NCBI GenBank assembly: GCA_035084275.1
Contig: CM068745.1
Location: forward strand, 48,484,001 to 48,548,000
DNA length: 64,000 nucleotides
Origin: Hydrolagus colliei
Taxonomy: Eukaryota
Direction: 5' to 3'
Below, piece by piece: positions 1 through 64,000 of the stretch (position 1 is the first letter of the stretch; every line of letters starts with the position of its first letter). The translations under genes and the position numbers were made by a program. Under the pieces are notes generated by a model, which made no database searches, had not been told where the DNA came from, and saw only the letters and a list, made by a program, of their open reading frames with translations.

Positions 1-504
1 ACAAAATGGTTATGTTGCTGCACTAAATGAAATTAGTGTCGAAACATTGTTGTGACTTTACAGTACAGTACTTCAAAGAGAAAAATCCTTAGTTTGCTTT
101 TCCATCAACTTCAAACTGGTAACAAATTGTAACAGCCATTTGCATGAAGCTAACTCATGTAGTATGCCTCTTTCTCTTTCTCAATTGTTATGCTTTTTAA
201 ATTATGTATGTATGTTTAGCTCCAAGGAAAATCCTATTCTCTTTGATGAGTGAAAAAAAAGTTTCTGTAAAATAAAACCATTTTCCACAGACTGATACCA
301 GACCTTTAACCAGGACCTTTACTGTCTGCCGTTCAGTATAATGTGCACATTTCTGAAGTGAAATCATATGGAATGATTTCCTGTCATATGGTATACATAT
401 TGTTTCCTGCTTTCTTACCATTTTATCCTTGAATGTGCATAATAATTTTATCTTGCTTAACTCATTCACTACTGAAGGCCATGAATCCACATCATTCACT
501 TAGC

Positions 505-920
505 ACCATAGAAATTTACGGCACAAAGAAGGCCATTTGGTTTCAACAAGCTTGTGACACAAGATTGGTTTGGATGAAAAAAGACTCTCAGACTATCCAG
601 TCTCATCCTTCCAAAACAACCACTTTATCATCTCCCTGTTAATGCAACAAGCTTTTTCAATGAGCCAACTCTCCTGGCTTCTACCATATCCCGGCAAACT
701 TCTTGTGTTGTTGATTACCCTGTGTGTAAAGAAAACTTTTGATCTGTCCTGAAATTGCCCTTGACAACTCCATACCTGTGTCATTTGTACTACACTCTTG
801 ATACATTCTATAGTATTGATCTGGGTCTACTTTTTCAATCTCATTGAAAATGTTACACTCCTCTATGTGGTCCAATGCAAGTCAGATTCTCTCTAGCCTG
901 AAGAGCCTTAGTTGTTTAGT
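505..920 (-). mobile_element. Decayed CR1 LINE 3' fragment
   Basis: Starts with a CR1-type reverse tail (catagaaatttacggcacaaagaaggccattt) and resembles the CR1 3' pieces at 33238 and 48835; heavily diverged. Confidence 0.55.
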
Positions 921-1514
921 TTAGTTGGGACATCCTCCTGAATTGAAAGGCGCTATACGAGTGTAATTTTGTTGTTGTTGTTGCTCATAGATCTTTCCTC
1001 TAACACTGGGTATCATGCTCATTGTCCTGACACCCTCAAAAGAAAAACTTTCAGTCCCACTTAATCTAACCTTTCCCCAGTCGCTAACTCGTTTTAGGGT
1101 ATCTTGTCTAGATATTCCCATTTCAATATCTGCCCAATAAATACAGTTAAAGTATTAAATGCATCTTGGGATGCCCTCCCAATGTGAAAGGCACTCTAGA
1201 AATGTAATTTTGTTGATGTTGTTGTTAATATTTGATGTCTCAAAGCAGTTACTAGGATTGCTGCTTGTGACATCTGTCACACAGGTCAAGTTGTACTATC
1301 TTCACAGCAGCTGTCCCTTTGAAAGATAGCTTTTAGAATTACTTGTGCATGCTTCATCAACAAATCAGTGTTCTATTGAGGGACATTATAGAAGCATGGC
1401 ACCGTTCCATCAATTTAAGCCAAATACCTTGTCACTTAACTTCCAATACAAAGTTAGAATTTGCAAGGTTTCCCAGCATGGGAGGTAGTTGATGATGTCA
1501 GAATAGTGTAACAT

Positions 1515-1825
1515 GGAGTTCTATAGCTCAGTGGTTAGAACACTGGTCTTGCAAGAGAGAGACCTGGGTTTGATTCCCAGCAGGATAAAACCTTGATAAA
1601 ATTTCCTTACTCTACACGCTTGATAATAATTCCTCAAGAAAAAAATAGAATAGGGCACTTCACTCCATGACTGTTTGTTGGACGGTCATGGAGTGCAAAT
1701 GTGCATAATTGGCTGCTGCATTTTTCCCCACAAATATAGTCAATTCACTTTACAATATATTCTGTGAAGCACTTTGAGACATCCAGAAGACATGAAAAGC
1801 ACTATATGCATGGATTATTATTATT
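1515..1825 (+). mobile_element. tRNA-derived SINE (short variant): tRNA head, CORE-like and Deu-like middle, L2-type tail
   Basis: Box A (TAGCTCAGTGG), box B (GGTTTGATTCC), ttggctgctgcattt Deu-like block, tail tgtgaagcactttgagacatc...(TTA)n; many copies in the window. Confidence 0.9.
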
Positions 1826-2699
1826 GTAATCCAGCGTTCAGTTTTCTCTCCCGCCTCTACTCAGATTTCTTGGGTCTGTGTTTGCATGTCCATGTCTCGT
1901 TGAAACCCACATCCAGGCACCAATTATCATCTTGCTCAACGAGGGTCACAAACCCTTCGGAAAAAACTTCTCTAATGGACAATGTTAAAGTTAGATTTAG
2001 AGACTAACACTGGAAAGACCCAATTTTTTATACTAACATCTGATTACAAAGAATTAAGTAAGAGACTGCCTAGACCACTTTAATCAAGTATCACATAGCT
2101 AACAGAATTTAGTTCCATTTGTGCAAGTTATAGTCAACTTGCAATCATTTACCTCATCAACAAGGCGTTATGATTGCATTGAACCATGAAACCTCAATGA
2201 TCAAAATAGCCTTCCACCATGCTCTGTATTTGGAAACTCTTCTACTACTACTAGACTCCACCAAACAGTCTGGGGCTGAAAATATCTCATGGTCTTAACC
2301 TTAAAACCAGTAAATTAGTAATTACAGAATATACTGTAAAATGAATTGACTGTGTATTTTGAGGGTGATATAAGGCAACTAATTGCCCTAGGGAAGATGA
2401 TCCCCAAACAACTGACACCCGGTATCCTAATTACTGCTAGGTGAACTTGCCTAAATTTATACCCTGCCAGGAATCTAACCTAGGTCATCTCGCTTGCTTC
2501 CTCCAACCAATCCACTATATGACTCCACAATTGGTTGATATAAAGGTTGTGCACAAACCTTATTGGGCTATTTTTTAAATAATCTACTGAAAAATGCTTG
2601 AGTTCCTCCAATTTGTTCATTGCTCCCTGTTTGTGATGCAAGGTATGCTCATCCCCCTCTCCCTTTACAGCCTGGCCACATCTCCTTAGAGCTATGTGA

Positions 2700-2925
2700 T
2701 CCAGCAACATGCCTAATAATAATCCCTCTAAAAAAAACACATGATAATAAAATGGGTCATTTCAATCCACGACTGTTTGTGGAACACTGCTGTGCGCAAT
2801 TGGCTGCCGTGATTCTCCTACAAATATACAGTCAATTCACTTTACAGTATATTCTGTGAAGTGCTTTGGGACGTTGATAACATGTGAAAATCTCTATATC
2901 AAATGCAAAGAATATTATTATTATT
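2700..2925 (+). mobile_element. 5'-truncated copy of the tRNA/CORE/Deu SINE
   Basis: ccacgactgtttgtggaacactgctgtgcgcaattggctgccg...tgtgaagtgctttgggacg...(TTA)n. Confidence 0.88.
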
Positions 2926-3827
2926 AACAGGCAAAATAACAGCATTTAAAAATATCAATAGACCCCTACTTCATCAAAAGAAATGCTAACTACTGTACTT
3001 TTTTTAATTTAAAAAACATTCTAACAGCAGTGACGGAGGATGTGCAACAAAAAATAACAGTAAAAAGAGAGCCACATACAATGAATATTATTCTATTTTA
3101 CCGAGAATTACATCACGCACATGGTTACCAAGAAAATGGACCTTTGTACTTTGACATCCAGAAAACCATTCACAACTATATACCAACATTACATCTTCAC
3201 GTTTACATCTGCCACCCATAGCCTTTGTGAGTGAGGTTGGAAATTATTGCTAATTAATGTTGAATTGAAGAGTTGTTCATTTCTGTGGATATGTCCACTG
3301 GGAAAATGATTGTCAGTTGATACTAACGTCATATGGAATATTAACAGGTGTCAGGATTTGCAGTATTTCTCATCTCGCCGTCAAGACTAAACGCAAACTC
3401 CTAAAGGGCAAAGGATAGTATTTAAAAATTTTCCACCGAGTTCCAAGAATTTGCAATTTGATTCAAATTGATTGCTTCTGTATTCAGAATGCATCGTGTC
3501 TTCAAGAATGAGATTTGAGCAGTTTTTATAGAAGTGAGCATCCTCAGAGAGGAAGTTAAATAGATGTAACTAATGTCTTATTTACGATGTAATATACGAT
3601 CAGTTTTAAACTTGTATTTAGTAGGGTCCGGCGATGTAGCGATATATCGCTATCGCATTTCAAAAATATCGATATATCGAAAAATCGATACATTGAGGTA
3701 AAAAATCGGGATGCGAGCACACTGAATTACAAGACCCAGAATGCTCATCTCTATACACAATGCACAGACCGAGGTGCAAAGCCGCCATATTGTATTCATA
3801 GTCCTCGAATACAATATACATGTATGC

Positions 3828-4255
3828 AAGGGGTGGGGGTGGGGGGGGGTGAGAGACGGCTGGGTGGGGGGGGGTGAGGGGGAGAGAGACGGCTGGGGGG
3901 AGGGGGAGAGAGATGGCTGTAGGGGGGGAGAGGGAGAGAGGGTGAGAGAGACGACTGGGGGGAGGGGGAGAGAGATGGCTGGGGGGAGGGGGAGATAGAC
4001 GGCTTGGGGGAAGGGGAGAGAGACGGCTGGGGGGAGGGGGAGAGAGACAGCTGGGGGGGGGGAGAGAGACAGCTGGGGGGAGGGGGAGAGAGACGGCTGT
4101 GGGGGTGGGAGAGAGACGGCTGGGGGGGCAGGGAGAGAGAGATGGCGGGGGAGGGGAGGGAGAAAGAGACGGCTGGGGGGGTGGTGGGGGAGAGAGACGA
4201 CGGGGGTGGGGGGGTGCGAGAGAGGGACGGCGGTGGGGGGGGGGAGAGATGGGGT
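3828..4255 (+). repeat. G-rich minisatellite (about 22-24 bp unit GGGGAGAGAGACGGCTGGGGGG) inside the hAT MITE
   Basis: Unit repeated many times with variable G-run length; strong G-quadruplex potential; source of the spurious Pro/Ser and Gly/Glu ORFs. Confidence 0.92.
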
Positions 4256-4410
4256 GGATGTGATAATATACAGATCGATAGAGATGGGGGGGATGTGAGA
4301 GAGGAGAGAGGGAGAGAGACACAGAGACACACAGACAGAAAAACACAGAGATGGAGAGAGTGAGAGACACAAAAAGAGAAAGATATTTACCTTCTGAGGA
4401 GATAGGCCCC

Positions 4411-4490
4411 AAATGCGCACTCACCCGGAATGCGCACGCACCCTGAATGCGCGCGCACTCCGAATGCGCACGCCGCGTGCGCATGCGCAA
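4411..4490. promoter_or_regulatory. Array of NRF1-like motifs within the MITE
   Basis: Four AATGCGC(A/G)C repeats followed by a perfect TGCGCATGCGCA palindrome at 4478-4489; function not shown. Confidence 0.5.
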
Positions 4491-4744
4491 TACGAAAAAA
4501 CTGAAAATATCGATATTTCGGTATATCTTGATATGAGCCCATCGATATATCTAAATCGGAAAATTTCCATATCGACGGACCCTAGTATTTAGACATACTG
4601 TATGACTCACACATTTTTTAAATGAAATTTGCCTAACATCAACTAGTCTGTCCTTTGGTTTTGGAAGTCTAAAAATTGCAAACATAACCAAAAAACTAAC
4701 TAGAATTATTTGCAAACATGAAAATCAACAGAAGGTAATGATTA

Positions 4745-4955
4745 TGCAAATTCTTGTAGCTCAGTGGTTGGAGCACTCACCTTACAAGCAATAGACCTGG
4801 GTTCATTTCCAGGCAGGGTGAAATCTTGGACAAGTTTCCTTATTCCACATGCCTGATAATAATCCCTCAAAAAATAATTAGTCACGACTGTTTGCCGAAC
4901 ACAACTGTGTGGATTTGGCTGCTGCATTTCGCTTACATACACACACACAATTAAC
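4745..4955 (+). mobile_element. tRNA/CORE/Deu SINE, 3' end interrupted by a minus-strand L2 fragment (about 4960-5130)
   Basis: tagctcagtggttggagcactcaccttacaag head, ttggacaagtttccttattccacatgcct, then the Deu-like block. Confidence 0.85.
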
Positions 4956-5134
4956 AATGTTGTGGGGGAAGTGGCAAGAGGAAGGTCTTCGGGAAGAACC
5001 TGAAAAGGGGGAGAGAAGGAGCAAAGCAAAGGGATTGAGGGAGAGTGTTTCAGAGTTTGGGGCCATAATGGCTGAAAGCTTACTATGGTAGGGCTGAGGG
5101 TGTGATCCTGCAGCACATAAGAGAGCAAGTACCT

Positions 5135-5490
5135 ACTTGGGTCAGCTGGTACGACTCTCGTTACTAAATCAGAAGATTGTAGCTCAAATCTTATGCCAGT
5201 CCAATCATTCAGTCATCCTTTAAATCATACATTAAAGGAAGGTCCCATCTACTTGTTCATGAGAACTCATGACAATATTCAAAACTAGAAGATCAATTTC
5301 CTGGCCAAATATCCTTCAATTAAGTGTTCATTCTTCTCCTATGTTTGTGCAAGATTGCTATATATAAGATTGATGATCAAATTCACCTAAAAAATAGTGT
5401 CAGTGCACTCTACAATTAATTATCTGAAGCTCCTTGAGACATTTTGATATGATTTGGCTCTATGTCAAATGCCAAGATATTATTATTATT
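5135..5490 (+). mobile_element. Older, diverged Deu-type SINE
   Basis: Degenerate tRNA head (ttgggtcagctggtacgactctcg...cagaagattgtagctcaaatc) and L2-type tail ending in (TTA)n. Confidence 0.55.
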
Positions 5491-5649
5491 TGGGTAATAG
5501 TTAATGGAATCCAAAGTTATTTTTCAACGTTTTAATGACAATACTAAAGCCTTGGAATAAGTCTTTGGACAGTCCATTATGAATCGAAACTGAACACCGA
5601 TCTACAACAACATTTATACCGCAGTTTCCATGATACACACTCATCTTAT

Positions 5650-6370
5650 TTGACCCTCAACTGTGATTGCTACCCCACATGCATGCCGTGATCCGCTCTG
5701 CCTTTCCTCACCTTTGCAGCATTACCCGGCTTCACCACTGCCCTTCCCATCTGGCTAGCAAAACCCTCATCCGCACATTTATTATATCTAGGCTCAACTA
5801 TGCCAACTCCCTGCTTGTTGGCCTTCCTAAGAATAATCTTCCCTCCAAAATATACAGATCATCCAGAACACTGCAGCTTGTATCCCACCCCACATCTTGG
5901 GTTCCTTGATCCTATCACCCCCTCTTCTGGCTGCCTCCGCTGGCTCCATTTCCCCAAAAGGATACAGTTCAAAACCATCATCCTCACCTTTAAAGCATCT
6001 CATCGCTTTGTTCCTTCCTACCTATGTGACTTCTAATGCTATCAACCTGTCAGCTCTCTCCGCTCAAAGTACCCTCCACATATCCTGCCTGACCATGCAA
6101 TAATTGGTGGTTGGGCCTACAGCCTCTCTGCCATCACCCTTTGAAACTCCATCCCATAGTCTCTTCACCTCCCTCCATCCCTTGCCTGCTTCAAGGCATA
6201 CCTCTAGGCTCTCCTGTTCAACCACATCTTCAGCCACCTTCCTACCCCTACCCTCCCTGCCCTCTACCCATCCTGATTCCAAGTACCTATTGGGTCCAAA
6301 TCCCAGATTATTCTGTGCTTTGGAACATGCTAAAGACATGAAAGGGGCTCTACAAATGTAATGTTTTATT
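5650..6370 (+). mobile_element. Decayed L2 LINE 3' fragment
   Basis: Translates to KTLIRTFIISRLNYANSLLVGLP and LRWLHFPKRIQFK (L2 ORF2 C-terminus); tail gtaatgttttattgttg. Confidence 0.88.
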
Positions 6371-6589
6371 GTTGATATGAAAATGAATTTTGCATCTTCA
6401 AGATGACTTTTGTAGGTTGTTGCCAGCAAAAATTATTGCCAAACTTATTTACTGTAAAATATGCAGTATATAACTGAATGCAAATCACGGAGAGAAGTTT
6501 CTGATAAGATTGCTTTAAGAAAACTTTTTGAAGAAAACAAGATTGAGGATTATGCAATCCAGACTGTTAAAATTATAGGAAGAATAGAT

Positions 6590-6880
6590 GGTAATAGTAA
6601 TCCTTACATTTGATATGTCTCCTTACTACATCTTTGAGATGCCTAAAAGTGCTTCACAAAATATGCTATAAAGTGAATTAACCAATTTATTTACTTTTTT
6701 AAGGAATTATTATCCCTGGAAAAGCAATTCACTAATCAAATAATAACCAAGTTCCTAGTTACTGCCAGCTAAACAAAGAGGTGTGAAGTAAGGAAATTTG
6801 CCCAATATTCACCCTGCCGGGAATTGTACACAGGATTCTTACTTGCAAAGCGATGGCTCAAACCACTGAGCTGTAGGATT
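6590..6880 (-). mobile_element. tRNA/CORE/Deu SINE (long variant)
   Basis: Reverse complement of the tail, the internal aaccaagttcctagttactgc segment and the head (accactgagctgtagga). Confidence 0.8.
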
Positions 6881-7639
6881 CCACATGATGAAGATACAGC
6901 AGGTAATTTTTTAACCATAGACTGTGAGATTAGAGAATGGGATGGATTTAACAATAAATATCTCAAGTAGGATTTTGGCTAGTAAGAATTGTTTTCCCAT
7001 TGATTAGTGAAGAAGCAGAGGCCATGGTAGATACAAGATACAAGAGTTAAGTCTTGCCAGATCCTAGAGCAGGGAAATCTGGCCATTCTAGACAATAGTT
7101 TGCCTTTAGAAAAAGGCTTGTGTATAGAGACAAACTACTGTAGTTGTGAAGGAATGCTATGCCTCCTCAACTTTTAACCTCAAGAAGGCATGATAGGCAA
7201 ACCGCTTATCTTTAAGTCCCAGAATTGTAAACTATGACAACGATCATAAAACATATTTTATTTCATTTATCCCTTGCAGATATTTTGCTGAGATTTAGAA
7301 AATTGTTGGAACATATCATTAAGAAAGTCTATTTTATTTTCAACTGTAGCAGTGATTGTGTATTATGAAGCTAAACAAAGCAATCTTTCCAAAATACTGT
7401 AACATATGATTTATCCATGCACATGCGTTTTTATGATGCAGCACAGCAGTTTCATTTATAGTTACTTATGCATGTATTTCACTAAGTGCAGTTCAGGCAA
7501 ATGACAACATGAGCTGTTTGGTTTTGTGGTCTAGAACTGAGAAGTGGTTGAGATCCTTCCTATTAGATGCCAATAGTCAGGTTTCCAGGGCAGCTGCTGA
7601 GTTCTGCTCACAGGCACCAAATACATCCCCAAGAAAAAC

Positions 7640-8180
7640 AACTTACATTGTTATTATGCACCTCACTCAGGGTACCGTGCCAGAGTGTTTGACAGTGGCA
7701 AAGCATGACTCTGAGCTGGGGGAAGTGGGAGGTGACCATAGGCACGGTCAATGTAGAACTTTCTCAAGCAGGCATGACTTGATGGGGAGGGAAGGGGTGA
7801 GAGGGAGGGACAGAATAAGAATATTCCAGAGTTTTGGCGCTTGGTGGCTGAAAACACGGTCGCCAATGGTGGAATGGAGGGCACGAGAGACATGCCGAAG
7901 GTTGGAGCTATTTGAGCAGAGCAGCAGTTTGTGGGGAGGGAGGTAAGCAGGTTGGAGAGGTAGAGAGATGACAGGGCATGAATGGATTTGGAAGCGAATA
8001 TGAAGATCGTGAAATCGATCCATTCAAGAGCTAGTGGAACCTGACTAGAATGGTGTGATAGGGGTACAGATATCATTAGGGTGAGTACGTAGGGGGCACA
8101 GTTTTGGATCAGCTTGATCCTGCGCATGGATGGGCTAAGGAGACTGGTGAAAAGGGCACTTGAAAAGTCGAGTCAGGAGC
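7640..8180 (-). mobile_element. Decayed L2 LINE 3' fragment
   Basis: Minus-strand IKLIQNCA and STIGDRVFSHQAPKLWN. Confidence 0.85.
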
Positions 8181-8185
8181 TGACA

Positions 8186-8245
8186 AGCGCTCTGAGACGC
8201 CATCCGGTGTGGAGGGCGCTATATAAATCGAAGTTGTTGTTGTTG
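8186..8245 (+). mobile_element. Tail-only L2-type insertion (gcgctctgagacgccatccggtgtggagggcgctatataaatc..(TTG)n)
   Basis: Near-identical copies at about 49216-49271, 57240-57300 (-) and 61895-61957. Confidence 0.8.
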
Positions 8246-8689
8246 ACAAATGCATGGATGAATGCAAAAGCACATTAGCTTCAGGAACTCCATCCACAAT
8301 CTCAGCCATTCTCCTCTCCTCCCTCTCCCATTTGGTTGTGTAGCTACTACATTTTGAGCAAACATTTTTAGTTTGGAAGTTCTGTTTGTTTTGAGATGCC
8401 GTTATTTAAGAATGTAAAAGCAACAAATTGAAAATGTCAAAATAATTCCACCATCATTTGTCTAACTACTTTGGGATATGACAGAACATTTGAAAGTACA
8501 GTACAACACAGTCTGACTTGTCAACCCTCAATACTGCTTTCAATTGATGTACCAATTGATGCAATATCCTCTATGTATGTATCTGACAGTGTGAAGTAAC
8601 CGGTACAATACAAAACGGTATTGTCTAAATAAAAACGAACAGGTTGGTATATTTAGAATTTAATTTGGGTAGAACATGGAATTTGCTCA

Positions 8690-9770
8690 ATGTTCGTGGA
8701 CCTGCCCTTGCCTGCTACAAATCTTTCCTCTCCCACTGTCTCTACTTTGTCACCACTAGCGGCTTTTCCTCTAGCCCTTGCACCATCACGTGTGACGTCC
8801 CCGAGGGCTCTGTCATTGGCCCTATCCTTTTCAACCTCTATATGCTCCCCTTTGGTGACATTATCCGCAGACATGGGATCAACATGGGGTCAACTTCCCT
8901 ATGTATGCGGATGACACCCAACTATATCTTTCTGCCTCAACCCATGATTTCAGGACAACCGCTGTCCCGTTGGACTGCCATTTCGCTTGCACCAGTGTCT
9001 TCACACCTTAAGCACTGGCAGCATCACCTCCATGGATGCACACTCATCTTACCAAGCCAGCCAAGAAACTATGTGTCTTGTCGATCCTCAACTATCTTTT
9101 CTCCCCCACATTCATGCCATGATCCGCTCCGCCTTCCCTCACCTCCGTAACATTGCCTAATTCTGCCACTACCTCACCCTTCAGGCTGGTGAATCTCTTA
9201 TTCATGCCTCCATCACATCCATGCTCGACTATGCCAAGGCCCTGCTTGTACAGCTCCCCAATTCCTCCCTCCATAGGTTGCAGATCATCCAGAACTCTGC
9301 AGCCTGTGTCCTCCATCTCACCAAGTTCAGCGACTGTATGAACCCCATTCTTGCCTGACTCCACTGGCTTCCCAACACTTAGTGGATTCAATTCAAGATA
9401 CTGGTTCTCACTTTTAAAGCCATCCATGGCCTTGTCCCATCTACCTTTTGACCTCCTAATCCCTTACCAACATTCTCCGCTGACCCGCAAAGCAATCTCC
9501 TGCCTGCTCCAAGAATCCTGACCCACCCGCCCCACCATCGTCGTGTGAAACTTCAGCCACACTGATCACTGTAGAGGGATTGCGGATTGGAATTCCCTGT
9601 ACTTCAAGACCCTCCTCTTCGACCCTGCCATCAGTCACCCCCCCATCCCTATGTTTTCTCCACACTCCTCTAACTCCGATCCAAAACACTGACTGCACAG
9701 CACCTTCGAACGTCATCCCAACATGAAACTCACCTTACAAATGCACAGTACTTTTGTTTGTTTTGTTGCT
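8690..9770 (+). mobile_element. Decayed L2 LINE, RT core to 3' tail
   Basis: VPEGSVIGPILFNLYMLP and atgtatgcggatgacacccaacta (YADDTQL); frameshifted. Confidence 0.92.
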
Positions 9771-10424
9771 GCATTAATCTGGTCTACATTACAGACAATT
9801 TCTGAAACAAATTATCTTTAAATTATTTGTTCGATATGTCATTTTAATGTTTGGTATATAAACGACCATATACTGTAGATGGTTTTCTGACAAAATCATC
9901 CCTTGATTGTCACCAAAAGTTTACCATTGTGTTGTGTTACTAAAGAAATAGATCTGAATGGTAAACTAACTGATAATCAAACTCTGTTTGTTATGCTGAG
10001 TTAGGACAGCAAATTGCAGTATAAACTTTAACTTTTGGCTCATGTTAGAATTACCATGTTTTCAACATAAAAATCTGTCCAGCTCAGTTGTATCATGGTT
10101 TGCTATTATGCCACAGGCAGGTCATATAAATATCCGCTGACCTCTTACATGCACAGTCTTGCTAAAGCAGTTAACTAGTCGTCTGCTGAAAATTTGTGAA
10201 TTCCTCAATGTCTTTGTTCTTTATTTCCTTTTCATTTGGCGACACATGTGGATGCAGCAGACCATATTGTTACAGCTTAATGAAATGTGAAACAGAAAAA
10301 AAAACATTTATATACAATTAAATCATATTGGACTTAATGGCACTCTGCTGTACAACAGCTGTATGAATGTTGACCTTGAATGGTGCATGATGGTGGTTGT
10401 TGCCTCAAAGAGCCAATTGCAATA

Positions 10425-10994
10425 CAGGTATCCCTCCCCAACCACGGGGGATACGTTCCTGTAAACCTCCGTGGTTGGTAATATTGTGGTTGGAAAATGC
10501 AGGGCCCTATGGCAAACATGGAGATAGGGGGAGTACGTTTGCGGAGGGTGGAGGTGTGAGGGTGAGACTGGGTGGGTGACATGGAGGATTGGGGGTGTGG
10601 GTGACACGGAGGGTGGGGGTGGTGAGTGACACAGAGGGTTGGGGGTGTGAGTGTCACGGAGGGTTGGTGGGTGACATGGGGGGGTGAGTGACACAGAGAG
10701 TGGGGGTGGTGTGGGTGACACAGAGGGCGGGGAGGGTGAGTGACATGGAGGGTTGGGGGGATGGGTGACACGGAGGGTGGTGGGGAGGTGGGTGATACGG
10801 AGGGTGGAGGAGAGAAATCAACGGAGATTTACCTTAATCCTAAAAGAGAAGCGACATCTCGCTGGTTGATTGCGACATATTAAATTGTGTATGCGCAAAA
10901 TGCAAAACGAGGTTTGCGAGGGTTGTCGCATTTAGCAAACCTTGGATGCATGCGTTTCGTGGTTAATGAGGCCGCGGTTGGGGCAGGATACCTG
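10425..10994. mobile_element. Non-autonomous Tc1/mariner (Tigger/pogo-like) MITE, 570 bp
   Basis: TIRs CAGGTATCCCTCCCCAACCACGG / CCGCGGTTGGGGCAGGATACCTG; TA TSD at 10423-10424 and 10995-10996. Confidence 0.92.
10543..10812 (+). repeat. G-rich minisatellite (about 22-25 bp unit GGGTGACACGGAGGGTGGGG) inside the Tigger-like MITE
   Basis: About ten imperfect units; G-quadruplex-prone. Confidence 0.9.
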
Positions 10995-12206
10995 TATTTA
11001 GATCATAAATTAAAATATATATAAGGAAATATTGCATTTAGTTAACAGGAAGTAAATTAATTTATTATTGCTGAATAAAAATCTGAAATTTTCTTTATTA
11101 CTGATCCTAGTAAAATTGTCCCCCTCAGCCCCTGTTACGTCTGCAATTCAAAGCCCAAATCGCTATCTGAACAAGCAGGGCGAAACCTTGCCAGACAACA
11201 TTACCAATGGCAAGCTTTCTACTTGTAGCTGGTTATATTCCATTAGTACTCCAATGCAAACTCTGTGGCCCCCCAAGCCTTATCTCTTGCCAACCTGTGC
11301 CTAATACTTTCTGGAATTAGGTAAGCAGGAAGCATTCCTCTAGGGAGAGAATGCACATTCCATTCCAACAATCTATCGCTTGGATTTCCATGTGTAGGTG
11401 GGATGCATCAAAATTCCAGCTGGTTTTGTATACTCTTAAGCATGATAATGGGTTTTCACATGTGGCAGACACCTGGCTGACCAAAATAAAAAATGTGTCT
11501 TGCTTTGCCATTCTTGTCAGGTATAATTAAGCAAATATCCACATTTGAAATCGATCTTATGAAGATTGCACAGGAAAGTAATGAATGTTTAGTTAGGTGA
11601 TAGCAAATGAATAACTAACTGAATAATAGTATGGTGACTGATGTGTTATAATTATATCACACGAGTAAATATTTTCAGTTATCTTTCAGCAAGCTGAGGA
11701 AGTTGACGTTTACACAATTAGAATAGATAATGTGAAAGTGGATTGAGATAGGGGGAAGGGAGCAGGAGATGAAGGATCGCAGAGTAGAGATAGTCTAAGG
11801 GCAGGAATTAGAGGCAGACAGATTGGACATGCTGATTTCACAAATAGTGAGAAATTGTGCATTGCGGTGACATGGAGGACTAGGATATTTTATGTGTAAA
11901 ATGAGTCGGGAGAGCTAGAAAAGTAGGAAATGATCATATAGCGGGTGCAGGTGCAAGATCTTGCTGACAGAGAAAGCAATGATGTACAGTATATGGAAGT
12001 TGGCATAATGTATCTCAGAGACAGAAAAAATTAGAAAAGTCTTGGAGGCATAGGTGTGTAAGAGAACACCAAAGTTCCAATTAGTTCAGATAGTTTTAAA
12101 AATTATGAACGTCATCTGTGGTTCACTTTTTGAAATAGTGTCATGGGATCTTTAACTTACATCCGAACATGAAGACAAGCCCTTGGTTTAACCATTAAAC
12201 CGGAGT

Positions 12207-12313
12207 GGAGTCCTCTAGCGTAGTGGTTAAAGCACTCGCCTTACAAGTGGGACTCTTGGGTTCGATTCTAGGCAGGGAGAAACCATGGGTATGTTTCCTT
12301 ACTCCATACGTCT
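12207..12313 (+). mobile_element. tRNA-like SINE head nested in an older minus-strand Deu-SINE (about 12115-12385)
   Basis: ggagtcctctagcgtagtggttaaagcactcgccttacaag...gggttcgattc; the flanks match the older SINE (tagtgtcatgggatctttaac; acttgaacccaaagccatctgattcaga). Confidence 0.8.
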
Positions 12314-12681
12314 AGACTATAAACTTAATGTCCCCACAAGTGACTTGAACCCAAAGCCATCTGATTCAGAAGCAGGTGATAACAAAACTTGGTGGATACC
12401 AAGCTCTGGATATAAGATCCTCGCAATTGCAGCTGTCACCTAAAGACTCAGACTTGCCACATCAGCTAATTGATGGATATCTGGCTTCAGGATGGTAGTA
12501 AAAACTCTATGGGACAGCTTGTGATGTGCCGTGCGCCTTGATGTTCTAGCGTTCCAAATCTAATGCCACGAGATTTACTCTATACTAATTGCATAATGCA
12601 ATTTCTCTTGTGAGCTGCTTTGGCAAATACATCTTCATCTAAACAGTCTCCCTGCAGCTACTTCACTTTTTTTTTTACCAG

Positions 12682-12684
12682 ATG
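12682..12684 (+). other. Candidate 3-nt (ATG) microexon, or end of an ATG-terminal exon
   Basis: cttcac(t)10accAG|ATG|GTGAGT in non-repetitive DNA. Confidence 0.35.
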
Positions 12685-12869
12685 GTGAGTACAAATCATG
12701 AGATCCCTAGATGAGACTGCAAATTATATTATTTACAAACAGAAACCCACTTGAATTCTGTCAGAAATAAGCCATTCCTGAAATTCTGTCAGAATTAAGC
12801 CACTCCGTTGTTGACTGAGTTTTTGCTCATTATACCTGAGCATGCTGTGTGGGAGAATTATACAAAACA

Positions 12870-13250
12870 AATAGGATGCTGGACTTGATTTTCAAATCTC
12901 TGGAAAGCACGCTCAAATTGTATAATCCTTTGCAGAGTTGCTCTTGGAATTCAGCACAAAGGTTTGGTCACCTCAAGATAAGGGAAGGCTCTGACACTAA
13001 AGGTAGTGGAGGAGTGTAATGAGGCACATCCTTGATGATGAGGGACGAGCTATGAGGAATATCTAAATCAGGAGCCTCCAATCGGTTGATCTAGATGTTG
13101 TCTCGCACATGCTGAATAAAACAAGAGGAAGGAAAAATAATCAGCCACAATAAGGCACTGAGAACCAGAGTAATGAAAATTGACGTTGTGAAGGACAAGT
13201 TTAAAACTGAAACTAGGAATTATTGAGATGTGTGCTGTAGAGTATGGAGT
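12870..13250 (+). mobile_element. Highly decayed CR1 3' fragment
   Basis: ttggaattcagcacaaaggtttggtcacctc and gagctatgaggaa...agaaccagagtaatg resemble the CR1 ORF2 end and 3' UTR. Confidence 0.5.
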
Positions 13251-14516
13251 TCTTAATATTCATATAGGAATTCATAGGCTTTGCATGTCAATGTCCTAAT
13301 TGTCAGCAACATTTAGGGAGATAGCTGTTCATGCTATCTAAATGATCCCTAAGAGCAATTTATATTAAAAATCATTTTGTAGCAATTCAAACTCGAGCTT
13401 GATACATTATCGCATCAGCATACATCTTGATCAGGCATCTGTGTACAAATTTACAGTGCAAATTGTATTATTGCTAAAATTCTTACTGCAAAAAGGTCGT
13501 ATAGGCCAATATTAGAAAATTATTGAGTTTATTTCCCTAATTCAATTATTCATATTTCTAATGTCAAACATTCTCCTGTGAGCTGAGATTTTCTTTTTCT
13601 TTCTCTCCTCTGTTTTTAATCACATTGAGGAAAAAATGTGACAAAGTCAAAATCTCATCACCTGAAAATCCATACAGTTCCTTAATTAACAGCAATTAGT
13701 TAAGTGCACAAATTGGCTGCATTGTTTGCTTATAAATATACAAGTCACTACACTTCACAATAAATCTTATAAAGTGCTTTGGAATATTTCAATGACGAGA
13801 AATAGCATAATATCAAATGCCTGATGTCTGGATTATCATCAAAGGATATGTGTTCTGAAATACCTCCCTTCCACACACACACACCACCACCACCAGCAGT
13901 ACCCTACTTTCTGAATAATGATAGCGCTGGAAACTTTGTTAACCGCTATCTTGGATTCTCACTTAGCAAAACTGTTCTTTCAAAGTGGAAACAGCCTTTC
14001 AGTGCTAGGTTACATGGCAGCAATTTATTCAAGTTGGTATCCTGCAATAAAGCAAGTGTACATTCCATTCAAGACCACAATCTGAGATTCAAGACTTTAA
14101 TGACCGCTCCTTTACCAATTATCAAGAATTTAGATATTTATAGTTCCTGTTGCTGTTTTGCTTGACTTAGCGTGGTAGACTCACTCCTTTTTTTTAATTC
14201 AGCTGTAAGGTTTGTCAGACCCGCAGCTTACTCAATATAGGTTGATACAAAGATTCAAAGATAACAACAACATAAGGTCTTTATTTGCACACAAGAAGCA
14301 ACATGTTGATTCATGTTGATATATTATCACATCAGGAATACTCACCTAATGTTTCCTCCCATTGTGATTTATCTCCTTTGTACAGTACAGTACCTTGTTT
14401 TTGAAAGTGGTCAGACGGATAAAGCACTGGAGGTCTGAGGAATGGCATTTTTAACATCTTAATCATTTCAAATCAATGCTTGATGACATTAATATTAATC
14501 CTTGCATTTAATATAA

Positions 14517-15050
14517 CAACAAACAACAACAACAAAATTATACAGATCAGGAGGGCATTCCAAGGTGCTGGACTGTTATTGCTTCAGACTTGAGCTGGGA
14601 TCGGGGAAGGGGAGGATGGAGGGAAAGAACAAAATTTGTGGTGGCCGATAGAACCGTCAAAGTGGAGGGACTTGAAGAGGGCCAGGGAGGAGGCAAGACA
14701 GAGGGACTGTGGGATGGAGTTCCAGAGGTTGGGGGCAGAGTGCATGAAGGCCAATAGTGGAGCAAGTGGGTTGAGGGACATGGAGCAAGCCGGATGTTAA
14801 GTCTCATCCAGGACTTGATGTCTGAAAGACAATCTGTCAGACAGTAGTAGTTCTGGAGTTGAGGGTAGAGGCAGGAAGATAGAGTTGGGTGTCATCCATG
14901 TACATGTGGAAGTTAACCGCATGTCTGCAAATGATGTCAACAAGCAGCAGCAGGTAGATGTTAAAAAGTAGGGGGCCAAGGACAGACCCCTGGAGGACAC
15001 CACAGATGACAGAGCGGGGTCTGGAAGAGAAGCCATTGGCTGCAACAAAA
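14517..15050 (-). mobile_element. Decayed L2 (internally deleted RT plus 3' end), with a second tail-only insert at about 15057-15125
   Basis: Minus-strand PQGSVLGP-like and MDDTQL-like sequence; SAPNLWNSIPQSLCLASSL; (CAA)n tail. Confidence 0.88.
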
Positions 15051-17557
15051 TGGAGACAACAACAACAAAATTACACTTATAGAGCGCCTTTCATGTCAGG
15101 AAGACGTTCCATCCGAAGGCATTGTGATACTAATCTGAAGACAGGCTCAGAGATTTTGAGTAAATAAATAACATTACTTTCATATATTGTACAACAGTTT
15201 ATTTTGTTTTTTCTAAAATAGAATCACGGCAAGTTTGAGGTGAACCTCACTGGATTGGACATTGTTATCATGCTCATTGGTTTCAATTACTTTGTTAATG
15301 GGACAAGATTCCACACTTCAAAGGAAAGAGCCAGTATTCAATTACGAAAATATATTTGAAATCCAGTACTTAATTTTGTATGTCTCAACTCTATTTGCCA
15401 TTCCACTGATATATTACATGTACTTATATTGCCACATTGCTTGTACTGTTCCTGTCATTTCACCAGTGATCCATTTCTGACACTGACAGTACTCGAGAAA
15501 TTCTGAATTTATGATGCAGCATAATTTGTATGAGACACAGCAGCTGTAAAACTGATTGTCTGCACTGTGTATTTTACTTGTAAAGTCCTTTGAAGTTCTT
15601 GTTAAGTTCCCCTAAGCCAAATCACGCTGTGGCTCGAACAACTGTTCCATTATTGCTTCATTATTGTCAACTCACTGTTTTAGAGTAGTTAATAGATGCA
15701 CAACCAATGATTCACTTGAAGTCAATCAACTTTAATTTGTGTAAGTGATGAAAAATAGCATTTATTCACTGTGTCAAAAGTTTCCACAAGGTATAACGAT
15801 ATACAAAGAATATAAAAAATGATATTAGGAGTCAAAATGTTGCTTGTCAATCTGACTGAATTCAGAATTCATGTAATATTAAACCATATGTTAACACATT
15901 ATACAAAAGCCAGTGGAAACATTTCTGGGATTCAGTTGGCATTTAACAAGTCCTTTACTAAAAGATATCACAAAAATGTGTATTTTTGTGATATCAGCCT
16001 TTTGTATTTGGTGGACATTTAAAAATAGTTTTTTGTACATTTGTAACATAATGATTTAAAGCAGAATGTGAAGGCACAATTTAATGTGTAAACCTCTCCG
16101 GTACAAAATACCTGGAAATGTTTTGCAGCAATTTATTTGAATTAGTAAATCCTTTGTTTCTATTGTTCCTGTCTCAATATTTAAACCAACAATTGATAAT
16201 CCTCATCTTTTCTATATTTTTTTCTGTGTAAAATACTTCTGGAGTATAAGCACAAGTACAATGCAGGTAAGTTATAATGCACTTCTTTATAAGACCACAT
16301 TTTATCTCAGAAGGGAAACATCTAAAATGCTAATGTAAGATTTTACATTTCTGACAGTTAGTTGTCTGAGTGCCTGCTTACTTAATGCAATATGTATAAA
16401 ATACTGGAATATTTGTGTTGTGGTTACATGGGACAAGGTTTTGGACAGACTAACATTACATCAAACAGACCATACATATTGTAGCTTGAAAGCGGGGAGG
16501 CTATCATTCCACAAGTTTAAACTGGTCTCAGCAAGTGAAGGCTAGTTCGTTTATTCGATGCATTTGGAGCTATTGTCTTCTGCAATGGAGACCATTTTTA
16601 ATTTTTTTAAATTCACTAAAGCGTTAGTAAAATGCAAACAATATGCTTCAGCCACTTTTGAATTTCAAATATTATTTTGTTTTTCCCTCCAGATGTTAGT
16701 TAAGTGTGTGGCAGTGCAAATGATTTGTTAACTGATTATTCCTCTTCCAGTCCGCTTGAGCACCCAAGCCACTGACCTGAAATTGACAGCAATCAGACTG
16801 AGATACCAGATTACAAATCATTGACTGTTTACACTGCAGCGACTCTCATCTCATCACACTGAAACGCACTAGTGAAATGATGGTTCTTCATGCTGGAATG
16901 AGTTTATGGTGCACAATTTGTACCAATTTACAATGTGCAGATTGATGCAGATATTATTCTTTCTGGCAGCTTCCTAATATTGTAAATGAGGTCCCAGAAA
17001 CAATTACATTGATAAGTCTAATGAAAGACTTCAAAGATTTCAAACCTATCAGTGATCTGAATTGTCTGCAAGTGCTGGCTACATAATCAGCTGTCAGTTA
17101 CATTCACAGAATAGCTTGTCTCATATTGATCAAAGGGCTAAATCTCATCATAGATGCAAGTGTTACAGTGGTACCAACCTACAGAGAATGATAGTGCTTC
17201 GAGTCACTACCCTGCGTGTATTATTTGGCAACATGCCGCAATGAAGTGATATAACAGACCATTTGCTTCTATTTTCTACACACTTTAACTTCCGTGCAAG
17301 AATTTGTGTGTGGGTGTTGAGGGGGTTTATTCATAACTGCATGACGTAATTTTCTCCCTACAACAGAAACAAAAACAAGGTTTGTTATTGAAAAAAATGT
17401 CATGTGCAGGTGAGTGTTTTTTATAGCTCGATTTTTGTACTGTATTCAAAAATATCTGTATTTCTCTAGAGTATTTTGTGGCTCTGTAGTTTGCAACAAA
17501 AGTAGCATATTAAACATATGATTATCTTATCTTCAATACATTTTCTGACCTTGGTTG

Positions 17558-17665
17558 ATAATAATAATAATCCTTTCGTTTGTTATATAGCTTTTCACGT
17601 CTTCTAGACATCTCAAAGCGCTTCACGGAATATACTGTAAAGTGAATTGCCTGTATATATGCGAT
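17558..17665 (-). mobile_element. SINE 3' fragment
   Basis: (TAA)n followed by tatatagcttttcacgtcttctagacatctcaaagcgcttcac. Confidence 0.85.
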
Positions 17666-17834
17666 TAATACATATTATTCTTTGGTGGTTGTTAGATTTA
17701 CTGTCATTGACATGTTTGTGTGTCAGCAATGACAACAAACCTGCTGAAGGTCAATAAACAGACTGATGGCTAGAAAACTATCCTTAGAAATTCAAAAAAT
17801 GTGTTTGGCAATTTGCAGATAGTTTATTATGTAA

Positions 17835-18165
17835 TTGCACTGTGGTACTGACCCATACAAATCTGGAAAGTTCCTTGTTCAATCTCCACTGTGTGCTGAG
17901 ATAGCTGATCTCAGCTGGAGTGGCAGCAAGGGGACTATCTCTAACCGTCTTGAGCATATGAGGCAGTTCAGGTAAAACGCAGCAAAACGAGACAATTGCT
18001 TGGAAATGCCCAGGTCCTGATATTGAGCAAAGACAGTCTCAGAGCTGTCTGTGATGTTCATTATAGACCATAGGCTGTCGACATACACTGGCTAGTCTCA
18101 AAAATAGAAGAATGCTGCTGATGTTTCTAAAACTACAACCCAGTTTGAGGTAGTGCCTCCAGCAG
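17835..18165 (+). mobile_element. Ancient SINE, LF-SINE-like
   Basis: tgtggtactgacccatac...gttcaatc...ctgtgtgctgagatagctgatctcagctgg...gacatacactggctagtctca..gaagaatg resembles chondrichthyan LF-SINE-related repeats (recalled, not aligned). Confidence 0.45.
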
Positions 18166-20489
18166 AACATATTCATAAAAAACCTATCTATTAAATATTA
18201 TATGATGCCTATTAATATAGACCCCAATGCTTTGTTGTGATTTACACTGTATCCTATTGTATATAGAGGTGAGGAACAAAGTGACTCCATTGATATTCCT
18301 GTTACTCTTAAACAGAATGAATAAAGTCTCCATAAAATTCTTACATAAATCCAAGGAAAGTGAAGGAAAATTGTCCTATGTACTAAGAGTCACTTGGGGC
18401 CTAATTAAATGTTTCTTGGGTTTCCTACTAAATTGTGTTGACAGTATTGTTCTCTTTTCTAGTGATAAGTTACTATCAAAAACAAGTTTAGCCATCAAGT
18501 CTTCATAATTGGTTTTAACTAGTTAAACAACGAGGAAATGAGACACTTAACACCTAGACCATGTGTTATGGTAAGGGTAATAACTCACAGTTATTATATC
18601 CTTGGAGACAGAAAAGATTGTGGAAGCTTTGGGTCATATTGGCAGGCCATTCCTAAATTCCTTAAAGCTATAAAATATTAAAAAAGGTTGAAACATTGTA
18701 AACCAGAAATAGACTACAGCGGTATGAAGAAAAAGAAAGTACCGGTACTGTAAACGAGATTGAAAGGAGAATACTATTAATAATCATCATCCTTGCATTT
18801 GATTTTGCGCTTTCCACATCTTATTGGATTGCTCTTTTAAAGGACTGTTACAAGCACAATAGATCAAACTACATTGTTTGGTGCTCTAAATGTCTATGGT
18901 TCACTCTATGTGATGTATGCTATAAAAATGCAGATAATTGTGATTATTTTAGCAATAAAGATTTTGCCAGTTGACTCCCCTCCTTAAAGTGCTTAATTCC
19001 CCCATACTATGTTCCAATGATTCCTGGAGTGGACAACAAATTCTGCTTGGATAAAATATAAACTCTGATTACAATATAAACTCTACTTAAATGCTGTTTA
19101 CACTATGAATTAAAATGCAATTGACGTCAATGTATACATTCCATTGAATTTGACTCACGTTTAGCATTTACTGCACAGTATGGGACACCTCTGAGGCACA
19201 ACAACACAGTTACATTTTTAGAGTGTTTTTCACGTCGGGACGAGTGTTGAATCGAGACAAGTGTCTTGATTCGAGCCTTCTGGCAGGAGCTGGCATTAAA
19301 CTCAGTTTAAAATGGAGTATTAGTAGTATGGAGTTGTCTATCAACTGAGTTGTTAAACCTCACTCCTTTCTGCCTGTTTGGTGGTTAAAGATTATATGGT
19401 ATTATTTCAATAAAAAATAGCTGGTTCCCAGATCCTGGCTAAATCTTTCCTTCATCCAGATAATAGGCAATGTGTGGTTATTCATGTAATTTATTTGGTT
19501 AGAAGAATTGTATTTATCTAACCACAAACAATTTTGTTTGATTTAATATTTTGAAATGCTATCAAATCAAATACATGTATGCATGTATGAAAATGCTGGA
19601 AATAAATGGATGTAAACAATAACTGTATCCATTGTGATTTCAACCTCAATCAATGTGTTGTTGCCTGTATACTTGGAAATGGAATTATGTAATCCAAACC
19701 GGCACTCATACCTTACCGTTGCACTCACTCATTTGTTGAAGTACATAATATTCACAGGTAATATTTTAGGTCACAAAACGGTAGCTGTAGCATAGTAAAT
19801 ATATTGAAAAACAACTCTTCTTTAAATCTAAGATGATATTTTGTCCAAAATATTTTATATTAATATTCTACCTTCAGAAATACTTGGATTGTCTACGGTG
19901 ATAATAAAATTAACTAACTGATTTGACCCAACCATTGTTTTGTTTGTTTATTTGTTAATTTATTAAGGAATTATGTAACTCTGTAAGAATGTTAGTTCTA
20001 GATATGTTATCCCAAACCAATCATATTTTAAGGAGACTATGAAGGTACAAAATGAAGAATAACAATAATAATTCTTGCGTTTCATATAGCACTTTTCACA
20101 TCTTCTAAATGTCTCAAAGCACTTGATACTGTAGTATGAATTAAGATAACATTGGAATTATTGTCAATCACAAAATACAAACGGGTTTCTATCTCTGCCC
20201 TAACATATTAGAGGTGTTGTAAACCTAGACGTTCAGTATCTGTTTCAAGTTAATAAACCAAATACATTTGTGGTAACAGATAGGACACTGCATTTGGTAT
20301 GAACAAATTATATTTCAACAGAAATTATTTCATTTAAAAAATATTTTGCCAGACATACAATGGGCTGAAATTCTATAAAAATAATAAAGAAGTTTGCTGG
20401 GTACATCTGCAAACACCATGATTTTCTATAATAATTTAGGGAGAAAATTCTATCTGTTCCAGTACCATGAAAATGATGGAAAACCAGCC

Positions 20490-21260
20490 AATAACAACAA
20501 CTTATATAGCACATATATAGCATCTCAGAGTGCTTAATAATACTGAAGCCTGGGTCTGAGCCATGGCGGGACGTGACTGTAACCAGAGTTGAAAAGGAAG
20601 GTTTCAAGGTGGAACTTCAACAATGGAGATGAGGCATGGTAAAGGTATTGAGATAGAGTATCAAAATGTTGGTGCATAGACCTGAACGTGCGACTAATAG
20701 TGGGGCGATTGGGTGCAAGGATTGAGCAGGAGGCTGTTTCCAGTCAAGCAGAAGCACCAGCTTGTGGATTGGGAAGGTAGGGATGTCCTGGGTAGTGAAG
20801 CGATTTGAACATAAGTGTGATGATCTTGAAGTCAATTGTTTCAGTGATGGGGAGCCAGTGGTGCCTGGCCAGATCTCGTGAGATGGAGGTATGGAGTTTG
20901 GTCGACATAAGTATGGGGGCAGCAGAGTTCTGAATAAATTGTAGTCCAGGCTGAAAGTGACGAATGCATGCACAGAGATTTCGGATGCATTTGGGGTAAG
21001 GTACGATCAGAGGCAGGCAATGTGGCAGAGGTGGAGGAAGGGGGTCCTGGTCAGGGACCAGATATGGAGGAGGAAGGATAGCTGAGGGTTGATCCGGCTG
21101 CATAGATTGCACACTGGTTCGGTAAGTTTGAGGGAGTGCCTTGGGAGGTTGAGGAGTTTAGATCCGCAGGAGTGAAGAGTTACAAGAATAAAAGAGTATG
21201 GCTTCCCTTTCATCCACGTTCAGCTGCACAAAGTTTGTACTCATCGATATTGGAGGAAGC
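20490..21260 (-). mobile_element. Decayed L2 LINE 3' part
   Basis: Minus-strand HAFVTFSLDY and LARHHWLPITETIDFKIITLMFKSLH; (CAA)n tail at about 20490. Confidence 0.85.
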
Positions 21261-21769
21261 AAAGTAGTCACGTACTTTAGATAGCTGATTGGTATCTAAA
21301 CCTCTTCCAACTCCACTTAAGCAGCACAAAAGATAACACACCTGTGCTGCAAATTAAATAGAAATTTCTAATATTTTATTAAACAGAAACTCTCGTTAAT
21401 GGGAAATATATACATGTCTTTGTTTTTGGGAAAACAAACGTGCGACTTCCCTAATGTGAACATTTATGTAGTGTTAGATGCATTCGTTTAGCATTCATTA
21501 TATATTCACAATTCACAGAAAACTTCTCTTAGGCTACAGTATTCAAGTAAAAGGATTCAAGGCAATATACAATACCAGATTCTGCCTTATCATCAGGTCT
21601 TTGACAGTATTCTTGCCAGTATGTATTCTGATATAAATCTAAATGTTACTACCATCATGTGTGAATCTCGTTTAATATTTTGCAGCTGAGGTGAGCACAG
21701 TTATAGCAGATTGACTCAGTATAATTACATCAATAAATATTGATTAAGCTTCCTCTTTATAATAAAATA

Positions 21770-22160
21770 ATAATAACCCTTACAGTTGATATGCTTCCTT
21801 ATAAGGTTGCCATCTCAAAATACTTCACATTAATGCTGTAATGTGGTGTGATGTGTGTATTTTGTGGGCGAATGTGGCGGCCAATTTTTGCACAGCAATA
21901 TCCCACAGAGTGAGTGACTAACTGTATTTGACATATTTTTGTCCGGGAAAACAGGATAAACTCCCTTGGAATCTTTAACACCGATCTGAATCAACATCCC
22001 ATCTGAAGCACTATATTTCTGACAATGCAGCATGCTCCTGGCAAAGCACTGCCTTGGAGTGTAAACATAAACTGTGTGGGTTCCTTGTCTCAATATGCGG
22101 CTTGAACCCGTTACCTTCAGTCTCAGAGGTTGGCTCAGAGCGCTACTAACTGTGTCAGGC
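21770..22160 (-). mobile_element. Older Deu-type SINE
   Basis: tggcggccaatttttgcacagcaatatcccaca (Deu block, reverse) and cttgaacccgttaccttcagtctcagagg...cgctactaactg (tRNA head, reverse). Confidence 0.7.
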
Positions 22161-23269
22161 CCTGCTCACCACCTTGCTCCCACAGCCCCACTCCCAGCTT
22201 GAGCGCTAACCCTAGACTGTTCAAAGCCTTTGAGGTCCTCCTGACGTGAAAGGTACTATATAAATGGAAATTTGTATTCCATTATCACACCTAACAAACT
22301 AAAATATAGCCAAATCTCTCATTTTAGAATGATTCTAAGTAAGTTACATCACAAATATCATAGTAAAGTTCATTCAATTGTTACTACAGTATTTGTTATT
22401 TATTAGAATACTTCAGCTATGTATACATATGGAGCTAAGTAACTCTCCTGGACTATAGACATTTACAAAATCTTAACTTCCAATGGATTTGTCTCTTTTG
22501 CCCATATGGTATTCATCACTTTTAGTTAATTTAATATTTTAGAAAACTTTGATGCAAGCAATGTAACTGTATTGAGAGCCACAGATCCATTGAGAGAAGG
22601 TTTGCAATTGCGAAGAATATAGATTTCATAGTTTTGCATATGATCACAACTGCTGTTGGTTACTACATGTCCTTTGCCAGGCCTTTTGTAACATCACATA
22701 TCCATTCCAGTGATTTTGGAGAATTTATATGGGAAATAGAAACCCAAGTACTGTTCTCTTTATTGTGTGGGGAAACAGAACTAGAAACAAAAGTCATTTT
22801 TAACTGATAGAGCATCACCTGGAAGATTTAATCGAATTTCTTGAGTGGCAAAAAACTAGAAATGTAAACAACATTTATTTTCTGCTGAAAAGCTACTGAG
22901 AACATAACAAATAGAATATGCCATGGATAGTCATGTAATATGATAAATATCTCTGCTCATGAATAAAACACAATTCTTCGGTTATGTGACTCCATCTTAC
23001 ACAAGCAATTTGCTTTAGCTCAGCGGAAGAGTTATTTATTATACGCTGGTCATGAGGATATACATTCTCAAGAACACCTCTGTAGCATTTGTGGACTGAT
23101 ATTTCTGCAGCACAAAAGTCATCAATTCCACATGAAGCAATGTAAGGCGTTTGTAATGCATGTGAATTCAATGACAAGAACAGAAGCAAAGTATTTACTT
23201 GGTGTACAATTCTGATACATAGTTGCAGAGGGTATTAGTTTGCACTTTATCTGAAATCCTAAAATACAA

Positions 23270-23820
23270 ATTAACAACAGTTTGCATTTGAATAGCCACT
23301 TGAACAGTCATTTACAAAGAGATTGAATAAATTTAATGTTTGAGATGGATGGGGAGGGTCAGGGAAAATAGGAAAAAGGTGGCCAAAGATGTTGTCAAAG
23401 AGCTGAGGTTTCAAATGGATCAAGGTAGAGGGATTTCTAAAGCCAGACGTTCGGAAGAAAGTAGCTGAATACTCAAAGTGGAACAGGCAAAGGGCATTTA
23501 GCAGGCTGTGGTTGATGGAGTTGATGGAATGGCAGTGGAAGAGGTCATGGGAGATTAATAGTGGGCTAGATCAAGATCATGAAAACATTTGAATGTTTGG
23601 AGAATTATCTTGAAGTTGACACATTAGGAAAGTCAACCAGTCAAGCGAAGTGATGGAGGGGAACTGAAAAATTATTGAAGAAGCCCAATACAAGAGACGA
23701 TGGGCCTGCAGACCTCCAGACGATCTGGAGCTTGTGGAGGGAGAAGATGGGAGGCCACCTGCGGAAAACATTATAAGAGTCAAGTCTGAAAGTGATAAAG
23801 GTATAGATGAGGGATCGAGC
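23270..23820 (-). mobile_element. Highly decayed L2 fragment
   Basis: Minus-strand SLIYTFITFRLDSYN and SLHKLQIV. Confidence 0.6.
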
Positions 23821-25174
23821 CCTTACAAAAGCATAAGTGTAATGACCAATTAATTTGTTGGATTGTAAATCAGAACTGTGGGAAAATCTCCCTTCTCTTC
23901 TCAAATTGTTATCTTTTTAGTATCTTTACTATCCTTCTAAACAAGCATATGGGAGCTCCATTTTGCACCTCATTTGAAGGAACACACCTATGAGAATGCA
24001 GTGCTCCCCTCCCCCATACACGCTGGAGTGTCAAACCATGCCACTCCAGAATAAACCCCGACATTAAGCAACCTACTGACATGGACTGAAGAGTGCACTG
24101 AGCCAACCAAATAGCAAGTTTTATATTGTACTACAAATCCTTAAAAATCAACTAAAAATTCCAGGCAAGTGCATAAGTCAGAAAGAGAGTTGCCATCGAA
24201 TTCAGTACTGTATATTGAAACTATCACAATCAAGAAGTCCAGCTACTGATTTTTTTTAAGGTGCAGCCCATAGAGAGGAATGTTATTGAGGCAACACTCA
24301 CCTTCGAAACCAGTTAAACAAGTTTTTTTTAGACTTGAAGCGATTATGTCTCAATATGTTTATCTTGTAGTGAAATAAACCTACTGTATAAATAAAATCT
24401 AATGTTTATCTGGCTCTAATCATGTGCGTGTGAATAAAAAACATGTGCGTAAGGGGAATTTTAATTTACATCTAAGTTACACCCAAACATAAAACATATC
24501 TATCTTTCTTATCTGTTATTGTTTTTCACTTACAAATTTGTGACAGTTGTGCCCGATCAGTATTATGGAAAGGGAGTATGAACTCCGACTTCCAAAATGC
24601 TCCCAATGGCTACGTGATCTAGTGTCTGCACACTTCATGCATTGTCATTCCTGACCTGTAACAGATTCAGACTTTAATACTAAAAATATAGTTATGATGT
24701 GCGAAATGCCAGAGACAAATTAATCATAGACTTTCTGAAGGCTGTATTGTGGTCTGCCACCTGTGATGAGATGGTTTTGAACCTTGCTTTTATAGTGTGA
24801 AATGAGCTTCCTAACAATTATTGGTGGAGTAAAAGTTACATTTCAAGCACACCTCCTGAGGATTTGCAATTGGATTTGTGAATCATGTCAGAAGATATGC
24901 TGATCAGAAAGGAATTACACAGGAAGACAGCGGTAACAGAAAGACAGTGGTCAAATATACAGTTTAAAGATAAAATGTCCTAAAGTGTCAAATAGAATTT
25001 ATCCAGATATGCTGAGGGCTGAAGGCATCTGACCATGTAGCTGGGTCACGCATTCAACTTTTGACCCATGGCACATGGCTTTTGACAGCTGGATAGAGTG
25101 TTAGTGGCTTTACAATGAGGTTTTCAGTGAGTAAAAATTCAGTCTGCTACCTGGTAGTCAAAAATATGCATTGG

Positions 25175-26090
25175 AACAACAACCACAAAATGTCTTTTGT
25201 ATAGTACCTGTCACATCCCAAGGTTCTGGAAAATGAGTGGGCACACAATAGATCAATTGTAAGGAGGAACTGCGGTCAGAATTGGAGAGGGTGGAGGGAA
25301 GGGGAAAAGGGGATGGTGATCGATGGCATGGATTGAGATGGAGGGTTTTAAACGTTATCTCAATGTCCTCCCTACATTATAGGCACTGCATAAATGTTGT
25401 TTTGTTGCTATTGTTGTTGTTAAAGTGGGACCTGAAGCTGGCTAGGGAGTGGGCGAGGTGGATGGATTGCAGGATGAAATTCCAAATGTTGGGGGCAAAG
25501 TGGATGAAGGTTTGCCTGCTGATGGTGGGGCGGGTGGAGCGAGGGCCATGTGGCAGGCTGGAGCCTGCTGAGTGGAGGAAATGAATGGGATGTTAGGAGG
25601 TCGCAGAGGTGTGTTGGGGAGGGGTAGGGGGCAAGGCCATAGAGGGCTTTGAAGGTGAGGACCAGGATCTTATGGTGCTATAAAAGTGTAATGTTGTTGT
25701 TGCATTGAATACTCTGTGTGTTGGGAAGCCAGTGGAGTCAGGCATGGATGGGGTGATAGGTTTGCAGAGCCTGGTGTGAGAGATGACACCGGCTGCAGAG
25801 TTCTAGATAATCTGCAACCTATGGAGGAAGGAACTGAGGAGGCCGACAAGTAGGGCATTGGCATAATTGAGCCTGGAGGTAATGAAGGCATGAATAAGAG
25901 TTTCAGAGGTCTGTAGGGCGAGGTAATGGCAGAGTTGGGCAACGTTGCGGAGGTGAGGGAAGGCAGAGTGGGTCATAGCATGTTTGTGGGAGAGAAAAAA
26001 CAGTTGAGGATTGAACAAGACACCTAAGTTCCTGACTAGCTTGGTGAAGTTAAATGCATGACCTTAAATCACTAGGAACACCACTGAGGT
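25175..26090 (-). mobile_element. Decayed L2 3' part carrying nested + strand tail-only inserts (about 25365-25420 and 25672-25700)
   Basis: Minus-strand HLRNVAQL and ETLIHAFITSRLNYANALLVGL. Confidence 0.88.
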
Positions 26091-26859
26091 CCTCCTCCCG
26101 CATATCCAGATAATTACAACAGTAAAAGCTGCCTCTTCAGCAAAACGATTGTCCCTGAAAGGCCCTGAGGATTTCAGGGATGATCATTATTGTTGAGACG
26201 CCGTCAAGATAGAAGACTGCTTTCATTTCCTATCTGAGATAGATTCTCCACATACTCTTCGGTTGACTTACATGAACAATAGCATATTCACTTACCCGTA
26301 TATAAAAAGGCTCGATTATGTCAATGCCCTGTTTGTCGGCCTCCCTAATTCCTCCCTCCATAGGCTGCAGATCCTCCAGAACTCAGCAGTCCGCACCCTC
26401 TCCCCTGTTATGTTGTAACATATAGTGCTACGATTCATACATATTACATTATTGTTAAATAGCGATGACAATTAAAACTAAAGCTAATTATTGCATTGTT
26501 CTAAGAATCCGACTAACGCAGTCAGTCAATAACTAAAGACACCTACTGACTATAATCAATATATTGGTTTGGTTAAAAAACAGGATTTTTAGGAGGCATA
26601 GTTAGTTTTACTGTAATAAAGTGATCAATGAGCCAATAAAAAAATTAGCCTTTCAGTTTTTTCTCCCATTTCAAAATGCTTCAGAGGATTTTACTATAAG
26701 GTGTACTGACTATATCAGGGGGAGGTTTCAAACACTTGTTGAAAAAAAACTATATAATTTGGATGGTTGGCCAGGACAGTAAGAGATATACCCCTATGTG
26801 GCTGGAACAAACAACTTTCTGACTCTGAGGTACTACCAACCAAATCAGGCTGAAGTCAG

Positions 26860-27045
26860 AATAACAAAATTACATTTGCATAGCGCCTTTCACGTCGGAA
26901 GGACATTCCATGGTACTGGAAATCATTGCGTTGGACCCTGGGGTTAGGGATTGTGGAGAATGGAGGGCAGTGGGGGGGTAAAGAAAAATGATCTAAAGCA
27001 TGGCTGAAGAGGAGTGTCTTCAGACAGGTCTTGAAGGAGTGGGTG
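26860..27045 (-). mobile_element. L2 3' end fragment
   Basis: aacaaaattacatttgcatagcgcctttcacgtcggaaggacattcc. Confidence 0.8.
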
Positions 27046-27740
27046 AGTTTAATATACTTTCAATTTAAATAGGGAACAGATTTTGCCTTTACAGGAAAGC
27101 TAGGATCCAATGTGTCTTTTTGTTCTCCAAAGTGTTTATACAATACCTGTATACTGTACTATAATTAAAAATAGCATTGTTTTAATTTTTTTTTAAAGAA
27201 TTATGAATGATTCCTACATTGGAAAGTGTTTGCCACTATTATCTTTGGTTAACTTTATATAGTTCAAACATTACCTCACCTGGTGAGTTACTTCTTACAT
27301 TTTTAATTAACACGGTTACAAATTTGAATGATGCAGAACAGCTCCTTTAACAGCTGGTCACTCTCCGTAAACCACAGGAAACTCTATTGCTTCTTATACC
27401 AACACAGCTCCCCTGTCAAACACAAGGAAGTTAATGCCTACCTTGTTAGGCACAGGAGGCAGAAAGATCTCCTGTGGTGCAATGTATACATATGGTTGGC
27501 TTATTAAGAGATATTGATGTAACCTTGGTGATAGGAACCTTGAAATTCAGGTGGTCTTTGTATGACTTTTTTCTTGATATATTTTCAGTAGCACAAGTAT
27601 TTCCACATAAACTATTTTTCCATCAGCCGAGTATATGACACATGTGAAAAAACATCAACATTACTTAAGAATATACAAATGAGACTGAGTTCCACATTTG
27701 CACATAAAAACTTTCTGTTGTAAACAATAGTTAAAATTTT

Positions 27741-27912
27741 GCAGATGCTGGAAATCTGAAGCTAAAACAGAAGTTGCTGGTCAGCCAGCATTCATGGAGG
27801 GATGAAAGTAAGTTAATGTTTCAGGTCATAACACCACATTTTAGGTTCCGATGAAAGGTCATCGATCTAAAACTCATTTTCCTCTCCATAGATGCTGCTT
27901 GACCTGCTGAGT
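27741..27912. mobile_element. Palindromic Penelope-tail (pseudo-LTR) derivative with a decayed hammerhead core
   Basis: gcagatgctggaaatctgaa...aatgtttcaggtcat is inverted against ccgatgaaaggtcatcgatctaaaac...ccatagatgctgcttgacctgctgag; homologous to 54411-54632. Confidence 0.75.
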
Positions 27913-28494
27913 TTTTTTTTGACCCAGTGACATTTGTATTTATTTGTGAAACATTTTCCTGTCCATGGAGGGAAACAACCCACTTATTTAATTCAGGAGA
28001 GCAGAAGATACAGATGACAAGAGCCAAGGCTTGTGGCTGCACGGGGATCCTGTTAGAGTTTACTTGCTAAAAACACATAGTTTACCATTGAAAGCACTGG
28101 TCTATTATCAGCAATTCCCTGGAGTAATGAAGACCTGCTTGGCTCAAAAACTAAACTATCAAGACCACACAGCAGGTTGACTCAGTTCTGACAAGCATTT
28201 TACATAATGTTGCCAAGCATATTACATTGACAACCATATTATATAAACTACAGCACAGAATGAGTACCATTAACTCTGTCCAAACAAAATATTTTCCAAC
28301 ATCCTTTCACTACATTCAAGCTAAGAAACCACATTAAGAAAAGAAAACCTCATTATTGCTTACCTTCGAGCGTGTTCCAGAAATGGTATTTGGCTATGTT
28401 TTAAAGAAATTGCTGAATTACGTATAAAAAAACACAGATAATTTGATCTCAGTGTTGAAAAATGTGCATTTGATATCGCACCTTAACACGCATC

Positions 28495-28890
28495 ACATTG
28501 AAAGCCCTCCATGGCCTCGCCCCATTCTACCTTAACAACCTTCTAACCCCCTACCAACCTGCAAGCTCCCTCCACTCAACGGGCTCCAGCCTGCTCCATG
28601 TCCCCTGACCAACCAGCCCTACCATCGGCAGGCGAGCTTTCAACTACCCTGGCCCTAACCTTGGGAATTCCATCCCACATTCCCTCCACATCACCCCCTC
28701 CCAAGTCTCCTACAAGTCCTGCCTCAAAACCCTCCTCTTTAATGATCCCATTGGTCACCCCAAATCCTGTCTTTTTCCTCCACAATCCCCGATCCCGACC
28801 CTAGCTAAGGTCTCAAAAAGGAATCACCAGCGCCTTGGGATCTCCTCCCGACGTGTTAGGTGGAATACACATGTAATTTTGTTGTTGTTG
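28495..28890 (+). mobile_element. L2 LINE 3' fragment
   Basis: aaagccctccatggcctcgcccca...cagcgccttgggatctcctcccgacgtg...(TTG)n. Confidence 0.88.
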
Positions 28891-30074
28891 AGATGTCTCA
28901 AAATGCTTCACAGAATGCTTCCTGTAAAGTTATTTGATGGTGTATTTCATGGGCAAACAATATGCAAATATTGCTTTCAGCTTTCTAAATGCAAGATCAT
29001 TCAAGAAAAATACTGTACTTACAATTCTATACTCTAAAATTATAATCTTTAAGTACGTGAAATATTCCAGCACGGTCTCATTGGAATGAAAATAAATTAC
29101 ATCAGGTTCAACTTGATTCATTACCAGAAAAGTGCTTCATCTCCTGTAGTTGACAGGAAAAATAAGAAGAGAGTAAGCTATTGAAATGATGTATATTTTG
29201 ACATTGTAGGACCAGAGCTGTCACAGAAAAGTTGCTCAGGTGTCCAATTTAGTAATTTTAGATTCAAGGCATGTTTTTGAAATGCTTTCAGCACAACACT
29301 GATGACTACTCCTTATCCAGATAATCTCCAATCATTCATGTCTGACAGAGCAATTTCTGGCTGCATAGGGAGAAAGTTTTATCTTTTAACCTTTGCCTGT
29401 GCAGACGGCACTTGAAAATGTCCACCACATTTAAAATTTACAAAATCTTCAGCATTAAATGTACCTTTTAAGAACATAAGAACATAAGAATTAGGAGCAA
29501 GAATAGGCCTTCGGCCCCTCGAGCCTGCCCGACATTTGATAAGATCATGGCTGATCGTCTGACCTAACTCTAATTATCTGCCCCATCCCCATATCCCCTA
29601 ATCCCTCTATATTTTAAAAATCTATCCGTCTCAGCCTTGAAAATGTTCAAGGTCTGAGCATCTACAGCCTTCTGGGGTAGTGAATTCCATAAATCCACCA
29701 CCCTTTGAGTGAAGAAATGTTTCCTCAACTCTGTTCTAAAAGGCTGACCCTTAATTTTAAGATTATGACCCCTGGTTATAGATTCTCCTACCAGGGAAAC
29801 AGTCCCTCAGTGTCTACTTTATCCACCTCAAATCTTATATGTTTCAATAAGATCTCCCCTAATTCCTCTGTACTCTAGAGAATACAGACCTAGTCTATTC
29901 AACCTATCCTCATAGGTCAGTCCCATCATCCCAGGAACTAACCTAGTGAATCTACGCTGCACCCCCTCTAAGGCAAGTATGTCCTTTTTTAAATAAGGAG
30001 ACCAAAACTACACACAATGCTCTAGGTGCGGTCTCACCAGAGCCCTATACAGTTGCAGCAAGACTTCCCTACTC

Positions 30075-30182
30075 ATCGGAGGCCGGGCCTTCAGATTTTC
30101 TGCTCCGACCCTATGGAATTCCATCCCCCAATCCCTCTGTCTCATTTTTTCCCTTTCCTCTTTCAAGGCCAGTTTGAAGACT
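30075..30182 (+). mobile_element. 108-bp L2 fragment duplicating 30551-30658
   Basis: Near-identical to the neighbouring L2 segment; ACTC at both junctions. Confidence 0.9.
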
Positions 30183-30210
30183 CTTATACTCTAAACCTTT
30201 TGAAATGAAT

Positions 30211-30832
30211 CGTGCATGCGTACATGACCTCAAGGCTGGACTACGGAAACTCTCTCCTCGTCGGCCTCCCCAGTTCCTCCATTCACAGGCTGCAGGTCAG
30301 CCAAAACTCTGCAGCCAGTGTATTATCCCGCACCCGCCTCCGTGACCACATAACCCCCACCCTCGCCCGTCTCCACTGGCTCCGCATCCTCCAGAGGATC
30401 GAGTTCAAGATCCTCGTCCTCACCTTCAAGGCCTTACATGGCCTTGCCCCGCCTTATTTAACCAATTTACTCTCCCCCTATAAGCCCACCCGGACCCTCC
30501 ATTCAGCAGGACTTGGCCTGCTCCAAGCCCCCCGCCCGAACCGCCCCACCATCGGAGGCCGGGCCTTCAGATTTTCTGCTCCGACCCTATGGAATTCCAT
30601 CCCCCAATCCCTCCGTCTCGTTTCTTCCCTTTCCTCTTTCAAGGCCGGTTTGAAGACTTTCCTCTTCGACCGTGCCTTTTGTCTCACCCCGAATTCTTCG
30701 ACCTCCCCTACTTGTTTCACCCCTTCCCGTACACTCCCCTCCCAGCTCGGGTCACACGCCTCCTGTGCAGCGCCTTGGGATGTCCTCCCGACGTGAAAGG
30801 TGCTTTATAAGTGTAATTTGTTGTTGTTGTTG
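30211..30832 (+). mobile_element. Young 5'-truncated L2 LINE nested in CR1
   Basis: Open frame HAYMTSRLDYGNSLLVGLP...LHWLRILQRIEFK...APTLWNSIP...FKAGLKTFLF; (TTG)n tail; TGAAT on both sides; very similar to 42325-42943. Confidence 0.95.
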
Positions 30833-32907
30833 AATGCTAGCATGCCGTTCGCCTTCTTAGTTGTTTGCTGCACCTGCAAGCTAACTTTTTGGGACTGGTG
30901 TACAAGAACACCCTTTGAATACTAACACTATCTAACTTCTCCCCCTCTAGAAAATAATCTATTATTTTATTATTGCTACCTAGGTGAATAATTTCACACT
31001 TGCTAACATTGAATTCCATCTGTCACCTACTTGCCCCCTCCCTAGCCTATCTATATCTTGTTGCAATCCTTTTGCATCATCCTCAGAGCTCACTCTGCTA
31101 CCTAGTTTAGTGTCATCTGTGAATTTAGACACATTACATTCAATGTTCTCATCTAGATCATTGATGTAAATAGTAAATAGCTGAGGCCCAAGTACCGATC
31201 CTTGTGGCACTCCACTAGTTACATCCTGCCAATTTGAGACTGATCTGTTTATCGCTACTACCCGATACTATCTGCTTTCTACCTGATAGCTACTCTTCTA
31301 TCCATGTTAATATTTTCCCATTAATCCTGTGGGCCTTAATCTTGAGTAACAGCCTTTTGTGTTGCACCTTGTCAAATTCCTTCCTAAAATCCAAATATAC
31401 CACATCTGCTGCTTCCCCTTATCCAACCTGCTGGATACATCCTCAAAAAATTCTAAAAGATTAGTCAAGCATGACTTCCCTTTTGTAAAACCATGTTGAC
31501 TCTGCCTAATCATTTTATGGTCTTCAAGGTATCCCATAACTTCGTCTTTTATTAAGGACTCAAGAATTTTCCCTACAACTGACGTCAGACTAACTGGTGT
31601 ATAGTTTCCCATATTTTCTCTCCCACCCTTCTTAAATAGTGGAGTTCGCAATCATCCAATCAATGGGGACTTTTCCAGTATCTACAGAATTTTGTATGGA
31701 AATTCTAGATATTTGTTGGAATGGAATGTATACACTTTTCCTGAAGGGAAGCATTCTGCTTACCTAAATCCGAAAGTACTATGCATATTAGGCTGACATT
31801 ATATCAAATATCAGCATGGCTTAGGCTGCAGAACTCCAATTTCTGAACCTACCGTCAGGATTTGAAAGATCATATTTGAAAAGACAAGGCAGTATCTCCT
31901 GGTGTCATTATGACATGAAAGGCACTTTACCAAAAGCAATTCTTATTCTTATTGAACATGCTAACAAATGTTTCCTCTGTGAAAGGTACTATTCCACGGC
32001 AGGTTGTTGTGGTGGTAAGCTCTTCACAGCATTACTTTTCTATTGCTTTTGTTTGGTTCATAAATTGGACAACTACAATATGTTATGGATTGCATTTTGG
32101 ATATAATTACTTTCCTCAAACTATTTGTGATGTATGTGATACCAGTGTGATATTACAGCCATTACAAGTGCAAGAACCTGATTAAACTGATAAGTAATTG
32201 ATCAATAAATATTTTAGGGCAAATTTGTGATTTTCCTTCCAACTGCCCATTTCACCATTGTTTTGTTTCAAAATATCATTGAAATAAATGCATTACAAAA
32301 GGGATGGTGAAGCTTTGATTCTACGATAGTGCAAACTCCTGCCCCGAAGATATAACATATCTTTAGATTTGAATAGGGAAACATAAGGATTTAATAAAAA
32401 TAAAGGCAAGAATAATTAAAATACTGTAATACAAATAATAATGGTTGAGGTGCTTGTTGGTGTGAGAGGAATTAGTTTGCCAATTTGGCAAAATATGTTG
32501 CTAGGAAACACTATGAACTATAGTAACACCATGTTTTGCTTCCTTGTTAATCACAATTGGACTGAATTTAATCATGAATATCTATTGTTAGAGTCTATAT
32601 GTTAAAATAGTGTCTTTATATTGGGCATTTGTGTGCAAAGCTAATCCACAAGGAGGGGATGAAGCTGTTCTCTTTTTGACAGCTAATGAGGGTATTTTGT
32701 GAATTATAAGAATGCAATTTCAGATCCATAAAAAAATAACAAATTATATTTGTGTTGCATCTTCCACATCAGAAGGATATCCCAAGGCACTGGACAGTCG
32801 GGAATCCAATCCCCATCATTAAAAGTTTATTTTTTGGCCTAGATGAGCGTTTATTTGCTACTAGGCAGATTGCCGCAGGAAGATTAAGCAGCAATGTCCT
32901 AATGTAT

Positions 32908-33230
32908 GATAATAATAATCCATGCATTTGATATAGAGCCTGATCACATCTTTGAGATGTCACATCTTTGAATTGACTATACATATTTTTTAGGGTGAAA
33001 TATGGCAGCCAAGTGCGCATAGCAGTGTCCCACAAACAGTTGTGGATTGAAGTGACCAACTTATTTTAATTTTTTTTTAAAGAACTATCAACTTCGGAAA
33101 AGTGATCTGCCAATGAACTAACAACCAGGTTCCTATTTACTGCTTGGTAAACAGAGGGATGTGGAGTAAGGAAACTGGCCCAATATTTCACCCGCTTGTG
33201 AGGTGAGTGCTCTAACCAGAGTCACAAGAC
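32908..33230 (-). mobile_element. tRNA/CORE/Deu SINE (long variant)
   Basis: (TAA)n tail, ggcagccaagtgcgcatagcagtgtcccacaaacag, aaccaggttcctatttactgcttggtaaacagagg, tgtggagtaaggaaact. Confidence 0.88.
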
Positions 33231-33519
33231 TCAGAATCATAGAAACATAGAATTTTACAGCACAAAAGGAGGCTATTCAGCTCATCTAGTTTGTGCCAGC
33301 TCTTTGAAAAAAGCAACTGAATCCCACTGCCCAGCTCTCTCACCATAACCTAACAGATCTATTCTCCCTAAATAAAGACCTATTTCTCTTTTAAAAGCTG
33401 TTATTGAATCTATCCTACAGGATTCTACAGGATCCTGTTTCCCACTCATATAGTAGTGATCTCCATTCACAACATCTCAGAAACTATGAGATGAGCACCC
33501 AATTTATTTGAATTTGTTG

Positions 33520-34445
33520 ATAAATGTGAAGATCTTGTGAAGTCGATGGAATTAAAGGCAATATAATAGTGTGGATGGAAGAGAACAGAGAAACGGCAAG
33601 AAAACAGAGAATAGGGATAAACTGGTCCTTCTCAGATTGGTAGGATGTGACGAGTGGAGTGCCACAAGGTTCAGTGCTTGGGCCTCAACTATTTACAATC
33701 TATACAAATGATCTAGATGAGGACATCGAACTTAAAATTTGCGGATGATACTAAATTAGTAGGGAGAGTAAACGTCAAAGATGACACAAAAAAATGCAAC
33801 GGGATATAGACGGGCTAGACGAATGGGCAAGAAGGTGGCCAATGAAATATAATGTGGGGAAGTGTGAAGTTATTCACCTGGGTAGTAAAAACAGAAAAGC
33901 AGATTATTTTCTAGAAGGGGAGAGATTAGACAGTGTTAGTGTTCAGAGGGACTTGGGTGTCCTTGTGCATCAGTCACAAAAAGTTAGTTTACAGGTAAAG
34001 AAAGCAACTAGGAAGGCTAACAGTATGTTGGCATTCATTATAAAAGGGTTAGAATATAAGAGTAGGGAAGTCTTGCTGCAACTGTATAGGGCCCTGGTGA
34101 GACCGCACCTTGAGTATTGTATGCAGTTTTAGTTTCCATATTTAAGAAATACATACTTAGATTCAGTAGGTTGGTTCAGCATAGACAAATTAGGTAGGTT
34201 CCTGGGATAAGGGGGTTGAGCTAAGGAGATAGGTTGAGTAATCCAGGCCTATATTCTCTAGAATATAGAATAATTAGAGGTAACCTTATAGAAACCTATA
34301 CAATTATTAAGGGGCATGACAGAGTAGACAGTGGGAGACTGTTTCCCCTGGTTGGAGAAATTATATTTAGGGGTCGTAGTTTTAAGATTAGAGGTCAACC
34401 TTTTCGTACTGAGTTGAGGAAAACTTCTTCACTTCTTTCCAAGTG
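33520..34445 (+). mobile_element. CR1 LINE fragment (RT C-terminal half)
   Basis: [37 protein letters not shown]; stops and frameshifts. Confidence 0.95.
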
Positions 34446-34725
34446 AATGTTTGGGATTTTTGAGGCAAAGAAGTCTAGGTCCTTTTTGAATTTGCTGTCA
34501 GAAATAAGGATAGAGGGAGTTCAAGAGGTCCACAGAGGAAAACATTCCACGTTTGATGTAAATCTGAACAGTGGGTTGGTTTTATTTGATTACTTGAATA
34601 ACAAAGCACAAAAAGCAGTGCAGAAAAGACTAATTTTAAGACTCACACAAAAATGTAAAATGTTTACACAAATATAATCAAAGTTATTTCCAATCCCTGC
34701 CGATTATGTACATTCCTGCACTCGA

Positions 34726-35238
34726 TGAGATTATATTTCAATGGTGATCTCTCTTCATCAACAACAATGATAACAACAAAATTACATTTGTAGAGAGCCT
34801 TTGATGTCGGGAGGATGTCACAAGATGTTGAAGTGTTCATTCATCACTTCAATGTTGTTTACAGAGTGTAAATATTTGTTTCAAATAACAGGTTACGTGA
34901 CATTCTGCTCATTCCTATGGATTCCTGTAGCTCAGTGATTAGTGCATTTGTCTCCTACGCAAGAGGCTTGGATTCAATTACTGGCAGGGAGAAATGTGGG
35001 TGAAGTTTGTATACATTCCCCACACACAGTGAGATTATATTTCAATGGTATTCCCTCTTCATCACCTCAATGTTGTTTACAGTGTGTAAAGACTTGTTTC
35101 AAATGACAGGTTACTCCAATTCAGTACATTCCTGTCAAGTTCTGTAGCTCAGTGGTTAGTACATTCACCTCGCAAGCGAGAGACTTGGATTTGATTCCTT
35201 GCAGGGAGAAATGATAGTCAAGTTTCCATACTCCACAT
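34726..35238 (+). repeat. Diverged tandem duplication of unique flank plus SINE head
   Basis: Unit 1 at 34726-35029 (with an L2-tail insert) and unit 2 at 35030-35238; both begin tgagattatatttcaatggt. Confidence 0.88.
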
Positions 35239-35503
35239 GACTCTTTACCTTGCAGTAAGCAGGAAACTGGTTGTTAGTTGATTGGTGGATTGCTTATCCA
35301 GGGGTAATAATTCCCTTAAAAAACAGAATAAATTGGTAACTTCAATCCATGACTGTTTGTCATGACTGCTGTGCACAGTTAGCTGCTGCGTTTCACCCAC
35401 ATATACACAATCAATTCACTTTGCAGTATATTCTATGAAACGCATTGAGACGACTAGAAGACATGAAAAGCTCTATATCAAATGCAAAGATTATTATTAT
35501 TAT
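35135..35503 (+). mobile_element. Full-length tRNA/CORE/Deu SINE (long variant)
   Basis: Box A/B head, ctctttaccttgcagtaagcaggaaactggttgttagtt segment, Deu block, (TTA)n tail. Confidence 0.9.
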
Positions 35504-38184
35504 TTTTGTCTGTCCAGCGCCTTGGGACATCCCTGCGACATGTAATGTGCCATACAAATGTAATTTTGTTGCTGTTGTCATAATGAATTAGTATCATAGT
35601 CTTCCAAACAAATCCCAATGTTAAATATTAACATCAGCTTAGTTTATTTTAGAGTAATTGATGGTTAGAATAATTGATGGTTTTCTTGTCAATGGACTAC
35701 AAGTCCAGCACCTTGGGATGTCCTCCTGATGTAAAAGGTGCTATCCAAGTGTATTTTTTGTTGCTGTTGTCATTGATTTTGTTGTAAAGCATAACTTTCA
35801 TTTTGCAGTATCAATAAAAGTACCAATTTTAGACTTGCAAGAGGATTTTAAGCCTATTTCAAATCCCCTGGAGGATTTGAGGAGTCACGTTCTTCCACTG
35901 TTAAGCACTCTTAGACGCTACCCAGCATGGAGGGGGCTATATATGTGCATGTTGTTCTTGTTGCAGTCTCCTATATATATCTATTCCCATCTCCCACCTT
36001 TCATCTTAAATACATTGGTGCATTTTATTCAACTGCAGTTCCATATTCTTACTACCCTCAGAGAAAAGAAGTGCCTTCAAAACTTCCTTTCTATCCACCA
36101 CTTGCTTTTCTTTAATTTACCTCTCATGCCCTTGCTTTGGACATGGCCACAAATGGAAACTGTCAAATAATGTCCACCTCATCAAATCCTTTCATGATCT
36201 AAAATATTTCTCAGGTCCCCTCTCAATCATCTCGCTGACTTTCATGCAGAACATCACTTCTGACTTTTTGCCAGTCTGCGAAGCTGCTCTTTACTCCTAT
36301 CTCTGTTCTCTATTTTCCAGCTATCCCTGAGTTAATTTCATTACCTCTCCCATGACTCCACATCTTCTGATTTTAACCACGCATCTATTATGTTACAGTT
36401 TATCAAAAGCCTTTTTTTTTGGTCAACTGAGTATCTGACTCACAAAGAAACTCACCCCCAAGCTTAATAATATTCAAACCAATCTGAGTTTTCCATGTAC
36501 GCCACCCACATGGGGAAATTTATGTGTTGGCAATGGAATGCATACTCTCTCCCCAGAGGGATGTGCCCTGTTTACTTAACCAGTTAAAACAATATACCTT
36601 GACATTGAAGCATTGTCTGGCAAGTCTCTCACTGCTTGTCCAAGTAGGATCACCTTACTTGTTAGAGCTTTGGCTCCCAACGTGAAAGGCGCTCTATCAA
36701 TGTAATTTTATTGTTGTTGCAGGGTAAACAGGAATTGAATGGGAATATTTCCTGTCACTGTTCTGCTCTCCCAAATCTTACTGTTGAGCCAGGCTGTTTG
36801 GTCTATCATTAGCAGTACCTTAGATTACTGCAGATACATGTAGTTTAGTAACTGGACAACCTAGATTGCCACAGAGGATTTGCTTAATTCTGACATACCA
36901 TTGCTAAGTATGTCATCCTGGAGCAATTTCATTTTGAAGGAAATTCCATTTACCTTTCCACAAAGGAGGATAATCTTCTTCCATCTTCTTTGCTTCTTAC
37001 TTCTTCAAAAAATCAATAAGATTGGTCAAGTTTAACTTTCTTTTCATAATATATCATTTTAATTTTTAACTTAATTTTATCTTTGATGTACACTCCAATA
37101 CCTTCTTTATCACAAACATTAAACTAACTGGCTTTTAATTTCCTGCATTACCGCAATCTTCTATTTTAAAATAGGAATAACATTTGTCACCTTCCAGTTG
37201 ACTGGTACTCTAATATATATAATATATAAATATGTTATGTATATAATGTATACTGGTGCCTCAGCTATCTTCTCCATTGTTTCTTTATCAATCCTTGCAT
37301 GCAGTTTATCTGATTTAGTTAGTAGCTCCTTTCTCCGTATTAAAATTGCTGTGATTTATTCCCTGCAACATACATTATTCATAAATTTGCTTTGTCAGTC
37401 TCTTTTATGAAAACTAAGACAAAATATTAATTTTGTATCCCAGCCATTTGTTTTATCTCCTGTGATCTTACCTTATTTACCCTTTAGTGGGCCTATCCGT
37501 ATTCTCGTTTTTCTTTTTTACTATAATAATATTTTGATTTGATGTAACACCTTTCTTGTCGAGAGGACATCTCAAAGCACTTCACAGGACTAATATGTGT
37601 ATCAAACACTCATATATGCCTTTCTTTAAGCACACCAAGACTCTACCCTAGGTGAAGGGCACTATATAAATTTAAGTTCTTGTTTTTATGTTTCTTCATA
37701 TTTTCTCTTCACAATTTCTCTTTATCAGAGTAATTGATATTTATCTTTTCTAGACTTATTGTATTCACTTATGTTTTCTTCTCCTATAACCAATTTTCAG
37801 TTTTATCCTTGTCACCTTATTCATCTATTACTAAATACTATTTCTTTATTTCTCAATTGACTATATTTTTCCTTTATGTTTTCTACATACATATATTTTT
37901 ATATTTAACAGGAGGTAACATCGAAGCAAATTGGAAACCATTTACCTTACATGTGAACAATTTGCCCTCAAAATACAAACAGATACTACACTTTACAGTA
38001 TATCTGCTTAGGTTCATCATCATGATTTGAAAGTTGCTGCACTAAAAGTAGGGATTATTATTTAACATAAAAAGGACATGTTGAATTTTATTTAAACTAT
38101 TGTACCACACTTCTTTAACATGTTCACGTGTACTTCAATTTGTTTAGCTGCCTCATTTTGCAAGCTTGCAAGCTGGGGAGACCA

Positions 38185-38468
38185 AGCTGGAGAGACCTGT
38201 GTTCAAATCCAGGCAGATCAGGGCAAAACCTTGGGCAAGTTTCCTTACTCCACATGCCTAATAATAATCCCTCCCCCAAAAAAAACACAATAATAAAATT
38301 GTTCATTTCAATCCATGACTGTTTGTGGGACACTGCTGTGCGCGATTGGCTGCCGTGATTAGCCCACAAATCAATTCACTTTACAGTATATTCTGTGAAG
38401 CGCTTTGGGATGACGATAAAATGTGAAACGTGCTATATTAAATGCAAGGATTATTATTATTATTATTT
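38185..38468 (+). mobile_element. tRNA/CORE/Deu SINE (short variant)
   Basis: aaaccttgggcaagtttccttactccacatgcct, gggacactgctgtgcgcgattggctgccg, (TTA)n. Confidence 0.92.
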
Positions 38469-39109
38469 TTCTGGCAATCGTCATACTGGTTACTTGATCA
38501 ATCAGCTCATTCATGGCAGTTTGTGAAACCTTTGTTGTGATGGTTGTCTGTTTGCCTTAGCAATTAAAATGTCTATCCACTTGACAGTCATTTCTGTAAA
38601 GCAGTTTGAAACATTGATTTGATAAGGTACAACAAAAAAACCTATTTTGCACAAAATTATACAACATATTAATTTTGGGGTAAAATTTCTTGAAAAGTTG
38701 GCTTCACAAATTAAAAAAATACTGGGTAATGCTGAACTGATACTGCTTGGAATGAAACACATTTTCTCCTGCCAGTCCAGTAATGTGGAGCAGGGAATCT
38801 AATTGATTTTTAAAAATCCTCAATGGGTTGTGGAGACACTCATGAAATTGTCTCTCTAATAATATTTTGAAAAAGGATGTATTAGGGTTCCTGGTGCTTT
38901 AATTAGCCCCAGGGGAATTGAGCTGAGTGAAAATCACAATGCGTATATTTATCTTTCAGTTTCAACAAATCACGTATTTCCTAAAGCATCTCCTTCAGGT
39001 GATGTTTGGAGCAGACGTCAGCACAAATTACCACTACAATTGTGAGAATTCGCCACAAAACATGCAGTATGAAGCCAGCACAAGAGAAGCCTACTCACAC
39101 TAACCTGAA

Positions 39110-39465
39110 CGGTGTCCTGTAGCTCAGTGATTAGAGGACTCGCCTTGCAAGTGAAAGTTTGAATCCCAGTAGGGCAAAACATTTGGCAATTTTCCTTACT
39201 CCACACTTCTCTGTTTACCAAGCAGTGAGTGAGAACCCAGTTGTTAATTGATTGTGGATCACTTTTTTGGGGGTAATAATTCCTTTTAAAAAATTGGTCA
39301 ATCAATCCGTGACTGTTTGTGGGACACTACTGTGTGCAATTGTCAGCCATGTTGTGCCCACAAAATATAGTCAATTCACTTTACAGTATATTCTGTGAAG
39401 CGTTTGGAGACATCTTGAAGACATGATAAGATGATACTGTATATCAAATGTAAGAATTGTTATTA
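39110..39465 (+). mobile_element. Full-length tRNA/CORE/Deu SINE (long variant)
   Basis: gtcctgtagctcagtgattagaggactcgccttgcaag head; ctctgtttaccaagcagtgagtgagaacccagttgttaa; tail. Confidence 0.9.
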
Positions 39466-40124
39466 TCACTGTAATATTATTTTATTTTTGTAATAAAAAC
39501 ACAATATCTCTTACACTTTCAAATCATGCACATCTCTAGGTCTCAGCTTCCTAATCAACAACTGCCAGAACCTCTGTGTGGCAGCTGCAGGTACAGATTT
39601 TCATGTTGTTGTTTTTTTGCTACATTGCTCAATAATTCATGGCCATATTAAAGTTTGAACATCTTAAGAGATAATATTTTCTGCTTCCTAGGGCAAAGCT
39701 TGTGAAGTAATGTTCAAGGAATGTAATTGATCATGCTTATGTACAGCAAGCACAAAAAAACACTCACTCTTTGCGACCAAATTTCTAGAAACGAGGAAAT
39801 TGATCCAAACCATGCATCCTTTCATCAAAACTGTCATCAGGACTGGAGTAATATTTTTTCCAGTTGTTTGAAATTTCATGTTGTATTTTTTCTCTCCTTC
39901 TTTTGATCTTCCTTGTTGTTTCAGGTAAAATACACAATTCTGTTCTTTTCCCATCTGCCCACTATCATCACTAACATTAATTTTCCGTGTTTGACGCTTC
40001 AGAATGTTATTTTCCATACTCTTTGGAAACAGGTCATGCTGATATTGTGCAGGAAGCAGCAAACCACATTTAATAAGCCCACGTCCTTAGGATCTAGTGC
40101 AAAATATCTGAACACATATTTTGC

Positions 40125-42943
40125 TGTGCAAGCCTCTCCTCGTAGTCATAGCGGTGGTGTGGCCCTCATCTCAAAGACATCTCTCGCCCTATCCCCCTAC
40201 TCCTCCGGTTCCTTCCCACCTTTTGAAGAGCTCACCCTCTCTCAATCCTCCCACAATTCCTTCAAAATCCTTTTAGTATATCGCCCCCTTAAACCCTCCC
40301 CCACTTTCATTTCAGATTTCTCCTCACTTTTAACCTCACTCCGTGCCTCCTCTGATCGCCTTATCATTCTTGGCGACTTCAACCTCCACTTCATCCCCTC
40401 CTGCTCCACCTCCTCTGAATTTTCCTCTTTGCTTTCGTCTTTTAACTTTTCCCTTCACATTCACACAGCCACCCACACCCACGGCAATCCGCTCAATCTG
40501 GTGATCACCCGAGGCCTCAACGTCTCTGGCGTAACCATCATCAACAAGGCCATTTCAGACCACTTTTTCATTTCTCTCAACACCTCTATCCCTCCCCCCT
40601 CCACCTCCAAACCCACCATCTTCTACCAGCCCTGGAAGAAGATTCCCCCACAAACCTTCACCTCTGCTCTCAAAACCCCCGACCTCCTCCCCCTGTGGCA
40701 CTCCTCCTGTACCGACCCATCCGTCGCCTCCACCACCCTCCATAACACCCTCTCCACTACCATCGACACCCTGGCTCCCCTCACCTCCAGAACTGTCTCC
40801 CACTCCCGATCATCACCGTGGTACACAACTCACCTCCGTTCACTCAAAAGCCAAGTGAGAGCAGCTGAAGGCACCTGGCTCAAATCTGGCCTCACGGTCC
40901 ACCGGCAAATCTGCTTGGACCGCATCAAATTTTACCGCTCCGCCCTAGCCACTGCCAAATCAGCCTTCTACTTCAGGATAATACTGGAAGCGAAGGACAA
41001 CCACCGCCTCCTCTTCGCCACCACCAACCAGCTCCTCCGACCCCCCCCCCACCCCCCCACCGTCTCGCTTCGCAGATCCTCTCCTCAAACGCACGCTGCG
41101 AAGAGATGTTGGACTTCCTCGAGTCCAAAATAGAGAGAATCCGCTCTGCGGTTTCCTCCCCCCACCTCTCCTACACCTCCGCCCCTCCATCCGCTATTCC
41201 AACCCCCACCCACCCCACCTTTCATACTTTCATCCCCACCTCCCCGTCTTCAGTCACAAAAATAATCACTTCCATGAAACCCACCACGTGTTCACTGGAC
41301 CCCATCCCCACTCCCTTCCTCCGCACCCAACTCCACCTCCTGGCCCCACTCATCTCTGACACCATCAACCTTTCCCTCTCCTCAGGCACCGTCCCTACCT
41401 CCCTTAAAACAGCCACCATCACCCCTATCCTGAAACCCCCCCCTCCCTTGATGCGTCACAGCCATCAAGCTACTGACCTATCTCTAACCTCCCTTTCCTT
41501 TCTAAGGTCCTTGAAAGAGTGGTTGCCTCCCAGCTCCGCTCCTTCCTTTCAACTCACTCACTCCTTGAACCCCTCCAATCAGGTTTCTGCCCTGCTCACA
41601 GCATGGAAACTGCCCTGGTCAAGGTTACATACGACATCCTAACCGCCTGCGACCAGGGCTCCCTCTGCCTCCTCGTCCTCCTTGACCTGTCTGCTGTGTT
41701 TGACACGGTCGATCACACCATCCTCCTCCAACGTCTTTCCTCCCACCTCAACCTTCAAGGCACCATCCTTGACTGGTTCCATTCCTACCTGACCCACCGC
41801 CAACATTTTGTATCTTCTAACGGTTTTTCCTAAAACCACCGCACAGTTTCTCATGGCATTCCCCAGGGCTCTGTCCTTGGCCCCCTCCTTTTCACCATTT
41901 ACACGCTCCCTCTGGGCGATGTCATCTGCAAACATGGGGTAAATTTCCACATGTATGCGGACGACACCCAGTTGTACCTTTCTGCCTCATCCCTCAACCC
42001 CCAGACCATCGATGTTCTGACAGCATGTCTGTCCGACATCGAGTCCTGGACGAGGGACAACTTCCTTCAATTGAACGTGAGCAAGACCCAGGCCCTCCTG
42101 ATTGACTCAAGCCAGCGCTTCCACACATCGGGCACTGCCGGCCTCAACATCCAAAGCTGTACTCTCCACCTCACAAAGCCAGTCAGGAACCTCGGCATCA
42201 AGTTCAACCATAAACTCTCCTTCCTCCCCCACATCCGTGCCTTGACCGGCACCGCTTATTTCCACCTGCGCAACATTGCCAGGCTCCGCAACTATCTCAT
42301 CCCCCAAGCTGCCGAAACACTTGTCAACGCGTACATCACCTCACAGCTGGACTACGGAAAGTCTCTCCTCATCGGCCTCCCCAGAGCTCCTCCATTCACA
42401 GGCTGCAGGTCATCCAAAACTCTGCAGCCCATGTAATTTCCCGTACCCGCCTCCGTGACCACATAACCCCCACCCTCGCCCGTCTCCACTGGCTCCCCAT
42501 CCCCCAGAGGATTGAGTTCAAGATCCTTGTCCTCCTTTTCAAGGCCTTACACGGCCTTTCCCCGCCCTATCTATCTGATCTACTCTCCCCCTATAAGCGC
42601 ACCCGGACCCTCCACTCAGCAGGACTTGGCTTGCTCCAAGCCTCCCGCCCGAACTGCCCCATCATCGGAGGCCGGGCCTTCAGTTTCTCCGCTCCCACCC
42701 TATGGAATTCCATCCCCCAATCCCTCCGCCTTGTTTCCTCCCTTTCCTCTTTCAAGGCCGGTTTGAAGACTTTCCTTTTCGACCGTGCCTTCTGTTCCCC
42801 CCTAATATTTCGACCTCCCCCACGTTTTTTACCCCTTCCCAAACACTCCCCTCCCAGCTCGGGTCACACGCCTCCTGTGCAGTGCCTTTGGACGTCCTCC
42901 CGACGTGAAAGGCGCTCTATAAGTCTAATTTGTTGATGTTGTT
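40125..42943 (+). mobile_element. L2 LINE, nearly full ORF2 pseudogene (APE endonuclease + RT), 5'-truncated
   Basis: SGGVALI, ILGDFN, SDHF (APE); LDPIPT, QSGF...[42 protein letters not shown] (RT); several frameshifts and stops; tail cgacgtgaaaggcgctctataag..(TTG)n. Confidence 0.97.
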
Positions 42944-43189
42944 GAAAAGTATAAAACATTGAAAAGCACTATATCAAATGCAGATATAGTTATTATTACT
43001 ATCATTAAAGTAATTATGTTGCTCTGAGTATCCAGAATGCATATCTAGCCTGACCAGCTTGACATTTAGAACAAAATAAAGCTATGTCCACGAAGATTCC
43101 TCCTAGTCCAGTCACCCAGCGAGCACATAGAGGCATGGGGTGTCTAGGGTTGTGATTTTGATGGGGGGAGGGTGGGGGGTGGGGGGTGT

Positions 43190-43480
43190 GTGGGGGGAGA
43201 AACTCCTATGGCCTGAAATGGCTGAAATCAATGTTGAGGCCAGATGACTGTAGTGTCCCCAGTAGAAAGATGAGGTGCTGTTCCTCAAGCTTTCGCTGTG
43301 AGTCACTGGAACAGCGCAGGAGACCATGGATTGAAAGATCAGCCTCTGAATGTGAGCGCAAGTTGAAATGGAGGGAGACTGGAAGATCAGGGTTGACCTT
43401 CCGTACAGAGCGAAGATGCTCTGCAAATCGGTCTCCCAATCTGCGCTTAGGCTCCCCAATGTAGAGGAGACCACACCGTG
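43190..43480 (-). mobile_element. Penelope-like element GIY-YIG endonuclease fragment (inverted)
   Basis: Minus-strand RCGLLYIGEPKRRLGDRFAEHLRSV...VSLHFN...RKLEEQHLIFLLGTLQSSGLNIDF. Confidence 0.92.
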
Positions 43481-43524
43481 AGGAGACGTTCAGGACCGTG
43501 GAACCTGAAATTTGTCAAAATGTC

Positions 43525-44860
43525 GGAGGCCAAACGCCAGCTCTCTGCCAACTCCGCCTATCTTCCACTCAACCATGACCCCACAGCTCAACACCAAGCC
43601 ACCATCACTAAGGTAATCAATAACCTCATCTCCACTGGTGATATTCCTCCTACTGCGTCCAACCTCATAGTCACCCAACCCCGCACAGCCCGCCTATACT
43701 TTCTCCCCAAGATTCATAAACAGAACTGTCCTGGCAGATCCATTGTCTCAGCCTGGTTCTGTCCCACTGAATTAATTTAATCATATCTAGACTCCATTTT
43801 TGCTCCCCTCGTCCAATCTCTACCCACCTATATCCGTGACTCGAAAGGACGCCCTCTGACATTTTGACAATTTCCCGTTCCACGGTCCTGAACATCTCCT
43901 GTTCACAATGGACGTTCAGTCCCTCTACACCACCAACCCCCACAAGGCTGGCCTGCAGGCCCTCTGTTTTCACCTCGATAAACGAGAAGATAAATCTCCA
44001 TTCACCACCACCCTCCTCTGCATGGCTGAACTTGTTCTGACAGTGAACAACTTCACTTTTATCTCCAACCACTTCCTCCAGATAAAAGGCATCGCTATGG
44101 GAACCCACATGGGTCCCAGCTACACCTGCCTGTTTGTTGGCCACCTGGAACACTCCTTGTTCTGGTCCTTCTCAGGCCCGCTCCCCGACCTTTTCCTCAG
44201 GTACATTGATGACTGTGTCGAGGCTGCCTCCTGCTCTCGCAGTGAGCTAGAGGCATTTGTAAACTTTGCCTCCACTTCCAACCCTCCATAAAATTTACGT
44301 GGACCATCTCTGACACTTCGCTTCCCTTCCTCAACTTCACCATCTCTACATCAGGCACCTGCCTGTCCACAGACATATTTTACAAATCCACTAACTCCCA
44401 TAGCTACCTTCACTACACCTCATCCCACCCGGCCTCTTGCAAAGATGCAATCCCCTTTTCCCAGTTCCTCTGCCTCCACCGCATCTGCTCTGACGATGCA
44501 ACATTTCATACCAGAGCAACTGAGATGTCTGCATTTTTCTTCGACCGAGGATTCCCATCACCCATGGTAGCAAAGGCCCTTAACCGTGTCCATCCAATTT
44601 CCCACACCTCAGTTCTCACCCCTTCCCCCCATCGCAGATTCGTGATAGTATTCCCTTGGTCCTCACTTACCACCCTACCAGCCTCACTATTCAATATATC
44701 ATCCGTAGAAAGTTCCGTCACCTGCCACATGACCCATCCACCAAGGATATATTTCCCTCCCCTCCCCTCTCCACATTCCGAAGGGACAGTTCTCTCGGGG
44801 ATTCCGGGGTCCACTCCGCTGTCAGCACCACCAGCTGCTCTCTTTCCTCTGGCACAGTTG
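43525..44860 (+). mobile_element. Penelope-like element reverse transcriptase pseudogene
   Basis: LYFLPKIHK..PGRSIVS, MDVQSLYT, QIKGIAMGTHMGPSY, FLRYIDD; stops and frameshifts. Confidence 0.95.
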
Positions 44861-45109
44861 AGGGATTGCACAGGAGCTAGAGGTTAGATTTAAGATGGGT
44901 GGGGCCTAAGGGGGATGGGGGTGGCAAGATGACCAAATATGTGGTCAAAAAAGGAAGGTCTTGAGATGGACTTTTAAGGTGGCAAGGTTAGGTAGAAGGT
45001 GAAGGAACTCTGGGTGGAGTACTGATGAATGAGAAATTAAATATGGGGAGGTTAGGTTATTTCACGTAGTGTAGTTAGGATATGGAACATCTTGCCGGGA
45101 GCAATGATC

Positions 45110-45220
45110 GATAATAATAATAATAATAATAATTCTCGCATTTGATATAGTGCTTTTCACATCTTATAGACATCTCAAAGTGTTTCACAGAATATACTGT
45201 AAAATGAATTGTATATTTTA
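45110..45220 (-). mobile_element. SINE 3' fragment with (TAA)n
   Basis: gcatttgatatagtgcttttcacatcttatagacatctcaaagtgtttcacagaatatactgtaa. Confidence 0.85.
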
Positions 45221-46231
45221 TGGGTTTCTGCATTTGTCAGACACCTGGCTGACCAAAAAAAAGTCAGCAAATTATTGAAAAGCACCATTAATTTTGCAAT
45301 ATGAGAGTCTCTCAACCCACATAGATTAGATTAAAGGAAAGTCTCCCAGCAAAGGAGCTAACGTTGTTGAATATCCCAACTGCACGCAAAGTCATTATTT
45401 TGTGTCTTGTTCCAAAAGCACATATTTTATTCAAATACATTTTTTAAAAAAAATCTATTATTTTCACTGAAATCAAGACTATTCTTTAAGCACATTTATG
45501 TATAAACATTTATGTATAAACTTGTCCTGGCACTATGTTCAATGTATTTCATTTTTGAATCTGATTTTGATACATGATTACAAATCCAATGAGACGAGTG
45601 TTTGCTGAGTTATACCCCAAACTGTAACATTTCAGTAGTAAATGCTACAGTAAATAACTGAGGCTACATGTTAGAACACAAAAGAGATTACCCTGGATTA
45701 ATATCAATCTACCAAATCCCAAAATACAGTATTTAGCTTCTTTTATCACTTAAATACCCTAAGAATGCACACGAAGGTGCATATCTTGTTAGTATTTTCA
45801 CAGTATTTATGGTAAAGTCTAGTTAATGTACTTCTTGGCAGAAATTTGTACACAGCAATGTCCTGGATTCTGCAGTAAGCAATGTTTCTGGAGGATTGTT
45901 GGCAAGGACACTCTTTTCCTTTCCAAATAGTGCCGTGGGATCTGTAATGTCTACCTGAACAGTCAGATGTAAGTTCATTTTAACATGTCATCCAAAGGAT
46001 ATGTCTTCCAACAATGCAGCCCTCCACCAGCTGTGCATTGGATGGAGCTTTCCAATATGAGTTCAATATCCCAAACTACTGACTCTTAAGAGTGCTACAA
46101 TATATGCATTAATATTAAATCCTGTTAATCTTTAACTTGCAGACTGCAATTTTGCTAATATCATCAATTGAATTAGAACATATTTTGCTGCAGTTATAAT
46201 AAATGGGGGCAGGATTATTCGTGAATATATG

Positions 46232-46435
46232 ATAAAAATAATAATCCTTGCATATGAAATAGCACTTTTCATGTCTTCTAGACATCTCAAAGCGCTTCAT
46301 AAAATATACGGTAAAGTGAATTGACTGTATATTTGTGGGCGAAACCCAGCAGCCATTTGCACACAACAGTGTCCCACAAACCGTCGTGGATTGACATGAG
46401 CAATTTTTTTAATTATTGTTTTTTTTGAGGGACTG
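46232..46435 (-). mobile_element. tRNA/CORE/Deu SINE 3' half
   Basis: tagcacttttcatgtcttctagacatctcaaagcgcttc...cagcagccatttgcacacaacagtgtcccacaaac. Confidence 0.88.
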
Positions 46436-47737
46436 CTTGAAAATGTAGTTTTATGAATGTGGAACCAAGAGTTTGAATTGTTGTAACCACGGGCATGAAC
46501 AAAACTGGTTTTGCACTGTTCTATCATAACCCAACTAAGATAACTAGGAGTTAAACACCCTTCAATTTTCTTAAAATCAACAGTAATCTATGGCGACAAA
46601 TTATATCAATATTTTTAGGGGATTGTGTGGTAAACAACACGTAATAGTACATGCTACTGTGCCAATGTCCAGAGAGGTAATGTGCATGGCAGGATATAAA
46701 GTTTCACCTCTGTCCCAACTTCCATTTAAAGTGTTTTAGGCATTTAAGAATTGGTTTTGCATCAAAAACTGATACTTATTAGAAGTTCTGATATCTGTAC
46801 AGGCGTACTAGCCTAGCTGGTGAATCCAAGTTAGGGTTAATCCAATTATAGTCTGCCAAAGCAGTAAGCAAAAGGTAAACAAACTATCATGCATTGAAAA
46901 AATATATTTCAGCTGTTACCTTGGAATAAAGATTTACTATCATCTATCTGATACTGCTCTTTTTGATGTGCTGATAATATGATGTGGCCAAAATTATCAA
47001 TAAGTATAAAGTCAATTAATTTTATAGTACATGCTGTGAAGAAGTTTGAGATGCCTTGAAGATGTGCTAAGGCACTATATCAAATGCAAGGATTATAATC
47101 ATCACCAGTTCCAATTATCACAAAAGCAAAATTTGCATATGTTGTTTTGTCCAGAATTCACCACATGTTTAGAGTTGAAATCCTCAGATTTCCTAAAAAT
47201 TAATTATCCTTAGTTTAAAAAAAATTGAATGCTGTTATTTTGGGAATTTTAAATAGCCAACAGTAATGTGCAGCTTTTTAACTGAATAGTTTTATTATAA
47301 TTTCACTATCTTGTTTCAGTGCACTGATATGCTATTCTGCACAAAATACTCCCTATTCAAGATTTTCCCATTTGACTTGGGACAAAATGAATTTAATGAA
47401 TACCACATTTTCTCCACCTCCTCCAAATAGGAAGAGGAGGCAATTCAGCCTATTAAACTTTATTTCCCTGTTTTCTCTTTATTATCCGTGTAGTTGTCCA
47501 TCTCTCTTGACAATGTAATGATAGGAAATTGCAAATCGTGTTACAGTGCATTGTTTGGGATCGATAAAATTACAATCCATATATTGAGACAGATGTGTTC
47601 AATATATGGGTTCCACACTACAATAGTATTATAAACCAAATTCTCGCTTACAATGAAACGTATTACAGAGGATTTCACTGTAACTAGCAATATGTACCAA
47701 TTAACAATATGGAATAATAGTAAACTTTAATATTTTT

Positions 47738-47809
47738 AAAAACAGGTCCCTTGGAGATGTGCATGACAATTTCCGAATAGTCATGTATGTTTCCAAGGGG
47801 CTTGTTTTT
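47738..47809 (+). other. 30-bp hairpin, candidate structured RNA (pre-miRNA-like)
   Basis: Arms 47738-47767 and 47780-47809 pair at all 30 positions (24 Watson-Crick + 6 G.U); inner AUU/AAU stem closes a UCCG loop. Confidence 0.5.
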
Positions 47810-48831
47810 TGGTCCAATTCTTTATTTTCCCCTGTGTTAAGACACATCACATGCTGTACCCAGTGTTAACATATTTGGTGAAATTGCTCTTTTACTCTTC
47901 AGTATAGGTTTGCACATTTGAGTATAACTGAGATATCATCCAAGACAGGAATGGTTCTGCCCTTGGCTACCGCATTTTGGGGGACAGGCATTTGAAAAAG
48001 CTTTGCACTGTGTGTCTGACAAACATATCCACGTATCTTATAATTTTACTAACAAATTAGGGGAGAACTGCTTTTTTTGAGAAAAAAAGATTTTGAATCT
48101 GTGACCATAATGAGGATGAAATTACCTGCCTCCCCAAAATAAACACACTAAAGGTACTGAACCATTAGAAAATATCCCTGACATTGATTCCTATTACTGC
48201 AAATTCAAATATATTTTTGAATTGAACCTGAGTTTGCCCAACATTGCTTAACAGAGTCAATCATACACAGATTGAGTGAAAGATTAGTTATTTATAGAGA
48301 TGTGATCAGGCTTAAAAGAAATCTAAATACATTCTGAAGCATTTATCAGGAAGAGCTTTTAATGGCCCTTATGTGAACAAATCATTCACTCTAACAAATA
48401 GTCAGCCAGTGAATGACTGGATCTGATTGTAGCCTAAATAATGTGCACACCAGTGGAAAGTAGTTTTGAAATAGATCAAATGGATGAATACACGACAATT
48501 ACATTAGAACCTACCCTAATTTATAGTGCAGATGTACAGCAGACCTGCTTAATCCCAGAGCGCAGTCCACCCAACTTCTAGTACTTATTGGTCTTCAGGA
48601 AGCCTCTGATGTCATATTCTGGTGTGTTACACACAAGTTGCACTCAGAAAGTGTTGCTGATGTTACTTTCTGCACAAAATAATGTCAGTGGTGCTTATTG
48701 CACACTGTGCAAATGTACGTTGCACAGGAAAAGAGGTGAGCAGTAATCAAATGACTTAGAAGCTGGAGCAGTAGCCATTTTTAATTTTTAGATCAGTTAT
48801 AAAGCAATGTATTTTGGGGGGAATTGAGACA

Positions 48832-49950
48832 TCGTAGAATTATATAACATAGAAGGAAGCCATTCAGCCTCTTGTGCCTGGCTGGCACTTTGAAAAGAAC
48901 TGTCCAAATTAATCCCTCTCCTCTGTGCTAAACTCTTAGTCCCGCAAACCAGCGCTACCCAAATAACTATCTAATTCTCTCTTAAAAGTTGTTATAGAAT
49001 CAGCTTCCACCACCCCTTCAGGTGATGCATTCCAGATCTGAACAACACACTGTGTGAAAAAAAATTCTCCTCACCTCCACTTTGTTTAACACCTCAAGTT
49101 ACCAATCCACCCACCAGTAAAAATAGTTTCTCCTTGTTCATCTTATCAAATTCCTTCATAATTTTGAAAACTTCTCTTTGATCTCCTCTTTACTTTCTCT
49201 GCTCCAAGGAAAAAAGCTCTCTGAGACGCCTTCCGGCGTGGAGGGTACTATATAAATCAAAGCTGTTGTTGAATAATCCTGGTTTCTCTAACCCCTCCTG
49301 ATAACTGAATTCCCTCTTTCCTGGTAACAACCTAGTAAATCTCTTTTGTACTCTCTCCAAGTTGAAGGCTTCAACTACCCTAGTTGAAGCCTAACCAATA
49401 ATTTGTAATGGTTCAGCATGACCTCCTGGCTTTTGTATTCTATGCCCCTATTCATGAAGCTGAGGATCCTGTATGCTTTTTTAATAGCTTAATCTATCAA
49501 TCCTACCAGCTTCAAAGATTTGCTTATGTAGATCCCTTCAAAAAAAAACTAAGAAATTGGTCACTTTAGTCTATGACTGCTGTGCACACTAGGCTGCAGT
49601 GTTCTACTCACAAAGTATACATCAATTCACTTTGCAGTATATTCTATGAAGTGCTTTGAGATGTCTTGAAGATGTGATAAACATCAAATCCAAGGATTAT
49701 TATTATTATTACCTCCTCTCTGTTTATTTGTATCCTATGTAATTTCTCTATAATCTCTGCTGATACTGTGGCATTGCATTCATCATTTCCTTTTATGAAG
49801 ACTGACACAAGGTACTTATTCAGTATGTCATTCATGCTCTCTGCCTCCACAAGAAGATTTTCTCTTTGGTCTTTAATCAGCCGCACCCTACCGTTGGCTA
49901 AACCTTTATTATTATAAAGTACTTCAGAGTTCCCTTTGTCCCTCTGATTT
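48832..49950 (-). mobile_element. Decayed CR1 with a nested L2 tail (about 49216-49271) and a nested SINE (about 49535-49710)
   Basis: CR1 3' UTR-type start (atagaaggaagccattcagcctcttgtgcctgg); minus-strand IKDQRENLLVEAESMNDILNKYLVSVF. Confidence 0.8.
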
Positions 49951-52029
49951 ACTTTTTTTGTGTATATACAATACCTTTGTTATACGGTTATTGATATATA
50001 GCTGTGTTTTATATATTATGTTTGATTGTCTTCTGTATTTTGCACATGACATTTATCATAAGCTTCGTTTTTCTGTTTTATTTCAATCCAAATTTCCTCA
50101 TGGACATAGATATGAAATTAATCAAGCACTGTTTGATCTCTAGACCTGGCATTCACTATTTATGAATGCAATTCTATAAATGGTGAAAGGCAAATACCAA
50201 TTTACTTTGAAGTATTGATGTTATAATAATATTACAAATACATAAACAGTGATTTTTTAAACAAAGCTTCAAATGTAGCAAAGTGAATGTCACAATTGTG
50301 GCCACCATTTTATTTTGAGGTATTTTTAAGATTAGATAAGGTATGAAATGTCAGGTGAAGACCTGTCACTGAGGAACTCAACATATTAAATCTCAATCCA
50401 GCTCTTGCAAGTAAGGCAATACATTTTATTTGTGAATATTGCAGTTTAGACCCCTATCTAATGATCATTCTTAATGGTTGGTTTTAATTAATGAGAGCCA
50501 TCGATCTATAGTACAATGTGGGCACAACAGTAGATCCCTGCCTTATCATTGCTCAACATTTTCTTAACGTACTTTCAGCTGGTAATCACTGGATAGAAAA
50601 AAAATGTCTGCCAATTGTTTTTCTATTCCCAAGAGCAGAGATATCGAGGTTAATTGCAATGTTCCTTCTGACACTGTGCATGAGATCAATTAAATCAACA
50701 CAGATTAGAGATCAAACATTTTCCAGCTTTCTACACCTTAGAACCACACCATGTGAATCATTTACCCACTGAGCCATCAACAGAGCTGCTGTCTTTAATG
50801 CATTTTAAATTAGCATTAAGGCACACTGTGGGATATCAGTTGATCTTGGGGAATTGTATTGAAAATGAAAGCACTTTTCCTAATATATTAAGGAGGAAAA
50901 CAAATCAAATGATGAATTTATTATTGCAAAGGTTTAGAATATGGCTCAGAATCATCCTTTCTGTATGTGGTGGTATCGATTTTGTCCAAACTCAGTTGTT
51001 TCTATTAGATGCATAAATTAAATTGTGCTAATGTGCTAGTATTGAAACATTTGTATTTTATATTATCCTGTCAGAACAGGAATAGTCATTTTACTTGGAG
51101 CCAACGTTATCAATGTGTGGGTGGCATTTTGTAACCGTAATATTCCATTGGCATTTATGGCAATGACATTTAACAACCACTTGTGACCAGAAGGCTATTT
51201 CAGAATAGGTAAGTTCGGAAAGTGTACCAATAATTTTCTGCATCTTTAGAATAGTCAACCAGGGTAATTTCTAATTTTACAACAGAGCATGGGAACAGGA
51301 AGGAGGTTTAAAATAAATCATAGCAAATTTAGCAAATTTATATGATTACAAGTTAACCCAGTGATTTTGTGTTGCCACAGTGAATTATTCACTGCAAAGT
51401 GTTAAAAATGCCGATCTCAGAATTACATTCAACAAACATTTCATACAAGGTGATTACAGTATGCCCAATCTGGTGTTCAATAAGGCATATTAATTACAAA
51501 GTCAAATGCACATTACAGTGAGTTTGTGAGTAATTATATAATGAAGCATGAATAATGACACTTTTTCTTGTACTTATTAAAAACTACAGATGTTAATTAT
51601 TTCGAAAAATGAATTTAAAACACCATGTGACCTGATTCATTGTTTATATGTTAATTGACAATGACATTGTGCCTATCTCATTACATTTGGTCAGCATTAG
51701 AGAGACCATGTGAGCATTAATCTTTCAACTCTACCCGATAAGAATATAAAACACTGTATGAAGGCAGAGAATAATAGAAACATATGGAAAGCCAATCAAT
51801 TTTGCAAAGCATAAGACATGTTAACATCTTTTCAACTGGAGAAGAGTCCAACCCAAAATGTGTCTTGTTTCAGATTATGATGTTCATTTCACATGTAACA
51901 GCAATTCAAACATTAAATTTACCTACTCTACTATAAAAGGACTGGAATATTTGTCTCCACATTTTCAGGAAAGGAATAGTGTCACAGTCATCAAGTTTTC
52001 AGCGCTCGAGTGCACATTGCAGAAATTTG

Positions 52030-52910
52030 GCCTGATGATCCACTGCCAGCTGTTGCTTGAGCACCTCCACACGTACCACCTCTCCCTTTTGCAGCCAAAA
52101 CTGGCCTTTACCACTGTCCATCACCTCCTCTGTGGCCCTCTCCAGTTCCCTCTATCCTCACACCAAGTTCGAAGAGGTCCCAGAATTCTTCGCCTCAAAA
52201 ATTGAAAACAACTACTTTAGCATGACAGAATCATCCTGACCTCCCACCCACCACCCACCCCCCACCACCTTTGCTGCCATTTCTCCTACATCTCTCTCAA
52301 CCACAATTACCCAGATGGAGTTCACCACCTGCTTCCTCAAACTCATTCCGACCCAGCTGCAGCTGCTCATCTCTCCATTCTCTTGCCCCTGCTGGCCAAT
52401 AGGGTCAACCAGTCTCTATTCTCAGGCTGTTTCACTTCTCCTGAAAACCAATGTCATCACAGCACTCCTCCAGAAAACCCACCTTTGTTTCCTCTAATCT
52501 TTCCTACAACCATTCCATCTCCAACTTACCCTTCCTTGACAAAGTGCTGGAACACATTGATGCACATCAACTTCAGTCACACCTCCCTCTTCACTCCATC
52601 CTCAAGCCCCTGGAATCTGGTTTTCAATCTGCCACAAAACAGATGCAGTGCCTGTCAAAATCACAAATAACATTGTCTCTATCTGAACCAGGACTCCATA
52701 TTCCCCTTTATCCTCCTGGATCTCACTGCCATATTCAACACAATCGACAATGGTATGCTCCTCTATCACCTCACCTATCCTAGTGGGTCTGCGTTCATAT
52801 GGTTTGAATCCTACTTAACCAAATATTTCCTTAGAGCAATTCGTTTCTCCTCTCGCACCTGCCCTTTCACCTGCAGGTACCCCAGGGCTCCAATCCTTGT
52901 CCCTCCTTGG
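52030..52910 (+). mobile_element. Decayed L2 ORF2 middle fragment
   Basis: PEFFASKIE, ISNLPFLDKVLE, PLESGFQ, cccagggctccaatccttg. Confidence 0.85.
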
Positions 52911-52934
52911 TATTATAAATATTCTAAATAATAA

Positions 52935-53350
52935 CAGTATAAACTTGCATTTGGTATAGCATTTTCATGGCAGGAGTACATGTGAAAACATTCCACAAGA
53001 TATATAGTAAAGCAAATTCAGCAGTCAATTTATGCACAACAATGTCCTGTGAACAGACATGAAGTGCGTGATCAATTTTATCTGTGGGACTATTGGCCTG
53101 GACATGTGATAAACTCCCTTCACTTTTAGAATAATGCCACGAGATGTTTACAATCCACCTAATCCGTCAGATAAAGCCTAGATTTAACTTTTTGTTCAAA
53201 GCAAAGGAAGGCACCTCCTACAATGCAGGTTTGCCTTAGTATCATATTAGAATGTCATCCTAGATTGTGCGTTCAAAGGCCCCAAATGATCTTGAATCCA
53301 TAACATTCAACTCAGAGGCAATAGTGCAACCAACTGAGATAGGTTGACAT
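52935..53350 (-). mobile_element. Older Deu-type SINE
   Basis: cttgcatttggtatagc tail, gcagtcaatttatgcacaacaatgtcc, aatgccacgagatgtttacaatccacct, cttgaatccataacattcaactcagaggc head. Confidence 0.65.
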
Positions 53351-54410
53351 GTTGTAACACATACTGTCACAAGCTTTCTCGATTCTTTTATTTGAGTTTA
53401 CCAACAGAAATAATGTTATAACAAGTTGAGTATTCTTACATTAGGTACCCAATATATTGCTAGATATTGGATGTATTGAACATCCAGTTTAAAATGCACA
53501 TTGGATTATCCACACTGCTTTGACCAACAAACATGCACCCACACACACACTACATTGGCTTGTCAGATTATGAATGAATTTGGGATTTCCTGAAATTATT
53601 TATTTTTCTCATTTGAATCTCAGAACAGATGTGTTTTCTATAGGACATTTTTTCTGAAGGAAAGAGACGCGTCATTATTAATGCAACATTTATACGCTGA
53701 AAACTCTATTCCACTGAAGGAAGTGCACCTGCCAAAAGTATCCAGTGCATAATATTCCACAGCAATCTAAAATTTGGCTGAATTTCAACATAAAATAAAG
53801 CTACATTCTTGACATGCCAATTTGGCCAGGAATATTTATGTTGCATTTGACCTAGAATCCTGGTAAATGTAGGACATTAAGCTGTGCTATATAAAAAAAT
53901 CATGGCAAAGTTACCCTTTGTGAATCATGTGGTAGTTCAAAAATTAAAATTATGGCTCATGCACCATTAATCTAAATAGCCACCCTTCCCCTTTAATCTA
54001 CAAATGCATCTTTTTGTGTCTCATCTTTTTACTGATGTGATCTTTCACAACCAAAGAAAGAAAAAAGAGAGCGAGGGGGGCAGGAATGCCATGTCTTTTT
54101 ATTTGATATATTTGTTAAACTGTTGAGTGTCTCAAAGTGATTTTTAACAACTAGGAGAAGCAGTTTCCAGGTTAGGGCAGGGATTTAAGAATTTTCCAAC
54201 ATTCTCCACAATGTTAAATTTCAGGACACTAGTTTTGAAGTTAAGACCTTAAGATATACAGTATCAGGCTTCAGACAAGCCATTGATCTCTCCAGCTAAT
54301 AATAGTGCATTGTGAAACTGAGCTGTACTCAGTATGTCGAAATATATAAAGGAATCAACATGTGATAGGTGTAACGTAATTTACCAATACAAAGCCATTA
54401 TTTTTGTGAC

Positions 54411-54632
54411 AAAATTGCGGGAGCACTCAGCAGGTCAGACAGCATCTATGGAGAAAGAAAAACTAAGTCAATGTTTCGGGTCCATGACCTTTGCCAGTTT
54501 TGATGAAGGGTTGTGGACCCGAAACATTGACTCACTTTTCCTTTCTCCATAGATGCTGCCTGACCTGCTGAGTGTTCCCAGCTATTCCTGTTTTTGCTAC
54601 AGATTTCCAGCATCTGCAGTATTTTGTGTTTT
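54411..54632. mobile_element. Palindromic Penelope-tail derivative with a minimal hammerhead-like core
   Basis: Arms at about 54419-54492 and 54503-54579 are inverted repeats; core TTGATGA-AGGGT..ACCC-GAAAC at 54500-54525; ends cagatttccagcatctgcagta. Confidence 0.85.
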
Positions 54633-56243
54633 CATTATTTTTGTCAGTTGAGTGTCTGGCACTTGGGGAAACACAACAGGATGTGTACAATCCAAACTAG
54701 ACTGATTTCCATCCATGGCACCTTCACATAAAAATTCCCATAGTCTGAAATGGAATGCACACACTTTACCCAGAATGCTGCATAACGCTTACCTATTAAA
54801 AATATTAAGAACAGGTTGGCATGAGTCCCCAGATTGTGTGTTGGGTCCTGCTGATATTTAATCTGCTGAAACCGCATAGCGTTTCATTGAATGCGCTGTA
54901 TGCCTATCTTCCCCCTGCTTGTCCATATAGGACCAGCCAACCCATCAGGGCTTTGGCTTTTAATGGAGTACTGGGAACCAGTCTGGCTCATATACCCATC
55001 TAGCTAGGCAGCCACAGAGGATTGACTCAATTTTGATATTCTGTTGCCAAGCATGTCACCTTCGAATCAGCTCAGCTCCATCTGGTGACTCAGGATTCAG
55101 ATCACACAATCTGTAGACAGTGATAAAATGGCTGATTGGAGATAACTGTGACCCAAAGGGTTAGATATAGATCACAGGAATCTCAGGAGATGGCTGTAAC
55201 AAACTGTTGGTAGCTGGCAAAATTTCCCATTAGCAGCTGCATCTCTATATCTCATTGCAAATGTCACTTTTTGACCCTAATGTTTTAATTGTTATTCTTA
55301 TATCGTGCTTCTTTATTAGTTTATTTTCAAATATGACCTTAAAATAATTCTCAGTGTTGATCCTGCTAATCTTCCTACAAGTGTTCTGTTAGCCCCAAAT
55401 CACATGGAATGACAGATATGATACTCAGCCTTCATATCTGTCACTGCTTCACACACGGAGCACGAAGGTCAGACTGCAGATGGGTATCAACTCCAGCCTG
55501 CTTTTTTTTTAACACCCACATACTTTCAGTTGCAGCTCTGGTGGAAAGGAAAAATTATTTGCAACTTGCTATTAATCAGTTAGTTATATATTTGGTGCAT
55601 ATTTAGAATAAGTATATTCAGACAGTTTGTGATAAACCTGCAGTGAATAAACCATAAAAGGAAGTCCTTTCAAGATGTCTTATGTGAGCATTCTCGCCTT
55701 GAATACCTCCACTGACAAGCAGAGACCTCAAAATTGAATAAAACAGTCTCTGTAAACTCCACAGGATGCATTATAACAAATACAAATACATGGAAATATT
55801 TCTAACCCAGTAATCTCACCACAAGATTTGGAAGGTCTTTTTAAAAGCCTTGAGATTTATTTTTGTTTATGATGTACTGCACTTTGAACACCCTCGTCAA
55901 AATTCATGCTTTGGAACAACTACCAGGTCTACATTTGCTAACTGGCAGATTGTTGTTAGTAACATAGCAATATTACCAGCTCAGTAAAGATAATAATTAC
56001 TATTTCTAGTAATAGATAATAGATACTAAAAGTGAGAATTACTATTTAAAACACAGATCATAGCTTACAAATGAAAACTCCAGAAAACACCAATTAAATC
56101 ATATTGGTGAGTTTTGGTCGAATGTCAAAGAGTTCTTTAAATAAAAAATCTGAAAGTTTACACTGTTGAAAGGACTCTACAGTTTGCAATGGAAATCTAT
56201 TACGGTCAGTAGTTGGCTCAGCACTAAAATTTGGTAGCTACCA

Positions 56244-56321
56244 CCCTTGTAAAAAAGTACCATGATAATGGTGGTAGTACCATGGTAGTACCACCATAAC
56301 CATGGTACTTTTTTACAAGGG
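56244..56321. mobile_element. 78-bp palindromic mini-MITE with 2-bp TSD (CMC/EnSpm-like)
   Basis: Perfect 21-bp TIRs CCCTTGTAAAAAAGTACCATG / CATGGTACTTTTTTACAAGGG; CA on both sides (56242-56243, 56322-56323). Confidence 0.88.
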
Positions 56322-56399
56322 CAGATTTGGTAGCCTACAAATTTCCTTTGTCCTGCAGCATTGTGGACACTGAAATATTATGAATCCTTATCAGGAAGG

Positions 56400-56710
56400 T
56401 CTGTGAGGGGAAATCACGTATGCTGTTATTGAACGAGCTGCGAATCCTATTCTCTTCACTTCTCCAGCTGGGACAATGCTACCTGTTAGAGCTTTGGCTT
56501 GCAGGGTTACAAGGACCTGAAGGGGAAAAATTCCTTCCCCTGCATCTGATCTTTCCAAGTTCTGGCGTGAAGCCAAGCTTGCAAGGCTGTGATGATCAAT
56601 ATTTTGGAATACTGTAGACCCATTTGGCTCAGGAACTAAATTACTGACACCACCACAGATGGTTGACTGGATTATGACATTACATTGTCGAAGACATCAC
56701 CTTAGAGCCT
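56400..56710. repeat. Unclassified ancient interspersed repeat (best copy)
   Basis: Homologous blocks at about 28047-28225, 36640-36925 and 54945-55065 (ctgttagagctttggct; ttggctca..aactaaa; ccacaga.g.ttgact). Confidence 0.7.
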
Positions 56711-57144
56711 GCTTACTTCTCCATTAAAGCAGCAAGCCCCTAAAAAATCACTAAATTTTGCACACAAAAATTCACTTTATAGTACATTCTAAGAGCTTTG
56801 AGATGTCTCAAAGTCATAATAAAATGCTATATCATAAGCAAGGATTATTATTTATTATTACACATTATAGTAAAATACAATAGGTTTGTGAAATTCTTAG
56901 TGACTCAATATTGAACTATATTTCAGAGGTGATTGCAAGTTCATCAATTTCCATATATCTGTAAAGCTAAAAATAAGAGAAATTATGTAACAGTTCTGTG
57001 TCAGTGCAGGTGTTCCCCAGAGTCCTGGGTATGATTAACTGTGTACACATAGAGATAGGGCATGACATTCAACCTAATTGCACATATTACCATAAATATA
57101 TTCATTCACTCAATATGTATGTAGAATAATGTCGAAGCATCAAG

Positions 57145-57580
57145 AAAAATAATCCTTGCATTTATGGAGTAATTAGTAAGAAATGTCTAAGCATTTTACT
57201 GTAAAGTATAGTAGCTATATTTGTTTGCAAATTTCAACAACAACAAAGCAACTTGGATTTATATAGCTCCCTCCATGCTGGACGGCATCTCAGAGCACTT
57301 CAATTTAGCCACATTGTGCACAGCAACAGCTATCAAGTAACCGCTTTTATCTGGAGATAAGGAAAAAGTCCCTTCTCTTTTCAAAACGTGCTATGGGATC
57401 TCAGGAGAAAGTCCCTTCTCTTTTCAGAAAGTGCCATGGGATCTTTAACAGGCAGACAACATTTCAGTTTAATGTCTCATGTGAAGGATAGCATCTTCGA
57501 CAATGCAACACATGGTAGTACTGCATTTGAGTGCCAGGCTAAATTTGAGTACAAAGTCCCAAATTGTGGCAATTGAATGG
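57145..57580 (-). mobile_element. Older Deu-type SINE with a nested L2 tail (about 57240-57300) and an internal duplication of about 43 bp
   Basis: aatccttgcatttat tail; tagccacattgtgcacagcaac; aaagtcccttctcttttca...atgggatct occurs twice. Confidence 0.65.
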
Positions 57581-58184
57581 CCTCCTGTACTGTAACCTAT
57601 TGTAATCTTCATAATATTTCAAAAGTGCCAGAATATGCCTATCATAGTAGAATACTTATTGGGTGCAATTTAATTACCCTGCTATTTATTGGAAAAACCT
57701 GCACCCACAACTGGCCATTAAGTCCTTAATTAGTACCAAGCAGAAAATCACCCTAAAAATAATAGATTTAGATTAAATGTTATATATTGGAACTGGTTTG
57801 ACACACAAGGTTGGATCACAAACAGATTCTGCACAAGCATGAATTTTAAAATTGTCACTTTTAGCAAAAGATAAGACAATAAAACAATTAGCCCTTTTAG
57901 GAAGTATCGTTATAGATGCGTAATTTATGCATTCTACCAGTAGCTGCACTAATGTTTATTATATTGATTCAGTACAAAATAGGTGTCATTTATAGGGCAA
58001 TAAATGGAATTGTTCTCGGAAGATTATGTTTGATAATCAGTTTAGCTGCAGCATTCAGCATGAAATAACCAACTGTGTACTTAGGCTGAAAAAGTTTTGC
58101 TAAAGCTAATAGATACATTGCTTAGCAAATATATATGTTTCAAATATATTGAAAAAGGACAACATTTCAGGTGTAACAGGGTTT

Positions 58185-58445
58185 GTAATAGTAATAATAA
58201 CCCTTGCAATTGATATAGCAACTTTTACGTCTTCTAGATATCTCAAACCACTTCACAGAATATACTGTAAAGTGAATTGATTATATATATGTGGGTGATA
58301 CGCAGCAACCAATTATGCACAGCAGTGTCTCACAAACAGTCGTGTATTGAAAAATACCAATTTATGAATGATTTTTTCAAGGGATTATTATCAGGTGTGT
58401 GGAGTAAGGAAACTTGCCCAAGATTTCATCCTGCCTAGAATTTCA
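58185..58445 (-). mobile_element. tRNA/CORE/Deu SINE (short variant)
   Basis: (TAA)n tail through tgtggagtaaggaaacttgcccaag. Confidence 0.9.
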
Positions 58446-59504
58446 TCTGAAATTCCTGTGATCTTATGGTTTCTGAAATCAACTTGCTGAACTTATCTTG
58501 AAAATTGTCTTCAAAGCTATTTGGAGTTTTCTGTTTGAAAATACAAAACAAAATGCAATTATAACCATGCCACTCCATCTAACTTATCACATGTAACTGA
58601 TCAAAAATATTTAATAGTTCAAAATAAGGCTGCTTTTATTTATCCTGCCTTATCCTAGTGGGATGTTTTAAACTACTCCAGTTAATTCTCTGTATGGCAT
58701 GAAGCTCATTTATAATCCTGAGAGAAGGTGATTATCTACCTGACATGGATTTCAGGAGTCGAGGGAATAATACTACAATCACATGGCAATATGGTTTAAA
58801 TTAAATCTTATTGAATCTCCACAGCAGTGGTTTAGCTGTGAGCAGATTTGAAAAGATTGGGTTCTGACTTGCAGTATATCTGAATGAGATTTCTGTATTT
58901 TAAAAAAGGCAGAAGGGAAAGGCCAGCATTGGAAGTAGATATGTATGACAGTGGGCAAGAAAAAGTTGCAGGAAGTCTTGGAAGAGAAAGAGGAGTTAAC
59001 ATTTTAGATATGGCTCTTCATCAAAACTAGAAGAGTATTGCTTATGATGGAGGAATTTAGGGATGAGAGTGAAATGATTATAAATGTAAAACCATTGATT
59101 ACATATATGATGAGACATTTAATGCATCATAAATAGATTGTGAAGTCCATGACATTTCTTCCGCTTTGATTCTGAGAATTTTGAATATTAATTTTGAGTA
59201 GAGTATAATGCAGTACACATTTTCTTAACAATGCATAGCTCAAGCCACATGTTGTTCCAATGTGAAAGGCACTAAACAGATGTAATATTGTTGTTGTGGT
59301 TTATCATGGTTGAAAATGTTAAAGATGCAGTTTCGTAAGTCAGTGTAGAATACTCATTCCTAACATGAAATGTACTAGTGGTTGTGAGTAAATGGTGCCC
59401 TTAATAACCACACATGCATGCACACAAGTAGATTCAGACTCAATCTGTTTGTGACGTAGTTGAGGATAAGTTATTCAACAGTGTATTTACAAAAACATCA
59501 ATGG

Positions 59505-59975
59505 TTATAATCCTTAGAGGGGGTGCAAAGGAGGTTCATGTGTGTGATTCCAGGGAGAATCCAGATATGAAGAGATTGCAGAAGATAGGCTTGTTTTCGT
59601 TCAACATATAAGGTTGAGTGGGAAGTTGACTGAGGTGTACAAAAGTATGAGGAGATTGTTAGGATAAATAGAGATGTAGGAGAATCAGTAAGTAGGAAAC
59701 ATCATTATATGATAGCCAGAAAAGTAGCGAAAGGAGAATTTAGGAGGATTTTTTTCATCAAGAGAGTTATTGGGTTATGGAATGTGTGGGTGGTGGAGAT
59801 GGAGTCCATTGCAAGAAGGAAGTAGACATATCAAAGAGAAAGGCTTGAAAGAGTATGGGGATAAGGTGAGGCAGTAGACTTGAAGTGATTTTCTTTCTCT
59901 GTGAGATGGTGAATTTAATGAGTTTAATGACTTCCTTCTGCGATATAGATTTCCATACTTCTATAGAGCCATATG
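59505..59975 (+). mobile_element. Highly decayed CR1 3' fragment
   Basis: ccttagagggggtgcaaaggaggttca...gaagagattgcagaagataggcttgttttc...tttaggaggattttttt..cagagagtt. Confidence 0.65.
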
Positions 59976-60104
59976 CAACTGAATGTGATGAAAACACAGC
60001 TATATGGTTTATATAAGGGCTAAAGAGTGGGTGTTGTTACTTAATATGGGGGCAAATTGACATTGGATTATGTAAGGAAACTCGAATACATCATGCTAAA
60101 CTGT

Positions 60105-61295
60105 GGGAATTCCCCTCATGCATGTCAACAAGACCAAGGTCCTCCTGATTGACTCACAACAGCACCTCCGTAACTCAAGCACTAGCAGCATCGACCTTCA
60201 AGGATACACATTGCACCTCACCAAGCCAGTCAGGAATCTAGGTGTGTCATTCTATCCTCAACTGTCTTTTCTCCCACATATACATGCCATGACTTGCTCT
60301 GCCTTCCCTTGCCTCCGCAACATTGCCTGATTCCACCACTACTTCACCCTAACCCTAACACACTAACCCTAACCACTACCTTACCCCTCAGGCTGCTGAA
60401 ACTCTCCCTTCATTATGTTCAGGCTCAAGGAAGCCCTGCTTGTGGTCCTCCCCAACTCCTCCTTCCATAGGTTGCAGAATCCAGAACATGTCCTCTCCCA
60501 TATCAGGCTCCAGAAAATGATCATCCAATCCTCACACAACTCCACTGCATTCCCATTACTCAGAGGAATCAATTCAAGTTGTGGTCTTCACCTTCAAAGC
60601 CCTCCATGACCTTACTCTCCCACTATCTCTGCGTGTTCTTAACATCCCAACAACCTATCCGCTCCCTATGATCAGCGGGCTCCAGCTTGCTGCAAGACCC
60701 CTGCCCCACCCACCCCACCATCTGTTGTCTGTTGTATTTCAATTTCTGTAAAAAAATTCTGAACATAAGCTTGCGATATTGGACATTGACACATTTTATG
60801 AACTAGTAAATTTCCTTGACTGGTATTATGGGAAAATAATGAAATAACAAAATATTCATGTAAAGTTTTCTTCAAAATTGTGTGTTTATATGAGTAAATT
60901 GGATTTTACTTCAGCATCAAATAAGTTTGTTGGCCATCGTGTTGGCCTTTGAGACATCTAGAAGACGTAAAAAGCACTGTATCAAATGCAAGCATTGTTA
61001 TTATTATTATTGTTACTATTACTATTATTATTATTAATGGCGGGCGAGGATTCAACTCAATCTTTGGAATTCACACCCCGCAATCCGTCCACCTCATCCC
61101 CGGCCCTAGGCTGTTTCAAGTCCCTCTTCAAGACCCTTCTCTTCCACTGAGCCATCAGTCACCCCCTTGCCTCCCCCTTCCCTCCACCATCCCTGATGCA
61201 GACCCCAGCTCGGTTCCAAAACACTGACTGTCGAGCATCTTGGGACATCCTACCCACATTAAAGGCACTAAACAAATGGAATTTTGTTCCTGTTA
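60105..61295 (+). mobile_element. Decayed L2 3' part, split by a 315-bp insert (60723-61037)
   Basis: [24 protein letters not shown]; resumes ggcgggcgaggattc after the insert; tail at about 61290. Confidence 0.85.
60347..60372 (+). repeat. Short interstitial telomeric-type repeat (CCCTAA)n
   Basis: ccctaa ccctaa ca cactaa ccctaa, inside L2 sequence. Confidence 0.7.
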
Positions 61296-62103
61296 AGGTC
61301 AAAAATTGTAACAAATTTAAATTAGTGTGTGTTACACCTGCATCCAGTGTTTAAATATCCACTGGCTTTCCTGGCTAAATGTGATAGCTAGTTTCAATTT
61401 CACCCCTCTATGTTTTAAAACCCACTGTTTTTATTGCAGTCGTTGTCTATTCTCTAAGCTACTGCATCTGTAATACATTCAACCATGGTAAACAACATGA
61501 ATCTTAATACATACATTAAGAAAATTAGCACTGCAGTGTATGAATTGTTGGCATGAAGGAGTTTCATAAATCATTTCTTGTTTATGTCTGGTGCTCCATC
61601 CAACCATAAAAGGGCTATATTGAGGACAAATACAGGCCATGTGGTTGGCTTGTGTCCCCAGTCTTGGCAGAGAAACCTTTTATCACATCAGTATAAATGA
61701 TTTCATTCATTTTAATTTTATTTTGTAGCATTGGATACACTCAACACAATAATGCAACACAATTATACCTTTGACTGTTTTATTCTTGTTCAATTTATTA
61801 ACCTTGCAAGTCATTTTAATGTTCCAAACAGTCCCCAAATTATGTTTTGTCACCTTTCTACCCCTGCCCCTGTCTCGGTCCTGGGATCCACTATTGTGAA
61901 GCGCTCTGAGACGCCATCCGGCGTGGAGGGCGCTGTATAAATCAAAGTTGTTGTTGTATGTTCAGAAACCACATTTAATTTTGCTTGTTTAAAATGTGTG
62001 AATGCAAAAAAAAGGTTTGTAATGTCAGTACGGATTGTAATGGCATTCGTACAGGCAAATAGTTATGAAGCGAATGAACATTTAAAAAAAAAATCTTTTA
62101 AGT

Positions 62104-62285
62104 ATAATAATAATCCTTGCTTTTGATCTAGAGCTTTTCACGTCTTCCAGATGTTCTCGAAGCGCTTCACAGAATATACAGTAAAGTAAATTGACTGTAT
62201 ATATATGGATGATACGTGGCAGCCAATTGCAAATAGTGGTATCCCACAAACAGTCGTGGATTGAAATTATCTATTTAATAAGAGA
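62104..62285 (-). mobile_element. SINE 3' half
   Basis: (TAA)n, gcttttcacgtcttccagatg..gaagcgcttcacagaat, ggcagccaattgc..cccacaaacagtcgtgga. Confidence 0.88.
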
Positions 62286-62289
62286 ATGA

Positions 62290-62610
62290 TGCCGAGCTAT
62301 GGGGAGGGGGAAGGTGACCATAAGCATGGGATAGTCAAAGAGAATGTTCTTCAGGTAGGTCCTGACTATGAGGAAGGCGGACGTGCGTTGAAGATGTTCA
62401 GGGAGGGAGTTCCAACGTTTCAGGGCGCAGTGGCTGAAGGCACAACCAGGGATGGTGGAGCAGAGGACTCAGGGGACAATGTGGAGACTGGATCCAGTAG
62501 AATGGAGGCAACGGGTACTGCTGTGAGGAGAGGGGAGGTTAGAGAGATACGGGAGTGTCAAGGAATGGAGGGAATCAAACACTAGAGTGACCATCTAGTG
62601 TTTAAATTCA
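62290..62610 (-). mobile_element. Decayed L2 3' fragment
   Basis: agggagttccaacgtttcagggcgcagtggctgaaggcac (reverse of a FSHCAP-WNSLP-type sequence). Confidence 0.7.
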
Positions 62611-62629
62611 ATAGATACCAGGAAATACA

Positions 62630-63425
62630 CGCTTAGCAAAAACTTCCTACAACTAAACGTTGACAGGATGGAAGCCAAACACATTGGTTAATATCAACAT
62701 CTTTTATCATGCGTCTCTAAACTCGTCAACCTCCTCAAACTCTCAGACTCTCCAAGCCCATGTGCAACTTGAATTTGTTCCCCAGCTTTCCTTTCTACCG
62801 TATAACTGTTGCCTGACCATGCCCACATTTTTCCACCTATGCCACATTGGATGCCTCCAACCGTACCTCACAAATGAAATACCTGACACCCTCATTCATA
62901 CTTTGTCACTTGCTGGCTGGAGTATTCCAATGCCCTGCTTATTGATATCCCAAATTCCACCATACACAAAATGCAATTAATTGAAAACTCTAGTCCCTGC
63001 ACATCAGTTCCTTCCAGACTCCACTGGCTCCCATTCACTGAACGGATCAATTTCAAGAATTTCTTGCACATTTTGAAATCACTGCATTCACTTGCACCAC
63101 CTTACATGTCCGACCTTTTTACCCCCAACTTTACCATCCACCTGGCTGACTCTGGCCTCCTATTTGTCCTTTGTGCCATCCGTTGCACCATCAATGGCCA
63201 TGCCCTCAGCCATGTCCAAAATTCTGGAACTGTCTCCCTTAATCCCACTGCCTTGCCCCTTCCCCTACCTTCAAATCCCACTTAACAACCTTCCTTTTTG
63301 ATCGTGCTTATGGTTACCTCCCCCACTTCCTCTCCCCCTGTCTCCTCGTCACTCCGCCAATATGAGGGGCTCAAGGATGTTACCATGTGCAAAGGGTGTT
63401 AATATAAATGGAAGTTGTTCTTGTT
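62630..63425 (+). mobile_element. Decayed L2 3' part
   Basis: SRLHWLPFTERINFK..LKSLHSLAPPYMSDL; tail aatataaatggaagttgttcttgttg. Confidence 0.85.
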
Positions 63426-63682
63426 GACTTATCCATGCAGTTTGTTGAGAAACATTTAATTGCTGTTGATCACAAATTACTGGGAACATGCCTTTGTAGC
63501 AGATGCAGTTATTTCAAAGAGGAAAGTAAATTATGTCCTGGGAGCTCTTGTCCTCCATTACATCTGATGAAAACTAACAGGGTGATAATATTTAACTGAT
63601 ATCTATTTGGTGACTTCACTGACACTGAACAGAAATAGCAGTCTCTTTCTGGCTTAATAGTAACTAAGGCTCCGCTATGGCT

Positions 63683-63837
63683 CATTATAATCCGTGCATT
63701 CGATATAGCACTTTTTACATTTTCAAGATCCCTCAGTGAGCTTCACAGATTATACTGTAAAGTGAGTTTTTGGGGGTGAAATGTGACAGCCACTTGCGCA
63801 CAGCAATATCCAACAAACAGTCTTAGATTGAAGTGAC
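63683..63837 (-). mobile_element. SINE 3' half, interrupted by a DNA transposon
   Basis: gcattcgatatagcactttt...gcttcacagattatactgtaaagtga...cagccacttgcgcacagcaatatcc. Confidence 0.85.
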
Positions 63838-63839
63838 TA

Positions 63840-64000
63840 CCATAAATCTGCGCATATAAGGCGCACTTATTTCACGTCGAAAATTCTCGAAAGAGGGTGG
63901 GGCGTCCTATACGCGATACAAGACATTTTGAGCGTCGAAAATTCAAAGTACCGGTGCAGTTGAGAGATGTCTCGACGTGCTTTCGCTGCTTCGTTCAAGC
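63840..64000. mobile_element. Left end of a Tc1/mariner-superfamily (Tc2/pogo-like) element running off the window
   Basis: TA then CCATAAATCTGCGCATATAAGGCGCAC, resembling CCGTA..CG..TATAAG.CGCAC termini; internal inverted gcgtcctatacgcg; abrupt CpG-rich sequence. The right TIR is not visible. Confidence 0.7.

What the first reader, a model, noticed from the sequence alone, without database searches (positions are those of the whole stretch)
3622..10994. Two MITEs from different superfamilies share the same internal promoter / splice-donor / G4-minisatellite cassette
Seen in the sequence: the hAT MITE (3622-4584, 8-bp TSD) and the Tigger-like MITE (10425-10994, TA TSD) have unrelated TIRs and different repeat units. 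Yet both have the order TIR, G-rich minisatellite on +, the 9-mer ATTTACCTT (4385-4393 and 10827-10835, which reads AAG|GTAAAT, a splice donor on -), an NRF1-like motif (perfect TGCGCATGCGCA at 4478-4489; decayed TGTGTATGCGCA at 10886-10897), and TIR. Known: TGCGCATGCGCA is the NRF1 consensus. Inference: read on the minus strand each is a portable promoter, short first exon, donor and pyrimidine-rich intron. This could be a relic of the transposase 5' end or a convergent or exchanged module that can start transcripts and splice into host exons.
Basis: partly seen in the sequence, partly recalled or inferred. Interest (0 to 1): 0.7.

Follow-up and report, generated by a model that had tools for sequence, protein, structure and literature searches.

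The report
Hybrid jumping gene, no shared cassette
The two small jumping elements do not share a cassette: one is a hybrid, present in thousands of copies, in which the ends of one transposon type enclose half of a third type, the other is a scrambled remnant of its own parent, and their promoter-plus-splice-site look is likely a by-product whose use in transcription is untested.

Summary
Both MITEs are real, high-copy and correctly delimited, but the shared cassette does not hold. A shared 9-mer arises in 21-37% of shuffles, and the hAT family mostly differs at its ninth base (27 of 30 copies). The Tigger-like family has no NRF1 word (0 of 30). Coding partners show separate origins. Element 2's donor-like word is identical over 17 nt to the 3' UTR of its own pogo/Tigger partner, its repeat unit matches that partner's C-terminal codons, and the candidate 5' UTR donor is missing. 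Element 1's NRF1 end is the 3' end of its hAT partner, so the layout is antisense to that transposase. Element 1's interior (3720-4408: YY1-like word, minisatellite, donor) is the left half of a separate P-element MITE family, starting exactly at the P terminus. Element 1 is thus a hAT/P chimera, with about 7,400 junction matches against about 170 for the donor family. Exchange between superfamilies did happen, but not between these two elements. Transcription and splicing are untested. Filler-carrying hAT elements are known (Anolis hobo). An earlier scan note describes what looks like element 1's family elsewhere in this genome.

The parts
3614..3621 (+). 8-bp target-site duplication, left copy (right copy 4585-4592)
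   Evidence: 23 of 30 family copies have an 8-bp TSD with at least 7 of 8 matches
3622..3719 (+). hAT left arm: TIR, GATAT subterminal repeats and one GCGC repeat unit; the 5' end of the hAT transposase partner
   Evidence: matches the start of L131/L134 elements; partner has zf-BED and Dimer_Tnp_hAT
3720..4408 (+). left half of a P-element MITE nested inside the hAT ends, starting at the P terminus (3' end of the P transposase element)
   Evidence: 79-84% identity to P-MITE copies on both sides of the minisatellite; arm aligns with three coding P copies; left junction in 24 of 30, right junction in 28 of 30 copies
3781..3791 (+). YY1-like word (name recalled), part of the P 3' arm
   Evidence: 18 of 30 element-1 copies; present in P copies and P-MITEs
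3819..3827 (+). second donor-like word pointing into the minisatellite from the left; intact in the family, mutated in the window copy
   Evidence: 17 of 30 copies; seen in P-MITEs, not in coding P copies
3831..4384 (+). G-rich 24-bp minisatellite followed by an AG/AC tract; from the P-MITE
   Evidence: tract beside the donor similar to P-MITE copies at p<=0.05 in 26 of 26
4385..4393 (-). donor-like word (boundary 4391/4390); GAG|GTAAAT in the family; from the P-MITE centre, ultimate origin unknown
   Evidence: module in 26 of 30 P-MITE loci; not found in four coding P loci
4409..4477 (+). 17-bp GCGC repeat array of the hAT arm
   Evidence: related repeats lie at both ends of the hAT partner in the same orientation
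4478..4489 (.). NRF1 word, inherited from the 3' end of the hAT partner
   Evidence: word cloned as the FMR1 NRF1 site in PMC3820735 (passage read)
4490..4584 (+). hAT right arm: GATAT repeats and TIR; 3' end of the transposase partner
   Evidence: 79% identity over 159 nt to the end of L131
10425..10542 (-). element 2 left arm; 3' end of the pogo/Tigger partner
   Evidence: 83-86% identity to L173 and L179
10572..10807 (+). G-rich 25-bp minisatellite; unit matches C-terminal codons of the Tigger-type transposase (antisense)
   Evidence: 83-91% over 22-29 nt to L171
10827..10843 (-). donor-like word AAG|GTAAAT with 8 further bases; copied from the partner's 3' UTR, 42-57 nt after the inferred stop
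   Evidence: 17 of 17 identical to L173; word in 9 of 22 partner loci, GT intact in 8; in 23 of 30 element-2 copies
10846..10870 (-). the apparent first exon: a piece of transposase C-terminal coding sequence
   Evidence: 92% over 26 nt to L171, 88% to L173
10880..10994 (-). element 2 right arm with TIR; 5' end of the Tigger-type gene; holds the 12-mer at 10886-10897 that is not an NRF1 word in the family
   Evidence: 83% over 112 nt to L179

Best explanation
The two MITEs do not share a cassette by descent: element 1 is a chimera of hAT ends around the left half of a P-element MITE, element 2 is a rearranged derivative of its own pogo/Tigger family, and the look-alike order of parts is likely a by-product of these separate rearrangements. 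Shown: the source of each arm, of both donor-like words (to the P-MITE centre and to the Tigger 3' UTR) and of the NRF1 word. Inferred for element 1: a P-MITE inserted into the GCGC repeats of a short hAT MITE, a deletion then removed the P-MITE's right half, and the product was spread by the hAT transposase through its intact ends. Inferred for element 2: deletions and template switches during gap repair joined the 5' arm to C-terminal and 3' UTR pieces, and one C-terminal piece expanded into the minisatellite. Both likely move as passive passengers; any transcription or splicing from the donors would be incidental.
For: hAT partner with the same TIRs and a TSD, gene on +, NRF1 word at its 3' end; element 1's interior has no match to it. 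P-MITE family: both ends found in 19 of 30 loci, 8-bp TSD in 13 of those 19; its ends are those of coding P copies with Tnp_P_element and TNP-like_GBD domains and TSDs of 8/8, 7/8, 7/8. The shared block starts exactly at the P terminus inside element 1. Junction word counts: 7,445 for the chimera (21 nt, <=1 mismatch), 172 for the P-MITE (27 nt, <=1 mismatch), controls 0. A 385-bp hAT MITE without the insert exists, with TSD. Tigger partner: gene runs from element 2's right end to its left end in the 4 loci where an element-2 end flanked a DDE match; 3' UTR word and C-terminal pieces match; a separate candidate 5' UTR intron lies before the ATG, 51-72 nt long, donor context found in 10 of 22 loci. 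Chance level of the shared word.
Against: The 55 nt beside the donor resemble element 1's at p<=0.05 in 4 of 23 element-2 copies (about 1 expected; window copy p=0.23; low complexity, related copies), so a short exchanged AG tract is not excluded. The donor 8-mer is the least changed class in element 1 (1 of 240 cells against 1-5% for other non-CpG classes), though only 8 columns. The 3' UTR word survives in 23 of 30 heavily rearranged element-2 copies. The short hAT MITE has its own antisense donor-like word before the GCGC repeats, which element 1 lost and replaced in the same orientation. The origin of the P-MITE centre was not found, and no intermediate with a whole P-MITE inside hAT ends was seen, so the direction P-to-hAT rests on parsimony.
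Confidence: 0.8

Rival explanations
1. Separate origins, but selected convergence: MITEs that put a CpG-rich arm before a splice donor and a pyrimidine-rich tract are favoured, because they start spliced transcripts or because U1 binding makes intronic copies harmless.
For: The chimera outnumbers its P-MITE donor about 40-fold by junction counts (patterns differ in length). Donor words are retained in both families. A third Tigger family has TIR, NRF1 word, CAG|GTAAAT, acceptor and ATG at its true 5' end (NRF1 word with <=2 mismatches in 9 of 15 loci examined), so such words can belong to a transposase promoter here.
Against: Donor-like words of equal score occur at 0.35 per kb per strand (score 8) and 2.4 per kb (score 7) across the window (crude recalled consensus). 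CpGs in the GCGC arm decay (168 of 1079 cells; NRF1 word 16 of 180), as expected for methylated DNA. Another MITE has its donor-like word on the purine strand, pointing away from its tract. Copy number may simply reflect the activity of the hAT transposase.
Confidence: 0.12
2. Elements 1 and 2 exchanged the donor and its adjacent AG tract directly or through the P-MITE.
For: A 64-nt alignment at 75% ending in the donor between element-1 copies and L048; 4 of 23 copies at p<=0.05.
Against: The element-2 word is 17 of 17 identical to its own partner's 3' UTR on the exon side; exon sides of the two donors differ; the match is low complexity; element 2 has no dust-filtered match to P or hAT partners.
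Confidence: 0.05
3. Both layouts are relics of the first exon and intron of the cognate transposase gene.
For: Element 2's minus strand is the transposase sense strand and starts at its 5' end. The P-MITE donor is in P-sense orientation and aligns loosely with a P exon end.
Against: hAT end is 3' and antisense; element 2's word is from the 3' UTR and the 5' donor is found in only 5 of 30 copies and not in the window copy; the P alignment is at chance level (14% of shuffles).
Confidence: 0.03

Closest known systems
Non-autonomous hobo_AC (hAT) families of Anolis carolinensis (Novick et al., PMC3014272; abstract and passages read)
   Same: hAT ends with 8-bp TSDs carrying filler DNA that contains elements of other superfamilies, which are thereby amplified; passengers outnumber coding copies.
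   Different: Here the filler is half of a P-element MITE beginning exactly at its terminus, which points to a nested insertion; that paper favours capture of genomic DNA holding old fragments, and lists no P elements.
MITEs carrying tandem repeats: Xmix/Xstir and miDNA4 in Xenopus (seen as cited in review PMC9659126, passages read)
   Same: A minisatellite born or carried inside a MITE and spread with it.
   Different: In element 2 the unit traces to transposase codons; in element 1 it was inherited from another superfamily.
Zebrafish Pdre P-like elements (bioRxiv 10.1101/2024.03.22.586318, passages read); BuT5, a P-associated MITE of Drosophila (PMC3698922, search listing only)
   Same: Vertebrate P-type element with TIRs, 8-bp TSDs and shorter non-coding relatives.
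   Different: Different TIR sequence; the MITE here has non-P filler with opposed minisatellites, and half of it was taken over by a hAT.
Transposon-borne splice sites used in transposase capture (Cosby et al., bioRxiv 10.1101/2020.05.07.082677, passages read)
   Same: DNA transposons carry splice sites by their ORF; the Tigger partner has a candidate acceptor just before its ATG.
   Different: Those are mostly acceptors (8 of 9) with shown use; the words here are donor-like, in passengers, with no use shown.
Xenopus hAT-N16, Harbinger-N12A, Kolobok-N2 MITEs at liver open chromatin (PMC12676858, passages read)
   Same: MITEs of different superfamilies with internal repeats and factor motifs (NRF named for Harbinger-N12A).
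   Different: Backed by ATAC-seq and read as independent domestication of a few copies; no such data here.

Membership tests
hAT non-autonomous element (element 1) | 8-bp TSD | tested here: met
   window copy exact; 23 of 30 copies
hAT non-autonomous element (element 1) | YARNG-type termini shared with a hAT transposase element | tested here: met
   TAGGG ends; same TIRs on L131 with zf-BED and Dimer_Tnp_hAT; YARNG stated in PMC3014272
hAT non-autonomous element (element 1) | mobilised by that transposase | not testable with these tools
   inferred from shared ends
P-element MITE (source of 3720-4408) | 8-bp TSD and TIRs | tested here: met
   13 of 19 two-ended copies among 30 loci
P-element MITE (source of 3720-4408) | ends shared with elements encoding a P transposase | tested here: met
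   5' end at 4 loci, 3' end at 3; Tnp_P_element and TNP-like_GBD
P-element MITE (source of 3720-4408) | THAP domain in the partner | not tested
   a THAP-like exon was recognised by eye from memory output; no profile scan
pogo superfamily MITE (element 2) | TA TSD and TIRs shared with a DDE_1/CENP-B-type transposase element | tested here: met
   TA TSD and DD29-56D range per PMC7386202; 32-residue spacing counted by eye
Tigger family within pogo (element 2) | transposase groups with Tigger in a tree | not tested
   no reference set; name rests on recalled resemblance
Shared promoter/donor cassette across both elements | homologous non-repetitive sequence | tested here: not met
Shared promoter/donor cassette across both elements | NRF1 word in both family consensuses | tested here: not met
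   19 of 30 versus 0 of 30
Shared promoter/donor cassette across both elements | transcription starts and spliced reads | not testable with these tools
   see Tried and rejected

The most novel reading that the evidence does not exclude
Passenger transposons of three superfamilies in this genome converge, by independent rearrangement, on a CpG-rich arm followed by a splice donor and a pyrimidine-rich minisatellite. The hAT/P chimera became about 40 times commoner than its P parent because joining the P donor to the hAT NRF1 arm built a working portable first exon, seeding thousands of potential transcript starts.
Probability: 0.1. Interest if true: 0.65.

Novelty: new variant of a known kind. 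Interest (0 to 1): 0.33.

Why it matters
It removes a claimed cross-superfamily cassette and replaces it with a traceable case of how such layouts arise. A P-element passenger was half-swallowed by a hAT passenger and multiplied to thousands of copies, joining a donor from one superfamily to an NRF1 word from another. It also documents a mobile P family with TSD-flanked coding copies and MITEs in this genome, which earlier scan notes call chimaera-like (not tested here). Searches listed no paper on a hAT/P chimera or on this family; they cover an open-licence library only, and Repbase/Dfam could not be checked. If RNA showed use of the donor, about 7,400 copies would be a large ready-made test of de novo first-exon birth.

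Tried and rejected
This is no evidence on expression. Direct alignment of the two window elements: only G-rich tracts align. Early idea that element 2's donor was a 5' UTR acceptor fused to the 3' UTR (note): dropped, the pyrimidine piece matches C-terminal codons. Early idea that element 1's donor arose from the hAT arm or hAT codons: dropped once the P-MITE was found. The ZNF143/THAP11-like word in element 1 (22 of 30 copies; name recalled) is a variant of the P terminal repeat, and the aligned P and P-MITE copies read differently there. Search for the P-MITE centre in four coding P loci: chance-level scores only. Search for a 3' UTR donor in other pogo-type elements: none with score 8 or more in the last 480 nt of 11 elements (some orientations uncertain), so it is not general. 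Survey of purine-rich tracts in 835 kb of fetched DNA: 40 tracts outside the two families, many redundant, 6 flagged with a donor-like word downstream, 2 of them element-1 or P-MITE copies; no general rule. Paper searches; one search did not retrieve the maize Ds splicing work, which I only recall. No host gene was identified: the ORF list shows only repeat-like frames by eye, and neighbours were not examined. Supplements were not read.
Full report
Observation. Element 1 (3622-4584) has an exact 8-bp TSD and element 2 (10425-10994) a TA TSD. Both are large families in G000, a 1.0-Gb eukaryotic genome: first-look candidates 4930 and 2614 (not copy numbers). I took the 30 best-matching copies of each, so the samples lean towards the window copies.

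The shared words do not survive at family level. The 9-mer ends in C in 27 of 30 element-1 copies and in T in 2; 23 of 30 element-2 copies keep their version. A shared word of 9 letters arises in 21% (right arms) or 37% (both arms) of 2000 shuffles, and one of 8 letters in 61% or 85%. The NRF1 pattern (recalled; the exact word is the FMR1 site used in PMC3820735, passage read) is in 19 of 30 element-1 copies and 0 of 30 element-2 copies. In element 2 the commonest 12-mer there is CGCGGATGCGCA (8 of 30), so the window's version is CpG decay of a different word. The window copy also lacks 57 bp just before it. Copies of the two families align only through low-complexity tracts.

Element 2 and its partner. 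A DDE_1 search and fetched flanks gave coding elements with element 2's ends; a DNA search gave 22 loci of that family. Two long frames carry DDE_1 and HTH_Tnp_Tc5, one also CENP-B_N. But the partner's candidate 5' UTR donor is another word, found in 10 of 22 loci (altered at the GT in 2), with a 51-72 nt candidate intron before the ATG. It is in 5 of 30 MITE copies and not in the window copy. That word is in 9 of 22 partner loci, GT intact in 8, 42-57 nt after the inferred stop in the 8 measured. In two other loci the same region reads as an AATAAA context instead. The apparent exon and the minisatellite unit match C-terminal codons. Element 2 is therefore a scrambled derivative of its own family.

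Element 1 and its hAT partner. A Dimer_Tnp_hAT search led to 4.8-kb elements with element 1's TIRs and TSDs (L131, L134), encoding zf-BED and the hAT dimerisation domain. Element 1's right end, with the NRF1 word, is the 3' end of that gene, so the proposed transcript would be antisense to it. GCGC repeats lie at both ends of the partner in one orientation. A 385-bp MITE made of these arms alone exists with a TSD and has its own antisense donor-like word. Element 1's interior has no match to the partner.

The interior comes from a third family. A survey of purine-rich tracts found the same interior in an element without hAT ends. A search gave 30 loci (six share one flank and are probably duplicates). 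The donor module is in 26 of 30 and continues into other sequence in 24. Both ends were found in 19, and 13 of these have an 8-bp TSD. These ends are those of P-element copies: the 5' end at four loci and the 3' end at three, with TSDs of 8/8, 7/8 and 7/8, and Tnp_P_element and TNP-like_GBD domains. Window 3720-4408 is the left half of this P-MITE, starting at the P terminus. The left junction is in 24 of 30 and the right junction in 28 of 30 element-1 copies, as expected from one founding event. Junction words match 7,445 times for the chimera and 172 times for the P-MITE (patterns of 21 and 27 nt, one mismatch, reversed controls 0). The YY1-like word is part of the P 3' arm and the ZNF143-like word is a variant of the P terminal repeat (names recalled). 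The P-MITE centre with the donor was not found in four coding P loci.

Mechanism. Shown: the source of each part. Inferred: a P-MITE inserted in the GCGC repeats of a short hAT MITE, its right half was deleted, and the hAT transposase spread the product; element 2 arose by deletion and template switching within its own family. So donor and NRF1 word were brought together secondarily in element 1, from two superfamilies, and donor and 5' arm secondarily in element 2, from two ends of one gene. I put 0.8 on this being a by-product.

Against this reading. The donor 8-mer is the most constant class in element 1 (1 of 240 cells). The AG tract beside the donor resembles element 1's at p<=0.05 in 4 of 23 element-2 copies, against 26 of 26 for the P-MITE. 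A third pogo-type family has TIR, NRF1 word, CAG|GTAAAT, acceptor and ATG at its real 5' end, so the layout can be genuine in this genome. CpG decay is lower in the NRF1 word (16 of 180) and the terminal arm (45 of 540) than in the 17-bp repeats (168 of 1079), but all decay. No intermediate was seen, so the direction of capture rests on parsimony.

Comparison. Closest is the Anolis hobo case of hAT passengers carrying pieces of other superfamilies (PMC3014272, abstract and passages). MITE-borne tandem repeats are known from Xenopus (PMC9659126, passages). Vertebrate P-like elements with TIRs and 8-bp TSDs are known from zebrafish (10.1101/2024.03.22.586318, passages). Transposon-borne splice sites are mostly acceptors before the ORF (10.1101/2020.05.07.082677, passages). 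PMC12676858 (passages), PMC7386202 (passages) and PMC10901741 (passages; Tigger as intronic gene traps, nothing on a 3' UTR donor in the passages shown) were also consulted. Earlier scan note e1-9268270 describes a hAT MITE with the same three motifs elsewhere in this genome; I had noted the motifs before reading it, and whether it is the same family was not checked.

Verdict. The finding as titled is not supported. What is there is a high-copy hAT/P chimera and an ordinary Tigger-type derivative: a new variant of a known kind, interest 0.33. Function as a portable first exon is untested.

Noticed in passing
   Followed up: partly
L170:851-2623 (-), G000:C1 near 146.92 Mb: Open 591-codon frame of element 2's transposase family with all three domains, GC-rich upstream DNA and no terminal repeats seen: a candidate domesticated gene.
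   Followed up: partly
L173, L174, L169, L178 (3' UTR of the Tigger-type partner): The donor-like word lies 42-57 nt after the inferred stop, mostly inside the recalled 50-55 nt limit for escaping nonsense-mediated decay; it could let the mRNA splice into host 3' exons. Not seen in 11 other pogo-type elements.
   Followed up: partly
L131:8318 and 9187 (as fetched): The hAT partner has an inner, older right TIR and an outer one 870 bp further, with its own purine-rich minisatellite and no donor between them: it grew by taking a new end.
   Followed up: no
L191-L220, L232: P-MITE target sites have a palindromic bias (G at 1, C at 8; 13 TSDs) and several copies lie in GC-rich DNA; one coding P copy sits beside a CpG-rich stretch with a gene-start-like ATG and donor.
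   Followed up: no
L192, L201, L204, L208, L218: Five P-MITE copies share the same right flank, so the P-MITE is also carried inside yet another repeat.
   Followed up: no
L137 (-) 710-1340, also L067, L068, L129, L164: A TA-flanked MITE with a purine-rich tract followed by AAG|GTAAGC on the same strand, the opposite arrangement to the finding.
   Followed up: no
L062, L063, L073, L079, L080: 1.2-kb hAT derivatives that join the short MITE's left arm to the last transposase exon at a short shared word.
   Followed up: no
window 39907-42936 (+) and 43451-44887 (+): Broken frames resembling an L2-type LINE and a Penelope-type element (by eye, names recalled, no profile scan).
   Followed up: no
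window 54419-54579 and 56244-56321: Two hairpins with 74-nt and 39-nt arms, 89% and 92% complementary.
   Followed up: no
G000:C6:48548690-48549091 (+), 0.7 kb past the window end: A DDE_1 match just outside the window.
   Followed up: no
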